DNA from: a virus
DNA: 64,000 bases
Direction: 5' to 3' (one strand)
Virus record (IMG/VR): IMGVR_UViG_3300046786_000331
Coordinates: 1 to 64,000 of that record
The position numbers and the translations under genes are program-made. Of this stretch, positions 1 to 64,000 are shown in pieces. The notes beneath the pieces are model-generated. The model saw only the letters and a list, made by a program, of their open reading frames with translations. It was not told the origin of the DNA and did not search any database. The stretch's first letter is position 1, and the number at the start of each line of letters is the position of its first letter.

Positions 1-2
1 GT

Positions 3-200
3 TCGTTATGGTTCCATCCCTATGGTGGCACCTGGACACTACAAAAAAGTTTCAAGTTTATTTCGGGAACCTTTGATCACAACTTTAGAACACCATTGCG
101 TATAACAGAAAAATCAGACATTGAGATCCGTGCGTTTGCTTTGGTTGAGTCCAGTCGTATTGGCACAGAGTTCCAGATATTAGTTCTACCCAAGGCGTAA
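3..200 (+). CDS. 3' end of hypothetical phage protein (partial, runs off window start)
   Basis: Open frame from position 3 (...PLRITEKSDIEIRAFALVESSRIGTEFQILVLPKA) to TAA at 198-200. Confidence 0.6.
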   Translation, partial: SLWFHPYGGTWTLQKSFKFISGTFDHNFRTPLRITEKSDIEIRAFALVESSRIGTEFQILVLPKA

Positions 201-203
201 GAT

Positions 204-884
204 ATGGCACAGTTTAATAAAGATTCACAAGATTACATTGACGGACGCAGAGTCCTACACGATGTTCAAATGATCAGCAACAAGAATGGCGATATTGTCA
301 CCGCAGATAATCCTTTCCCAGTGACTGGCAATGTAACGGCCACAATCACAGATGTCATTACTGTAGTGGTCAATGAGGACGCTGGTGAGATATTTGGCCT
401 AAACAACCACGCTACCAATGCCAATCGTGGATGGACTATGGACAACACCATGCGTCCAATGATCAGCATTAGACTAAACCCAGCAACAACTACCAGTGCT
501 ACACAGATGAAAATCGTTGAGTACGAGATTGGCAACAACAATGCCAACCAAAGCACTATTATGTATGAGTGGTATGAAGGTGATTTGACCATTGCCGGTG
601 CGGCCATACCTGCTTGGTCATTGGTACACGACACGGCCGCTACACAATATCGTGTCTATCAGGATCAATACTCCAGCAATCAAGGCAACACATTTACTAT
701 TCCTTCAGGCACAGTCATGCGACACAGTGGTATCATCATTGGTAAAAATACCAGCGGCGACGGTGTAGCCAAAGCACTCACAGGTGGTGATACAGGTAAA
801 ATGATGACACTTTGTATGAGGCGTTTAGACAATGCTACCAAACTGGATGTATGGTTTGCCTTTACTTTTAAAGAGATAGTTTAA
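204..884 (+). CDS. hypothetical protein, possibly virion-associated
   Basis: 226-aa ORF, beta-rich T/N/G composition, TAATG-coupled to next gene. Confidence 0.6.
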   Translation: MAQFNKDSQDYIDGRRVLHDVQMISNKNGDIVTADNPFPVTGNVTATITDVITVVVNEDAGEIFGLNNHATNANRGWTMDNTMRPMISIRLNPATTTSATQMKIVEYEIGNNNANQSTIMYEWYEGDLTIAGAAIPAWSLVHDTAATQYRVYQDQYSSNQGNTFTIPSGTVMRHSGIIIGKNTSGDGVAKALTGGDTGKMMTLCMRRLDNATKLDVWFAFTFKEIV

Positions 885-1285
885 TGTACAGAAAATATAT
901 CAATATAGTAGAAGCAGCCAATAAAGGTTGTCCCATTGCCACACATGACTTAGAAGTAAATGTCAAGAACAGACAGACTGCTATAGACAAGCATCACTAC
1001 GGTCCTGCCAATCCCGCCAAGCCAGGCACGTACTGGAAAGAAGCTGCCAAACAGTGGGACATAGATGAAAAGACTGCCAAGACTATGAAGTGTGAGAACT
1101 GTGCGGCATTCAACATTACAGACGCTATGTATGATTGCATACACGACGGAATGGGCAAAGAAGCCTACGAAGCAGAAAAGACTCGTGAAGCCGCAGACTT
1201 GGGCTACTGTACTCTACTGCACTTTAAATGTGCAGGCACACGTTCATGTGAGCTATGGATAACTGGCGGCCCTATAACCAAGTAA
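884..1285 (+). CDS. Cys-rich hypothetical phage protein
   Basis: CENCAAF...GYC...HFKC...SC pattern; coupled start. Confidence 0.6.
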   Translation: MYRKYINIVEAANKGCPIATHDLEVNVKNRQTAIDKHHYGPANPAKPGTYWKEAAKQWDIDEKTAKTMKCENCAAFNITDAMYDCIHDGMGKEAYEAEKTREAADLGYCTLLHFKCAGTRSCELWITGGPITK

Positions 1286-1295
1286 GGAGCGAACC

Positions 1296-1454
1296 TTGGA
1301 AGACAACGACACAACTTATCAAAGATTAAAACCTAAATGTATCTGCTGGTGTACCGGACACTGCGGATCAAGCTGTATGACAGACGATTGCGATTGCAAT
1401 GAATGCCAATGTTCTGATTGTTTAGATAAAAATGTCACACGTGGTTATAACTGA
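1296..1454 (+). CDS. small metallothionein-like Cys-rich protein (52 aa, not in ORF track)
   Basis: AAGGAG SD, TTG start; MEDNDTTYQRLKPKCICWCTGHCGSSCMTDDCDCNECQCSDCLDKNVTRGYN has 10 Cys and 1 His. Confidence 0.65.
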   Translation: MEDNDTTYQRLKPKCICWCTGHCGSSCMTDDCDCNECQCSDCLDKNVTRGYN

Positions 1455-2076
1455 TAGCAAGTTTGAAGAAAACGGATACTGGACAAATCCTGTAGAAAAG
1501 ATAGTATATCTTCCTACCGCAGAAGATGTTGCACTATTTGATCAAAACGGCTACGATCTAACTGATCTAGAAAAACACTATGCCTACAGTAATTGGAGTA
1601 AACCCAAAAAGCATCGAGAGCATAGAGTTGCATTAAAACAGCCTTGGTTTGTACAAGAACTTCCTGTAATAGAAGGTGCTGTATTAAATCATAGCCTACT
1701 ATTTGAACGCAAAGGCTACGCAGGTGCTGCCCTAGAAGAATTACAACATTGGGCCAGAGAGTTACCATTAATACACAAAATTATTGCTATTCGCCCTAAA
1801 TGGGGATTAGATTTCAGTATGGATTGGGTAGATAGACAGGGCAATGCGTTTGAGCTCCTACACTGGGAATTTGATAGCTTTAATTACGAAGAAATATGTG
1901 CAGTTAAATCGTCCGTAGAACCTGTTTTATTATCCATAGACTGGAATGACGCAGCCAAGAATTTGATTAAATACAAAGATAATTGGCACCATTTAGATTT
2001 CTTTGCTCAGAGCGATTGGAAATGTGAGTACTTTGGAATCAGCAAAGAAAGATTTAAAATGGTCATCTGGAATTAA
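1432..2076 (+). CDS. hypothetical protein
   Basis: 214-aa ORF in operon context. Confidence 0.6.
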   Translation: MSHVVITDSKFEENGYWTNPVEKIVYLPTAEDVALFDQNGYDLTDLEKHYAYSNWSKPKKHREHRVALKQPWFVQELPVIEGAVLNHSLLFERKGYAGAALEELQHWARELPLIHKIIAIRPKWGLDFSMDWVDRQGNAFELLHWEFDSFNYEEICAVKSSVEPVLLSIDWNDAAKNLIKYKDNWHHLDFFAQSDWKCEYFGISKERFKMVIWN

Positions 2077-2077
2077 A

Positions 2078-2851
2078 ATGAAAAAACTACTAGTAACACT
2101 CTTGCTAACGCCTTTCTTGGCATTAGCAAATCCTATCGACGATCAATGTCCTCAATTTGCTCTGCGTGGCGCTCCTGTAAGTAAATTACAGCCGGGTACT
2201 ACGCAGTATCTTTGTAAACAAAACTACGCAATCCATTATAGATACGATACCAAAACAGCAGAATACGTACTCGAACACATTACCCTTGCTAGTATCACCG
2301 GACCAGCAAAGCGTAAAGACGACTTTAGACCTGATCCCGCTATTCCGAAGCAATATCAGTCCCAACTGGCAGATTACGCTGGGTACCCATTTGACCGTGG
2401 ACACCTTGCTCCGGGCGCAGATAATACTCAAACAGATGCAATAATGAGTGAAAGCTTCTTCCTAAGCAATATGGTACCGCAAGTGCCTAATCACAATCGC
2501 GGCATTTGGAAACAACTAGAAACCGCAGTTCGTAACTGGGTATTGGAAGGCAAAGATATTTACGTTGTTAGCGGTACAATTTATAATCCGGGCTATCAAA
2601 CAATTGGTGCTGGTAGAGTAGGTATTCCAACACATATGTGGAAAGTCATTGTTGATCGTAAATCAGCAAAGGCTATTGCATTCTTATTCCCTAATGCTCC
2701 GTTACCAGTAGCTGACTTACCTAAGTACGCAGTTAATGTAGCAACTATTGAACAGTACACAGGAATTAACTTTCATCCACAGTTACCCGCACAATTGCAA
2801 CACATCGAAACAGATCCAGTAGACTTATCGTTGTGGAGCAGTTTAAGATAA
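2078..2851 (+). CDS. secreted DNA/RNA non-specific endonuclease (NucA/EndoG family)
   Basis: Signal peptide MKKLLVTLLLTPFLALA; DRGHLAP, ESFFLSNMVPQ and NRGIW motifs; ATG 2078 preferred over track start 2003. Confidence 0.9.
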   Translation: MKKLLVTLLLTPFLALANPIDDQCPQFALRGAPVSKLQPGTTQYLCKQNYAIHYRYDTKTAEYVLEHITLASITGPAKRKDDFRPDPAIPKQYQSQLADYAGYPFDRGHLAPGADNTQTDAIMSESFFLSNMVPQVPNHNRGIWKQLETAVRNWVLEGKDIYVVSGTIYNPGYQTIGAGRVGIPTHMWKVIVDRKSAKAIAFLFPNAPLPVADLPKYAVNVATIEQYTGINFHPQLPAQLQHIETDPVDLSLWSSLR

Positions 2852-2859
2852 ATATCACT

Positions 2860-3735
2860 ATGACGTCGAACAACTATCAATTATTCGCCCTTCTATGTGA
2901 AAGTCTTACAGAGGCTAGTTCCTCTATGAACTTGATTAAAGGCATGGCAGGCGGCAGCGCAGTGATACAAAAGCTGCATAAAGATATGGGACTATCCCAT
3001 GATCAGGAATATCAACCCATTGATAAAATCTCCTGGAATGAACTTAAAGATACCTACAAAGGTAAGTGGGTCATTCTAAGAGGAACAACTGGCGTCGGTG
3101 CAATTAAATCAATAAGCGGCGGCTACAGAGCAGTTGCTAGTAACGGCGGCGAAGTGCAAACATTCAGCAACGATAGAGGCGGTAACATCTTAGATTTCTT
3201 AAAAGGAATCATTGGTAAGACTACTCAGATGTTTACAGGTTCAGATGCGGGTAGTGTTAAGGATCTTCAGAAAAAACGATATGATCAAAACAAAGGTGCT
3301 ACTGGTACACCTGCGGTTACACAAGATACTCTGCTAAAGAAATTTAAACCACTATGGCTTAAATCTATTCGTGCTGCCCAAGCAGACGTCAAGGGTATGG
3401 TAGCAAACATGATTAAAAACGATGCGTTTGAAAAGGCCAAAGTTAAACTTAATCTGTTAGCTAAATTAGATGATGCTGCTGATATGTTAGAAAGCGGATC
3501 GACTGATACACCTAGCTCGTTAAATTCTGCTATCAGTTCAGCAGTAACTCTAGCAGCCGGACATTATTATCCAGAAGAGACAGGACAAATCACTAGAGGT
3601 AGATACGGCGATAGTGGTCTTAGTGCAGAAAGACAACAAGGCGTTCGACAACTATTACAAGACATTGCTAATGGCGATCAAAAGAAACTAGGAACAGTGT
3701 TGGGATTCTTTAAAAGGACACTGATAACAGGATGA
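2860..3735 (+). CDS. hypothetical protein (late)
   Basis: ATG a few nt after ATAAATA motif; long ORF. Confidence 0.6.
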   Translation: MTSNNYQLFALLCESLTEASSSMNLIKGMAGGSAVIQKLHKDMGLSHDQEYQPIDKISWNELKDTYKGKWVILRGTTGVGAIKSISGGYRAVASNGGEVQTFSNDRGGNILDFLKGIIGKTTQMFTGSDAGSVKDLQKKRYDQNKGATGTPAVTQDTLLKKFKPLWLKSIRAAQADVKGMVANMIKNDAFEKAKVKLNLLAKLDDAADMLESGSTDTPSSLNSAISSAVTLAAGHYYPEETGQITRGRYGDSGLSAERQQGVRQLLQDIANGDQKKLGTVLGFFKRTLITG

Positions 3736-4943
3736 AAATCAAGCATTTACTCACAGAGTCAATTGTCACAGAAGCTAACGTGGCAGCAAAGATTGGCAAA
3801 GATCCTAAGATGGCTAAAATGTTAGCTATCGCATTCCGTCACGATAATACATTACCTAAATCTACAATCGCTAAACTAGGTCCTAAGCCTTCTGACACAG
3901 AAGTTATTAACACCTGGAGTGAGTTGTTAGACAATACATTACGTGGTAATAACTACGGCGACTTGTCAGCAGATGGTAAGTTTGACGAATGGCTAACACG
4001 CCTATACATTAACGGTGTTGCAGACTATGAAGACATCAACGGAGAAGGCGGTGATGCACTAGGTGCTTGGAAGGCGTTGAGCACTCGTGGTAAACTTCGT
4101 GCAGAGGATCAAGACTTTAACAAGTTTAAGAGCATTAAACAACTGCAACGTATTCGCAACGACCCACAGTACCGTAACGAACTAGCACGTATCAAAGATC
4201 AAGAACACATCAACAAAATGAAGCGTGAAGCTAAAGAAGTTGTTATTCTTGACAACGACCGTTTCCGCGCAATTGTTCCGTTGAACTACGGTTCATGTTA
4301 TTCTACAGACAAGGGTGGTGGTTACATTCCTAACTTCTGTACAGGCTCGAGCAGCGGAGCACAATGGTTTGGTCGTTATGCACCAGATGGTATGATTGTT
4401 AACGTTGTTGATAAATCAAACATCGACGATGTAAACGGTAAGTGGCAGTTTCACGCAGCAACTAACCAAATAGTTCGTGGTGATCAAGAACGCAGACATG
4501 ATGTTCCTTATAATGATGGCAGATTTGCTGAATTGTTCCCGGGACTGATGAAAGACATTATTGCTGGTATTCAATCACACGCTGAAGAAATTAAGAGTGC
4601 TTCTACTGAATTAGTACCTGGTGGTTACGACATCGGTAAAGAGATTGAATTGATTAAATCTAAGTATCCTAAGTCTGTTGCATCAGGTGAACAACCAGAA
4701 GAGCCGCCAGAAGAAGAACCACAAAACGAGCCAGAAGCAGAGCCAGAGCAGCAAGATGAGCCTGCTGATGATAATCCAGATAATCAGCCAGGTACTTGGT
4801 TAGTTACACAGTTATCTTCAGGTACCACTGCACGTATTCGTGGCGACAGTTTAAATCATGTACAGCAACGTGTAATTCAACGTTATCCAGCTAGTTCTAT
4901 TGAAGACTATACTTGGGAACGCACAGAAGGTGAAGGGCAATAA
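3732..4943 (+). CDS. hypothetical protein with acidic E/P linker, possible internal head protein
   Basis: 403 aa; N-terminus MKIKHLLTES resembles a capsid-targeting motif. Confidence 0.55.
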   Translation: MKIKHLLTESIVTEANVAAKIGKDPKMAKMLAIAFRHDNTLPKSTIAKLGPKPSDTEVINTWSELLDNTLRGNNYGDLSADGKFDEWLTRLYINGVADYEDINGEGGDALGAWKALSTRGKLRAEDQDFNKFKSIKQLQRIRNDPQYRNELARIKDQEHINKMKREAKEVVILDNDRFRAIVPLNYGSCYSTDKGGGYIPNFCTGSSSGAQWFGRYAPDGMIVNVVDKSNIDDVNGKWQFHAATNQIVRGDQERRHDVPYNDGRFAELFPGLMKDIIAGIQSHAEEIKSASTELVPGGYDIGKEIELIKSKYPKSVASGEQPEEPPEEEPQNEPEAEPEQQDEPADDNPDNQPGTWLVTQLSSGTTARIRGDSLNHVQQRVIQRYPASSIEDYTWERTEGEGQ

Positions 4944-5107
4944 TGGAAGGCTACGTTAGTTTCTGGAAAAGGAAACCAGTAACTGAAACTAAAACTGTGT
5001 TTACAGAAATGCAGATAGCATTAATGGAAGGTGGACACAGTTTCGAAGAAAAGAAAGTTGATAAGTTTCCTTTTCTTAAAGAGTTAAAACAGATCACACT
5101 ACCTTAG
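4943..5107 (+). CDS. small hypothetical protein (54 aa)
   Basis: TAATG-coupled start; MEGYVSFWKRKP...QITLP. Confidence 0.45.
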   Translation: MEGYVSFWKRKPVTETKTVFTEMQIALMEGGHSFEEKKVDKFPFLKELKQITLP

Positions 5108-5190
5108 GAACGCTTTGCGTTACAAGTGTGGCCCGGCTGCTGGGCAGGTTGTTATGGGAGTCGTGCCCCGGAATGGCGACCTAAGTGAGC
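5095..5190 (+). ncRNA. unidentified structured RNA
   Basis: GC-rich island with helices CACACT/AGTGTG, GCCC/GGGC and AGGTTGTTAT/ATGGCGACCT, just before a terminator. Confidence 0.5.
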
Positions 5191-5198
5191 ACCAATAC

Positions 5199-5223
5199 AA
5201 AAAGCCCCTTTCGGGGCTTTTTT
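5199..5223. terminator. bidirectional intrinsic terminator
   Basis: AAAAAGCCCC-TTTC-GGGGCTTTTT between convergent units. Confidence 0.85.
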
Positions 5224-5908
5224 ATTTGTTAAACAAATACTTCTTATGTAGATGTAATCTTGCCTTGTTGTATTGAACAGCAGTGATAACCAACGCTACT
5301 GCCCATGGTACTATCTTAATCATTGTGGCACTTAAAGTTGCCCACCAATCAGCCATTAATGGTTCTTTGATCATCATTTGTATAGATACAAGAAACAATA
5401 CAAAGCTACCTACAAACACAGCATCTGGATACTTTTCTAAAATCTTAGATACTAGACCAGCACCGAATAATATAATAGGCACACTGACTAAAAGTCCAAA
5501 GATAATAAATGCCCAATTACCACCGGCAGCAGCAGCAATACCTAAAGCATTGTCGATGCCCATAACAGCATCAGCAACTACAATGGTAGAGATTGCTCCC
5601 CAAAATGTTGTTGCTTCTTTTACGTCATGTTCGCCTTGATCAAAGACTAATTTCCAACCAATCCATATTAATGCTAATGCTCCAATTAGACGAAGTCCCG
5701 GAATCATTAGCAGATAAGTTAGTGCGGCTACAGAAACAAAACGTATACCTATGGCTCCTACTGTTCCCCATAAGATCGCTTTCTTTCTAAGATCGGGAGG
5801 CAGTTTGTTTGCAGCCATACCGATAACAAGAGCGTTATCGCCAGCTAATACAATATCGATTAATATAATGGCCAGAATGGCCCATGCAGATGCGAGAAAT
5901 AACTCCAT
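5222..5908 (-). CDS. TerC/YjbE-family membrane protein (putative Mn2+ exporter)
   Basis: IDIVLAGDNALVI and ADAVMGIDN motifs, multiple TM helices. Confidence 0.9.
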   Translation of the reverse strand: MELFLASAWAILAIILIDIVLAGDNALVIGMAANKLPPDLRKKAILWGTVGAIGIRFVSVAALTYLLMIPGLRLIGALALIWIGWKLVFDQGEHDVKEATTFWGAISTIVVADAVMGIDNALGIAAAAGGNWAFIIFGLLVSVPIILFGAGLVSKILEKYPDAVFVGSFVLFLVSIQMMIKEPLMADWWATLSATMIKIVPWAVALVITAVQYNKARLHLHKKYLFNK

Positions 5909-5924
5909 GAGAGTCTCCTTAAGA

Positions 5925-6032
5925 AATTGGTCTTGCCAAGGACCTATTCCCCTTATACACCGGATATCGTTCGCTCAATACCGTATTGACGATGTATAAG
6001 ACCTACAGTGTAGGCAGGCTACTCCCCATATA
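5925..6032 (-). promoter_or_regulatory. yybP-ykoY (Mn2+-sensing) riboswitch
   Basis: Minus strand reads UGGGGAGUAGCC...CAUCGUCAAUAC...GGCAAGACC immediately upstream of the TerC SD (AAGGAG). Confidence 0.85.
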
Positions 6033-6034
6033 GA

Positions 6035-6625
6035 TTATTTATTTTCTGTTACTAAATCGTAAATCTCTTTCCAATTTTTAGCAATATTGTAATTGCAGGT
6101 ATGATCCATGTTATGTCCGTGTTCTACTAGAATGGAATTTAAACCTAGATTATGTCCGCAATCAGCATTAGCAGGCTTGTCTTCAATCCACCACATGCCA
6201 CTGTTTGCATAAGGAGCAAGTGCTTCGTCTTTGTCTGCACCAGTTTCTAAGCAAATAACTTCTTCGATAGCATTACCAAACAGTTTGCGTAGATTCATTT
6301 CTCGAAGTTTTGCAGCATTTTGATCTGTACTTAGGCTAGTAATAACACGGAATCGGTATCCGTATTCTTCGTGAATACGTTTAACCCAATATACACTATC
6401 ACGCAATGCAGGGAGGAATCCAATAGCTGCCGATTCGTTAAAAAACTTAACTAGCTTCTTAATCTCTGCTTGAGTCATGTCCTGATAATGGTGATGCAAG
6501 TAATAGTTCTTCTTGCCCTCATTTTTGAATTGATAACCACGCTCAGTCATCCAAACTTGGAATGCCCATTCCCAGTCGAGTAATACGCCATCGGCGTCAG
6601 TAAGGATAAGTTTATTGTATTTCAT
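6035..6625 (-). CDS. HAD-superfamily phosphatase / 5'-nucleotidase-like
   Basis: N-terminal DADGVL motif and C-terminal IEDK motif. Confidence 0.8.
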   Translation of the reverse strand: MKYNKLILTDADGVLLDWEWAFQVWMTERGYQFKNEGKKNYYLHHHYQDMTQAEIKKLVKFFNESAAIGFLPALRDSVYWVKRIHEEYGYRFRVITSLSTDQNAAKLREMNLRKLFGNAIEEVICLETGADKDEALAPYANSGMWWIEDKPANADCGHNLGLNSILVEHGHNMDHTCNYNIAKNWKEIYDLVTENK

Positions 6626-6631
6626 ACAGTC

Positions 6632-6660
6632 ATTATAGCACTGTTTTGAACGGATGTCAA
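6632..6660 (-). promoter_or_regulatory. sigma70-type promoter, probably giving a leaderless mRNA
   Basis: Minus strand TTGACA-N17-TATAAT, with ATG 6 nt after the -10 box. Confidence 0.75.
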
Positions 6661-6675
6661 ACAGTTAAATAACAT

Positions 6676-7377
6676 ATGGAAACAATAATCGCAACGTTGG
6701 TAATGACGCACATTACCATAGTCTGTGTTACTTTATATCTACATAGAGGACAGACACACAAGGGCATCGAGTTTCATCCAATTTTAAGTCATTTTATGAG
6801 ATTTTGGTTATGGATGACAACTGGACAAGTTACCAAGCAATGGGTCGCTATTCATCGCAAACATCACAAAGACACTGATGTAGAAGGAGATCCACATAGC
6901 CCTGTAATATACGGAATACGCAAAGTTCTATTCGGTGGAGCATTTTTATATCACGAAGCCAGCAAAGATAAAAAGATGGTTGAAACATACGGAGTAGGAA
7001 CTCCAGATGATTGGATAGAACGCAAACTTTATACCCCACACAGCCGCATTGGGATTCTGCTGATGCTGGTCATAGACCTTGTTCTTTTTGGCCCCGTGGG
7101 CTTAGTAGTGTGGGGTATTCAAATGCTATGGATTCCGTTCTGGGCAGCAGGGGTAGTTAACGGAATAGGACACTGGTTCGGATATCGCAATGGCACGACC
7201 AAAGACAATAGTCGTAATATTAGTCCTCTTGGTATTATTATCGGCGGTGAAGAACTTCACAATAATCATCACCTAGACCCAGCTAACCCTAGACTTAGCA
7301 AACGTTGGTTTGAATTTGACATCGGTTGGCTATGGCTAAGCCTATTCCGAATGTTAAAACTAGCAAAACTTAGATAA
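6676..7377 (+). CDS. fatty acid (delta-9 type) desaturase
   Basis: His boxes HRGQTH, HRKHH, HNNHH; GDPHSP motif. Confidence 0.92.
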   Translation: METIIATLVMTHITIVCVTLYLHRGQTHKGIEFHPILSHFMRFWLWMTTGQVTKQWVAIHRKHHKDTDVEGDPHSPVIYGIRKVLFGGAFLYHEASKDKKMVETYGVGTPDDWIERKLYTPHSRIGILLMLVIDLVLFGPVGLVVWGIQMLWIPFWAAGVVNGIGHWFGYRNGTTKDNSRNISPLGIIIGGEELHNNHHLDPANPRLSKRWFEFDIGWLWLSLFRMLKLAKLR

Positions 7378-7379
7378 CG

Positions 7380-7403
7380 AAAAAGGACCCGAAGGTCCTT
7401 TTT
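7380..7403. terminator. bidirectional intrinsic terminator
   Basis: AAAAAGGACC-CGAA-GGTCCTTTTT. Confidence 0.85.
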
Positions 7404-7455
7404 CTATAATATAATATATTCCGCTATGCGGAGATAACTTTATTCTATAATATAT

Positions 7456-7722
7456 TTATTTCTTTGCGCCAGCGTTGACAAATGCGTACATCTTCTCTGC
7501 TGCTTCAAGAACTTTATCAACACCTGGGAATTCTGGCATACCAACTGTAGTTACTAGTTGACCAGTTTTCTCATCGCGTTGGGCACTGAATTGCCAACCA
7601 TTAAATTTATAGTTGTATTCAGCTTGAACTTGCTCTTGTGCCATAGCCAAGATGTCTGCACGGATTTCATAACCGTTTTTGTTGAATTTAACTTCTGGGG
7701 CTTTCATAATTTCTTGTGTCAT
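7456..7722 (-). CDS. hypothetical protein
   Basis: 88-aa ORF with SD. Confidence 0.65.
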   Translation of the reverse strand: MTQEIMKAPEVKFNKNGYEIRADILAMAQEQVQAEYNYKFNGWQFSAQRDEKTGQLVTTVGMPEFPGVDKVLEAAEKMYAFVNAGAKK

Positions 7723-7745
7723 AATATAATTTCCTGTGTGTGTGA

Positions 7746-7970
7746 TTACTTAGTGTAAGCTGGAACAAATGACTTGAATGTGTCAGTTGCTTGCTTAGTG
7801 AATGCTTGAGCAATAGCTAAACTTGCTTCAACAGAAGTCTTAGCAGCGGCTGCTTGAGCGTCGATAAGTTTGTTTAGTTCAGCTTTGAATTTAGCGTCTT
7901 GCACGAATGTGTTGACGATTTGCTTTTTACCGTTCTGAATAGAATCGATGATTTGATTGTGTGTAAACAT
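7746..7970 (-). CDS. small amphipathic helical protein, phasin-like
   Basis: Ala/Gln/Lys-rich helical 74 aa; SD AAAGGA. Confidence 0.45.
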   Translation of the reverse strand: MFTHNQIIDSIQNGKKQIVNTFVQDAKFKAELNKLIDAQAAAAKTSVEASLAIAQAFTKQATDTFKSFVPAYTK

Positions 7971-8037
7971 AATTTTTCCTTTGTGTGTGTATGTTTAATC
8001 AGGTACTTACTGTTCCCTGATGTATTATTATATATCT

Positions 8038-8613
8038 CTACTTTATAAATTGCAAGGGTAAAGTGATTGTTTTGACAAATTTCCTCTGCAATTTGCCCAC
8101 ATGATCTAATCTTGCTAGGTTGCTTTCAACAACTTCATGAACAACACTAGATGCTGTAGGCTCCGGAATCTTAATGTCTGCTAGTGTTTCACCACCATCG
8201 TTAATTAGAATTCCGTGTTTACTGGCTAGCTTCTTAATAGCGGCGTTGGTGCTTAGACATACCATACAACCGCCTTTGATACTACGGTTCTGACACCATT
8301 CAACACAGCGACTCATTAGGCTACTGCCCATGCCTTTTTTGCGATGTTCTTTCAAAACACTAAAGGCAAGTTCTGTTTCGCCACCAGCAAGACTTATATG
8401 CCCTGCGGCTACTACATTAAGATCCTCGTCTTCAATAACAAAGATTTTGTGTTCTTTAGTATTTGTTTCAAACGTGTTGCAGAGCTGTTCGATAATCTCG
8501 TCCTTGGCATGAAAGCCGAATCGAGTATATCTACTTTCTTCATCTAAAGCCAACAGATGTTTACGATATCTACTGTATTCGTGGGGCTGTAGTCTATAGA
8601 CAAAGTGTGACAT
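8038..8613 (-). CDS. GNAT-family N-acetyltransferase
   Basis: ELAFSVLKEHRKKGMGSSLM acetyl-CoA motif; SRYTRFG N-terminal motif. Confidence 0.85.
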   Translation of the reverse strand: MSHFVYRLQPHEYSRYRKHLLALDEESRYTRFGFHAKDEIIEQLCNTFETNTKEHKIFVIEDEDLNVVAAGHISLAGGETELAFSVLKEHRKKGMGSSLMSRCVEWCQNRSIKGGCMVCLSTNAAIKKLASKHGILINDGGETLADIKIPEPTASSVVHEVVESNLARLDHVGKLQRKFVKTITLPLQFIK

Positions 8614-8614
8614 A

Positions 8615-8737
8615 TTATTTGTTGATCATTAGATCTCTAGCTGCGGCAAATTGTCCAGATCTAGCCAATGCGCTAGCGGCTCTAGCTTGTCCGATTGATA
8701 ACATTAATTCATAAATTACATTTAATACAGTTTTCAT
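8615..8737 (-). CDS. small hypothetical protein (40 aa)
   Basis: MKTVLNVIYELMLSIGQARAASALARSGQFAAARDLMINK; overlaps upstream stop (ATGA). Confidence 0.5.
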   Translation of the reverse strand: MKTVLNVIYELMLSIGQARAASALARSGQFAAARDLMINK

Positions 8738-8916
8738 AGTGACCATCCTTTATTTGATTGATTGCGATCGAACTGGCGAGTCCAGTGATCAATTTCTGCT
8801 GCTGAAGTAGGATTCTTGCTGACTATGTACTGCTCTAGTTCAGAACCGTAAGTTTGCGGTTTTTTAAAATCGGAAAACATCTTTTGGATGTAACCAATCA
8901 TTGGTGTTAATAACAT
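8734..8916 (-). CDS. small protein, DUF3563-like
   Basis: ELEQYIVSKNPTSAAEIDHWTRQFDR; likely ATG 8916 after GAGGA SD. Confidence 0.55.
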   Translation of the reverse strand: MLLTPMIGYIQKMFSDFKKPQTYGSELEQYIVSKNPTSAAEIDHWTRQFDRNQSNKGWSL

Positions 8917-9077
8917 ATTTTTTTCCTCTATGTATGTGTGTAGATACTCATGGTTTCTACTGATGTATTTAGTAGTGTATGCTGCGATCGCACATAAATC
9001 AAGTCCTTGTATTGCCAACTGGTTTCATGTACAATAAGTATTAAATTGAGTTAAATACACTATAATTTGGACCAACG

Positions 9078-9359
9078 ATGAAATTACGTACAAGATCGAT
9101 CCTACAAGAATTAAACGAAATTGCAGAAGTACGCAATACAGACGCATTAATCGAAAGTAGAGCCACCAACATCATTAATTCTGCAATTAATCTACTTGAG
9201 AGCATCCATAAAAATTATGATGCAGAGCAAGCAGACGAGCTAGAGCGCAGACTTATTAATGCAATCAAAGGGCAAGACCCGTCCAAATTCACTCGCGGAG
9301 TTCGCAAGATTGCCGAATCACGCAAAGCTAAAAAGAAATTAGACGAGTCAAAAGAATGA
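9078..9359 (+). CDS. hypothetical protein
   Basis: 93-aa ORF after TTAAATA. Confidence 0.65.
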   Translation: MKLRTRSILQELNEIAEVRNTDALIESRATNIINSAINLLESIHKNYDAEQADELERRLINAIKGQDPSKFTRGVRKIAESRKAKKKLDESKE

Positions 9360-10108
9360 GTGGTAATGTATTCAAAGATTCCGCAGGTTCCGTTCTTACT
9401 GTAGACATTAACAAAAAAGACGTCCTACCTACTATTCAGTGGTTGGAAAAAGTCACAGGCTTAGAACTAACAGACTATATGTTAGGTTCCACAGGGAAGA
9501 CAGAAGTCAGCGGAGATTTGGATATTGCCATCGACTCTAATAAAGTAGACAAGGCTGAATTCAGTCAAAAGTTATCCGACTACATTGCCAAGCAAGGCAG
9601 CGATCCAAAAGATTGGGTTAAGAAGTCTGGCATCAGTGTACATTTTAAAACACCTATCAAAGGTGACGAAGAAAACGGTTACGTACAAGCTGACTTTATG
9701 TTTGGCGAACCTAATTGGTTAAAGTGGAGTATGACTGGCGGCAAGGAAGGCAGTCAACTCAAAGGCAAGCACAGACATATTATCCTAGCTAGCATTGCTA
9801 AAACTAAAGGACTACGTTGGAGTTTTCAAAATGGTTTAGTTAATAGAGAAACCAATGAAACTATAACTAAAGATCCTAGAGAGATTGCTAAAAAGTTATT
9901 AGGACTTTCTGCAACAGAAAAGAATCTCGAAGATCCAGAAGCAATTATTGATTATATTATTAAATTGCCTAACTATGAAGAGCTAGTTAAAGATGCTAGA
10001 GAAACATTAGGCAAAGAAGGAGTCAAACTTCCTACAGCTAATAAATTAGAAAGTTATACTCCGGGAACTAGTGCTTGGTTCCGTAGGATGATTGAGGTTA
10101 CCAAATGA
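9356..10108 (+). CDS. putative pol-beta-superfamily nucleotidyltransferase
   Basis: LGSTGK...SGDLDIAID (hGS...DxD) plus later VQADF. Confidence 0.6.
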   Translation: MSGNVFKDSAGSVLTVDINKKDVLPTIQWLEKVTGLELTDYMLGSTGKTEVSGDLDIAIDSNKVDKAEFSQKLSDYIAKQGSDPKDWVKKSGISVHFKTPIKGDEENGYVQADFMFGEPNWLKWSMTGGKEGSQLKGKHRHIILASIAKTKGLRWSFQNGLVNRETNETITKDPREIAKKLLGLSATEKNLEDPEAIIDYIIKLPNYEELVKDARETLGKEGVKLPTANKLESYTPGTSAWFRRMIEVTK

Positions 10109-10389
10109 GAATTTTTGAAATCTTAAACGAAGACTGGCAAAAAGTCAACAAGCGAGATAAGACTGACGGGCTTAGTCCTAAAGCAGTAAAAGCATATCGT
10201 CGTGAAAATCCAGGTAGCAAATTGCAGACAGCAGTTACTACCAAGCCAAGCAAATTAAAAGCAGGCAGCAAAGATGCTAAACGCCGCAAGAGTTTCTGTG
10301 CAAGAATGAGTGGTAGCAAAGGCCCGATGAAAGATGAAAAGGGACGCCCAACTCCTAAGGCCAAGGCACTGAGTCGTTGGAATTGCTAA
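10105..10389 (+). CDS. basic hypothetical protein (RRKSFCARM motif)
   Basis: K/R-rich 94 aa, coupled start, N-terminal MRIFEILNE. Confidence 0.65.
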
Positions 10390-10712
10390 TGATTGAGATA
10401 ACCGAAGCCGCTAAATCTAGAATCAAGGATATTCTTTACGAAGAAGGAAATCCTAAGATAGCCTTGCGTACATTTGTACAAGGTGGAGGTTGCAGTGGAT
10501 TCAGCTATGGCTTTACACTTGACGAAGAACAAAACGAAGACGACTTTGAAATTCCTTTAGATGAATTTAGAGTTCTCATAGATGCTATGAGTATGCAGTA
10601 TCTACAAGGTGCAAGCATTGACTACAAAGAAGAATTAATGGGAAGTCAGTTTGTAATTAAAAATCCCAACGCTTCCGGAACTTGTGGCTGCGGCAGTAGC
10701 TTTTCGGTATGA
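10389..10712 (+). CDS. erpA: A-type Fe-S carrier (ErpA/IscA/HesB)
   Basis: [11 protein letters not shown] and CGCGSSF motifs; TAATG-coupled start. Confidence 0.88.
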
Positions 10713-10903
10713 GAATCTCTGAACTTTTAGAAAACTTTGCTGACGGTCGTAACCCACAAGACAAGGGCGATGCTAAACGTCACGGTATCAACACCAAAGC
10801 CAGTGTAAGTTCTTTGCGCAAGACTGCTAAACAAGGCGGACGTAAAGGACAACTAGCACATTGGTTAGCTAATATGAAAGCTGGAAGAGCCAAGAAGAAA
10901 TGA
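10709..10903 (+). CDS. small basic hypothetical protein
   Basis: MRISELLEN start, coupled ORF. Confidence 0.6.
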
Positions 10904-11991
10904 GAGCCTTTGAATTTTTAGTAGAGAACGAAGTCCCTAAAAAAGTAGGACGTGAATTCAATCACCTTGAAGATTTAGTTTTTACTGAACAGAACGGTGC
11001 TGCTCGTGCAATTAAACTTCTTAGGGATATTGCACAAGATGCCAGCGAAGTATCACACAAGTGGGATGGTAGTCCAACAGTCTATTGGGGACGCGAACCT
11101 AACGGACAGTTTAGATTAGTTGGCAAGAACAATTGGGGGCGTGAAGAAGGCGCCAGCAATAGTGCAGAAGAACTAGAACAGTTTATCCTAAGTAGAGGTA
11201 AAGGCGAAGACTGGCGCCCTAAGTTTGCCAGTGATATGTCAGCTATGTGGGATGTATTTGAATCAGCAACACCTGCAGACTTTCGAGGCTATATCTACGG
11301 TGACATTTTATTCCATCCCGGTAAGCCTTATAATGGCGCAGATGGAAGAATGACTTTCAAGCCTAATCAAACTTCTTATAGTGTATTAGGTAACAGTGAT
11401 GCAGGTCGTAAAATTGCAGGACGCAAGATAGCCGTAGCTGCACACAAGAAGTTGGATTACTTTGGTGACAAGGGCGGAGAGCCAATTTCCGAAGTTAACA
11501 AATTTAACACCAAGGATCTAGCAGTGTTTGGGCAAACATATGTTAATCATCAACCTGCTGTAGATGCCGATAATTTATCTTTGATAGAAAATATAGCTAA
11601 TAAGAATGCTGCAACTATCAACGATTTTCTCAGCCCAGTAGCAGGAATGGGATATGTTAGAGAAACACTCTATACTTTTGTTAACACAAAAAGTAAAGCA
11701 AAACAACTAGACGACATTAACACAAATTCGTTCAACGAATGGTTAGCAGCTACACCTGCTAAACTAAAGAAAATAACAGAGCATAATGCTAAGTTTGGCG
11801 GAATTTTAGATACAGTGTTTGAGCTAGTTAGAGAATTGATGATAGCCAAAAACGAAGTTATTGCAGAATTAGACAAAGCTCAAGGTGATATTGTTGCAGA
11901 TACCGACGGAGAACCCGGCGGAGAGGGCTATGTTTACAAGGATGTTAAGCTAGTTCCAAGGCATCGTTGGACTCCGTTTCGTTCAGAATAA
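10900..11991 (+). CDS. putative covalent nucleotidyltransferase (ligase-like) fold protein
   Basis: KWDGS (motif I-like), GEGYV and VKLV near the C-terminus (motif IV/V-like). Confidence 0.5.
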   Translation: MRAFEFLVENEVPKKVGREFNHLEDLVFTEQNGAARAIKLLRDIAQDASEVSHKWDGSPTVYWGREPNGQFRLVGKNNWGREEGASNSAEELEQFILSRGKGEDWRPKFASDMSAMWDVFESATPADFRGYIYGDILFHPGKPYNGADGRMTFKPNQTSYSVLGNSDAGRKIAGRKIAVAAHKKLDYFGDKGGEPISEVNKFNTKDLAVFGQTYVNHQPAVDADNLSLIENIANKNAATINDFLSPVAGMGYVRETLYTFVNTKSKAKQLDDINTNSFNEWLAATPAKLKKITEHNAKFGGILDTVFELVRELMIAKNEVIAELDKAQGDIVADTDGEPGGEGYVYKDVKLVPRHRWTPFRSE

Positions 11992-12074
11992 GCACCAAAA
12001 CCGCCATTTTTTCCTTACCAATATAAATACTATGCCGGCCTCTGAGCGAGGTCATTGATTAAGGAGAAAACATC

Positions 12075-12449
12075 ATGGCAGATTTATCAGGCGTAACATA
12101 TGCAGGCGTAACAGGCGCCTTCGACAACAACTATCTAAAGCACAGCATTTCAACATCTGATGCAGGTCGCACACTTATCGTTAAGTTTGCAAAGACAAAC
12201 ATCACTAATGCAGAATTGAATGCTTGGATTGCTTATCTAACTACATCACACGGTTCCGGCGGTTCTGGCGACAGCGCATTCACAGTTGCTGGCGTTGGCA
12301 CAGCAGACGGTTCTGCTTTTGTAAGCGGTACAACTGACATTGTATTCCTACGTTTGCAAGGTACAGGTAGCTTTACAGATGCTACAGTTGAAGCTCTAAC
12401 AGGCACACCAACTGTTGACATTATTGCAATCTTTACACCAGCACTATAA
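12075..12449 (+). CDS. probable virion structural protein
   Basis: TATAAATA promoter, strong SD, own terminator, T/G/A-rich. Confidence 0.55.
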   Translation: MADLSGVTYAGVTGAFDNNYLKHSISTSDAGRTLIVKFAKTNITNAELNAWIAYLTTSHGSGGSGDSAFTVAGVGTADGSAFVSGTTDIVFLRLQGTGSFTDATVEALTGTPTVDIIAIFTPAL

Positions 12450-12473
12450 TTTCCAACGGGATGGGAAGCAATT

Positions 12474-12496
12474 AAGGACCTTCGGGTCCTTTTTTG
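12474..12496 (+). terminator. intrinsic terminator
   Basis: AAGGACC-TTCG-GGTCCTT followed by a T-tract. Confidence 0.85.
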
Positions 12497-12532
12497 TTGA
12501 CTGATATTTCTAGAAGTAAATAGTAGCATATT

Positions 12533-12940
12533 ATGGAAAGATATCAAGTCATAACTTTAGTCGACATCACTCGTACTAACTGTCCCAGAAACGAACCTGA
12601 CAGAATCAAAGTCGGCGAACAGGCAAACTTTAATAGTCTATTACAGGCTATTGGAATGCGTTCAAATGCTTCTTGGGATAGAGACCCAGTGATGAATACT
12701 GGACAATTGCCAGACGGAATAGAAGGCAAAGCCAATTATTGGGTATGGGATTTTCAAGGAGAACGAGATCTTGTTTTTAATAAAGATAGCAATCCTTTAG
12801 GGCTTCTCATTGACGACTTGCACGGAGTTCCTATTGTTCCGGATTTAAAAAATTCTGTTGACATTGATCCGGCAGCATTTCAAACCAAAGGCAATAATAT
12901 TAATACTTGGGTTAAGATAATATCACAGCTTAATCCGTAA
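12533..12940 (+). CDS. hypothetical protein
   Basis: 135-aa ORF after TAAATA. Confidence 0.6.
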   Translation: MERYQVITLVDITRTNCPRNEPDRIKVGEQANFNSLLQAIGMRSNASWDRDPVMNTGQLPDGIEGKANYWVWDFQGERDLVFNKDSNPLGLLIDDLHGVPIVPDLKNSVDIDPAAFQTKGNNINTWVKIISQLNP

Positions 12941-12961
12941 GCATTCAGTATTAAATACTGT

Positions 12962-13294
12962 ATGAAAACAGAATTTGAAAACTTCAGAAACACAACAATT
13001 AGGCAAATTAGAATTTGGGCTTGGATCGCGGCTGTATTACCATTAACATCATTAGCAGGCTTATTCTTTATATGGACATTTGGATCAGACACAATCCTTA
13101 ACAAGGCAATGATAGTCGGTGAAACTGCGATGTTTGGCGTAGCAGTTATATGGTGGTGGTGGGCAATATTTGTCATTAACAAACTTGTACGCCAGTGGGA
13201 AATTACTAGAAGCAATGTGTCCGATGTTCTAGCAGAACTCAAGGAAATCAAGGGCATAGTTCAAGAAGTGATTCCTGCAGAGAATGATAAATAA
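12962..13294 (+). CDS. two-TM membrane protein
   Basis: Two hydrophobic segments and a coiled C-terminus. Confidence 0.6.
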   Translation: MKTEFENFRNTTIRQIRIWAWIAAVLPLTSLAGLFFIWTFGSDTILNKAMIVGETAMFGVAVIWWWWAIFVINKLVRQWEITRSNVSDVLAELKEIKGIVQEVIPAENDK

Positions 13295-13358
13295 CGTATC
13301 AAAGGCACACAATTAGGCATAAGAGTTACCCAACATACACCACTTGGAGAAATGAATT

Positions 13359-13601
13359 ATGGCTACTGTGCCAACCACAAATTTAGAAAAAGAAAGCCTT
13401 GAAGCACACGTTGACTTGTGCGCCTTACGTTATGGGCAATTAGATGAGCGTCTAACTAATTTAGAAAAGAAAGTAGACGATGTGCATACAGATATTGTTG
13501 AAGGCCAAAAGAGTCTTACCAAAGTAATTATTGGAACTGCTGGAACCGTTGTTGCCGGTATTTTATCGTTAGTAGTTACAATCCTAATGAAGATGGGCTA
13601 A
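13359..13601 (+). CDS. coiled-coil protein with C-terminal TM helix
   Basis: LDERLTNLEKKVD heptads, then IIGTAGTVVAGILSLVVTIL. Confidence 0.65.
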   Translation: MATVPTTNLEKESLEAHVDLCALRYGQLDERLTNLEKKVDDVHTDIVEGQKSLTKVIIGTAGTVVAGILSLVVTILMKMG

Positions 13602-13642
13602 TTAACAACACACTTAAATAAAGGACCGTAGGTCCTTTTTTT

Positions 13643-14068
13643 ATGACTATAATACAACAACGTTTAGACCGAATAGTCAAAAATGAATTGGCTAAGAATA
13701 TTATCCCTGTTAAAACAGTGGATGGTATTCTGGTAGGTAACGTTTTGATAGTTAGTGCAGGACATATCAAACATTTAAAAATTAATAACGATTTTGTATA
13801 CAAAGATATTAGCCTAAATGCAGTAGCAGTAAAATTGGCTAATTTATTGGCTAGAAATATTCGTAGTGTAAAAATGGACGAATTATGGCGGGCGGATCAA
13901 GAATACGGGCGTTGGTACATGGATAGTCAGATGTTGCGATCGCAGCATCAACGTTCCATAAATAACCAGGACTTCGATCGTGCCGATATGCAGTGGGCAC
14001 GGTATTGCGAGAGCCGAGATCGTGCTATAATAGCAAAGAATTACGCTGAGAGTTTAATCTCAATCTGA
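13643..14068 (+). CDS. hypothetical protein
   Basis: 141-aa ORF. Confidence 0.55.
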   Translation: MTIIQQRLDRIVKNELAKNIIPVKTVDGILVGNVLIVSAGHIKHLKINNDFVYKDISLNAVAVKLANLLARNIRSVKMDELWRADQEYGRWYMDSQMLRSQHQRSINNQDFDRADMQWARYCESRDRAIIAKNYAESLISI

Positions 14069-14101
14069 ATAAATATAGTATCATTCTGGATCCCTATTAA
14101 T

Positions 14102-15400
14102 ATGATAACCACAGACCTTTTTAAGAATAACAGAGCTCCAAAGAAGCTTAACGAAACTATCGAAAAAACATTCGGTCGTAAGATTAACTTTGAAGCATTT
14201 AACATTGAACAGCTAGAAGATGCACGTAACAAACTACGTACACAAATCTACACAGCCCGTAACCAAAGCGGGTTTAATGAAACTATCGAGAATGATGCCC
14301 TAACACAGGCACAATGGATGCACGATGCTATTGTTGCAGAACTAATGGATCGCAATGAACACATTGTTGATAACACTCAAGTTGCTGAAGGGTCTGATTT
14401 TGACGAAGATCAAGTTGTAAACATTCTTAGAAGATTTGAAAGCAACATGAACGAAATCGGCGGATATGGTGACATTAACTATAAACAAATTATAGCAATG
14501 CTACGTGACGGCGATGTTGAAGGTGCAGTTGAAACAATCTCCTACGAAATTGCCGACAAAGACGGTGGTGAAATTCGAGGAATTGATCCATATTTGACTG
14601 ACTTGGCAGATGAGTTGGATTATGTGGTAAATGGATCAGGTGATGACGAAGGCGGTGAAACTGATGATGCATATGCTTTATCATCAGCAGGATTTGGTTC
14701 AGATGAAGACTACGGTGATTTTAATCAAAATGAAAGCGCACCTCCTACAGCCAAAGGTGAGCGTATGGTTAAGCATATCAAGAAAGGATATGCAGCCGAC
14801 GGTAAATTAACAGACAAAGAAAAGTCGATTGCTTATGCAACAGCATGGAAGCAACACAACAAAGACAAAAACGAATCTATCGAAACAGGAGAAGATATGA
14901 CTAGATTACAAGAAGGTGAAATCCAGCAAGCGTCTGCGATTGTCACAGCAAAGACAATGGTTGACAGAGTTGGCCGTTGGATTGAAGAACTTTCTGGTAT
15001 GGAGAACGACACTCTATTACAGTTAGGCGATTCTATCCGTGACGAAATGGGACAAGAGCAAGCCAAGCAGTTTATTTCTGCATGTGCTCCAGCTATTCAA
15101 CAAGCTCTACAAAACTTAAAAGATACACGTGAAACTCTAGCCAGTGGTGTTCGCACACTAACAGGCGAAGAGCAGCCAGCAGAAATGCTAGGCGGTGACG
15201 CAGGTGCAATGGGCGGCGAGCCAGCAATTGGCGGTGACGAGATGGGCGGCGAAGCTGCTCCAGACGAAATGAACGCTGAGCCAGAATTAGATGCATTTGC
15301 AGCAGCTGAACCAGCAGTCGGTGGCGACGAAGCAGCAGGCCGCGCACAACGTGAAAGCATTGATCGTAGCAACAGCTTGTTAAGAGTTCTAGCAGGATGA
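14102..15400 (+). CDS. acidic protein, possibly prohead core/scaffold-like
   Basis: 432 aa, E/D/G-rich low-complexity segments, late promoter. Confidence 0.45.
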   Translation: MITTDLFKNNRAPKKLNETIEKTFGRKINFEAFNIEQLEDARNKLRTQIYTARNQSGFNETIENDALTQAQWMHDAIVAELMDRNEHIVDNTQVAEGSDFDEDQVVNILRRFESNMNEIGGYGDINYKQIIAMLRDGDVEGAVETISYEIADKDGGEIRGIDPYLTDLADELDYVVNGSGDDEGGETDDAYALSSAGFGSDEDYGDFNQNESAPPTAKGERMVKHIKKGYAADGKLTDKEKSIAYATAWKQHNKDKNESIETGEDMTRLQEGEIQQASAIVTAKTMVDRVGRWIEELSGMENDTLLQLGDSIRDEMGQEQAKQFISACAPAIQQALQNLKDTRETLASGVRTLTGEEQPAEMLGGDAGAMGGEPAIGGDEMGGEAAPDEMNAEPELDAFAAAEPAVGGDEAAGRAQRESIDRSNSLLRVLAG

Positions 15401-15681
15401 AATTTTTCGACATCACCAACGAAAGTGATTTTCTAAAAATCAGAGAGTTGGCACCTGCTGTATCACCGGGTATGGCTCCGCCTCCTGGAACTGCTCCTGC
15501 ACCTGCGGGTGCTGCTCCGGCTCCTGGTGCAGCGCCTGCTGTTGATCCTGCTGCCCAAGCAGCAATGGCAGCAGCGCAGGCTAAAGATATGATGGATAGA
15601 AAAAAGCAACTTCAAGATCAGATTAAACAAACTGAAGCACAGTTAAATGATCTTAGAAAACAACTGGCAACAATGAAATGA
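15397..15681 (+). CDS. Pro/Ala-rich hypothetical protein
   Basis: PA-rich linker and coiled C-terminus. Confidence 0.6.
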   Translation: MKFFDITNESDFLKIRELAPAVSPGMAPPPGTAPAPAGAAPAPGAAPAVDPAAQAAMAAAQAKDMMDRKKQLQDQIKQTEAQLNDLRKQLATMK

Positions 15682-16064
15682 GATTTTTTGAATTTGCAGG
15701 TGACGACACTGGTGATAAATTTGTTATGGTTCTTAGAAACTATATCGGTCGTGCTGCTAGTAAAAAAGCACCTGCAAAATTAAATTGGATTGGTCTTAAC
15801 AAAGTATTAGCAACTAATGGCTTTGAACTAACTGCCGATTACGAAACATTCAAAGCCATTTATGATTCAAGTCCTGCTATGCAAAGCATGATTAAGGATT
15901 TTAATCAAGATGGTATTGAATTAAATGTTCCCGGAGCACCCGAAGAAGCTCCAAAAGGTAGCGGAACAGCACAACCTCAAGATAGTCAAGCAGCAGTAGA
16001 TCAAACAGCCGCATCGGCAGCAGCCGGACAATTGGCTGCATCACAAGCAACTCCCCAGGCTTGA
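15678..16064 (+). CDS. hypothetical protein
   Basis: Coupled ORF, starts MRFFEF. Confidence 0.6.
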   Translation: MRFFEFAGDDTGDKFVMVLRNYIGRAASKKAPAKLNWIGLNKVLATNGFELTADYETFKAIYDSSPAMQSMIKDFNQDGIELNVPGAPEEAPKGSGTAQPQDSQAAVDQTAASAAAGQLAASQATPQA

Positions 16065-16096
16065 CACGTTAATTTATTTCCTGTAATATATACAGG

Positions 16097-16798
16097 ATGA
16101 CAATAACTTTAACACCTCCACCATTTGTAGAAAGATATCAATATAAATCCTGCCAACAGGTAAATGATCCAGTAACACGAAAACGTGTTTATCTTACACC
16201 AGACGGCGAAAGCCTTCCTAGCGTTACGACTATTCTAAGTGCTACCAAAGACATGACAGCACTAAATGAATGGAAAAAGCGTGTAGGCGAGGACAAAGCT
16301 CGCCAAATTACTACAGAAGCTGCCGGAGTTGGCACTGCGATGCATGCCAACTTAGAACGTTTCATTGCTGGTATTCAGCGACAACCTGGTAATAATCCTG
16401 TCCATGTGCAGGCTAACCAAATGGCTGATGTTATTATTAACAACGGACTTAGTAAGGTTAACGAAGTCTGGGCAATGGAGCAAAGTCTATACTTTCCGGG
16501 CTTGTTCTCAGGTACAACTGACTTGGTCTGCGTCTTCGACGGTAATCCTAGCATATGTGATTATAAACAAACTAATAAGCCAAAAAAAGCAGAATGGGTA
16601 GATGATTATTATCTACAGCTAACGGCCTATATAATGGCGCATAATGAAATTTACGGAACTGATATTCGAGAAGGACATATCTTTATGTGTTCTAGAGCTT
16701 TCGAATACCAGCAATTTGATTTAATGCCTCAAGACTTTAATAAATGGCAAGATGCGTGGTTGTCTAAAGTTGAAGAATATTACGCATCACTTAGATAA
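16097..16798 (+). CDS. Cas4-like PD-(D/E)XK exonuclease (standalone phage type)
   Basis: PSVTTILS, GTAMH, GTTDLV, DYKQT, YYLQLTAY motifs; upstream TTGACA promoter at 16061. Confidence 0.88.
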   Translation: MTITLTPPPFVERYQYKSCQQVNDPVTRKRVYLTPDGESLPSVTTILSATKDMTALNEWKKRVGEDKARQITTEAAGVGTAMHANLERFIAGIQRQPGNNPVHVQANQMADVIINNGLSKVNEVWAMEQSLYFPGLFSGTTDLVCVFDGNPSICDYKQTNKPKKAEWVDDYYLQLTAYIMAHNEIYGTDIREGHIFMCSRAFEYQQFDLMPQDFNKWQDAWLSKVEEYYASLR

Positions 16799-17332
16799 TT
16801 TACAGTTATCAAAGTGCCATCGAGTCATTCCCACTTTACCTTGTTTTCCGCAATGTGGGCAAGTTAAAGTAGGACGACACCATCCTTCTTTGATTCCTTT
16901 AGATATTTTATCACGCTCTTCTGTAGTACGTTTTTTTCCGTACTGGGGATGTTTTTCACCTTGCTTAGATAAGCTCTTTGCAACAGACGGTCCGGATTTA
17001 TATTTTTTACCGTAATTGTTGGGCTTCTTTCCTGCCTTTGCATCGGATAACTTTTGTCTAACGGTTGGCCCAGGAATAGCTCCTTCACCGCCTGTTGTTA
17101 AATTTCTCAGCATTCCGGTTCCTAAATCTTTTCTTCCGTACTGAGAAATAAGTTGTGTTTCTAAATCACATGCTTCTTTATCGGTTATATTTTCTGCTAA
17201 CATCTGTATTCGATCCTTGGAGGGAATCGTAACATTGTGAGGACCAGTAAATGCCCGGGCTCCGATACCCTTCCCAATGTAATACGGAGTCCCGTCACTT
17301 CTCAAATACGCATACACATAAGATTGTTTCAT
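16787..17332 (-). mobile_element. free-standing GIY-YIG-like / NUMOD3 homing endonuclease gene
   Basis: YVYAY...PYYIGKG..R, E.QLISQYGR, LRNLTTGGEG, NUMOD3-like repeats, CPHCGK; antisense to neighbours; likely ATG 17332 after TAAATA. Confidence 0.8.
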
Positions 17333-17358
17333 ATTATTATTTATCATTATGGACTACA

Positions 17359-17397
17359 ATTGATAAGGTAGAGGAATACTATAACGCTGCTAGATAA
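17359..17397 (+). pseudogene. displaced 3' remnant of the exonuclease gene
   Basis: Reads IDKVEEYYNAAR* versus the exonuclease end LSKVEEYYASLR*. Confidence 0.75.
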
Positions 17398-17421
17398 ATA
17401 CCCTATAACGGGAAATTATCT

Positions 17422-19011
17422 ATGGCTGTCGTACAGATCTCTAAAATTCAAGTCCGCAGAGGACAAAAAAATTCCGGAATTGGCGTTCCACAATTAAGCT
17501 CAGCAGAGTTTGCATGGGCCGTTGATTCACAAGAATTGTTCATTGGTAACGGCAGCGTTGCTGAAGGTGCTCCGTTTGTTGGAAATACCAAAGTTCTTAC
17601 AGAGCACGATAACATTCTAGAATTAGCCAGCAGCTATAGATTTTCTAGCGTTGATCCTTCTATAACACTTAGTACTTACAGAAGTCTACAAAGTAAATTA
17701 GACGAGTATGTTAGTGTTGTTGACTTTGGTGCCGTTGGAGATGGTAACACAGATTGCCTAGAATCTTTCCAAGCAGCACTAGATCAATTATTTAGAAACT
17801 CCAACGACGACTTTAAAAAGGTATTGTTAGTTCCTAACGGAACATACATCTTTTCCGGCAATTTAAATATTCCTAGTACTGCTATTATCCGTGGCGAGAC
17901 ACAAGACGGTGCTGTACTAGATATACAAGATAATAATATTTTGTTCGTAACTGCGGACGGGGAAGGCATTGCAGAATTTAACAGCAGCAATAGACCAACT
18001 AACATTAATATTTCTAATCTTACAATCAAGCACGAGCTAGGACAATTTGTTCTAACAGGCGTTGCTGATTCTACACTAGATGGTGTACGTTTCTTGTCTA
18101 ACTATGTGTTAGGCGAAGACGTTGGCACAGTTGAAACACACTCAGCATCTCTTTTCTGGGAAAACAGTTTACCTGGTATTAAAGTAACAGGTATTGATAT
18201 TAAGAACTGTAAATTTGAATCTACAGCAGTAGCAGTACGCAGTGATCAAATTGTTGTTAATCCTAGCTTCCCACCAATCTACGATACATTTGTTAAATTT
18301 ACAAATTGTGAATTCTTTGTCTGCGACACTGCTATTCTTATTAACGGAATTAATGGCCAAGGTAACAAGTGGCAGATTAATGACAGTAAATTTGAAGAAA
18401 TTTCTAGATACGCATTTAAAGCAGACTACGGTCGCGGAACACTAATTCAAAGATCGCAGTTCATTAACTGCGGTAACGAAACAGGTACAGCAGCAGAGCC
18501 TGTACACAACATAGTTTATTTTGGTGAATCATTAGGTAACGCTGTTATCGATTCATCTAGCAACAGACATCAAGTAGGTGCTATTACAGCCATTTCTACA
18601 GTGGATGCTATCACTGAAGTCTACAATGCTAGCAAAGCAAGTCTTTCAGATTTAAACTACTCAGACATTTATTTGTCTGATAGTTATAAGCCGCTAAGTG
18701 TCTTCAGTGCATTCAATAGATACACATATATTGATTACACATTGACATTAAATAATCATACTCGTTCGGGTAGAGTAGTTATTATGATTAATGAAACATC
18801 AGATGATATTTCGTTCGCTGATAATTACACATACTCAACGCCACTTGCAACTACTACCGGAGGTATACTAATGACAAACTTTGAATTCTTCGCAGAACTA
18901 AAAAACAACGATTCCGTTACCGGAAATGAAACAGTATTATTGTCATATAGAAATCCTCTTTCTACTGGCGCTACCGGATCTATCTCATATTCTATAACAT
19001 ACGGTGTTTAA
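17422..19011 (+). CDS. virion tail/baseplate-associated protein with beta-helix (pectate-lyase-like) domain
   Basis: MAVVQISKIQVRRG N-terminus; SVVDFGAVGDG motif followed by beta-helix-like repeats. Confidence 0.7.
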   Translation: MAVVQISKIQVRRGQKNSGIGVPQLSSAEFAWAVDSQELFIGNGSVAEGAPFVGNTKVLTEHDNILELASSYRFSSVDPSITLSTYRSLQSKLDEYVSVVDFGAVGDGNTDCLESFQAALDQLFRNSNDDFKKVLLVPNGTYIFSGNLNIPSTAIIRGETQDGAVLDIQDNNILFVTADGEGIAEFNSSNRPTNINISNLTIKHELGQFVLTGVADSTLDGVRFLSNYVLGEDVGTVETHSASLFWENSLPGIKVTGIDIKNCKFESTAVAVRSDQIVVNPSFPPIYDTFVKFTNCEFFVCDTAILINGINGQGNKWQINDSKFEEISRYAFKADYGRGTLIQRSQFINCGNETGTAAEPVHNIVYFGESLGNAVIDSSSNRHQVGAITAISTVDAITEVYNASKASLSDLNYSDIYLSDSYKPLSVFSAFNRYTYIDYTLTLNNHTRSGRVVIMINETSDDISFADNYTYSTPLATTTGGILMTNFEFFAELKNNDSVTGNETVLLSYRNPLSTGATGSISYSITYGV

Positions 19012-19426
19012 TCTCTACGGCAACGAGAGACTAACACAATGGAAGAGCATACGAGATAGTTTAGAGGTTGATAGTCAACCTCTCGATACTGTCGCCTCCG
19101 TCTGGGCACAAGCCCCATTTGTTAGTCCCTATCTCAATCCCAAAGACCCAGACTCGTGGCCTGACCCATGGCATCTCATCTTAGATGGAAAGATGGATGA
19201 GCTTGCAATTACCCTAGGCATGCTGTATACTATTAAATTAACGCAGCGGTTTACCACCACTCCGTGTGAGATACATATGTCTATGCCAGCAGGGAAGAAA
19301 GAATTAGAGTTCTACTTAGTAGTTGATAAGAGGTACGTATTGAACTACGAATATGGAAAAGTCGTTGATTTTGACACCGTAAACCGCGATTCTGAGATAA
19401 TTTGGGCCGGCAGCTCCTTGCAATAA
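19004..19426 (+). CDS. hypothetical protein
   Basis: 140-aa ORF. Confidence 0.6.
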   Translation: MFNLYGNERLTQWKSIRDSLEVDSQPLDTVASVWAQAPFVSPYLNPKDPDSWPDPWHLILDGKMDELAITLGMLYTIKLTQRFTTTPCEIHMSMPAGKKELEFYLVVDKRYVLNYEYGKVVDFDTVNRDSEIIWAGSSLQ

Positions 19427-19449
19427 ATATCACACAAAAATAGAGACAT

Positions 19450-21783
19450 ATGGAAATCACAGTAATTAAAAGAACCGGCAATAAAGAGCCGCTAACTATT
19501 GAAAAATGGCAAGCCCAGGTAGCGAAAGTATGTAAGGGCATTGCTGATGTAAGTCAAAGTATGATTGAGATCAAAGCTCAACCACACTTTTATGACGGTA
19601 TCACAACTAAAGAAATTGATGAGATTACTTTACGTGCTATCGTTGACTTGATTGACATCGAATCTAATCCAGACATAGGACACGTTAACTACCAATACGT
19701 AGCAGGCAAGCAAAGACTTAGCATGTTACGTAAAGATGTTTACGGAGATTATAATCCCCCAAGTCTGTATGACATTGTAGTGAAAAATGTCGCTACTGGT
19801 TTGTATACAGACGAGCTTCTTAAATGGTATACAAAAGAAGATTGGGATAAAATGAATGATATGCTAGAGCACGAGAAGGATGAAGAATATTCTTATGCAG
19901 CTATCGAGCAGTTGATTGAGAAGTACCTTGTTAAAAATCGCGCAACAAAGGAAATTTATGAAACTCCACAAATTAGATACATGGTTGCGGCAGCAACTGT
20001 CTTCCATAATGAGGAGCCGAATTCTGCAAGAATGCGTTACATTAAAGAATACTATCAAGCAGCATCCGATGGTTTGTTTACTCTTGCTACACCTGTGTTG
20101 GCAGGGCTCGGCACTCCTACTAAACAGTTTTCTAGTTGTGTTCTTATCCGCAGTGACGACGATTTGGATAGCATATTTGCTTCTGGAGAAATGATGGCAA
20201 AGTATGCCAGCAAACGTGCTGGCATTGGTTTAGAGATTGGACGTCTACGTTCTTTAGGCAGTCCCATCAGAGGTGGGGAAATTCAACACACAGGTATGAT
20301 CCCATTTTTAAAGAAATGGTTTGGTGACCTGCGTAGTTGCAGCCAAGGAGGTATCCGCAATGCGAGTGCGACAGTTTTTTATCCTATTTGGCATCATCAG
20401 TTTGATGATCTCATCGTACTTAAGAACAATCAAGGAACTGAGGAAACTAGGGTAAGACACATGGACTACGGTGTAGTCTTAAGTGCCTTCTTCTGGAGAA
20501 GATTTAAGAATCGTGAAGATATTACGTTCTTCGATCCCAATGAAGTGCCTGACTTGTATGAAGCATTCTACAAAGACACAGCACTATTCGAAGAACTTTA
20601 TGTAAAGTATGAGAAGCGTAAGGACTTACGTAAGAAAGTCATGAACGCTGAAGATGTTTTCAAGGGTGGTATTCTGAAGGAACGCACAGACACGGGTCGG
20701 ATATATCTTGTATTCATTGATAATGTAATGAACCAGGGTCCTTTTGATCCTGAGTATCACACGATTTATCAAAGTAACTTGTGTTGTGAGATTCTATTAC
20801 CCACACGTCCATTTAAACGATTAGACGACGATGCTGGACGCATAGCGTTGTGTACACTGGGATCTATCAACTGGGGAGCGTTCCGGAACCCAGAGGATAT
20901 GCGTAGAGCCTGTAGGATTCTACATCGTAGCCTGAATAACATCCTTGATTACCAAGACTTCTTGTCGATACAGAGTAGACTCAGTAACGATGAGATTCGC
21001 CCACTGGGCATTGGTGTTACTAATCTTGCCTACTGGCATGCCAAGCGCAGTCTAAAGTACGGTGAGAAAGATGCACTGGCAGAAGTTAAGACATGGATTG
21101 AACATCAATCATTCTATCTTACAGAGATGAGTGTTGAGCTTGCTAAAGAACGTGGCAAATGTTTGGGTAGCGATCAAACACGTTACGGACAAGGAAAGTT
21201 TCCTTGGGAATTACGTGCTGTAGGTGTCAATGAACTAACTGACTTTGCTCCTGAACTAGATTGGGAACCTCTACGTAAAGAAATGATTCAATACGGTGTA
21301 CGCAATGCTACCAATGGTGCTATTGCTCCTGTTGAAAGTTCAAGTGTTGTTATAAACAGTACCAACGGCATCGAAATGCCTATGAGCTTAATCAGCACCA
21401 AAGAATCAAAAGCAGGTAGCTTCACACAAGTTGTTCCTGAGTACAACAGGCTTAAGAACAAGTATCAGATGATGTGGGAACAAAAAGACTGTGATGGTTA
21501 CATTAAAACCGCAGCAGTGTTAGCAGCCTATGTAGATCAAAGTATTTCAACAAATACATTCTACAATCCAGCACACTTCCCGGATCGTAAAGTACCAACT
21601 ACATTAATTGCTAAAAACTTAATGATGGCACACTACTGGGGTTTGAAGACATTCTACTACAGCTTGATTAACAAAGCAGGTAGCAAACAGCAAGCCGAAC
21701 TAACACCGGAAGTACATTACAATGGCTTCCACAACGAAAGAGAATTAATCGAAGATGACGATTGCGAGGCATGCAAGTTATGA
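19450..21783 (+). CDS. nrdA: ribonucleotide reductase class Ia alpha subunit
   Basis: ATP-cone N-terminus, QFSSCVL, SNLCCEI, GLKTFYY, C-terminal CEAC. Confidence 0.97.
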   Translation: MEITVIKRTGNKEPLTIEKWQAQVAKVCKGIADVSQSMIEIKAQPHFYDGITTKEIDEITLRAIVDLIDIESNPDIGHVNYQYVAGKQRLSMLRKDVYGDYNPPSLYDIVVKNVATGLYTDELLKWYTKEDWDKMNDMLEHEKDEEYSYAAIEQLIEKYLVKNRATKEIYETPQIRYMVAAATVFHNEEPNSARMRYIKEYYQAASDGLFTLATPVLAGLGTPTKQFSSCVLIRSDDDLDSIFASGEMMAKYASKRAGIGLEIGRLRSLGSPIRGGEIQHTGMIPFLKKWFGDLRSCSQGGIRNASATVFYPIWHHQFDDLIVLKNNQGTEETRVRHMDYGVVLSAFFWRRFKNREDITFFDPNEVPDLYEAFYKDTALFEELYVKYEKRKDLRKKVMNAEDVFKGGILKERTDTGRIYLVFIDNVMNQGPFDPEYHTIYQSNLCCEILLPTRPFKRLDDDAGRIALCTLGSINWGAFRNPEDMRRACRILHRSLNNILDYQDFLSIQSRLSNDEIRPLGIGVTNLAYWHAKRSLKYGEKDALAEVKTWIEHQSFYLTEMSVELAKERGKCLGSDQTRYGQGKFPWELRAVGVNELTDFAPELDWEPLRKEMIQYGVRNATNGAIAPVESSSVVINSTNGIEMPMSLISTKESKAGSFTQVVPEYNRLKNKYQMMWEQKDCDGYIKTAAVLAAYVDQSISTNTFYNPAHFPDRKVPTTLIAKNLMMAHYWGLKTFYYSLINKAGSKQQAELTPEVHYNGFHNERELIEDDDCEACKL

Positions 21784-21922
21784 TTCACATTAGAGACGAA
21801 GGCGGCATTGTACGCAACGGGTTTAACTTCTACCCATTGACTAGCAATCAATTCGGATTTGTTTTTAAGTTAAAGAGTTTCAATCTATTCTTAAGATATA
21901 ATAAAAAATTAGGTATATTTAA

Positions 21923-23032
21923 ATGTCACAAGCACAGTATAATTTAAACACAAAGACAGACTACTTACATCGTAAGATGTTTCTAGACCCAGCAGGTCCG
22001 GTTACTATCCAACGCTTCGAAGAAGTAAAATATAAAAAGATTGCAGACTTTGAAACAACTGCTCGCGGTTTCTTCTGGGTGCCAGAAGAAGTTAGTCTTA
22101 CAAAAGACGCCAACGACTTTAAAGAAGCCAGTGATGCAGTCAAGCATATCTTCACTAGTAATCTACTGCGACAGACAGCCTTAGACAGCTTGCAGGGGCG
22201 TGCTCCTAGTCAAGTGTTTACACCTGTTGTATCATTGCCGGAACTAGAAGCACTTATCTATAATTGGAGTTTCTTCGAAACCAACATTCACAGTCGTAGC
22301 TACAGTCACATCATTCGTAACATCTATAATGTGCCTAAGGATGTGTTTAACACTATCCATGATACAAATGAAATTGTTAGCATGGCATCTAGTGTAGGTA
22401 AGCATTATGATTATTTGCATAGACTTAACTGTCGCAAAGAATTAAACGACAACGGATTTGCAGTTAGTGAGAAAGAACACGTTAAAGCAATCTACATGGC
22501 ACTACATGCAAGCTATGCCTTAGAAGCGTTCCGCTTTATGGTTTCATTCGCTACAAGTCTAGCAATGGTTGAGAACAAAATCTTTATCGGCAATGGCAAC
22601 ATCATCAGCTTGATTCTACAAGACGAATTACTACACAAAGGTTGGACTGCCTACTTGATTAATCAAGTAGTCAAAGAAGATCCACGCTTTGCTGAAGTAA
22701 GAGATGAGTGTCAAGCAGAAGTATATCAATTATACCTTGATGTTATTCGTGAAGAAAAAGAATGGGCTGATTACTTGTTCCAGAAAGGACCAGTCATCGG
22801 ACTCAATGCACAAATTCTCAAAGACTTTGTTGATTACACAGCAGTGGGCGCATTGAAAGAAATTGGTATTAAGTATAACAATCCAGCACCTAAGTCAACG
22901 CCTATTCCATGGTTCAACAAGCACAGCGATACCAGCAAGAAACAAACAGCTCTACAAGAAAGCGAGAGCACTAATTATGTTATCGGAGTTATGGGTGATT
23001 CACTTAACTACGAAGAGTTACCAAGCATTTAA
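21923..23032 (+). CDS. nrdB: ribonucleotide reductase class Ia beta subunit
   Basis: FFWVPEEV, ETNIHSRSY, LEAFRF, DELLH di-iron/tyrosyl motifs. Confidence 0.97.
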   Translation: MSQAQYNLNTKTDYLHRKMFLDPAGPVTIQRFEEVKYKKIADFETTARGFFWVPEEVSLTKDANDFKEASDAVKHIFTSNLLRQTALDSLQGRAPSQVFTPVVSLPELEALIYNWSFFETNIHSRSYSHIIRNIYNVPKDVFNTIHDTNEIVSMASSVGKHYDYLHRLNCRKELNDNGFAVSEKEHVKAIYMALHASYALEAFRFMVSFATSLAMVENKIFIGNGNIISLILQDELLHKGWTAYLINQVVKEDPRFAEVRDECQAEVYQLYLDVIREEKEWADYLFQKGPVIGLNAQILKDFVDYTAVGALKEIGIKYNNPAPKSTPIPWFNKHSDTSKKQTALQESESTNYVIGVMGDSLNYEELPSI

Positions 23033-23044
23033 GGAAGGAAGAAA

Positions 23045-23299
23045 ATGAAAGCGGTAGTATGGAGTAAGTATCATTGCCCTTATTGTGATCAGGCAAAAGC
23101 ATTGTTGACACAAAAGGGAATTACATTCGAAGAAAAGAAAATCGGAGACGGTTACACAAAAGAAGAGTTACTAGAAGCTGTTCCAACAGCAAGAACAGTG
23201 CCACAGATTTTCTTAGATGAAAAACTAATTGGCGGTTTTACAGAACTTAAAAAATACTTTGAACAAGAAAGCGCCGGCTACGGCGATGGGGAACTATAA
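23045..23299 (+). CDS. glutaredoxin
   Basis: CPYC, TVPQIF, IGGF motifs. Confidence 0.95.
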   Translation: MKAVVWSKYHCPYCDQAKALLTQKGITFEEKKIGDGYTKEELLEAVPTARTVPQIFLDEKLIGGFTELKKYFEQESAGYGDGEL

Positions 23300-23300
23300 C

Positions 23301-23591
23301 ATGTTAATTGATAAAGGCGTAAGCGCAGGCGAAGTAATTACCTTCAAACTAACCAGTGGTGAAGAAATCGTTGCTAAGTTAGTCGAGGATGGACCAATGC
23401 ACTATAAGCTAAGTCGTCCTATGGTAATCGGTATGGGAGAAAAAGGTCCTGGACTAATGCCATACTTGTTTACTGTTGCTCCAGATAAAGAAATTAAATT
23501 ATCTAAGTCAACTGTTACTGTTGCAGAAGCCACAGACAAAGTCTTTGCTGATCAATTCATTCAAAGCACCACTGGCATTGCATTGAGATAA
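23301..23591 (+). CDS. hypothetical protein (Sm-like fold possible)
   Basis: KLTSGEEIVAK N-terminal motif; ATG 23301. Confidence 0.6.
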   Translation: MLIDKGVSAGEVITFKLTSGEEIVAKLVEDGPMHYKLSRPMVIGMGEKGPGLMPYLFTVAPDKEIKLSKSTVTVAEATDKVFADQFIQSTTGIALR

Positions 23592-23593
23592 TC

Positions 23594-23986
23594 ATGGCAG
23601 TCGGTCCAAAAATATTAAGAGAAAGCATCGTTTCCGATGATTCATCAAGGCCGATAACTGTCATTGTAAACGATACTACAGGGCATATGGCTATCGACTA
23701 TTCTGGATATTATGCCAGGATAGCAGACGCTGCTGAAACTGTAGCAAATAAAGTAACCGCCATGGAGGCTCATCAACAGAAGTTGCTAGAGCTTGCCGAA
23801 GGCAACGGAATACATATTTTAAGTCCATTAGATTATCTTAGTTTTATTTCTACATACAGATTCATGGTTGAAGGTAAAGAGCTATTGAAGGATGTACCAG
23901 AATTAAGTGATAAAGAGTTAGATAAAGCAAATAAACGTATTGCTGATTATCTCAGAAAAATAAACACATTACCAAAGGCGTTCTAA
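23594..23986 (+). CDS. hypothetical protein
   Basis: 130-aa ORF. Confidence 0.55.
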   Translation: MAVGPKILRESIVSDDSSRPITVIVNDTTGHMAIDYSGYYARIADAAETVANKVTAMEAHQQKLLELAEGNGIHILSPLDYLSFISTYRFMVEGKELLKDVPELSDKELDKANKRIADYLRKINTLPKAF

Positions 23987-23987
23987 T

Positions 23988-24251
23988 ATGGCAGGAGTAT
24001 CTAGGGTAGGTGTTGACAATGCAGGTGGAACTATAGTGGGTAATTTAGCACCCACTGTAAAAGTTAATGGTAGTCCTGTAGCAGTACAAGGAGCACAAGT
24101 TAGTGGGCACGGTCGAGGTTCACATTCTAATCCTGTAATGCAAGGACATAGTGGTACTGTTAAAGCTAACGGTATTCCTATCTGTCGAGCAGGGGATCCG
24201 GCTAGTTGCGGACATCCTGCCACAGGTTCAGGCGATGTAAAAGCAGGATAA
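23988..24251 (+). CDS. PAAR-domain spike tip protein (T4 gp5.4-like)
   Basis: VNGSPVAVQG, ANGIPICRAGD, CGH...GS motifs with metal-binding His. Confidence 0.88.
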   Translation: MAGVSRVGVDNAGGTIVGNLAPTVKVNGSPVAVQGAQVSGHGRGSHSNPVMQGHSGTVKANGIPICRAGDPASCGHPATGSGDVKAG

Positions 24252-24252
24252 A

Positions 24253-24672
24253 ATGAAAAAATTTCTTTGGAAGATATTAGGATTTATAAGTCTAGGAATG
24301 GCATACATTGGAGTTGTTACTCCTGGTATTCCTTATAGCCCATTTGTGGTATTTGCTGCCTACTGTTTTAGTAAAGGCAGTCCTAAGATGCATGCGTGGT
24401 TATACAATCACAAAATCTTTGGACCATTCCTTACTAACTGGAATGAAAAGCGTGTGTTTCCTATTAAGATGAAGTTCTTTATGTTGGCCATGATGAGCCT
24501 AAGTTTAATCATGATGTCATTAGGAAGTGTTCCATTACGTGGAATTATCTACACAGGGATCTTCATGTTCTTTGTTGCAGTATGGGCATGGCGTTACCCA
24601 AGCAGTGTCGAAGAACACGATAAGCGTGTCTCCGAAGGTAAGAAGATAGGTTGGTTCAATAACTACATCTAA
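24253..24672 (+). CDS. YbaN/DUF454 inner membrane protein
   Basis: GVVTPGIPYSPF...CFSKGSPKMHAWL. Confidence 0.85.
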   Translation: MKKFLWKILGFISLGMAYIGVVTPGIPYSPFVVFAAYCFSKGSPKMHAWLYNHKIFGPFLTNWNEKRVFPIKMKFFMLAMMSLSLIMMSLGSVPLRGIIYTGIFMFFVAVWAWRYPSSVEEHDKRVSEGKKIGWFNNYI

Positions 24673-24674
24673 GC

Positions 24675-25538
24675 ATGGCAAAGATTAGTACTGTATTTTC
24701 TACAGACTTTATTAAGTCTTATCAATTCTATAGTCCTATGCTCGAGAAGACAACTATGTTTCAACTTAATGAAAATAGTAATTCTTGGGCATATCTCGAC
24801 AACGTATTAATAGCGCAGTTAATTCATGCCAGTGGAGCAAAAAGAGTTTTAGACTTTGGATGCTATCTAGGAATGATGCCACTATTAGTAGAAGATATTT
24901 TAATAACTTCTAATAGTGATGCTGTTAATGGACTTGAGTGGACATTAATCGACAACTTTATGTTTACCAAAGCTGCCAAAGATGATCTAGCATTGCCAAC
25001 TAGATTTAGTAAGTTTTGGAATGAATTTGTTGAAATGTTTCCTTGGGCAGAAGGGTTAGCATTGCCTCCTGTTACTAACATAGAATTGCTAGAGATGTTA
25101 ACAGCAATGAATGATCAAGTTGCTGCACCGATGCCTAACTTAAAAATATTTCCTAAGATAGATTATCAGACTGAAAAATTTGATTTAATATCGTTTGATT
25201 TATCTGCAAATGATTTCGACGCAAACATGACAGCGTTTAAAAAAGCAACAGCTCTGTTAAACGAAGGTGGATTAATTGTTCTCGATGACGTAAAGCCATT
25301 ACATCCATCTCAACTAGCATTGTTTGTCTACGCAATCGTTAATAATTTTAATCTACATCCGTTTGCATTTGGAAGAAATAAAGTTGTTCTTTTAAAATCT
25401 ATACCAGCATCAAAACAAGCTCGAATAGATGCTATACTAGAAAATCTACATACAGAGTTTGATTACGATCTATTTTACTGGAAACCCTACAATAATCCCA
25501 TATTTGGGAAGTGTATTACACTCAGGATTCATAAATAA
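24675..25538 (+). CDS. class I SAM-dependent methyltransferase-like protein
   Basis: RVLDFGCYLG, FDLISFD, LNEGGLIVLDD motifs. Confidence 0.7.
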   Translation: MAKISTVFSTDFIKSYQFYSPMLEKTTMFQLNENSNSWAYLDNVLIAQLIHASGAKRVLDFGCYLGMMPLLVEDILITSNSDAVNGLEWTLIDNFMFTKAAKDDLALPTRFSKFWNEFVEMFPWAEGLALPPVTNIELLEMLTAMNDQVAAPMPNLKIFPKIDYQTEKFDLISFDLSANDFDANMTAFKKATALLNEGGLIVLDDVKPLHPSQLALFVYAIVNNFNLHPFAFGRNKVVLLKSIPASKQARIDAILENLHTEFDYDLFYWKPYNNPIFGKCITLRIHK

Positions 25539-25540
25539 TT

Positions 25541-25792
25541 ATGGCTAAAATAACATTAGAACAATTGGTAGAGATTGCTGCCGAAGTAGAAGCAGGCGAT
25601 CCTGTTGATTGGGGTAAGCTCAAAGTTGGACAAGTAGAAGCGTTCAAAATGATTGGAACTTCGATACTTGACATGTTTGACAAAGAAGTGTATACTGATG
25701 AAGACAGACTAGTACTGTTGGCAACTATTACTAAGTTAACAGTTGAAAACATGCTACTTCATTTAAAGATTTTAGACTCCAAAGGAGAGTGA
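25541..25792 (+). CDS. hypothetical protein
   Basis: 83-aa ORF after TAAATA. Confidence 0.6.
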   Translation: MAKITLEQLVEIAAEVEAGDPVDWGKLKVGQVEAFKMIGTSILDMFDKEVYTDEDRLVLLATITKLTVENMLLHLKILDSKGE

Positions 25793-25793
25793 A

Positions 25794-25868
25794 ATGGCAA
25801 GACGATCAGATAGAGCAAAGACACCAGTACAAGCTGCGGTTCGTAGACAACTACGTAAACGTAAGTAA
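25794..25868 (+). CDS. 24-aa Arg/Lys-rich peptide
   Basis: AAAGGAG SD; MARRSDRAKTPVQAAVRRQLRKRK. Confidence 0.5.
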   Translation: MARRSDRAKTPVQAAVRRQLRKRK

Positions 25869-26225
25869 GGAATTGTTGTAATCCCTTCAAAGCGAAGGAC
25901 TTCTGGACGCGGGTTCGACTCCCGCCAGGTCCACCATAAAGCACATTGAGCGAAAATATAACCGTTACTCCTGTTGGACACGGCATAGTACGTAGACAGT
26001 GTGTTTTATAATGGGCCTGCCATGGTTTCGACAGGGGTAGATAGTAGAGACGGCAACACGGTAGGCGATGACCGTAAATCAAGCAAATAAAGTAAATGCA
26101 AACGCAGATACATTTGACTTCAGCGCAATGAGCTTCAGCGGTAACACCGTTGGTGGCAGAGTTGCACTAGCTGCCTAAGAAACAGCAGGTCCGGGGTAGT
26201 TATACCTTGTAAACCAAAATAGCAG
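25869..26225 (+). ncRNA. ssrA: circularly permuted (two-piece) tmRNA
   Basis: Acceptor piece ends GGGTTCGACTCCCGCCAGGTCCACCA (25936); paired intervening segment 25937-26012; coding piece starts GGGCCTG...TTTCGAC (26013); G3:U70 pair; tag 26098-26178 ANADTFDFSAMSFSGNTVGGRVALAA*. Confidence 0.9.
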
Positions 26226-26250
26226 AACCCGCTTCGGCGGGTTTCTTTTT
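26225..26250 (+). terminator. intrinsic terminator
   Basis: AACCCGC-TTCG-GCGGGTT then TCTTTTT. Confidence 0.85.
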
Positions 26251-26374
26251 GGTAAAAATTGCAATCTTTTGCATCGAAGTTGTGCGTGTACGCACATGTT
26301 TTGTTAGAAAGTCCACGTATAATTGTAGAATAAACAACTAATTAGTTTATGAATCATATTATTAAAGGAAATTT

Positions 26375-27274
26375 ATGACTACAACAATCACAATTAAAGA
26401 CAAACCTATCAACACCACATATCAAAATGTTACTGGTATTACAGGCGGTTCGGGAGATGGCGCAGCATTCGATGTCACAAAAACTAACGGAGTTTATTCT
26501 GTTGTTCTTGACAGTTTGGCAGCAAGTGCAGGTACTGGTTACGTTGCTGGCGACACAATCACTCTTGCCGGTACAGCATTAGGTGGTACATCAGCTAACA
26601 ATTTAATCGTTACAGTTGCAACTGTTGGTGCCGCAGGTAAGATTGCTACGTTCGGTGTAGTAGGTACAGGTCGTGTTGGCGATGGTACAGTTGACGTTCA
26701 AGTTGACGTTACAGGCACCACAGGAGTTGACACTTATACTGTTCCTGGGAAGAGTACAGAATTTACTGTTACTAAAAATGTTCATGATGTTACATTAGCT
26801 AGCACATTGGCAACTAATGTAACATATACCTTAGCTGATCACGAACGAGTTGTGTTCACTGACAAAGCTATTGCTTACGATGCCGCAGGTCGTGCAGGTG
26901 ATGTTTATGCTTTGTTAGCAGCGGCCTTAGGTACATCCGATGTCACTTCAACCTACGAAGGTATTGGTATCCATCTTGCTGATGCTGGTTGGACAAATAA
27001 GCGTTTGGCCGAAGCATTGCTAAACACCGATGTCTATAAAACAGACGCCGGTGGTGTTAGTGATGAAACATTTATCAAACACGTTTACAAAAATGTTATG
27101 GGTACTGATGCAACTCTAACAGAAATAACTGCACTTACTAATTGGATGCACGGCAATAATTTTAGCCAGGCAGATGTTTTGGTTACTGCTAGTGAATTAG
27201 CAAGTTTTGAAACAGCCATTGGACTTACAGGATTAGCTACCACAGGAATTGAATATATTCCAGTTGTTGGTTAA
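26375..27274 (+). CDS. Thr/Gly-rich surface-protein-like protein with DUF4214-like C-terminal domain
   Basis: AGTGYVAGDTITL repeat-like N-part; SDETFIKHVYKNVMG motif. Confidence 0.55.
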   Translation: MTTTITIKDKPINTTYQNVTGITGGSGDGAAFDVTKTNGVYSVVLDSLAASAGTGYVAGDTITLAGTALGGTSANNLIVTVATVGAAGKIATFGVVGTGRVGDGTVDVQVDVTGTTGVDTYTVPGKSTEFTVTKNVHDVTLASTLATNVTYTLADHERVVFTDKAIAYDAAGRAGDVYALLAAALGTSDVTSTYEGIGIHLADAGWTNKRLAEALLNTDVYKTDAGGVSDETFIKHVYKNVMGTDATLTEITALTNWMHGNNFSQADVLVTASELASFETAIGLTGLATTGIEYIPVVG

Positions 27275-27324
27275 TATTTGTCTATCCAAAAAGCACCTTC
27301 GGGTGCTTTTCTTTTGATACCTTT

Positions 27325-27372
27325 ATTGATTTTTCCTATTATCGTTATTAAAAAATATTAGCTAAAAACTAT
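27325..27372 (+). promoter_or_regulatory. OxyR/LysR-like operator upstream of ahpCD
   Basis: ATTG-N7-CTAT-N7-ATTA-N7-TTAG-N7-CTAT with 11-bp periodicity. Confidence 0.45.
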
Positions 27373-27464
27373 GGAAAACCATAGATTAATAAGATATATA
27401 AATGTATACTTTTATGTATGGAACAATAGTTCTTAATTTCATTTCACACACAAAGGAGAATCAA

Positions 27465-28004
27465 ATGAAAACAATCGGTGATAAATTAACAGCGTTTGCA
27501 GTAACAGGTGTCAAACCAGGACAACCAGAAGACGCATACTTCACAATTACAGATCAAAGTTTTGAAGGCAAGTGGAAAGTAATCGTTTACTATCCAAAAG
27601 ACTTTACATTCGTTTGTCCTACAGAGATTGTAGCATATGACAAGTTAGCCGGCGACTTCGCTGATCGCGATGCAGTATTGTTAACAGGTAGTACAGACAA
27701 CGAGTTCTGTAAGACAGCGTGGCAAAATGCTCACCCAGACTTGAAGAAGATCACTCACACTCAATTTGCTGATACACAGCGTGGTGAGTTGAGCTTGGTA
27801 GAACAGTTGGGTGTATTCTTTGGTCCAGCAGGTGCGGCATTACGTGCTACATTCATTGTTGACCCAGAGAACGTTATCCAACACGTGACTGTTAACAACT
27901 TGAACGTCGGTCGTAGCCCAGAAGAAACTCTGCGTATTCTTGACGCATTGCAAACTGGCGAACTATGTGCATGTAACCGTACAGTAGGCGGAGAGACACT
28001 ATAA
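27465..28004 (+). CDS. ahpC: peroxiredoxin AhpC
   Basis: YYPKDFTFVCPTEI, GELCACN; SD AAAGGAG before ATG 27465. Confidence 0.95.
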   Translation: MKTIGDKLTAFAVTGVKPGQPEDAYFTITDQSFEGKWKVIVYYPKDFTFVCPTEIVAYDKLAGDFADRDAVLLTGSTDNEFCKTAWQNAHPDLKKITHTQFADTQRGELSLVEQLGVFFGPAGAALRATFIVDPENVIQHVTVNNLNVGRSPEETLRILDALQTGELCACNRTVGGETL

Positions 28005-28510
28005 TGGCATTCATTGACGCAATTAAAGGTGCGTTGCCAGAATACGCAAAGGACACCAAGTTAAACTTGGAAGCTGTTCTTTTGCGTAGTACATTGGATG
28101 CAGATGTAGCTATGGGATGTGCTGTAGCTGCACTTGCTGCAACCGGCAACGGTAAGGTACTTGCTGTTATGTTAGCAGATGCTCCTGTTCACGCAGACCC
28201 AGCAATGACAGCCGCGAGCATTATGGCGCAAAACAATGTTTGGTATCCCTATGTCGAAATGGCAGACGATCCACAGCTAAAAGGTTTGCCAGCACAGTTA
28301 CGTATGAATGCTATTGCGAGCCATGGCGGAACTACCAAGGCAAACTTTGAAGCATTCAGCTTGGCAGCTAGTATTGTTGGTAAATGTCACTTCTGTGTTA
28401 AGGCACACTATGACACATTGAAGACAGAAGGCTACTCAGTTGAACAACTTCGTGACATTGGCCGTATTGCCAGTGTTATGAATTCAGTAGCCAAAGTGCT
28501 AAACAGCTAA
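28004..28510 (+). CDS. ahpD: alkyl hydroperoxide reductase AhpD
   Basis: LPEYAKDTKLNL, AASIVGKCHFCVKAH (CxxC). Confidence 0.93.
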   Translation: MAFIDAIKGALPEYAKDTKLNLEAVLLRSTLDADVAMGCAVAALAATGNGKVLAVMLADAPVHADPAMTAASIMAQNNVWYPYVEMADDPQLKGLPAQLRMNAIASHGGTTKANFEAFSLAASIVGKCHFCVKAHYDTLKTEGYSVEQLRDIGRIASVMNSVAKVLNS

Positions 28511-28574
28511 ACTGGTTGACAATATCAAGCGGTTGTAGTATACTAACTGCAACTGCTTTTCTTTTGGAGTTTTT

Positions 28575-28994
28575 ATGTTAGATTGTTTAATCCTCGGTGA
28601 CAGTATTGCAGTTGGCACGCAACAGTTCCGACAGGAATGTGTATTAGTTGGCAAAGGTGGTATCAACACCTGGCAATTTAACAAAAACTATGCCCAAAAG
28701 ATTGAGCCTGCCAACACGGTTATTATTAGTCTCGGATCAAACGACCACAGTGGCGTAAACAGTTTTAAAGAATTGTTGGCTATGCGACGACAGGTCGAGG
28801 GTAAAACTGTATTTTGGATCCTTCCAGCAGGCAACTTAAAAGCCAGCGGAATCGATATCGAGAGTATTCAAGACATGGTTAAGATTATTGCTAGAAACTA
28901 CAAAGACACAGTATTAACAATTCCGGATCTATCTAAGGATAAAATACACCCAACCCATAAAGGTTATAAAAGTCTAGCAGAACAGACAAAATAA
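28575..28994 (+). CDS. SGNH/GDSL hydrolase-like protein
   Basis: GDSIA, LGSND, DKIHP blocks. Confidence 0.85.
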   Translation: MLDCLILGDSIAVGTQQFRQECVLVGKGGINTWQFNKNYAQKIEPANTVIISLGSNDHSGVNSFKELLAMRRQVEGKTVFWILPAGNLKASGIDIESIQDMVKIIARNYKDTVLTIPDLSKDKIHPTHKGYKSLAEQTK

Positions 28995-29021
28995 ATAAAA
29001 GGAACTTCGGTTCCTTTTACT

Positions 29022-29843
29022 ATGATAGATTACAAAAAATTAGAAACAGACGGTTACTTAGTAATTCCAAATTTTTTAAACTCTAACGAAGTTAACGAAA
29101 TTTTAAATCAATTTGAAATTTATAAAGAACAGTTTAATTCCACAGGACCGGATAATAAAAATTACAATGTTATCTATAGTGATCTTACAGTATCGTTAAA
29201 ACACAAAGCTCAAACTCTTGTAGATAATATCAATAAAGAAACTAACATTAAATTGTCTGGATTTGGAAAAAAGTTAGAAAATCTTGACAGCAGCATTACT
29301 AAGTTTGGATGGCATCAGGACCACGAGGTTTATTACACATATCAAGATGCGTATAACTGTGTGCATTTTTGGATTCCGATTGTAAAACCGGATTCTACTC
29401 AAACAGGAATCGATGTTATTCCCCATTCTAGAATCGAAAAAGCGTTTCCCGAACTATACCAAAAAAACATAAAAGCCAAAGGTGCTAAAAGGTTCCTTCT
29501 TCGTCCGCCAAGAATAGAAATGCACGACGACGAAACCGGCGAACTAGTATACTTAGATTTTGATTTTGATACTATTAAAGAAACACCGATTGTAGGAGCA
29601 GGCGATTTAATCTTATTAAGAGGTGATACTATACATCGCTCTCAAATAAGAACAGAAACTACTCCGTGGCGTTTAAGTGTTGCATTTTGGGCATTTAATT
29701 CAGAGGCCAAATTAACAAAGGAAAGATTTTACAGTGGATGTGAAATGAAAAGATCCATGATTAAAAACAATCCTAAAGCATTTGAAGGAATAGCAAAAGC
29801 CTTTGACTTGTCTGATACTTTAATAATGCGTAACTTTCTTTAA
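29022..29843 (+). CDS. PhyH-type 2OG-Fe(II) dioxygenase
   Basis: DGYLVIPNFL, WHQD, HRS, R.SV motifs. Confidence 0.8.
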   Translation: MIDYKKLETDGYLVIPNFLNSNEVNEILNQFEIYKEQFNSTGPDNKNYNVIYSDLTVSLKHKAQTLVDNINKETNIKLSGFGKKLENLDSSITKFGWHQDHEVYYTYQDAYNCVHFWIPIVKPDSTQTGIDVIPHSRIEKAFPELYQKNIKAKGAKRFLLRPPRIEMHDDETGELVYLDFDFDTIKETPIVGAGDLILLRGDTIHRSQIRTETTPWRLSVAFWAFNSEAKLTKERFYSGCEMKRSMIKNNPKAFEGIAKAFDLSDTLIMRNFL

Positions 29844-29914
29844 CTATTGACAACCTTCAAACTTTCTGTTATACTAATTCTATAGTTTAACAAGTTTGGA
29901 GGTTTCTTTTGAGT

Positions 29915-30289
29915 ATGCATCTTGAAAGTCCTGCTCTTACTACTACTGGTAAGCGTAAAGGCAAAAAGAAATTTGCGTCAGCAGCAGCGGCTCAACGAGC
30001 TCGTGAGCTAGACACTAGCTGGCAAGAAATACTTAATAAGTACAGCGACAAAAAAGTTGTCAAAGAAATTAAGCGCACACTCAAAGATGTCTACAAACTA
30101 GAGATACCCGAGGGTCGCAGTAGTCGTAACATTCCTAGTCGAGATACTGGTTTTGTACCTTGCACTAAAGCCCCGGACAAAGTCTATACAGGAACAAAGA
30201 TTAAAGGCATTGGTACTATGCACAAAAGCAATGCAGTTCCAGTCTTTAGTGATGAAGAAGCTATTGAAATATCCAAAATGCGTCGATAA
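29915..30289 (+). CDS. hypothetical phage protein
   Basis: GIGTMHKSNAVPVF motif; sigma70 promoter at 29847. Confidence 0.65.
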   Translation: MHLESPALTTTGKRKGKKKFASAAAAQRARELDTSWQEILNKYSDKKVVKEIKRTLKDVYKLEIPEGRSSRNIPSRDTGFVPCTKAPDKVYTGTKIKGIGTMHKSNAVPVFSDEEAIEISKMRR

Positions 30290-30329
30290 TTACCTGTTTT
30301 GCCCTGTAATTTTGGATTCTAAGGTATAT

Positions 30330-30585
30330 ATTAAACGTTTCGCAAAGAAACTAAGATAGTTGGCATGATAGAGATACCATCAAAATTATGCCCGCGGGTC
30401 TTGGCCAATGAGAAACCCGTATTTTCGGGAAGCCAAGGGTCGCCAAAGGCACACAATGTTATGAGCTTGTGCGTCCAATGGAGACAACTACACGAAAGTA
30501 GGGTTCTTTCAGAGCCTCGTGAAGTTAACTCCCTTTATGTAATGTGATTTGAAGTTTTGAATCACACCAAGTCAAAGGAGGACTT
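30330..30585 (+). promoter_or_regulatory. long structured riboswitch-like 5' leader of the cell wall hydrolase gene
   Basis: Multiple hairpins; CUCCCUUU can pair with SD AAAGGAGG; GUAGGG...GAGCCUCGUGAAGUUAACUCC loosely resembles the ydaO 3' half. Confidence 0.45.
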
Positions 30586-31140
30586 ATGGAAAAAGTGTTT
30601 AGATTTACAGCCTATCTCATAGGCTTGATTGTAGTATCCCTTTTGGTTCAAAGTGTTACACACGCCAAATTGGAAAAGCTACGTGAAGGGCAGATGCTAT
30701 CATCTCCCGATGTTGTGTCTATTAAGACACGTGAACGCCAACTAGAATGTTTGGCTATGAATATCTACCGTGAAGCAGGGCACGAAAACTTCGAAGGTAA
30801 GGTAGCAGTTGCACAGGTAACTATGAACAGGGCGTCTCATCCCTCGTTCCCTAAAGATGTCTGTGGCGTTGTTTATCAGAAATCAGTTATTATGGATAAA
30901 GTCGTTTGCCAGTTCTCATGGTACTGCGATGGTACTCCAAAAGTTAAACCTACTAATACAGCCGCATACAACGAAAGTATGGCTGTTGCTAAAAAAGTAC
31001 TGTTAGAAGGGTTCAGACTTGACGTAATGAAAGAAGCATTGTATTATCATGCTAACTATGTCAATCCTAAATGGCCACTAGAAAAAATTGGTTCTATCGG
31101 AAATCACATCTTCTACAAAGGAAAGAAAACAAATGGCTGA
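30586..31140 (+). CDS. cell wall hydrolase (SleB/Hydrolase_2) with N-terminal TM anchor
   Basis: CLAMNIYREA, AVAQVTMNR, CQFSW, IGNHIFY motifs. Confidence 0.92.
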   Translation: MEKVFRFTAYLIGLIVVSLLVQSVTHAKLEKLREGQMLSSPDVVSIKTRERQLECLAMNIYREAGHENFEGKVAVAQVTMNRASHPSFPKDVCGVVYQKSVIMDKVVCQFSWYCDGTPKVKPTNTAAYNESMAVAKKVLLEGFRLDVMKEALYYHANYVNPKWPLEKIGSIGNHIFYKGKKTNG

Positions 31141-31468
31141 TCTAAGTAAATTTAATCCACTGCCTCACTTTGATAATATGGATCAGTTCAAGGCGTGGGC
31201 AGGTGAAAAAGTTAGTCACATCAGTGCAGAAACATTTGGTTGGTTAGCAATTATTATGCTTCATGCTGCTACTGTACCTAGTCTACTAGCAGTAATGGGT
31301 GGGCTGACAGATAAGATGCCTGCGGTGGATCTTGTTTTGTTGGTTTGGGGCGGCCTTTCATTGTTGTTTGTGAAAGCAGCCGTCCAGAAAGACATGTTAA
31401 ATGTCGTCACCATCGGAGTAGGCTTTATTGTACAAGCTGTAATGATGGCGCTAATCTTCTTTAAGTAA
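31133..31468 (+). CDS. three-TM membrane protein
   Basis: Hydrophobic segments; SD AAAGGA before ATG 31133. Confidence 0.6.
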   Translation: MADLSKFNPLPHFDNMDQFKAWAGEKVSHISAETFGWLAIIMLHAATVPSLLAVMGGLTDKMPAVDLVLLVWGGLSLLFVKAAVQKDMLNVVTIGVGFIVQAVMMALIFFK

Positions 31469-31550
31469 TTTGGTAAACTCCGCAGTTGACTTTGGTTGGC
31501 TGCGGTGCTATACTAACACTGTCTTATTTTACACACACAGAAAGGCATAT

Positions 31551-32030
31551 ATGAAAAAGGCAATCGTAGTAGGCTTATTGGCAGCAGCCATTACCGGCTG
31601 TTCATCAATGAAGGACGTTCCCGAACGTAAAACTTACGCACAACCTAGCTGGTATCAAGAATGTGCTCAAGAAGGTGTTAAGGGTTGGTTCTGGTGGAGT
31701 GAGGACTATGTCTATGCTTGCGGCGCAGGCGACAGTACATTTGCTCAAGCTGCCGAAGAACAAATGGATGCTATTGCAATGAACAACTTTGCAAAACGCA
31801 TCAACGGTACAGTTAATTCAGAAACAGTTATTGACATTGTCAACGACAAGAAAACAACTCGTACAAAAATCAGTTACAAAGTAGAAGACACAGCAATCCG
31901 TCGTCATGTGAAATCTGAACGCGGACACTTTACTATGGGCGGCAAACATTATACCTTTGTTCGTCTTGAAATGAAGAAGTCTACTTTTGATCAATTGATT
32001 CAAGAAGCTAAACAGCAAAAGGCACAATGA
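31551..32030 (+). CDS. lipoprotein (LPP20-like)
   Basis: Lipobox AITGC; sigma70 promoter at ~31486. Confidence 0.7.
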   Translation: MKKAIVVGLLAAAITGCSSMKDVPERKTYAQPSWYQECAQEGVKGWFWWSEDYVYACGAGDSTFAQAAEEQMDAIAMNNFAKRINGTVNSETVIDIVNDKKTTRTKISYKVEDTAIRRHVKSERGHFTMGGKHYTFVRLEMKKSTFDQLIQEAKQQKAQ

Positions 32031-32389
32031 TGAGTCAGTATCGAGTCAAAAATTATCTTTGGCTCTTGATTCTCTTAATGGTGGTTGTTATATCACTGTT
32101 GTCAGGATGCTCGTCATCGCCAAAGATACAGGCACAGAAGCCGCAATATTGTTATACAAGTCAAACTATTAAAACTCAGAACGGTGAGCGTGTTAATAGT
32201 GAAACTACATTAGACTGCACTGATGATCAGTTTAAGCGTCTAACTACAACACGAATGGGTATGGCTAGCAATTGCGGAATCAGTAACAAAGTTGTAGAAT
32301 TTGGAGGAAAAATTGTCAATATTCAAGTTAGGAGTTGTCAAGTTCTTGATTACTCTGGCAATGTTATTGGTTACGAATACGTCCATTAA
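32027..32389 (+). CDS. lipoprotein
   Basis: Lipobox LLSGC. Confidence 0.65.
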   Translation: MMSQYRVKNYLWLLILLMVVVISLLSGCSSSPKIQAQKPQYCYTSQTIKTQNGERVNSETTLDCTDDQFKRLTTTRMGMASNCGISNKVVEFGGKIVNIQVRSCQVLDYSGNVIGYEYVH

Positions 32390-32744
32390 TGCACAAACTA
32401 TAAACATCGAGAATCCTCGATTCTATAATGAGTTGCATGGTGGAAATACTCTTCACCATATTCTAAACGTTTCTTTTGGTTGGTTCAAGACTCTTGACAA
32501 AGAACAGAAAGAAGCGTATCATAGTTCTATAGTTGTCGCTTTAGAAGAAGCACAGCCGGGACAGTTTGCTCGCTGGTATAAGAATGATGCCAGTGGTATC
32601 GTTCGTGTTGCATGGCAAGAGCCAAGGAACGGATCTATATGTAAACGATTGCATATCTCTCTTATTGCGTACAGCACAGTTAAGGAGGTACAATCTACCG
32701 CTTGCTTTAACGAAGTAGATAATAGGTGGAGCTGGTACTTATAA
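32301..32744 (+). CDS. secreted protein with 17-kDa surface-antigen-like domain (start uncertain)
   Basis: ALEEAQPGQ...W...SG...C...AC...W pattern. Confidence 0.5.
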   Translation: MEEKLSIFKLGVVKFLITLAMLLVTNTSINAQTINIENPRFYNELHGGNTLHHILNVSFGWFKTLDKEQKEAYHSSIVVALEEAQPGQFARWYKNDASGIVRVAWQEPRNGSICKRLHISLIAYSTVKEVQSTACFNEVDNRWSWYL

Positions 32745-32754
32745 ATAATAGCTT

Positions 32755-34248
32755 ATGAAGATTACATTAAGTGATAAAATAATTGCCTATATGGCATTGC
32801 TCAGCGGATTAACAATATCCGCTGTTGCCGTTTGGTATAGCGTTGCTGGACTAGTGTCTATCTTTGCGGCTGCTGTTACTCCTATTATTGTTATGGGTGT
32901 GGCACTAGAGATTAGTAAACTAATTGCTACAGTATGGTTAAAACTGAATTGGCAAAGAGCCCCGTTCTTTATTAAAGCATATATGACTGCGGCAGTTGCA
33001 GTCTTAATGGTTATTACATCTATGGGCATCTTTGGCTTCTTGTCAAAGGCACACAGTGATCAAAGTCTAGTATCGGGTGATGTACAAAGTAGAATTGCTG
33101 TCTACGATGAAAAGATTAAGACAGCAAAGGAAAACATTGATGCAAATCGCAAAGCACTTAAACAAATGGATGAGGCTGTGGATCAAAGCATGGCACGTTC
33201 AACTTCAGAAACGGGGGCCGACAAAGCGGTCGCTATCCGTAGGGGACAGGCGAAAGAACGTGCTAGATTACAGAATGAAATCGCAGCCGAACAGAAAACA
33301 ATTAATAAACTTTCTGAAGAAAGGGCACCTATCGCGGCTGAAGTAAGAAAGGTTGAAGCAGAAGTCGGGCCAATCAAATACATTGCTGCCTTTGTCTATG
33401 GTGACAACCCAGATGCTAACGTACTAGAAAAAGCAGTGACATGGGTAATCATTATTATTGTGTCAGTGTTCGACCCACTAGCAGTTATCTTATTGTTAGC
33501 AAGTCAATACAGCTTCCAATGGTTCCGTAAAGCTCGTGAGGAAGAGGAAGATGACCTCAAAGAAGTTAAAGAGTGGTTTGAACAAGGCAAGGAACGTGCT
33601 AGGCAGTTAGATGCAGAGGCTGCGAATACAGCTAAGTTTGAAGACATTGAAGATCCTATAGTTGACGAAATTGGAAAACCTACTCCTGAGCCGGAAATCG
33701 ATTACAGTAAACATGCTTACCTAAATCCTGAAAAATCATTCTGGCATAAACCAGAAGGTTGGGAGGAAGTTCCTCCACAGGTTTATAAACCAGAGCCTGT
33801 GCAAGAACCAGTAGTTGAAGAACCTGTAGTTGAAGTTGTTATTGAAGATGACGACGAAGATGAGATCGATGAAAGCGTAGAAATGAAAGCCGCAAAGGCA
33901 GCATGGAAACATGATCATCCAACCGATAGTCTAAAGCGTCACAGAAAATTATTTGAACAAGGTTTGATTTCTACTTTGCCTTGGGAATCTTATCTTTCTG
34001 CACAGCCAGACTACACAGATAAAGAAGCAGCCGAAGAAGCACTTAAATGGGCTCAAGAACAAATTGCTGAACGTCCAGGCGATTATCTAACTCCATCAGA
34101 CGATCCTAAAAAAAAGGTAACGACTTGGATAGAGCGTGATGGCGATAAACAAATTACAAAAAGTCTTGAAGACGAAGGCTATGTTCAAAATGCAGAACAA
34201 AGTTCTAGTACAATTTGGAATCGTGTTAAGAAAGCAAAAGGCGATTAA
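32755..34248 (+). CDS. membrane-anchored coiled-coil protein with acidic tail
   Basis: 3 N-terminal TMs, long coiled coil, FDPLAVILL TM, E/P-rich tail. Confidence 0.7.
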   Translation: MKITLSDKIIAYMALLSGLTISAVAVWYSVAGLVSIFAAAVTPIIVMGVALEISKLIATVWLKLNWQRAPFFIKAYMTAAVAVLMVITSMGIFGFLSKAHSDQSLVSGDVQSRIAVYDEKIKTAKENIDANRKALKQMDEAVDQSMARSTSETGADKAVAIRRGQAKERARLQNEIAAEQKTINKLSEERAPIAAEVRKVEAEVGPIKYIAAFVYGDNPDANVLEKAVTWVIIIIVSVFDPLAVILLLASQYSFQWFRKAREEEEDDLKEVKEWFEQGKERARQLDAEAANTAKFEDIEDPIVDEIGKPTPEPEIDYSKHAYLNPEKSFWHKPEGWEEVPPQVYKPEPVQEPVVEEPVVEVVIEDDDEDEIDESVEMKAAKAAWKHDHPTDSLKRHRKLFEQGLISTLPWESYLSAQPDYTDKEAAEEALKWAQEQIAERPGDYLTPSDDPKKKVTTWIERDGDKQITKSLEDEGYVQNAEQSSSTIWNRVKKAKGD

Positions 34249-34625
34249 TGGCTGATAAAGTTTTAGTAGTTACATCGCCCGATGATGTACTAATCGATGC
34301 TTATCGAATCCTTATTGTTGGACTAACTCCTGAACAAAGCAAAGTAGTATCCGATGCTTTGTTAAATGTTAGATATGATGGTAATGTTGTGTTATACCTC
34401 TGGGAAGGCGGGAGCCCAGAATGGTTGCTTGATAAGAAACACAAAAGCGACTTAATCATATTCAATGCCAATAACGAAAACGAAACACTTGTTGGTTATA
34501 TGGCAGCTCAAAAAAATTCTCACTACTTTGGCACTTTAAAATTTTTATCCGGAGCAAATGCACGGACTATATACTCTAGTGAGGATTTACAAACTATGCT
34601 CACCTTATTATTTGAACAATTATGA
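34248..34625 (+). CDS. hypothetical protein
   Basis: Coupled 125-aa ORF. Confidence 0.6.
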
Positions 34626-34834
34626 CTAAAGTTACTATTAAAGAACACGAAAACATAAACGTAGCATTAAGACGATTTAAAAAGAAAGTAGAAGACAGCG
34701 GCAAATTAGACGATGTACGAGCCAAAGAATTTTACGAGAAACCCACAACAGAACGTAAGCGCAAAAAAGGTGCTGCCGTAGCTCGTTGGAACAAAAAGCT
34801 TCGTGATCAATCTTTACCAAAAAAACTCTTTTAA
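34622..34834 (+). CDS. rpsU: 30S ribosomal protein bS21
   Basis: [12 protein letters not shown]...[14 protein letters not shown]. Confidence 0.93.
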
Positions 34835-34872
34835 CCTTTGACTTTTAGTACTTTTTGTAGTACACTATACAC

Positions 34873-35454
34873 ATGAACACAGACATTATGATTGACTTGG
34901 AGACGCTTGACGTTCTCCCTACTGCCACTGTACTAACTATTGGCGCTGTTAAATTTGACCCGTTCGGTGATGACATCAACGACAAAAAATGTGAAAAACT
35001 TTATCTTAAAGTAGACATTGATAGTTGTGATGCAATTGGCTGCACAGTTAGCCCGGCTACATTAGAATGGTGGGGCAATCAAAGCCAAGAAGCACAAGAC
35101 GAAGCCTTTGATCCTAACGGACGTATTCCAATTGCTGATGCCATGCATCAGTTGTTTAAGTTCTGTCAAGGAGCAAAACGCATTTGGAGTCACGGTAGCG
35201 GCTTTGACATTATCATTTGCGAACACTTGTTCCGCAAAACAGATAGAGCAATCCCCTGGGCATTCTGGGAAGCACGTGATACCCGTACACTATTTGATCT
35301 AGGTATTAATCCTAATCGTCCGCCTGTTTTAAAGCACCATGCTTTAGAAGATGCTTGGAACCAAGCAGTAGGTGTTCAGAATATTATGAAAACGCTTAAA
35401 TGCAGTACAATGTCAGATGGAAACTACATTAATCCCTTTGCAAGAACAAATTAA
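34873..35454 (+). CDS. DEDDh 3'-5' exonuclease (Rv2179c-like)
   Basis: MIDLETL, GFD, RDTRT, HHALEDA motifs. Confidence 0.88.
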   Translation: MNTDIMIDLETLDVLPTATVLTIGAVKFDPFGDDINDKKCEKLYLKVDIDSCDAIGCTVSPATLEWWGNQSQEAQDEAFDPNGRIPIADAMHQLFKFCQGAKRIWSHGSGFDIIICEHLFRKTDRAIPWAFWEARDTRTLFDLGINPNRPPVLKHHALEDAWNQAVGVQNIMKTLKCSTMSDGNYINPFARTN

Positions 35455-35455
35455 A

Positions 35456-35740
35456 ATGGACGAACAAAATAACGAAGTTATGGATATTCTGCAGGAAGAA
35501 TGTGCAGAAGTTGTCCAAGCGGTTAGTAAAATTCGTAGGTTTGGTATTGATAATGCCAAGCCCGGAACAAACTACACTAATCGTGAGCACCTAGAAGAAG
35601 AGATCGGCGATTTACTAGCTATGGTAGATATTCTGCTTATTAACGAAATGGTTAATTGGGGCAATTTACACAAAGCTAAAAGAGCCAAGATCGAAAAGCT
35701 CAAAAAATGGTCAAATATTCCTAATTTAGAGAATATCTGA
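35456..35740 (+). CDS. MazG-like NTP pyrophosphohydrolase
   Basis: EECAEV...LEEEIGDL. Confidence 0.8.
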   Translation: MDEQNNEVMDILQEECAEVVQAVSKIRRFGIDNAKPGTNYTNREHLEEEIGDLLAMVDILLINEMVNWGNLHKAKRAKIEKLKKWSNIPNLENI

Positions 35741-35803
35741 TATAAATAAAATTGTAAGCTGTACTATAGGGCAGTTTGCAGGGCACAGGGCCCAAAAAAT
35801 AGA

Positions 35804-35821
35804 TCTTACTTTATAAGGAGA
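35804..35821 (+). promoter_or_regulatory. ROSE-like RNA thermometer candidate (dnaK)
   Basis: TCTTACTTTATAAGGAGA hairpin occludes the SD; identical copy before hsp20. Confidence 0.55.
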
Positions 35822-35827
35822 TAGACA

Positions 35828-37711
35828 ATGTCTAAGATCATCGGTATTGACCTCGGCACCACCAATTCATGCGTGGCTGTTATCGAGAATGGAATTCCCA
35901 AAGTTATTGAAAACAGCGAAGGTGCAAGAACAACACCTAGTATCGTTGCCTACGCAACAGATGAAATTCTTGTTGGCGCAAGTGCTAAACGACAAGCTGT
36001 TACCAATCCAAAAAATACTATCTATGCTGCCAAGCGTTTGATCGGTCGTAAGTTCAGCGAAAAAGCTGTACAGAAAGATATCGACTTGATGCCTTACGAT
36101 ATCATGGAAGCAAAGAACGGAGATGCATGGGTTCGCGCACAGGGCAAAGAACTAGCACCTCCACAAATTAGCGCAGAAGTTCTTCGTAAGATGAAGAAGA
36201 CTGCCGAGGACTATTTAGGACATGAAGTTACTCAAGCCGTTATCACAGTTCCTGCGTACTTTAACGACAGCCAAAGACAAGCAACTAAGGATGCTGGAAA
36301 AATCGCAGGCTTGGAAGTACTCCGTATTATTAACGAGCCTACTGCGGCAGCTCTTAGTTATGGCGTTGATAAAACTGATAAAGCTGACAGGAAGATTGCT
36401 GTTTACGACCTTGGTGGCGGTACTTTCGACGTATCGATCATTGAAATCGCGAATGTCGAAGGCGACAAACAAATCGAGGTATTGAGTACAAACGGCGATA
36501 CATTCCTAGGCGGTGAAGACTTTGATCAACGCATTATGGATTTCTTAGTTGAAGAATTCCGCAAGGATCAAGGTGTTGACTTAACTAAAGATGTTCTTGC
36601 TCTACAGCGTTTGAAAGAGGCTGCTGAAAAGGCTAAGATTGAATTGTCTAGCTCTGCACAAACAGATGTTAACTTACCTTACATCACAGCAGATGCAAGT
36701 GGTCCTAAGCACATGAACGTTAAAATTACTCGTAGCAAACTAGAACAACTAGTTGACGAGCTAATTGAACGCAGTCTTGCTCCATGCCGAACAGCTATGC
36801 AAGATGCAGGTGTTAGTGCTTCAGACATCGACGAAGTTATTCTTGTTGGTGGTATGACACGTATGCCTAAGGTACAAGAAGCAGTTGAAAAACTCTTCGG
36901 CAAAGCACCACGTAAAGACGTTAACCCAGACGAAGCAGTTGCCGTTGGTGCTGCTATTCAAGGTGATGTTCTTGGTGGTGGACGTAAAGACGTTCTATTG
37001 CTAGACGTTACTCCGTTGTCCGTTGGTATTGAAACACTTGGCGGTGTTATGAGTAAGTTGGTTCAGAAGAATACAACTATTCCTACTAAGGCTAGTCAGA
37101 CATTCTCTACAGCAGAAGACAATCAACCGGCTGTAACTATCAAAGCCTATCAAGGCGAACGTGAACTTGTTCAATACAACAAGTTGTTAGGTGAATTCAA
37201 TCTAGAAGGAATTCAACCACAACGCCGTGGACAACCACAGATTGAAGTTACCTTTGATATTGATGCTAACGGTATCATGCACGTTAGTGCCAAAGATAAA
37301 ACAACTGGTAAGGAAAACAAAATCACTATTAAGAGTGACAGTGGACTTACTAAAGAAGAAATTGATCGCATGGTGCAAGATGCTGAAGCCAACGCAGAAG
37401 CAGATCAAAAAGCACGTACCTTGATTGAAACTCGTAACCAAGCAGAAGCAATGGTTCACGAAATCAAGAAAGATAAAGAAGAGCTGAAAGACAAATTGAC
37501 TGAGACAGAAATTAGTGATGCAGACGCTGCTATTAAAGAAGTGGAAGACGCTGGCAATAATGTTGATGCAATCAAAGCAGCCATGGAAAAATTAAACACT
37601 GTAGCAGTTTCATTCGCACAGAAGAAGCAATTAAACGAACAGGCACAATCGCCTGACGTTGCACAGGATGATAATGTAGTCGACGCTACCTTTACAGAGA
37701 CGAAGGCTTAA
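35828..37711 (+). CDS. dnaK: Hsp70 chaperone DnaK
   Basis: [30 protein letters not shown] motifs. Confidence 0.98.
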
Positions 37712-37751
37712 TTATCTAAACCCAGGGGTACCTTATAGGGCCCCTCATTGT

Positions 37752-37769
37752 TCTTACTTTATAAGGAGA
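37752..37769 (+). promoter_or_regulatory. ROSE-like RNA thermometer candidate (hsp20)
   Basis: TCTTACTTTATAAGGAGA, identical to the dnaK leader. Confidence 0.55.
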
Positions 37770-37774
37770 CTATT

Positions 37775-38209
37775 ATGAACAATCAATTATCTAGAATGGA
37801 CGCTCTCAACCGAGCACTTATTGGCTTTGATGCCATGTTCGATCAACTTGATCGTAAGTTTGCCAATTCTGTGCAAACAAACTATCCGCCACACAATCAA
37901 ATTAAAACTGGTGAAAATGAATATCTAATTCAATTAGCAGTTACTGGCTTTTCAAAAGCTGAAGTCACTGTTCAAGTTGAAGGTAACATTCTTACCATTA
38001 AAGGCGAGAGCATTACAACAGAGTATGCTCAGGAGCAGTACCTGCATCGAGGCCTAGCTACACGCGACTTCGTTAAGGAGTTTCCACTAGCTGAGCATAT
38101 CGAAGTTAAAGGTGCTGAAATGGAGAACGGAATGTTAAATATTTGCTTAGTTCGAAATATTCCCGAGTCAGCAAAACCTAAAGTGATTGACATTTTAGAA
38201 GTTAAGTAA
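37775..38209 (+). CDS. small heat shock protein (Hsp20/IbpA-like)
   Basis: NYPPHN, YLHRGLATRDF, ENGML motifs. Confidence 0.92.
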   Translation: MNNQLSRMDALNRALIGFDAMFDQLDRKFANSVQTNYPPHNQIKTGENEYLIQLAVTGFSKAEVTVQVEGNILTIKGESITTEYAQEQYLHRGLATRDFVKEFPLAEHIEVKGAEMENGMLNICLVRNIPESAKPKVIDILEVK

Positions 38210-38258
38210 TATAATAAAGGGGAAGGAAACTTCCCCTTATCAACAAACTGGAGCAAAA

Positions 38259-38558
38259 ATGTCCACAGACGTACAATTCGACGAAAAAATTAAAGTTTCA
38301 CTTCAGCCACCAAAGATGTGGAAAGTGGTATTCCTCAACGACGATCAAACGCCAATGGAGTTTGTCATGGAGTTGTTGACTGAAATTTTTAAACATACAG
38401 AATCTGATGCTAAAAATATCACTATGGAAATTCATAATGAAGGTAGCGCAGTTGCTGGAGTTTACACACACGAAATCGCAGAACAGCGAGGTATCGAAAG
38501 TACACACCTAGCTCGTTCCAACGGATTTCCTTTACAGATTACTATTGAACAAGAGTGA
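38259..38558 (+). CDS. clpS: ClpS N-end-rule adaptor
   Basis: WKVVFLNDDQTPMEFV, IHNEG, GFPL motifs. Confidence 0.93.
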   Translation: MSTDVQFDEKIKVSLQPPKMWKVVFLNDDQTPMEFVMELLTEIFKHTESDAKNITMEIHNEGSAVAGVYTHEIAEQRGIESTHLARSNGFPLQITIEQE

Positions 38559-38818
38559 TAACATTCGACGAAGTGCGATTGATTAAGTATCAACGCACTA
38601 ACGCACAACGATTTGGGTATTGGGTTCATTTTAGAGATCAACGCCCAAAACAACAAGCGTTGGGAATTGCAGGCAAAAAGTCTATAGTTAAGTTTGTAGA
38701 AACTAGTCTCGGTCCACTAGGCGGTAAATGGCAGTATCAGAGATTTAATCAAGTTGACTATATTATAAAAATGGACAACGAAGCAGATCTCTTATTTTTA
38801 ATCATGAGAATGAAGTAA
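38555..38818 (+). CDS. small protein, dispersed member of the F-x-L-[KR]-W family
   Basis: Ends DNEADLLFLIMRMK. Confidence 0.5.
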   Translation: MITFDEVRLIKYQRTNAQRFGYWVHFRDQRPKQQALGIAGKKSIVKFVETSLGPLGGKWQYQRFNQVDYIIKMDNEADLLFLIMRMK

Positions 38819-38834
38819 AGTTAAATACACCACT

Positions 38835-39380
38835 ATGAGCCTAAAAGATATTACCAAAGACCTCCACCACGAGGCAGAAACAACCAAGTTCGCTAAGATG
38901 CTACTCAGTGGCAAGATTGGCAAAGAAGACTACAGAAACTATCTGTACAATCTAATGGCAGTATACGATCCAATCGAATGGTATTGCCAGCGTCAGGGTT
39001 TCCTTGTCACAATGCCAGACTTACCTCGTCTAAAATCAATCTATGCAGACTTCATGGAACTAGATGACGGATCTTACTGTTATCTAACTCCAGCAACACT
39101 TGAATACCAAGCATACTTACACAAACTAGGTAACGATGAACAACGTAAACACCTTGTTAAAGCGCATCTATACTGCCGCCATATGGGCGACTTATTCGGT
39201 GGCCAAATCATTAAGAAGCAGGTAGCACATATCAGCAGTGGTAAGTTCTACGACTTTGAAAATGCAGATGCTATGAAGATGGCTATTCGTGTAACACTTA
39301 CAGACGATCTCGGAGACGAAGCTCGTGTAGCATTTGAATATGCTATCAAAATGATGCGAGATTTGTATCATGGAGAGTAA
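38835..39380 (+). CDS. heme oxygenase
   Basis: SLKDITKDLHHEAE; AHLYCRHMGDLFGGQII. Confidence 0.92.
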   Translation: MSLKDITKDLHHEAETTKFAKMLLSGKIGKEDYRNYLYNLMAVYDPIEWYCQRQGFLVTMPDLPRLKSIYADFMELDDGSYCYLTPATLEYQAYLHKLGNDEQRKHLVKAHLYCRHMGDLFGGQIIKKQVAHISSGKFYDFENADAMKMAIRVTLTDDLGDEARVAFEYAIKMMRDLYHGE

Positions 39381-48513: not shown

Positions 48514-48909
48514 TTATCCTTCACCACTTGCAGCGGCTTTGTCGTCCTCAGATAATTTCTTTTTACCGGCATTGCCTATTTTATCGGCTTCATCCATTGC
48601 TTCGTGGAACTTCGCATTGGCTTGTGCCTCAACTAATGCCGTTTCCATAACCCTGTCAGATTCAATCATTTTACCTCTTAGATGTAAAACAGTATTGACT
48701 TTCTGGTTTAATCTAATTAAATCATTGTCTAACATTCGAATTCTATCGATAAGAGCAATCAACACAGTATTAGCATCACTAATAACTGGCTTTACCTCTT
48801 TAGTAGCCCATTCCCATACATACTTGATAATGAACCCCATCCCAACTGCCATAACAATCGGGAAGCCGTACTTATTAACTAACTCAACTACGTCCATGCT
48901 CTTCTCCAA
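48514..48909 (-). CDS. single-TM coiled-coil membrane protein
   Basis: LVNKYGFPIVMAVGMG...LIDRIRMLDNDLIRL; paralog of 49093-49374. Confidence 0.65.
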   Translation of the reverse strand: MEKSMDVVELVNKYGFPIVMAVGMGFIIKYVWEWATKEVKPVISDANTVLIALIDRIRMLDNDLIRLNQKVNTVLHLRGKMIESDRVMETALVEAQANAKFHEAMDEADKIGNAGKKKLSEDDKAAASGEG

Positions 48910-49096
48910 AACTTACTTTGTAGCCTCTTACAAATGCTTCCAAAGGATCTACTTTAACTAACATTTGACGACCATTTACATTAGTAAATCTAAATAGATC
49001 ACCGTGTTTATAACCTAGCTTATCTGTGTTAAGTTCTTCATCTAAAAGAATTCTATTAGGGCTTAAATCCCAGGAGTAATCGAAATGTAGCATCAA
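48884..49096 (-). CDS. hypothetical protein
   Basis: 70-aa coupled ORF. Confidence 0.55.
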   Translation of the reverse strand: MMLHFDYSWDLSPNRILLDEELNTDKLGYKHGDLFRFTNVNGRQMLVKVDPLEAFVRGYKVSFGEEHGRS

Positions 49097-49374
49097 TCTC
49101 TCCTAGCATCATTCTTACCGTCTGCTCGGGCAATACGATCAACATCTGGACGAAGTCCTAATGCGTTACTTACAATAGTATCAATACGGACAACATCGTG
49201 ATTCATAGTTTTTACACGATTGTCTAGGGCTGTAATAATACCAGCCATACCTCTGATACTGCCCAAAACGCCTTGTAACAGCAGTTTAATAGTTAAGTAG
49301 ACAAAATAGCCACCTGCAAGCGCAGTTGCTACTGGCATACCTAAGTCGCCAATAATTTTAAAAATATCGCCCAT
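49093..49374 (-). CDS. single-TM coiled-coil membrane protein
   Basis: IIGDLGMPVATALAGG...LDNRVKTMNHDVVRI; TAAATA promoter. Confidence 0.65.
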   Translation of the reverse strand: MGDIFKIIGDLGMPVATALAGGYFVYLTIKLLLQGVLGSIRGMAGIITALDNRVKTMNHDVVRIDTIVSNALGLRPDVDRIARADGKNDARRD

Positions 49375-49466
49375 CGATTCGCTCCCGGGATTATGTACTA
49401 CTATTTAACCATTTGACAAATTTTTAAACTGGTGCTATAATATACACATATTACTCAGAGGGTGTT

Positions 49467-50333
49467 ATGAAGATTAAACTAGTGTCAGACTTACATTTGG
49501 AATTTAGCGATTACAATGTACGTAATGACGAGAACTGCGATGTGTTGATTCTAAGCGGCGACATTATGGTTGCTGTAGATATGTACGACCATCCAGAACC
49601 CGAAGTTCCATATCCACCTGAAATTATTAAAACTCTGGGTAGTCGCCAAGTTACAGCGCAGCGTTTTCGAGACTTTCTCAAACGTTGTAGCTTCCAATTT
49701 CCTCACGTTGTCTACGTAGCAGGTAATCACGAATTTTATCACGGTAAGTGGCATCAGACTCTAGATATCCTGCGTGAAGAATGTAACAAGCTAGGTAACG
49801 TTTATTTCTTAGAACAAGAATCTAAGAAGATTGATGATGTTACATTTATCGGCGGTACACTATGGACAAACATGAATAAGTTTGATCCATTGACTCTACA
49901 CGCTGTTCGAGACATGATGAACGACTATCGAATGATTCGTAAAGAGTTTGAAGGCTACACACTATTAAAACCTTCCGATACCTGCATCCGTCACAGGAAC
50001 ATGTTGGACTACATTAAAACTATTGTAGCAGAACGAGGCGAAGAAAAGTTTGTTGTAGTTGGGCATCACAGTCCTAGTTTTCAAAGTTGCCATCCACAGT
50101 ATGCACACGATAGTTTGATGAACGGTGCTTATCACAGTGACTTGAGCGAGTTTATTTTAGATCGTCCACAGATTAAACTATGGACGCACGGACACACTCA
50201 TCATGCGTTTGATTACATGATAGGTGAAACAAGAGTTGTATGTAATCCTAGGGGCTACCAGTCAACACGCGGTAACGGTGATAGCTGGGGCGAAGACACA
50301 GATTGGAATCCTAACTTAGTATTGGAAGTATAA
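49467..50333 (+). CDS. calcineurin-like metallophosphoesterase
   Basis: SDLHLE, GDI, GNHE, HHSP, HGHTH, NPRGY; consensus sigma70 promoter at 49413. Confidence 0.92.
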   Translation: MKIKLVSDLHLEFSDYNVRNDENCDVLILSGDIMVAVDMYDHPEPEVPYPPEIIKTLGSRQVTAQRFRDFLKRCSFQFPHVVYVAGNHEFYHGKWHQTLDILREECNKLGNVYFLEQESKKIDDVTFIGGTLWTNMNKFDPLTLHAVRDMMNDYRMIRKEFEGYTLLKPSDTCIRHRNMLDYIKTIVAERGEEKFVVVGHHSPSFQSCHPQYAHDSLMNGAYHSDLSEFILDRPQIKLWTHGHTHHAFDYMIGETRVVCNPRGYQSTRGNGDSWGEDTDWNPNLVLEV

Positions 50334-50659
50334 TGGAAATGACAAAACAAGAATTCATGAATGAACTTCGTGGAATTCAACGTATCGTTATTAACGACTG
50401 CTACGGCGGATTTGGTTTAAGCGAACGTGCTTTTAGAGAGTACAAACAATTAGCAGGAATCACAGATCCTGAATTTTACGATCGAAACATTCCTCGCGAT
50501 GATCCGTATCTTGTTAAGGTCGTAAGAGAGTTAGGCATGACTGCAAATGGTGCCCATGCCAATCTTAAGATTGTTGAAGTTCCGGGTGATGTCGAATGGG
50601 ACATTGCAGAATATGACGGTGTGGAATGGGTTGCTGAAAAGCATCGTACATGGTCATGA
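50333..50659 (+). CDS. hypothetical phage protein
   Basis: IVINDCYGGFGLS...IAEYDGVEWV. Confidence 0.65.
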   Translation: MEMTKQEFMNELRGIQRIVINDCYGGFGLSERAFREYKQLAGITDPEFYDRNIPRDDPYLVKVVRELGMTANGAHANLKIVEVPGDVEWDIAEYDGVEWVAEKHRTWS

Positions 50660-53600
50660 AAGTAGAACCTACAAGCTATCCCGGTTGGTCGGGACATCCT
50701 ACATATCTAGTTCGTACATCCAAAGACTACCAAGAAGTCTGTCTTTGGATGTACAAGAATCAAGTAGAACATTTCTTGTTAAGTTCTGGCAGTCCTGGCT
50801 ACACATTTCAAGTCCGTGATAAGAAAGAATGGTTTGCATTAAAATGGCTCTAACAGCAGTAAAAGGCGGATGGGTGGCTATGCGTAAAACTATTGTCAAT
50901 CACTGGCGCTTTGAAAACGGCATTGATCCTGTTAATCCAGGAAGCCAATGGCCCAGTATTCCTCCTCGTGGTTGGTACTGTTGGGTGTATCCTGAAGACG
51001 ACAACGAGTACGAACAGTGGATGTCTAAGATGTGTCCTAGTGCTGAAATAACGCATCGTTTCAACAGTGGTGATCCTATGTACACCACATTCATCAAAGA
51101 CGATGCAGAAGCTGTATTATTTCAACTAAGGTGGATGTAATGAAACCTACTAAGTTAACTATAAAGCAATGGAACGTTCTTAAAAAGCAATTAGCTACTG
51201 ATTACAGTACCAGTGTTGTTTTGATTCGTTCTAAGATGAGAGAACGCCTTGGGTTTACTACTCGAGAACATTCAACCTACACGGATCAATACGGTACAAA
51301 AATAGTCATCTATCTAGATTGGTTTGATGATGCTAAAAGAACTATGTTTATGTTAAAATACAGTGAGTACTTTGATGCAAGCAAGAACTAAAGTTGGATC
51401 AATGCAAGAAATAATGTCAAGTCGCTCTAGAGCGACTTTTCGTTATCGTGTAAATTTTGAATCTATATCAACAGAAAATATCAGAGATATGATACAATGG
51501 TGCAAAGAAAATTGCAAGGATCTGTGGCGAGCGAACAACAACTACTCAAGTTATTTTCAGTTCGCTGACGATTATGATGCTACAATGTTTATGCTGCGAT
51601 GGGGCGGCGCATCTGGAAACACACTAGCATGACTGGATATAAATTGCACGACTATCAAAAAAACCTGATTAATGGTTTCGCAAAAGGCGAGATCACCTTA
51701 ATCACTGCTGGTCGACAAACTGGTAAGAGCACATATTATCAATATGCACAGCAGTGGGCTGAAATGATGACTCCTCAGGCACCTTTTAGAAAAATGTCAC
51801 AAACACTAGTTGACGGACTGCCTTGGTACACTATTAAGTGTAATACTACGGTAGGAGAATTTATACGCAATCAACCTGGGCAAGGCACACGGTGGTATGA
51901 ACACATTGATACAAATTGGTATGTTCATAAAACCATGTTTGATATCTCAGAAGAGTTGTACATTCAAGTTGGATTAAAGTTTGATAATGTATGAAAGTAG
52001 ATCGTAGAACATTACCTAAGTCAGTTCGAGGTGCAGAGCGTCGCGGATATCACATTGTTGAACTGCCATTGTCAAATCTCAACGATAGACACACAAGTTG
52101 GCTTGGAGTTAACATATGGTGTACACGTCAAACAAAAGGGCATTTTGTTAGCAGGTTCCACCCTGATTACAAATTTGCATTTCAAAACGAACAGGATGCT
52201 GTTTGGTTTCGATTGAAATGGGTAGTATGAAACGACTTATTCACAACAACATGACTGTTAGTGAGCAGTTTAATTTGATGCAGCAATTTCGAGATATTAC
52301 CGATCAAGCATGGCGTGTTCATGCTAAAACTGGTGAGTACGAAAATGCTTATCTTAAACGAGACTTTATTGAAGAACGATTTGGCATTCGTTGCACTGTA
52401 CAGAATACCGACAAACTATATCCCAATGTTGGAAGACTTCTTGAGCCTCGTGTTGTAGACGAAAAGAAATGTTTATTTTATTTGATTAGTATCCAATGAA
52501 AATCGTTCGTAAAATTGATAGCCGCAATGCCCTATATGGCAGATATATGTATCAGGTAAAACCTGGCGCAATTGTCGGTGGTGCATCCGAACCTCGCAAG
52601 TGGTGTCGCGAAAAGTGGGGACCTCCTATTCAATGGGTTGAACATAAAATCAGTGAAACTAGTTGGCAGTGCTGGAATGAAAAGAACCCACGATGGACAG
52701 AAGTTAAACGTCCGGGATTCAGTTCTCCTTTCATTTACATTCGTGACGAAGCCGATGCTGTAATGTTTAGTCTTGTTTGGTCCGGTCAATGACAAGTACA
52801 AAGTTTTGGTGTAAGCATTTTGTAGCACTACCACATCTTGAAGTAGGTGTGCGTCGAGAAGCTGCTGAATGGGCTTTAACAAAATTTGGTACACAACAAG
52901 TTGACATATTTCATAATAACCCAGTAGGTCGGCCGGGCTTTTACTTCGAACACGAAAAAGATGCTATACTGTTCGCACTGAGATGGTCATGAGTAATCCT
53001 TACAAATATCGTGTAGAATTTCGTCGAACAGGTGATTGGTACGACAACGAAGGTATGTGGTACCGAATCTCTACTTGGTGTAATAAAACTTTTGGAGCCG
53101 GTAATTGGGATTACTTCTATGACGGATTTGTTTTTGAACACGAGCGCGATTTTATGTTGTTTAAATTAAAGTGGTGCTAACATGATGAGAATAAATCAAA
53201 CCTCCAGACCCATCGAATATAAAACTTGGGTAATAGGTATCAAAGAAGTTACCGAAAATCATTTAAAGTTTCTCAAAGGTTACGATATAACTGCTCGAGC
53301 AGTTATAGACGAGCACTTGATAACAGCTAGTAACGGGCGTCAATATCGTTACGGTGGCGACGGAAAAGCAGAATTTGAAACTACTAACAAAGATCAAGAA
53401 GCTATGTTAAGATTGCTCTACGGCAATAAAATTATGCTTCTAATGGTTGATGTAGTATTACCTAACAGCTTTCAACAATGTGTTTTAGAACATATAAATT
53501 TTAAATGACCCGATACTCGATAAACCAATACGAAGAAAATTTCCAGAAATGGGAAGCTGATAGAAAACGTAAGCGCAATGAGTATTGGGATATGATACGC

Positions 53601-53782
53601 AAAGCTCACAAAGACTACGAAGCTAACGAGTGCTATGGACACAAAGATAATTCGTTCGGTGGATTCCGTTATTGGGTTGAACGTCGATGGGGATTGGCAA
53701 TAGAACTCGTTGACGGAAAAATTAGCGCAGAGTATAATATAGTTGACGAATCAAAATTTTTATTATTTCAAATGAAGTACGC

Positions 53783-54160
53783 ATGAATCTTCGAACACTA
53801 CGGCGTAAGATTCTCATTAGAGAATACGATTACAAAAAAGTTAGAGCCCAGGCATTTACGCCAGTGGGCATTTCTGCATTATATGATCGTGCTAGTTTTA
53901 CACCAGTATCGCTTAGTGATATTGAAAAACATCAGATGCTGGAGATTTTAAAAGGCAAGATTAAAACTACCTGGAAAGATTTAGAACAGCCTGCACTTGC
54001 ATTATACAATGTAAAAGATTATTTGTATGATGTTCGTTATTATGATTGGCGAGTAACTTTTGATGATGAAGGGTATCTATGCGTACAGGCAAGAAAAAAT
54101 ACTCCGCTGAGCCGTATTGGATGGGCGGTGTTCGAAAAAGACCTATCGGCGAGAATATGA
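53783..54160 (+). CDS. hypothetical protein
   Basis: Coupled ORF lacking the family motif. Confidence 0.5.
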   Translation: MNLRTLRRKILIREYDYKKVRAQAFTPVGISALYDRASFTPVSLSDIEKHQMLEILKGKIKTTWKDLEQPALALYNVKDYLYDVRYYDWRVTFDDEGYLCVQARKNTPLSRIGWAVFEKDLSARI

Positions 54161-55120
54161 CAGCTACCGAAGTCTTAGACGAACAAACTAAACTCCAACT
54201 CGAAAAACGTATGATAGACGAGATGGTTGCCAAAGCTGCTAAAGAATTCCAGGAAGAAATGGACTTTACTATATTGGCAGATTTTTATAAAAGTTCTGGC
54301 TGGACTGAAATTGATTTTGACCCTTACCAAAGACCCGAAGCTATTAAGGCGTGGTTAACGAGTAATTGTAAGGGCCATCGTGTGAGTCGAGGTCGCCGAT
54401 TTTTATTTCAAAGACAGAGTGATGCAATTAACTTTGTACTAAGATGGACCGAATAAAAGAATACATTGTAGACAGGTGGTTAACCTGGCGTACAGGTAAG
54501 GATAAGCCCACACGAGATTGGGAAGCATGGTACGAAACAAACATTGTTTATCGTGCCGGCACTGTCTCGAACATGTTCATGCACTTTAAGCATGTCATTG
54601 TAGTTAGTCCTAACACGTTCTTTGATTTATGCGAGCCGTTTGCCTATGTACCTTGTGAAGATGCTAGACAATACTTTTGGCCACAGCGTCCAGTTACTGA
54701 GACTTGTGTTTGGCGATTTGAACGAGTTATGTGGAATCAATGGACCGAGGAATGGGACATTAACGGAATGGGTGATAGAGATAAAGTCTTTGTAGCTACA
54801 AACAATGATGCAGACGCTATAATGATAGCATTGAAGTACGGAAGTTAATATGGAATACTTTTATGGCGGTGGTGGCAGCAGTGATCCAGATTTCATTTAT
54901 CGTTTCCTAGTTAAGGAAGTTACTAATGAAATGTGGAAGTGGTGTGAGAACTATCCGTTGACTGGTCCGTTTGAACGTTGGCATATTAAAAGATATCCGC
55001 ATGAAAACGGCGAACGCACAATAGTACAAATTGAAAGCCGTAAAGCTGCATTTATGTTTAGCCTAGCATACAGTGAATACATTTTAGAAGACAAGACCTA
55101 TAGTTTCGCAAAGAGTATAT

Positions 55121-55552
55121 ATGAACCATTTAACTGATAAAGAATTGATCAATCACGTTATCAAGTTTGATACTGATCCTATTCGGTTGCGTCTTGCAAC
55201 AGCCAACGAACGGACTTCTGGAGCAATCTGGGACGATTTAGTTGATGCGGGAATGGATGAAACATACTGCACGTTTACCAGTGAATGGGGCAGTAACATG
55301 CACGTTGGACGATATATTGAACATTTGCGTGAAGAACTTACTATTCGCGATGACGAACTTATAAATCTACGCCAAGAGCTTGAAGAACAAAAAGCTCGTA
55401 CTATTGCTGATTTGATCAATGAACTTAATCAACAAATTACCACAGAACGATACATAGCAAAAGAAGCTCGTAACGAAGCAAACAAGGCTAGAGAAGAAGC
55501 AGCATCTGCTAGAGAGCAACTTAAAATGTGGAACCATTTACGAACACCATGA
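55121..55552 (+). CDS. coiled-coil hypothetical protein
   Basis: Heptad-rich C-terminal half. Confidence 0.55.
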   Translation: MNHLTDKELINHVIKFDTDPIRLRLATANERTSGAIWDDLVDAGMDETYCTFTSEWGSNMHVGRYIEHLREELTIRDDELINLRQELEEQKARTIADLINELNQQITTERYIAKEARNEANKAREEAASAREQLKMWNHLRTP

Positions 55553-56523
55553 TAGTATGGGGCAGAAGTATAGGATGGAACATTGAATTGCACGGCTATA
55601 AGAAACGCAAAATGGAATACACAATTATTGACAACGGTTGCGATTGCTATCCGTGGACAGAATGTTATGCTTGGTTACCTACTTTAACAATTACCGGTAA
55701 GCGAGTATGGAGACAAAAGATATACAAACGTAAAGTTTGGGTAGTATGGGGTACAGGTTTTCACATGGAACCAACAGTGCAATATGCTACATTTTTAGAG
55801 TTACTCGAACATGGCAATATTAAAAAAATATCCGTGGCCTAATGCCCAGGATTATACTAACCAATTAAATCAACATTTAGCAGACAGCTTCTTTAAGTAT
55901 CATAATCCTTATACTCATAAACCTGTACGTAATAAGTACAATATAATTAGAGACGGAGATGAACAACGAGTGGAAGAATGTAGAGAATTAGTCATACATG
56001 AATTTTCAATGGGAGATGTTGAAGATCCAGATTTATATGCTGCCCAACCTTTATATGAATGGGAAGAAAGTGATTTTGGACAATGGTGTATGAAGAATGC
56101 CTCAGACACTCCTACGTGGCATAGATTAGCTGACCCGGGTACGTTTGGATATCGATACCAAATTCGTGCCAAGTTTATGGGTCCTGCACTTACCGAAATT
56201 CTCCTTAGGAAAGGATAATGGGCGCACCAGTTCCAAGAATTACCGGAGGTATTCGTCGTCCACAAGTGATAGACGATCAAATCTTGGAAGCCCTCAAGGA
56301 CTATCACGTTGTAAAATTAGAATCGGATGAATTTTACAATGATAAGTTAACTTGGTGCTTAGAGCATTGCCAAAATAAATTTCGCGACTTCCGAGGCAAC
56401 AATTGCAGAGCATGGTACTTTAAAGAAGAACAGGATGCTATGATGTTTGCTATGAAATGGAGTAGTTGACAACAATCTAGTTTGATTGTATAATATACAC
56501 ATTATATACTTTGCGAGGTTGAG

Positions 56524-56751
56524 ATGCTGTATCAATTGGTTCTTATTACTAATCTTGGCGCAATGACGCCTTTGGCAACATTTAACGAACAAGGTGCATG
56601 TTTGCGTGAACGTGCAATGATTACTAAAACAGCGCAATACTCGGCAGAATGTTTACCCACACAAAGTCCTGATGAATTGAAAAAGCAAATGCAGGCACAA
56701 ATTAAAGCAATGAATGAAATCTTGCAAGAACTACAAAAGGCACAAAAATGA
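56524..56751 (+). CDS. hypothetical protein
   Basis: After TTGACA-N17-TATAAT at 56466; GAGG SD. Confidence 0.55.
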   Translation: MLYQLVLITNLGAMTPLATFNEQGACLRERAMITKTAQYSAECLPTQSPDELKKQMQAQIKAMNEILQELQKAQK

Positions 56752-57167
56752 AAATCGGTTTTAGTTTCGGCCGATGTATTCGTGATATAGTCAAAGGTGA
56801 AATCGATTACGACGATGTTGCCTGGATTATCTCAGGTACAGCTATGCGAGATTCCTCAGCCGCAATGGCTGTAATTGATGATTATATGCACCGCCCAGAT
56901 TATCTTTGGGGGCTGGAAGAAGAAAAGTGCTTTGAAGTCGGCATGAGACTCTACGAAGAAGGTAAAGTCTTGCAACCTAGATTGCAAGGAGTTCACCGTC
57001 ATCTAATTCCCGAAGGTGCATTGTGGGCAGATATGTTCCCTACTAACATGTCTAACAACCTAGCTGCCAAGTCCTCGTGGGATGCGTATCGTCTAATGAT
57101 ACATATGACAACTCAGGTGCCTGAGGATGTCGAAGAACACTGGAAAGGAAATGGAAATGTTAATTAA
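56748..57167 (+). CDS. hypothetical phage protein
   Basis: Starts MKIGFSFGRCIRDIV; coupled. Confidence 0.6.
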   Translation: MKIGFSFGRCIRDIVKGEIDYDDVAWIISGTAMRDSSAAMAVIDDYMHRPDYLWGLEEEKCFEVGMRLYEEGKVLQPRLQGVHRHLIPEGALWADMFPTNMSNNLAAKSSWDAYRLMIHMTTQVPEDVEEHWKGNGNVN

Positions 57168-57332
57168 AGAAGGAAGCCGTTGGTGGGCAGGTGATAGAAA
57201 AAAGTTTATTGTACTTCATGTTATTGAACAAGAAGGACATACATGGGTACACTACAGAGACGAGTCAGCTGACCCTAAAGAATTTAGCTGTTATAAGGAA
57301 AGTTTTCTTCAACGCTTTACACCTTTGCCAGA

Positions 57333-57623
57333 ATGATCTACTTTGGATTTAACATTGCTAACCCCTGGTGCAAGCGTTGGGAAAATACTTGGAACTACAT
57401 TGCTAATCCGTTTGGGCACAAATATCTTGAACTAGAAGTGTTTAAGGATAACACTATCTTATCGTTTAGTTTTCGATGGGCTGTTAGACAAAGTCATGCA
57501 GGAGTTATGATTGATGTTGGGTTGCTAGGTTATAGTTTCCTTTTCAACTTCTATGATAACCGTCATTGGAATACTGAAGAAGGACGCTGGATGATTTATA
57601 CTGAAGAACTAGGAGAGCACTAA
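57333..57623 (+). CDS. hypothetical protein
   Basis: Coupled ORF. Confidence 0.5.
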   Translation: MIYFGFNIANPWCKRWENTWNYIANPFGHKYLELEVFKDNTILSFSFRWAVRQSHAGVMIDVGLLGYSFLFNFYDNRHWNTEEGRWMIYTEELGEH

Positions 57624-57785
57624 TGAATCAGCATATTTTAGAATTGATGAGGCAGGCAGATTATGCGGCACCTGAGATGGCTAAAAGAGCACAGGTGTTA
57701 GCAGATATGGTTATTAATGACTGTATCCAGACATTGATTAACAATGGATATACTGATGCAGCCAAATGTTTACGCGATGTAAATT

Positions 57786-58280
57786 TTGGAATCGATGATG
57801 CACCCTAACGAAACAATCTTTTACATTAAGAAAGGTAGACGCTATGTTCCGCATAGTACATACAGTTCTGAATTTTGTGATAGCTTTCCTAAAGGTACGC
57901 ACCTAGTGCAATCTTATCCAGGTGGTACTCTGCGTCGATTTAATATCGAACCAGCGTATGCACCTATGATTGCCGCAGGGCGAGTTGCTGAAGATGTAAT
58001 TAGTAAACGCATCATGGATGCTACTGAAATTCGCCGCAATTCACGCAATAAGGAAACTCCGCTTACTCCTGGGCAGAAGGCTGCGTGGGATAAACTAGTA
58101 GAAGAGTTTGGATCCGATGCCAAACAACTAGAGTGGCCCAGCGCTCGTGAGTGTGCCGAAGCTGCTGTTAAAGCTATGACGGAAGAAGCAGAAAAGCTTC
58201 TAGAACATGATAGTGTTCGTAAAGCCTACGATCACTTTTTATTAATGTGTGAGTTAGTTAAAGAAAGAGACCATGCGTAA
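57786..58280 (+). CDS. hypothetical protein
   Basis: 164-aa ORF. Confidence 0.55.
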   Translation: MESMMHPNETIFYIKKGRRYVPHSTYSSEFCDSFPKGTHLVQSYPGGTLRRFNIEPAYAPMIAAGRVAEDVISKRIMDATEIRRNSRNKETPLTPGQKAAWDKLVEEFGSDAKQLEWPSARECAEAAVKAMTEEAEKLLEHDSVRKAYDHFLLMCELVKERDHA

Positions 58281-59223
58281 AATTCTTCTAGCATTGTTGT
58301 TAAGTTTTACAGCATCTGCTAATGCGTTTTGGAATACAGATTTTGATAAAGATGACATTGAGCATTTTCAAAGTCCCATTGTATCAACCGTGGCTCCTGT
58401 TCGTCCACTAAAGAGTACCTACAATCTTTACAATCAAACTGTAAGGTTAGGACTTGCGGCAATGTTGCCAATTGTTCCTACCTTTAACAACAAAGGTAAT
58501 TTGTTTGCTAGCTGGAATCCTAGTCCAAACGGATTCCGTAAGCGTCCTACTATTGTTATTGCTCACGGCGGGCACGGATTAATTAGCACTGACTTTGCCA
58601 CAGCACTATGGTTTAAAAATAAACTAGACTATAATGTATTGGTACTGGATAGTTACTGGAGTCGTGGTATTGAAGAAAACTGGGCAACAATGACTAAGTA
58701 TGGTGCCAACATGCGTATGCTCGATGCACTGGCCGCAGGACAATGGTTGGTCCAACAAGGTGTTGATAACAAGAGCATGTTCCTAATGGGCGGCAGTCAA
58801 GGCGGTTGGACTGTGCTTAGAACAATGACAGACGAACCTTTTATGCGAGAAGCTAATTTGTATCGCGGCGGTATTGCATTGTATCCTAACTGTGATGTAA
58901 ACAATACTAAGTATGCACCTAAACTAGGATCGTATCATAGTCCTGTGATTATTTTTGTTGGCGGACGTGATACAGCAACTCCATATCAGCGTTGCTCAAA
59001 GAAAGTTTTTACCGATGCAGCTAAATGGATCATTTATCCGGATCAAACACATTCTTGGGACTCTGCGAATCGAGGAGCAGAAAATCCAGCCGAGGATGGA
59101 TACTGCTTACGTGCTATGAATATCTACAATAAATTCGAAGTATGCAGGGATAACAAAACCACAGAGGATATGCAACAGCATATTGTTAATTTCATCAACG
59201 AGCTATTAAAGGAAAAATCATGA
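58273..59223 (+). CDS. secreted alpha/beta hydrolase (dienelactone hydrolase-like)
   Basis: Signal peptide; HGGHG, GGSQGG nucleophile elbow, GGRD, THSWD. Confidence 0.82.
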   Translation: MRKILLALLLSFTASANAFWNTDFDKDDIEHFQSPIVSTVAPVRPLKSTYNLYNQTVRLGLAAMLPIVPTFNNKGNLFASWNPSPNGFRKRPTIVIAHGGHGLISTDFATALWFKNKLDYNVLVLDSYWSRGIEENWATMTKYGANMRMLDALAAGQWLVQQGVDNKSMFLMGGSQGGWTVLRTMTDEPFMREANLYRGGIALYPNCDVNNTKYAPKLGSYHSPVIIFVGGRDTATPYQRCSKKVFTDAAKWIIYPDQTHSWDSANRGAENPAEDGYCLRAMNIYNKFEVCRDNKTTEDMQQHIVNFINELLKEKS

Positions 59224-59603
59224 CAGATATCCAACAAGTTGTATTGCTATTAGCACTGCTTGGACTAAAGCACTTTATTGTTGACTTTCCTCTGCAGAAA
59301 GAGTATCAGTGGAAAAACAAGGGCACATACGGGCACCCGGGCGGACTAGTTCATGCTGGTTTACACGGAGTAGGTAGCTTCATTGTTTTGAGCTTCTTTT
59401 TGAGCCCAATGGGTACTGTGTTTTTGAGCTTGTTTGATGCAGTTGTTCACTATCACATTGATTGGGCTAAAATGCGTTTAAATGACAAATTTAAGTGGGG
59501 TCCAACAACACACGAGCAATTTTGGACACTTTTAGGGTTTGATCAGTTCTTACATTGGCTAACGTATGTAGCTATGATTGGGTGGATTACGGGCGCTATT
59601 TAA
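59220..59603 (+). CDS. DUF3307-like membrane protein
   Basis: HFIVDFPLQ, HAGLH, HYHIDWAK, GFDQFLH motifs. Confidence 0.8.
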   Translation: MTDIQQVVLLLALLGLKHFIVDFPLQKEYQWKNKGTYGHPGGLVHAGLHGVGSFIVLSFFLSPMGTVFLSLFDAVVHYHIDWAKMRLNDKFKWGPTTHEQFWTLLGFDQFLHWLTYVAMIGWITGAI

Positions 59604-59656
59604 TAAACAGACGCTTTAATTGCTACTGTGATAAGTAATAGTAGCAAGGAGCTCCC

Positions 59657-60217
59657 GTGAAAAAGATCGACGATTTTAACGCATCCGATAGAATTGGTGT
59701 AAAACTACTCGAAAATTCAGTACATTTCCTTACCGGAGAAATTACAGAAGAAAATGTAGAAGAATGTATAAAATGGATAGTCTTTGAAAATCTAGATACA
59801 TCCAAAGAAAAAATACTAACCTTATACATTAATTCATCGGGCGGAGATCTTTATCAAGCGTTTGCTCTAATTGATATCATGCGTAATAGTAATCACTACA
59901 TACGCACAATCGGAATTGGAAACATAATGAGCGCAGCTTTTCTAATCTTCACTGCCGGTACACAGGGAGAAAGATATATAGCTGCTAACACTGGAATTAT
60001 GTGTCATCAGTTTTCCGGTGGTGTCGAAGCCAAGTATCATGATATCAAGGCTGAGATGAAAGAAAATGAACTGTTAAATAAAAAGATGGTAGACATCTTG
60101 AAAGAAGCTACAGGTTTAACACCTAGTAGAATAAAAGCAAAGTTGCTACCAGCCAGTGATGTTTATCTCACAGCGCAAGAAGCACTTGACTTTAATGTGG
60201 CGGATCATTTACTATAA
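59657..60217 (+). CDS. clpP: ClpP-like serine protease subunit
   Basis: LYINSSGG, MSAA, MCHQ, DVYLTAQEALDF motifs. Confidence 0.85.
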   Translation: MKKIDDFNASDRIGVKLLENSVHFLTGEITEENVEECIKWIVFENLDTSKEKILTLYINSSGGDLYQAFALIDIMRNSNHYIRTIGIGNIMSAAFLIFTAGTQGERYIAANTGIMCHQFSGGVEAKYHDIKAEMKENELLNKKMVDILKEATGLTPSRIKAKLLPASDVYLTAQEALDFNVADHLL

Positions 60218-60225
60218 GGTGTAGC

Positions 60226-60471
60226 ATGGAAATTGTAAGTATCAATACAAAACGCAAAGAACAATTAATAGAAGAAGAACAAAAGAAAGCAATGTTAGAA
60301 GTCTTGGATCATATGAGAAAAAGTATTGAGGCAGGACAGATAAAAGAATTTGTGGCAGCAAGTATTGACGACGATGGACTAACACAGATTCATGTAGCGG
60401 CAATGGACTTGCCAGGCAGCGTTGGGTTATTTGAGATTGGAAAACATATTCTAATCGCCGGTGATGCATAA
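60226..60471 (+). CDS. hypothetical protein
   Basis: 81-aa ORF with SD. Confidence 0.55.
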   Translation: MEIVSINTKRKEQLIEEEQKKAMLEVLDHMRKSIEAGQIKEFVAASIDDDGLTQIHVAAMDLPGSVGLFEIGKHILIAGDA

Positions 60472-60508
60472 TTTGGCAAAATTGCCACATTATCTGGTAG
60501 TTTTTTAG

Positions 60509-60699
60509 TTGACTGCTAAATAAAACTATCATACAATGAGTACATGGTGTTTAGGATTGTTGAAAAATTTATTTGCCAGAATTGCAAATAGAGGTTGACA
60601 ACAGAACTAAATAAACTTATACTTAAGACATGTTGTTAATAACTGCCGCAGATAAAAATGTAAACAGGGGTTGACAGCAAGTCAGAAAGACGTTATAAT
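60509..60699 (+). promoter_or_regulatory. three tandem sigma70 promoters (two with embedded TAAATA) heading the tRNA region
   Basis: TTGACT..TACAAT (60509), TTGACA..TATACT (60595), TTGACA..TATAAT (60671), each with a 17-bp spacer. Confidence 0.8.
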
Positions 60700-60753
60700 A
60701 ATTACATACGCTGCATGGGGCAGTGTAGTAAAAAGATTTTAAGAGAAAGCAAA

Positions 60754-60906
60754 ATGCAATCTACTAATAGACAAATTATTAATACGATAGCCAAACAGGT
60801 TGGACATATGTCCGCCGGCTGGTTAGCGATTAATAGTCTATGTTCAGATCGCACACCGGAGGGCTATTTTAGCTCAGGGTTCTTGGAGGGTAGTGGTTAC
60901 GCTTAA
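60754..60906 (+). CDS. putative attenuator leader peptide (50 aa)
   Basis: All 20 amino acids in codons 11-39; 3' end overlaps the antiterminator arm. Confidence 0.6.
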   Translation: MQSTNRQIINTIAKQVGHMSAGWLAINSLCSDRTPEGYFSSGFLEGSGYA

Positions 60907-60969
60907 TTAAGCAAACAGCTACTAAAACTTTAGGAACCCTAGGATTAAAACCCTGGGGTTTTTTGTTTT
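60876..60969 (+). terminator. mutually exclusive antiterminator (60876-60888/60928-60940) and intrinsic terminator (60935-60943/60952-60960 + U-tract)
   Basis: AGGGTTCTTGGAG pairs with CTTTAGGAACCCT; AACCCTAGG pairs with CCTGGGGTT, followed by TTTTGTTTT. Confidence 0.75.
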
Positions 60970-60982
60970 CTGGAAAGGGTAA

Positions 60983-61141
60983 ATGGATACAGAGACAAAA
61001 AAACTAAAGGAAGCTGAATGGTTTCGACAGCACGAATTGAACGATGATCAGTTAGAAAGACTAATTGAAAACAAGTTTATTAGAGCTCGTCAATATCATG
61101 AAGCGTTCTTAGCGAAAGAAAGGCAAGAAGAAATTGCCTAA
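60983..61141 (+). CDS. small hypothetical protein (52 aa)
   Basis: MDTETKKLKEAEWFRQHEL...; SD-like GGAAAGGG. Confidence 0.5.
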   Translation: MDTETKKLKEAEWFRQHELNDDQLERLIENKFIRARQYHEAFLAKERQEEIA

Positions 61142-61389
61142 TGGTAGAATAGTGTGAATAAGTGGAAACGAGGTCCACGCTCCGCACTCAAAACATGGAG
61201 CAAACGGGCGGACTAGTGGATGGCTTATCTTCTTGTAGATAAAAAAATACTAGTTATTAAAGCAAATTGGTACCCGCTACTTTTGACGTAGAACGCGGCT
61301 GCATAGCAGGACAGTTTGTTTTAATAAACACTTTCCACTTCACGCCTGAACAGCGGACGACATCATAGAGGGAAAGTGTTAACAACTAT

Positions 61390-61474
61390 GGAGTCGTAGG
61401 AAAATTGGTAACCCCAGTGGACTGTAAATCCGCCGCCTCTGGCACTGCTGGTTCAACTCCAGCCGGCTCCACCA
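61390..61474 (+). tRNA. tRNA-Tyr(GUA)
   Basis: Cloverleaf, long variable arm, anticodon loop CTGTAAA, CCA end. Confidence 0.9.
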
Positions 61475-61537
61475 TAGTTGACTTTTTACAAGTTCGGTGT
61501 TATACTACTAACACTTAGAAACTTTAGAAAGTCTAAA

Positions 61538-61732
61538 ATGCAAACACATCGAGTTTATGTTGAAGTTGGTTACTATGCAGGTGGAGGTACCGATGGTGCT
61601 TTCATTACTGAAAGTCTTAATCAATTTGAAACAACTGTAAATGCAAATACTTCAGGTGACGCTGTTCGTATTGCACAAGCACAGTTCGGTGGACAAACAC
61701 GTTGTCGCGTAACATATCGCGGCACAATTTAA
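61538..61732 (+). CDS. hypothetical protein within the tRNA array
   Basis: MQTHRVYVEV...; own sigma70 promoter at 61478. Confidence 0.55.
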   Translation: MQTHRVYVEVGYYAGGGTDGAFITESLNQFETTVNANTSGDAVRIAQAQFGGQTRCRVTYRGTI

Positions 61733-61734
61733 TT

Positions 61735-61810
61735 GCTTCGTTAGCTCAATTGGGAGAGCGCGACACTGTCACTGTCGAGGTAAGGGGATCGAAACCCCTA
61801 CGAGGCGCCA
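61735..61810 (+). tRNA. tRNA-Asp(GUC)
   Basis: CGACA-CTGTCAC-TGTCG arm, CCA end. Confidence 0.9.
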
Positions 61811-61815
61811 AACAT

Positions 61816-61892
61816 GGGTCGTTAGTTCCAATTGGCAGAACGTTGGTCTCCAAAACCAAATGTTGGGCGTTCGAATCGCTCACGGCCCGCCA
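61816..61892 (+). tRNA. tRNA-Trp(CCA)
   Basis: TTGGT-CTCCAAA-ACCAA arm, CCA end. Confidence 0.9.
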
Positions 61893-61898
61893 ACTTAT

Positions 61899-61973
61899 GC
61901 ACGGTTCGTCTATCGGTCAGGACATTAGGTTTTCATCCTAAGAAGAGGGGTTCGATTCCCCTACCGTGTTCCA
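61899..61973 (+). tRNA. tRNA-Glu(UUC)
   Basis: TTAGG-TTTTCAT-CCTAA arm, CCA end. Confidence 0.88.
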
Positions 61974-61978
61974 GTTAT

Positions 61979-62056
61979 GCACAGGTGGCAGAGTGGCCCA
62001 ATGCAACGGATTGCAAATCCGTAAAGCCGTGAGTTCGAATCTCACCCTGTGCTCCA
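61979..62056 (+). tRNA. tRNA-Cys(GCA)
   Basis: ACGGA-TTGCAAA-TCCGT arm, U73, CCA end. Confidence 0.9.
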
Positions 62057-62162
62057 AGTTAGATCTGGCAGGGGTAAACCTACATAGTATGGTTGACGGG
62101 ATGGAAGGTCCCTTAGCGAACTACACGCACCACACGCCCTGCGGAATGTAGTAACAATTTAT

Positions 62163-62239
62163 ACCCCAGTGACGCAACTGGTAGACGTGCTTCTCTCAAA
62201 AGGAAGATGCTGAAGGTTCAAATCCTTCCTGGGGTACCA
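62163..62239 (+). tRNA. tRNA-Leu(CAA), short variable arm
   Basis: CTTCT-CTCAAAA-GGAAG arm, A73, CCA end. Confidence 0.8.
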
Positions 62240-62244
62240 ATAAT

Positions 62245-62336
62245 GGAAAGTAATGCAGCTGGGATGGTCCGGCGACTAGCCTTGAAAACTAGGTTCTCAG
62301 AAATGGGATGGGGTTCGACTCCTCTGCTTTCCGCCA
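62245..62336 (+). tRNA. tRNA-Ser(UGA)
   Basis: CTTGAAA loop, long variable arm, G73, CCA end. Confidence 0.85.
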
Positions 62337-62340
62337 AATT

Positions 62341-62415
62341 TGCCGTGTAGCTCAGAGGAAGAGCACTCGCTTGATAAGCGATAGGTCGACATTTCGAAAT
62401 TGTCCATGGCAACCA
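62341..62415 (+). tRNA. tRNA-Ile(GAU)
   Basis: TCGC-TTGATAA-GCGA arm, CCA end. Confidence 0.85.
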
Positions 62416-62642
62416 AGTTTTGTTAAAGTGTCAGCAAGAGAATGTCACGCTATAAAGGTTTCTTCGAAGGACTGATATAGTTAAAGGGGACGGGTTCAAC
62501 TCCCGGCTGCTCGGAAGAGCGGTGCAGATTGGTTGCTAACTGGACTAGTATCCCAAGTGACGTACCGAGTCCTAGCCGGCTTTATATACATAGGTGAATG
62601 GTTGCTATAACGATGGGGCAACATCTTTAACAAATTTAATTT

Positions 62643-62716
62643 CTGGGTGTAGGATAATGGTAGTCGACGAAGCTTGGATCTTCGAGGCGCAGGTTCGATT
62701 CCTGCCACCCAGACCA
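62643..62716 (+). tRNA. tRNA-Pro(UGG)
   Basis: CGAAG-CTTGGAT-CTTCG arm, C1:G72, CCA end. Confidence 0.88.
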
Positions 62717-62919
62717 TTTATGTCATAGTGTAATGAGAATGCACGGGATCGCCATTATAAAATCCTTCGGGTGATGGAACAAGGTTCAGGTACGGTAAGA
62801 ACCCGTAACGACAAAATTTTCTGCAGAAAGAACAGAGACACGGTGGTCCTAAAGGTGTGGGGACTATAAAAGCCGACAAACGTCTGGGGTACAACTCCAT
62901 ACGCACCGACAAATTCTAT

Positions 62920-62998
62920 TCCGTGAAATCCAAGCATGGTGCAAGGACCTGACTGTTAATCAGTGATTAGGTGAGTTCGATCCTCACACACGGAGCCA
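62920..62998 (+). tRNA. tRNA-Asn(GUU)
   Basis: CTGA-CTGTTAA-TCAG arm, G73, CCA end. Confidence 0.8.
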
Positions 62999-63091
62999 TT
63001 AATAAAGCTCATCAGAACTTCTGTGGGCATCCGCTTCCTCACATAGTGCAGGAGGCGCAACGGTTCGATTCCGCTGATGTGTTTTATTAAT

Positions 63092-63166
63092 GGGGGGAGC
63101 CGAGGGCGGCGGCGTTGCTTTGCAAGCATCGTGACTACAAGGGTTCGATACCCTGGTCCTCCACCA
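63092..63166 (+). tRNA. tRNA-Ala(UGC), atypical D-arm
   Basis: G3:U70 pair, TTTGCAA loop, CCA end. Confidence 0.7.
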
Positions 63167-63171
63167 AGAAT

Positions 63172-63248
63172 GTCTGGGTCTGACATGGTGTTTCTGAAGA
63201 GGTTGATCACTCTGAGGAGAATGTGGTTCGATACCACGCCCGGCGCCA
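63172..63248 (+). ncRNA. atypical tRNA-like RNA (8-nt anticodon-type loop GTTGATCA)
   Basis: T-arm GTGG-TTCGATA-CCAC and 3' GCCA; irregular acceptor and D arms. Confidence 0.45.
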
Positions 63249-63402
63249 ACTTTCGAAGATAGACGTACTGCTTGAGTCCCAAGTAACTGGCGCTACGAGC
63301 GCATTGGTTTGACAGTGAAGTATGGTTTGTTTAAACTCGCGGCTACGAGACAATCCAGTGAGTCCTCCCAGGAGGATAGTTGGGCACTTCGAAAACCTAT
63401 AT

Positions 63403-63477
63403 ACTCCGGTAGTTTACTGGCTAGAACGCTGCCCTTTCAAGGCGGAGAAGAGGGATCGATACCCTTTCGGAGTACCA
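63403..63477 (+). tRNA. tRNA-Glu(UUC), second divergent copy
   Basis: CTGCC-CTTTCAA-GGCGG arm, CCA end. Confidence 0.85.
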
Positions 63478-63590
63478 CAATTTTTAGTTCAAAGGAGAAC
63501 GATATGAAACGTGCTAAACGTTAGTGTCGCTTCTAGATCCCCCGTATGGTCTAGTTGTGACACGTTAATAAACAATTAATACGAACACAA

Positions 63591-63664
63591 CCTTCGCAAA
63601 CATTAAGGTGATGTAACTGGCTCTTAACCAGTAAAACTAGGATCGTTACCTAGGCGGAGGACCA
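63591..63664 (+). tRNA. tRNA-Lys(CUU)
   Basis: ACTGG-CTCTTAA-CCAGT arm, CCA end; T-loop ATCGTTA. Confidence 0.82.
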
Positions 63665-63667
63665 TAT

Positions 63668-63741
63668 GGGGGTGAAACTTTAAGGTGAAGTAACTGGCTT
63701 TTAACCAGTAAAACTCGGATCGTTCCCGAGCACCCCTACCA
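63668..63741 (+). tRNA. tRNA-Lys(UUU)
   Basis: ACTGG-CTTTTAA-CCAGT arm, CCA end; T-loop ATCGTTC. Confidence 0.85.
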
Positions 63742-63827
63742 TATGCAAACACATTCGAAGACCTATACATAGTATTAGGAAACGGATAGGCACGCCGGAG
63801 GACCTGGGCCTGAGTGTGTTTACATAT

Positions 63828-63992
63828 GGTTAATGTTATCTGCAGGTAACATCCATATTGGGGCGTAATTAACCTCAAGAACTCGTAGTCGTCTAATGGT
63901 AGGATACGTGCGTAGCGTGATGGTTGTTCGAATCGACCCTACAATGAGTTTGCAACAAACAAGTCGGCATGTGTGTCCACCGTGCATTAACC
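63828..63992 (+). ncRNA. RNA with an embedded tRNA-like module (Y-RNA-like architecture)
   Basis: Closed by GGTTAATG/CATTAACC; internal D-arm, 3-bp anticodon stem and T-arm GGTTG-TTCGAAT-CGACC, no CCA. Confidence 0.45.
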
Positions 63993-64000
63993 GACGATAA

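Follow-up and report, generated by a model that had tools for sequence, protein, structure and literature searches.

A tandem array of anciently diverged paralogues sharing an undescribed C-terminal domain in a giant phage

Results

An Array of at Least 10 Secure Paralogues

The ORFs at positions 50650–56469 of the window, the 64,000-nt stretch of viral DNA that we analysed, form a genuine array containing at least 10 secure paralogues of one family. The array is smaller than first counted: the preliminary description gave about 17 paralogues, and the family was recovered but with 10 secure, 2 probable and 2 possible members, six further ORFs being unrelated. Ten to fourteen diverged copies of one small domain are clustered on the same strand within 5.8 kb, at a single site of a large gp23-type phage, as in a tandem array. 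The ORFs and promoters given below with both end coordinates lie on the + strand, and genes are named by the start of their ORF.

The chain consists of 21 small same-strand ORFs from 50333 to 56469. A regular expression for the C-terminal tail matched 12 ORFs inside 50547–56469 and had nine further matches, dispersed and mostly in nongenic frames, in the rest of the 145.7-kb record. Pairwise phmmer linked 51363 with 56218 (1.7e-6), 51991 with 54079 (5e-5) and 52983 (3.5e-4), and 52777 with 52983 (1.4e-5 and 8e-5) and 56218 (9e-4). An HMM iterated from six seeds with an inclusion cut-off of 1e-3 gained 50829 (E 4.4e-5) and then 52496, with 50650 narrowly outside inclusion at 2.2e-3 to 4.4e-3, and a profile built mainly from 142 outside sequences gave matches at E < 0.01 to array ORFs only when 977 genome ORFs were searched. 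The shared C-terminal motif proposed earlier is thus borne out by regular expression, phmmer and HMM. At the DNA level, similarity among copies is confined to 42 nt coding for the tail (67–74%), in agreement with the earlier remark that no DNA-level repeat is evident.

The secure members start with 50650..50853 (hhalign probability 97%; likely start 50656, giving an ATGA overlap with the upstream stop), 50829..51140, 51363..51632 and 51991..52230. They continue with 52496..52792, in which an insert separates the first helix from the last strands (outside-dominated profile E 4e-5; hhalign 94.6%), 52777..52992 (likely start 52789, ATGA overlap) and 52983..53180, a minimal, nearly bare domain of 63 aa from its likely start at 52989. 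Farther downstream are 54157..54456, whose longest ORF begins at 54079 and which carries a 44-residue N-terminal helix; 54850..55137, with the W–C core WKWCENY, the tail ...AAFMFSLAY and a short C-terminal extension (profile E 8e-3; hhalign 96%, E 3.6e-9, 49 columns); and the last gene of the operon, 56218..56469.

Profile alignments make 54444..54848 and 51599..51994 probable members. The former has ~100 extra N-terminal residues and the tail ...DADAIMIALKYGS (hhalign 49%, E 1.8e-4, last helix only); the latter, with a likely start at 51629, aligns colinearly over 47 columns (hhalign E 3e-3) and has an orthologue in the related locus L032 ending ...KLTW. Two ORFs are possible diverged members: 51131..51391, with a likely start at 51140 and a tail ...MFMLKY followed by 9 residues (hhalign E 1.2e-3, last helix only; phrog_14383, E 3e-4), and 53505..53786, with the tail ...LLFQMKYA (hhalign E 3.9e-3, 38 columns), which the outside-dominated profile HMM did not recover. 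The hhalign E-values of these four ORFs span 2e-4 to 4e-3, compared with 0.26–0.45 for five downstream control genes. Membership was ruled out for the interspersed ORFs 52203..52499, 53182–53508, 53783–54160, 55121–55552, 55528–55842 and 55811–56218, with hhalign probabilities of 0.1–2.6% and no match below E 0.5 to the outside-dominated profile HMM. The dispersed copy reported at 38555 is weakly supported: the invariant W, F and W are missing from this ORF, 38555..38818, directly after clpS, and hhalign with 11 homologues gave a probability of 20% (E 1.1e-3, colinear), making it possibly a very distant relative.

A Coupled Operon between Two Promoters

The array genes make up a single operon with translational coupling, bounded by two consensus sigma70-type promoters. 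The promoter noted earlier at 49413 is present there, matching the consensus at 12/12 positions over 49413..49441 (TTGACA, 17 nt, TATAAT, with TG), and a second one (56466..56494, 12/12) overlaps the end of the array and opens the next unit. The first two genes are not members: 49467..50333 encodes a calcineurin-like metallophosphoesterase (Pfam PF00149, E 6e-11), annotated in jumbo-phage homologues as Ser/Thr phosphatase family, and 50333..50659 matches phrog_16527 (E 1.3e-25; hhalign against the family 0.2%). Gene junctions are −4, −1 or +1 at 16 of 21 positions, and 124 of 262 family genes in relatives are translationally coupled.

Contigs from RNA libraries, which may contain DNA, span most of the array at an identity of at least 99%. 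In two libraries, each from a separate study, they have their first positions at 49463 and 49468, where a DNA contig extends further upstream, and hint weakly at a transcription start; contigs from two studies likewise start at 56517 and 56518, by the second promoter. The T4-type late promoter motif TATAAATA was not found within the array and occurs elsewhere just upstream of the ORFs at 32740 and 35741. Promoter consensus, with the weak hints from contig ends, suggests that the operon is early. In the cultured phage PA5oct, the homologues EST35_0274 and EST35_0275 fall outside the early block gp34–gp105 defined by the authors of that study (PMC7318152). A large tRNA and small-RNA region lies immediately downstream of the array, and the window also holds genes for the chaperones DnaK, Hsp20 and ClpS.

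Domain Sequence and Fold

The domain is ~60 residues long and C-terminal in every case, with N-terminal extensions of 0 to ~100 residues. Across 150 representatives, the tail consensus is F(91%)-E-x-E-x-D(88%)-A(90%)-x-x-F(100%)-x-L(92%)-[RK](92%)-W(98%), with a single residue beyond the final W in 105. The internal W–C core of the preliminary description was confirmed in the same set, W being present in 100% and the following C in 68%, and then N/H-C. The first strand has the motif G-W-[HY]-x-V and the last [FWY]-x-F-E-x-E. Conserved positions are mainly buried-type hydrophobics (A, F, L, W), and the pI of members spreads broadly around a median of 5.7.

The domain is predicted to be compact and globular, with a beta-alpha-beta-beta-alpha fold. 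The AlphaFold2 model of 52983 (pLDDT 84) has a strand at 9–12, a helix at 23–37, strands at 42–45 and 48–51 and a helix at 54–64, and the model of 54157–54456 (pLDDT 87) a helix at 3–46 followed by the same core. In both, the conserved tail is the last strand and helix (pLDDT ~90). The tail had been taken for a constant docking helix; its conserved residues are better explained by the fold, as they make up the final strand and helix of a globular domain and are mostly hydrophobic.

Among all 20 array ORFs, the conserved domain had no significant match in Pfam or PHROGs, and for the 150 representatives the sole recurring matches, PF07068 and phrog_138, were to the N-terminal extensions that a few members carry. 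The best E-value was 0.51 for the profile against PDB sequences and 0.56 to 1.8 for Foldseek with both models, and the VIA wide fold search reached best Z scores of 5.5 and 5.7, with a stated background of 7–8. The two outcomes named beforehand as refuting, unrelated folds among copies and a characterised domain with a mundane role, found no support: the two modelled copies share one fold, and there was no match to a characterised domain.

As in the two-layer alpha/beta sandwiches of RRM, KH, ACT and DCoH, strands and helices alternate in the domain, and its two helices pack against the same side of a small antiparallel sheet. The sheet is only three-stranded, the domain shares no family motif with these folds, and it compares with them at background level (VIA Z 4.5–5.7, identity 2–18%). 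Small RNA-binding regulators with RRM/KH/ACT-like folds, whose targets would be RNAs of the host or the phage, were considered in view of the resemblance to Pes4 RRM4 (Z 5.0, rmsd 2.5 over 53 residues) and KSRP KH3 (Z 4.7, rmsd 1.7 over 50) and of the adjoining tRNA and small-RNA region. We regard this as highly improbable, since a Z of ~5 is background for that search, the conserved residues form a hydrophobic core and the median pI is 5.7. RRM membership itself was rejected: both models end with alpha2 and 1–3 residues and so lack the beta4 of the four-stranded order beta1-alpha1-beta2-beta3-alpha2-beta4, and column frequencies contain no [RK]-G-[FY]-[GA]-[FY] pattern of the kind seen in RNP1 and RNP2, the aromatic/basic motifs on beta3 and beta1.

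Distribution and Selection

The family is large, with 1,120 clusters at 50% identity, nearly all from uncultured phages; a profile search also located it in Agrobacterium phage Atu_ph07 and in Pseudomonas phages of the PA5oct type. The domain is undescribed and phage-restricted, and its paralogues are anciently diverged. The carrier of the array is a giant phage from a freshwater lake. Across 47 related loci we distinguished 54 subfamilies, almost invariably with one copy per locus. The most conserved subfamily, that of 50829, has an orthologue in 47 of 47 loci, one copy each, at 37–71% identity; 51363 has orthologues in 20 loci, 52496 in 15 clusters (67–90% identity) and 56218 in ~50 clusters (48–100%). 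The number of copies per locus ranges from 1 to 16, a 353-kb relative having five, all inside 3 kb, and a 98%-complete relative only five.

These numbers bear on a hetero-oligomer, in which coupled paralogues would join via their three-stranded sheets into one multi-subunit functional complex. The tight coupling of the genes and the free sheet edges in both models suit it, and natural two-domain fusions, five among the top 150 representatives, give some support for pairing. We nevertheless think such a complex quite unlikely: copy numbers and subfamily sets that differ among loci misfit a fixed complex, and unrelated ORFs are interspersed.

In a 96.6%-identical relative, 18 of the 20 listed differences inside family genes are at third codon positions, and Nei–Gojobori omega, the dN/dS measure proposed earlier, was 0.15–0.47 with saturated dS. 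Each paralogue is an orthologue group under purifying selection. The expansion had been called old or fast-evolving; the single-copy orthologue groups and third-position differences agree with the former and not with the latter. They also make it very improbable that the ORFs lack a specific function, as a hyperplastic region of tolerated small genes whose chimeras with capsid and terminase genes are leftovers of illegitimate recombination. The region is indeed mosaic, with unrelated ORFs between members, and gene content differs among relatives; against this, comparison with a close relative shows purifying selection, orthologue groups are conserved to 37–45% identity, and a ~30-residue capsid segment is kept in 37 clusters, joined to different subfamilies.

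Capsid- and Terminase-Like N-Terminal Segments

As a new finding, some subfamilies appear by sequence to carry N-terminal copies of major capsid protein motifs on the family domain. The widespread 54157–54456 subfamily has an N-terminal helix similar to a conserved one in the major capsid protein: among 5,166 ORFs, its N-terminal profile matched, of the large ones, only the relatives' capsid proteins (E 0.0045), and Pfam Gp23 matched two orthologues (7.6e-4 and 5.5e-3), the helix of 54157–54456 itself being weak on its own (local score 32). When 494 family proteins were screened without bias against 223 large ORFs of the 98%-complete relative, the capsid protein was the top target (E 2.6e-8, 2.8e-5 and 3.3e-5). 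The chimeric subfamily concerned comprises 37 clusters, of which 25 carry the PF07068 flag; the motif it has copied persists to ~42% identity and is lost in the most diverged cluster, P0316. Of the GenBank phage matches listed for a 43-residue N-terminal piece, nearly all are to genes for the major capsid protein (or for a head vertex protein of gp24 type), with E down to 5e-7.

The relatives' capsid proteins are gp23-type. Their small proteins cover only positions 2–44 or 165–221 of the 376-position PF07068 profile, fragments rather than the HK97-fold body, and we rejected the family proteins as capsid proteins; a PF07068 search of the 145.7-kb record found nothing. Most members have no recognisable capsid mimic. 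The copied segment aligns with T4 gp23 residues ~95–125 (...RRAIPNLIAFDICGVQPM...), and it may correspond to the 29-residue Gol peptide, at gp23 93–122. Gol is described in a review as lying in the first quarter of the protein, where gp23 is best conserved (PMC3014915), and the copied segment lies there too. Chimeras with this segment occur in relatives and not in this window, and any binding of theirs to EF-Tu or a sensor is putative.

The 51599 gene (131 aa) has an N-terminal Walker-A (P-loop) segment, DYQ...GRQTGKST. Its top PHROG match is terminase large subunit (E 4.7e-4), and residues 13–61 align without gaps to residues 53–101 of the relatives' terminase; the terminase link failed in a subfamily profile test and also for other carriers. 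With only the Walker-A segment and no complete ATPase domain (Walker A, Walker B and catalytic residues), 51599 was rejected as a terminase large subunit (PF03237). PF03237 Terminase_6N matched nothing in the 145.7-kb record and found the 525–540-aa terminases of three relatives.

Such segments could belong to assembly helpers whose binding partners are the phage's capsid protein, its terminase or the chaperones of these two. The helpers would control the assembly and packaging of heads or act in them as chaperones, the capsid-like peptides serving as complementary or competing interfaces. The N-terminal copies of a conserved helix and of the N-arm region of the capsid protein, the terminase-like Walker-A segment in several subfamilies and the phage's DnaK, Hsp20 and ClpS genes favour this. 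We judge it unlikely, as all promoters of the operon are of the early type and a late motif is absent, most members are without a capsid-like part, and copy number and content vary among relatives whose capsid proteins stay conserved, down to five copies in the 98%-complete relative.

Discussion

The preliminary description is upheld in that the copies belong to a single diversified family, part constant and part variable, whose operon follows an early-type promoter. As a tentative reading, to which we give slightly less than an even chance, the array would be a toolkit of small early host-directed binders on a common scaffold domain, serving takeover or counter-defence. The domain would act as a stable scaffold and possibly also as a pairing module between copies, and early in infection each paralogue would engage its own partner through a variable surface or N-terminal peptide, which would make the set a host-directed one. 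In some subfamilies, the N-terminal peptide may mimic a late protein by copying a conserved major capsid segment, and the mimic would be displayed ahead of the synthesis of the real late capsid protein. We infer the scaffold from conserved hydrophobics amid a varied rest, and the pairing from the two-domain fusions. Judged from sequence, the anti-defence or adaptor roles suggested earlier are plausible.

The nearest parallel is the Zn-ribbon expansion of Bacillus phage G, with ~35 copies (Iyer et al. 2021, PMC7824862). Both are same-strand tandem arrays of very diverged small paralogues in an early-looking region of a gp23-type ("group 2") giant phage; here the domain is another one, with its own motif, a beta-alpha-beta-beta-alpha fold, a strictly C-terminal position and some capsid-derived N-terminal peptides. 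The family profile found no copy in 121Q, XaC1 or pEa_SNUABM_12. SPO1 genes 37–60 and the small ORFs of the T4 early region are examples of the host-takeover modules that large virulent phages build from small early genes. Like the array, they pack genes for small proteins densely into coupled operons that follow strong host-type promoters, but they encode mostly unrelated proteins, whereas one domain family dominates the array operon.

Lit and CapRel are said to sense the capsid protein via short sequence motifs (PMC13581612). By analogy, and as a distinctly doubtful extension, the scaffold might show late-protein motifs (the Gol-equivalent N-arm, the capsid helix, perhaps the terminase-like P-loop) that occupy without activating host factors or sensors, such as EF-Tu with Lit-type proteases, CapRel-type sensors and others. 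Our literature search found no paper on a phage capsid or terminase decoy or on self-mimicry as counter-defence. If true, the display scaffold would weaken abortive infection ahead of the arrival of the real late proteins.

Results

Array membership and setting

The record of 145.7 kb, whose first 64 kb make up the window, has a CheckV completeness of 41%. The capsid proteins of its relatives are of the gp23 type. Among the GenBank phage matches listed, the nearest cultured capsid sequences are those of Atu_ph07 and of several jumbo phages (RaK2/121Q-type, XaC1, Erwinia and PA5oct-type), all of which Iyer et al. 2021 (PMC7824862) classify as "group 2.2". Elsewhere in the window, 35828-40053 is a chaperone and pigment gene block with Hsp70/DnaK (E 8e-257), Hsp20, ClpS, heme oxygenase and ferredoxin-dependent bilin reductase, all Pfam-confirmed. 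The stretch 40429-47838 carries curli-type secretion genes (CsgF-like and CsgG, E 9e-51), a phage-encoded CHASE2 and adenylate/guanylate cyclase protein and, between the curli and cyclase genes, large, repetitive, secreted-looking ORFs.

From 49467 to 56469, 22 same-strand ORFs form a chain without a break. A loose regular expression for the conserved tail matched 12 ORFs within 50547-56469, and its nine matches elsewhere in the record were dispersed and mainly in non-genic frames. Motif-free phmmer comparisons linked the ORFs starting at 51363 and 56218 (1.7e-6), 51991 and 54079 (5e-5; the latter is the longest-ORF start of gene 54157-54456), 52777 and 52983 (1.4e-5), and 52777 and 56218 (4e-4). 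When an HMM seeded with six copies was iterated, 50829 joined at 4.4e-5 and then 52496 at 2e-4, with 50650 at 2.2e-3 to 4.4e-3, slightly over the cut-off of 1e-3. Of the record's 977 ORFs, a profile built mainly from 142 outside sequences (alignment A3) hit none outside the array at E<0.01, and it recovered 52496 (4e-5) and 54850 (8e-3), neither of which was part of it. Profile-profile comparison with orthologues gave 94.6% for 52496, 96.1% for 54850 and 49% for 54444, and E values of 1e-3 to 4e-3 for 51131, 51599 and 53505; five downstream genes used as controls were at 0.26-0.45. From the HMM, profile and profile-profile evidence we therefore count ten copies as secure, two as probable and two as possible, fewer than the about 17 of a preliminary description. 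A dispersed copy claimed at 38555 may at best be a very distant relative; it reached a probability of only 20% and an E value of 1e-3 even with 11 homologues and is without the invariant residues. The stated lack of a DNA-level repeat held, similarity between copies being limited to 42 nt encoding the tail. Family membership was rejected for the interspersed ORFs at 52203, 53182, 53783, 55121, 55528 and 55811. The non-family ORF 55528-55842 has a paralogue at record positions 83144-83374, ~27 kb downstream (phmmer E 5e-5).

Fold of the domain

Column statistics for 150 representatives gave a first strand with the consensus G-W-[HY]-x-V, a following helix with an invariant W and then C (68%), N/H and C (57%), and a tail of the form [FWY]-x-F(91%)-E-x-E-x-D(88%)-A(90%)-x-x-F(100%)-x-L(92%)-[RK](92%)-W(98%). 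Exactly one residue follows the final W in 105 of these proteins and at most three in 134, and the N-terminal extensions are 21 residues long at the median and 74 at most. AlphaFold2 models of two different copies, 52983-53180 (pLDDT 84) and 54157-54456 (pLDDT 87), have cores identical in arrangement, a strand, a helix, two strands and a helix, preceded in the second model by an N-terminal helix of 44 residues. The models agree, and what had been reported as a C-terminal docking helix is thus the last strand and helix of a globular domain, its conserved residues mainly hydrophobic.

Neither Pfam nor PHROGs had a match to the domain; a profile search of PDB sequences gave a best E of only 0.51, and the top Foldseek matches in PDB had E values of 0.56 to 1.8. 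A Foldseek-independent fold search reached Z scores up to 5.7, under the tool's own background, for RRM, KH, ACT, DCoH and similar two-layer sandwiches; one rival account of the copies makes them RNA binders. The viral predicted-structure library gave TM scores of 0.6-0.78 to entries named "Uncharacterized protein [uncultured Caudovirales phage]" and a weak match to one Atu_ph07 protein, the look-alikes found with a protein language model were unnamed viral clusters only, and a literature search returned no description of the family. An HNH or other nuclease was considered for the beta-beta-alpha end and rejected, since the conserved His, Asn or Cys-metal pattern is absent; the two Cys, conserved in just 57-68%, also oppose it. 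Resemblance to a large protein of the same genome was rejected as well: 52 large ORFs searched by phmmer with 150 members gave no hit below E 0.004.

Distribution among phages

A word-indexed search found 416 proteins, none of them named, and the matches listed were orthologous, at 48-100% identity, to five paralogues of the window. An exhaustive profile search found 1,120 clusters (50% identity) at E <=1e-3, and almost every one of the best 150 of the 1,120 has the family match at its C-terminal end or close to it. All 47 viral contigs fetched via the 50829 orthologue carry copies on the same strand, from 1 to 16 per locus, the 16 lying in one related locus of 16 kb. In a 353-kb relative (98% complete) the five copies are all inside 3 kb. 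Outside that array, a 183-aa ORF of the same relative (69632-70183) is matched over residues 81-158 by six 50829-type members (E 4e-4 to 1e-2), and its product may be a larger protein with a copy of the domain.

GenBank phages gave no match by megablast with the array or by tblastn with two members, and cultured phages were reached by profile only. Among five cultured jumbo phages searched with the profile, Pseudomonas phage vB_Pa-PAC2 has three copies, of which one is 100% identical in PA5oct (EST35_0274) and the third lies at about 150.7 kb, and Agrobacterium phage Atu_ph07 has five; 121Q, XaC1 and pEa_SNUABM_12 yielded none. The annotation of the cultured-phage copies is "hypothetical" throughout. 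In Synechococcus phage B23, the region beside the best phosphoesterase homologue contains no family member. At 196416-199830 of Atu_ph07 (MF403008.1), the family copies AUZ95034 and AUZ95037 lie in the same string of genes as a protein serine-threonine phosphatase, a neighbourhood that may recall the metallophosphoesterase heading the window operon or may be a coincidence.

Age and selection

Together with the window copies, the relatives' 262 family ORFs form 54 BLAST-linked subfamilies, 26 of them singletons, with nearly always one member per locus. The duplications are therefore older than the divergence of these phages, and the gene content turns over. The expansion had been described as old or fast-evolving, and the 54 subfamilies support the former. 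Against the latter, a public metagenome contig (96.6% identical) shows purifying selection: it is colinear with 49400-56050 with 223 differences (3.4%), and third codon positions account for 18 of the 20 listed differences within family genes and for all 12 listed in the neighbouring gene 50333. Whole-gene omega values of family genes against the 47 loci are 0.15-0.47, rough only because dS is saturated (1.3-2.8). A rival view takes the copies for tolerated junk. In the non-family ORF 55121-55552, the 96.6%-identical relative has two compensating pairs of one-base insertions and deletions (55360-55366 and 55471-55474), so short stretches are read in another frame and the ORF is retained.

Operon structure and expression

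Gene junctions of -4, -1 or +1 make up 16 of the 21. The final residue of family proteins is skewed to S, L, A, K and G, a bias that, read from residues, would fit an A-ending codon before TGA, making an ATGA overlap with the next gene; this overlap is found at ten junctions of the window operon and in 96 of the 262 family genes of relatives. The sigma70 promoter described at 49413 was borne out as a 12/12 consensus with an extended -10 at the operon start, and a second 12/12 sigma70 consensus begins at 56466, where the operon ends. The T4 late motif TATAAATA does not occur within the array and is found directly upstream of the window ORFs at 32755 and 35828. In each of two metatranscriptome libraries, which stem from separate studies, contigs of >=99% identity span most of the array. 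In both libraries contigs start at 49463-49468 and 56517-56518, 15-25 nt downstream of each -10 box, and DNA contigs continue through both promoter sites. These starts fit transcription starts, which the tool rates as a weak hint; the libraries may include DNA carry-over. The PA5oct homologues (EST35_0274 and EST35_0275) fall outside the block that its authors call early (PMC7318152).

Capsid-like N-terminal modules

The N-terminal modules carried on the family domain are a new observation of this analysis. Pfam Gp23 matched 4 of the 150 representatives, and in representative P0201 residues 6-31 align to positions 9-34 of the Gp23 profile. In relatives, there are bona fide members whose first 30-45 residues closely reproduce the capsid motif ...IPMIRxVMPxLxAxxIxGVQPM. 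These chimeras include L032:13462-13794, L009:4237-4602 and L035:232-618 of the related viral contigs (proteins P0281-P0311), in the last of which the motif is attached to the 50829-type subfamily. An unbiased comparison of 494 family proteins with 223 large ORFs from the 98%-complete relative placed the capsid protein first (2.6e-8, 2.8e-5 and 3.3e-5), the remaining targets being at noise level for the number of queries. Within one phage, the small protein and its own capsid protein have 20 of 26 residues in common. The chimeric subfamily comprises 37 clusters of 41-100% identity, 25 of them flagged PF07068, and one of the 37, of 114 aa only, bears the source name "Major capsid protein Gp23". 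Members as diverged as 42% identity still retain the copied motif, which is conserved as firmly as the core of the scaffold. A rival reading sees the copies as assembly helpers.

When a 43-residue N-terminal piece was searched, nearly every GenBank phage match listed was to a major capsid (or gp24-type head vertex) gene; the piece aligns to residues 95-125 of T4 gp23. The copied segment would be equivalent to Gol, residues 93-122 of gp23. A review places Gol in the first quarter of gp23 and in its most conserved stretch (PMC3014915), and the copied segment is alike in both respects. The N-terminal helix of the widespread 54157-54456 subfamily is similar to a second capsid segment (T4 283-307; 179-206 in relatives). 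The N-terminal profile of this subfamily hit, among the large ORFs of a 5,166-ORF set, capsid proteins only (E 0.0045; next 2.2), and Pfam Gp23 matches two of its orthologues; the capsid-like copy of window gene 54157-54456 itself is weak alone.

Walker-A segment and domain fusions

Several subfamilies, window 51599 among them, carry [WY]Q...GRQxGKS. This Walker-A segment stands before the family domain in window 51599-51994 and, in related contigs, in L003:3833-4309, L008:8802-9251, L017:7848-8264 and L018:1509-1976. At least five subfamilies have it, among them the 50829-type one, where the capsid motif takes its place in another relative. The carriers are too short for ATPases. The best PHROG of 51599 is the terminase large subunit (4.7e-4), and this ORF aligns gap-free to residues 53-101 of the relatives' terminases. 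Six other carriers match no terminase PHROG, and a profile of seven carriers misses the relatives' terminase (E 0.8); we therefore speak of a P-loop segment of uncertain origin. Its putative derivation from terminase is weakly supported.

Natural fusions of two family domains (proteins P0140, P0156, P0163, P0182 and P0209; 122-192 aa) suggest that separate copies may pair; in a further rival reading, the copies make up one hetero-oligomeric complex.

Discussion

The array encodes a phage-only scaffold domain in old, constrained paralogues, arranged in a coupled operon with early-type promoters, and its N-terminal parts are modular and in places copy capsid segments. We infer that each copy would bind a different partner, early in infection. 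Bacterial sensors have been reported to detect capsid and terminase proteins, Lit and CapRel among them sensing through short motifs (PMC13581612), and such motif sensing makes pre-emptive mimicry an attractive reading of what the chimeras might do. A literature search found no capsid or terminase decoys described.

Most early genes of giant phages lack an assigned function. The family is large (1,120 clusters), phage-confined and present in up to 16 copies, and it is therefore a sizeable piece of the unknown biology of these phages. Two carriers can be cultured, the PA5oct type with Pseudomonas aeruginosa PAO1 as host and Atu_ph07 with Agrobacterium C58, which makes the family testable now. 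The question raised by the chimeras is whether phages, whose capsid and terminase are sensed by immunity, answer with early fragments of these proteins. If they do, early fragment presentation would be a new class of counter-defence, and it would explain the small genes that annotation pipelines mislabel "Major capsid protein Gp23".

Follow-up and report, generated by a model that had tools for sequence, protein, structure and literature searches.

What controls the large sets of tRNA genes that phages carry? To our knowledge, the purpose and control of these sets are largely unknown, and the head of the tRNA array of a giant (jumbo) phage from a lake offers a place to look for an answer. We analyzed the first 64 kb of an IMG/VR record (the window, a single stretch of 64,000 nucleotides); the full record has 145,727 bases and is estimated to be 41% complete, and the contigs of its relatives, which reach 342–358 kb, identify the source as a jumbo phage. 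The 34 tRNA genes of the phage cover all 20 amino acids. The original prediction held that a leader peptide encoded upstream of the array acts as a general sensor of tRNA depletion, with a ribosome stalled on almost any codon switching on the genes downstream. Comparative tests across relatives of the phage argue for such a sensor, whereas the direction of the switch and its specific trigger are parts of the claim that we infer.

The three tandem promoters, the 50-codon ORF and the U-tailed terminator named in the prediction are all present (Table 1). Promoter 3 is kept in all 20 of the first relatives. At 83 of the 87 loci among the matches listed, the leader has strong promoters on its 5′ side; 72 loci have two to four of them in tandem, and 65 have a site matching the consensus at 12 of 12 positions. 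The leader mRNA of some family members may be leaderless or nearly so, as the −10 hexamer lies only ∼7–13 nt 5′ of the ATG in several of them (L128, L152, L154, L086 and others). The terminator, called at 60932–60963, has a stem of 9–12 pairs followed by a U tract, and its motif occurs a single time in the 145.7-kb record. Two genes 5′ of the leader, we noted a ClpP-family protease gene (59657–60217, + strand; Pfam, 112 bits), whose PHROGs match is to head maturation proteases.

Table 1. Features at the head of the tRNA array (positions in the window unless stated otherwise)
Feature	Position	Strand	Basis
Promoter 1, TTGACT-17-TACAAT, first of three in tandem	60509..60537	+	sigma70-like, 10/12 consensus positions
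Promoter 2, TTGACA-17-TATACT	60595..60623	+	sigma70-like, 11/12 consensus positions
Promoter 3, TTGACA-17-TATAAT, perfect consensus	60671..60699	+	sigma70-like, 12/12
Small hairpin at the 5′ end of the promoter-3 transcript	60708..60726	+	arms vary among relatives and are complementary by eye
Purine-rich stretch before the leader ATG	60741-60749	+	sequence; likewise seen in relatives
Leader ORF, 50 codons and TAA	60754..60906	+	conserved ATG column, open frame, all 20 amino acids
Sampling segment, codons 14–39, 26 residues with all 20 amino acids	60793..60870	+	minimal span
Conserved block GATCGCACACCGGAG (Asp-Arg-Thr-Pro-Glu), also written GATCGYACACCRGAG	60847..60861	+	nucleotide-level conservation
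Antiterminator hairpin; base helix 60876–60882 with 60934–60940	60876..60940	+	fold, covariation
Stop codon of the leader, at the antiterminator apex	60904-60906	+	fold
Intrinsic terminator; stem 60935–60943 with 60952–60960, 8-nt loop, U tract	about 60932-60970	+	
First gene 3′ of the terminator, conserved ∼52-aa protein, 52-codon ORF	60983..61141	+	
tRNA-Tyr, first of 34 tRNA genes	61390..61474	+	array spans 61390–75263 of the record

The host of the phage appears to be betaproteobacterial. The window holds a permuted two-piece tmRNA of the betaproteobacterial type (25830–26269, + strand; RF01850, 125.7 bits; RF04321, 144.3 bits), for which ARAGORN reports a tag peptide with an ALAA end; together with the tRNA set, it suggests that the phage invests heavily in translation and has a host of this class. 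A contig of 6,223 bases in a metagenome-assembled genome bin of Polynucleobacter sp. (L168; JBBAKF010000113.1) carries the same phage segment, comprising a ClpP-like gene, the terminator and a 48-aa leader in which all 20 amino acids occur. This contig is probably phage DNA that went into the bin of its host, hence a hint to the host's identity. Elsewhere in the window, the phage encodes a full-length Hsp70/DnaK (35828–37711, + strand; 854 bits), a protein with a CHASE2 sensor domain fused to an adenylate/guanylate cyclase domain (45784–47838, + strand), and a class I ribonucleotide reductase (19450–21783).

The striking property of the leader is its composition. As predicted, codons 11–39 encode all 20 amino acids; runs of one amino acid are absent, and rare residues occur once each. 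Not one of the 33,366 windows of 29 aa in the long ORFs of the phage holds a complete set (random iid expectation 7e-5), and 2.7% of 50-residue windows do (random expectation 2.6%). A single case picked by eye from 64 kb could be luck, so the test had to use relatives. In viral contigs, the leader peptide as a query retrieved seven loci and the neighboring 81-aa gene 34 loci. These two queries gave 20 distinct homologous segments, of which 19 had an ORF with all 20 amino acids.

So that the peptide would not bias the selection, we used the terminator motif alone as bait. This retrieved at least 119 stretches from viral contigs, and the element recurs in more than 100 related IMG/VR phage contigs. 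At least 109 distinct segments have an ATG-initiated ORF of 30–53 codons that ends 24–38 nt 5′ of the terminator. Among the matches listed, 92 of the 107 distinct leader peptides (30–53 aa) contain all 20 amino acids, 12 contain 19, and two contain 18; the last, with 13, is probably a mis-called ORF. The family's own composition, which is already even, would yield only ∼3.5 complete sets in 107. The property is also specific to the frame: among the matches listed, each of the other two frames of the same DNA gives a complete set in one of 108 members and has 3–4.5 stops, whereas the leader frame is open in all 108.

Completeness is kept while the peptide itself drifts, as the original prediction anticipated. 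Among 20 representatives with <40% pairwise identity (drawn from the matches listed), 14 have all 20 amino acids and six have 19; simulated neutral replacement at 60% of positions kept the set complete in 5.5% of cases. A single Trp is present in 90% of leaders and a single Cys in 87%, and each is missing from 1.9% (among the matches listed); their means are near 1.1, at which random scatter would leave about one-third of leaders without them. The rare residues also move. Among 39 representatives of the matches listed, the single Cys falls in 19 different alignment columns, and His, Tyr, Phe and Glu each occupy nine; only Trp is fixed. The minimal span that holds all 20 amino acids has a median of 31 residues and a minimum of 25 among the matches listed. 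An independent sample, obtained by a profile search of a large protein collection, added 30 new peptides, of which 22 have all 20 amino acids and eight have 19. The only reading we found for these data is that a complete amino-acid set in the leader frame is under selection; as a comparative signal of selection acting on peptide composition and not on sequence, it is unusually clean. We also considered the leader as a noncoding RNA, which is ruled out by the open frame, by indels in multiples of three in the conserved part and by the frame-specific amino-acid property.

We then asked how this ORF sits on the RNA, using an alignment of 108 distinct segments from the matches listed, on which named structures were tested. 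The long hairpin of the original prediction forms in the minimum-free-energy fold (z = −3.9 vs. dinucleotide shuffles); of the 13-bp helix described there, only the 7-bp base is conserved across the family. This base helix (RGGGTCC with GGACCCY; alignment columns 214–220 with 293–299) is paired in 98% of cells of the 108 segments and has three covarying pairs, and its score was reached by none of 500 shuffles and by no slid register. At the pair that includes column 299, the counts were GC 57, AU 40 and GU 8 among the matches listed. Among the matches listed, mean free energies in the family are −23.1 kcal/mol for the antiterminator and −14.6 kcal/mol for the terminator, and the antiterminator has a mean z-score of −6.0, with 99% of members below −2. 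RNAalifold on the full alignment returned the terminator only; the antiterminator came from the named-structure test. The terminator is 99.8% paired in the family among the matches listed, a figure that proves nothing because the terminator was the search bait.

The two helices compete for the same strand. The 3′ arm of the hairpin overlaps the terminator stem (60935–60960) as had been claimed, the shared part being 60935–60940, which lies within the 5′ arm of the terminator. The motif ACCCY is thus common to both helices, making them mutually exclusive. Column 299 (C or U) is part of both: in the terminator it pairs with a constant G (as G-C or G-U), and its partner in the antiterminator alternates between G and A.

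The ORF is placed on this hairpin with little slack. Among the matches listed, it reads through the 5′ arm of the antiterminator in 108 of 108 members, with a median of 15 nt (interquartile range 14–17 nt) from the end of the arm to the stop codon and of 25 nt (interquartile range 24–26 nt) from the stop codon to the 3′ arm. The stop codon either tops the 5′ strand of the hairpin or falls at the margin of the loop. In 84 of the 108 members among the matches listed, all 20 amino acids have been encoded by the time the arm begins, usually with 6–8 nt to spare, and the sampling and structural parts of the ORF are therefore separate. The last sampled residue, usually Glu, is only those 6–8 nt 5′ of the arm, and a stall there may mask it, a caveat that the original prediction had itself raised and that these distances bear out.

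No supported trp-style segment 1, in the form of a covarying upstream partner of the 5′ arm, was found in the family folds or alignment. The 5′ arm was paired upstream over at least 5 nt in 28 of 108 folds among the matches listed, with an inconsistent partner. Without such a partner, an untranslated transcript would be expected to read through, unlike in classical attenuators. Two further candidate structures were rejected: a GCGAT/ATCGC helix, which had uncompensated changes and no consistent register, and a hairpin within the ORF at codons 17–20, which seemed by eye to covary but showed no consistent register or compensation.

Codon choice in the leader is also diverse. The predicted 28 different codons among the 30 of codons 11–40 are there, and codon diversity exceeds expectation: the leader has 38 distinct codons out of 50, where its amino acids and the codon usage of the phage predict 33.1 (p = 0.012), and the family mean is 35.8 against 32.4 among the matches listed. 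Its codons are also rarer than expected (p = 0.012). GAG makes up 91% of Glu codons in leaders among the matches listed, compared with 20% in the genes of the phage, and GAT makes up 90% of the codons for its amino acid in the same leaders. We give the use of rare codons little weight because it is partly forced by the GC-rich arms. The block at 60847–60861 is conserved across the leader family, synonymous positions included, and no covarying partner for it was found in the family alignment; it is a candidate for a pause signal, an arrest motif in the peptide or a binding site.

What does the element control? A same-strand tRNA array lies 3′ of the terminator at 87 loci among the matches listed, and only two of the loci with enough sequence beyond the terminator lack one; the distance from the terminator to the first tRNA is 200–1,700 nt (median 457 nt). 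In 13 more distant relatives, the 81-aa gene has no tRNAs after it, and no leader-like ORF was found there either; the contig of one such relative has a leader elsewhere, adjoining tRNAs. The leader thus travels with the array and not with the upstream neighbor gene, which agrees with its predicted position upstream of a tRNA array.

The original prediction had warned that an internal promoter at 61478 could bypass control of later tRNAs. We found promoter-like sites inside the array at 61478, 63309, 65062, 65451 and 67887, which make control of the whole array partial at best; the genes most directly under the switch are probably the small gene and the promoter-proximal tRNAs. The site at 61478 matches 10 of 12 positions and has an extended −10 TG; after it come a 64-codon ORF and, just before tRNA-Asp, a weak hairpin (61478–61732, + strand), and that ORF does not hold a complete set of 20 amino acids. 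Farther along, an 88-nt tRNA-like stretch (62245–62332, + strand) scores 32 bits on the tRNA-Sec model, below threshold, and was not called by ARAGORN; it could be a tRNA with a long arm, for example Ser. UCN (Ser) is the one codon family for which the phage has no called tRNA.

We consider it likely, on the strength of these sequence comparisons, that the locus is a ribosome-mediated transcription attenuator whose leader peptide samples all 20 aminoacyl-tRNA pools. In such a device, the tandem strong sigma70 promoters would initiate the transcript, and a ribosome would start on the leader of ∼47 codons. If decoding were smooth, the ribosome would trail RNA polymerase, read the 5′ strand of the antiterminator and halt at the apex, melting exactly the 5′ half of the hairpin; at the stop codon, it would be too far 5′ to touch the terminator. 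With the antiterminator blocked, ACCCY would be free, the terminator would fold, and transcription would end at ∼60965. A delay at any of the first ∼39 codons would instead let the hairpin form once transcribed and capture the 5′ arm of the terminator, and the polymerase would continue into the conserved small gene and the tRNA array. Because the leader includes every amino acid, with the rare ones encoded about once, running short of any one charged tRNA could flip the switch.

The position of the ribosome would decide the fold in this scheme, and the direction, from stalling to read-through, is suggested by the geometry and by the precedent of whiB7 described below, since a ribosome can disrupt the antiterminator and cannot reach the terminator. 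A ribosome on the stop codon covers the apex, and the 7-nt arm lies just behind its footprint; sterics and energetics suggest that the arm would stay blocked while the ribosome waits there.

As for the physiological trigger, which may be something such as an anticodon nuclease, we favor tRNA depletion or supply-and-demand feedback over starvation, because extra tRNA would help against tRNA loss and not against a lack of amino acids. Whether the phage uses the element to monitor the whole aminoacyl-tRNA pool, so that the loss of any one host tRNA switches on the complete tRNA set of the phage, seems to us evenly balanced. Under that interpretation, tRNA could be lost through an anticodon nuclease, another tRNA-targeting defense or the decay of host tRNA during infection. 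If it is true, the element would be both a counter-defense trigger and a supply-and-demand regulator of viral tRNAs, and it could tie phage tRNA arrays to the tRNA-cleaving immune systems of bacteria.

The switch could also be real and have the ∼52-aa protein after the terminator as its main regulated product, with the tRNAs mostly transcribed from their own internal promoters. Among the matches listed, a homologous ORF begins 15–24 nt past the terminator stem in 68 of 102 loci, and a strong promoter-like site precedes the first tRNA in 27 of 87 loci; the sites inside the array of this phage fit the same idea. However, the other 60 of those 87 loci lack a strong promoter in the stretch from the terminator to the first tRNA, this phage likewise has no promoter-like site between the terminator and tRNA-Tyr, and about a quarter of loci have no small ORF at that position, with tRNAs following nonetheless. 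We therefore regard a switch devoted mainly to the small protein as unlikely, noting that it is compatible with the attenuator explanation and not exclusive of it. The protein belongs to a family of small helical proteins of ∼50–58 aa with a shared motif like EQLxKLIxDKFERAR; it had no Pfam or PHROGs match, and the ESM Atlas gave nothing usable.

Two readings dispense with the ribosome as a sensor. The leader could simply be a gene for a small protein, served by its own promoters and terminator, the peptide acting in trans and the hairpin shaping the 3′ end of the mRNA. Gene callers do annotate it as a hypothetical protein, and the alignment keeps one Trp position and an Asn-Asp-Arg-Thr-Pro-Glu-like block. 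Yet no protein function accounts for a complete set within 25–31 residues whose rare members move about, the representatives fall below 40% identity with many indels, covariation links the 3′ part of the ORF to the terminator arm, and searches of Pfam and PHROGs found no family match for the leader; an ordinary gene is thus very improbable. Alternatively, a protein or RNA (for example, a tRNA) acting in trans could set the hairpins and translation of the ORF be incidental, and the block conserved down to its synonymous sites could be the binding site. This would leave unexplained both the frame-specific complete amino-acid set and the fixed stop codon at the apex of the hairpin. Nor does the leader match a known RNA family: Rfam returned none for it, at a permissive threshold over 60300–64000 and at gathering thresholds over the whole window, and the sole hit was a chance-level one on the terminator. 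We give a trans-acting factor hardly any credence and retain the ribosome-mediated attenuator as the preferred explanation.

We found no description in the literature of a leader with all 20 amino acids before phage tRNAs. Searches of 50,697 records of cultured phages (blastn and tblastn) returned matches to tRNA-Tyr only and no homolog of the leader, and phiHQ, an unrelated phiKZ-like jumbo phage, has scattered tRNAs and no comparable array head.

The class of mechanism, on the other hand, is known. Classical attenuators (trp, his, phe, leu, thr and ilv; Kolter and Yanofsky 1982) consist of a short translated leader, a terminator and an overlapping antiterminator, and the position of the ribosome decides between the two structures. 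Their leaders, with runs of one or a few cognate codons, regulate the biosynthesis of that amino acid, and pairing of segment 1 with segment 2 causes an untranslated RNA to terminate. The phage element resembles them in having a translated leader, a terminator, an overlapping antiterminator and an ORF that overlaps the antiterminator 5′ strand. In contrast to the classical leaders, that of the phage has no runs, holds all 20 amino acids and has no supported segment 1, and its ORF spans the entire antiterminator 5′ strand. It would extend attenuation from one sensed amino acid to any of the 20. Sensors of uncharged tRNA are also known outside attenuation: the T-box reads one tRNA by direct RNA pairing, and RelA and GCN2 are protein sensors that respond to any amino acid. 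Like the T-box, RelA and GCN2–GCN4, the phage element would sense uncharged tRNA; unlike them, it would do so through the translation of one short ORF.

Regulation of a mobile tRNA array also has a parallel. The trn operon of Anabaena is horizontally mobile, kept low, and turned on when translation is impaired (PMC8421152). Its control lies at the promoter, where direct repeats are thought to bind a repressor, and these repeats were called the first indication of differential regulation of tRNA genes (PMC8421152); the terms "leader" and "attenuat..." are absent from that description of the operon. The phage element offers a concrete control circuit for a viral tRNA array and, as a compact part of ∼260 nt, could act as a natural reporter of translation stress.

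The nearest precedent is the upstream ORF (uORF) of whiB7/wblC in mycobacteria and other Actinobacteria, where, in the account given by PMC10274678 (citing Lee, Lee and Roe 2022), efficient translation leads to a rho-independent terminator and stalling to an antiterminator. whiB7 is activated via the pathways of 18 of the 20 amino acids, and a single Trp codon in its uORF confers a response to Trp starvation that is largely lost in a Trp-less variant (PMC10274678); the tRNA-cleaving toxin VapC5 also induces it (PMC10287673). As in whiB7, the phage element has a longer, compositionally diverse uORF whose composition would set the shortages that are sensed, a functional consequence known for whiB7 only. 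The amino acids held by whiB7 uORFs vary (that of M. tuberculosis lacks several and that of M. smegmatis lacks Cys), and the uORF is enriched in Ala, whereas in the phage leaders completeness itself is conserved, with rare residues occurring about once in 25–31 residues. The setting differs as well: whiB7 regulates a cellular transcription factor, and the phage element, which lies before a small gene and a phage tRNA array and not upstream of a WhiB-family regulator in Actinobacteria, shows no sequence relationship to it that we could see. Broad sensing by a diverse uORF thus has its precedent in whiB7, and what is new here is the enforced completeness of the amino-acid set, its compactness (25–31 residues), a viral tRNA array as the target and the phage setting.
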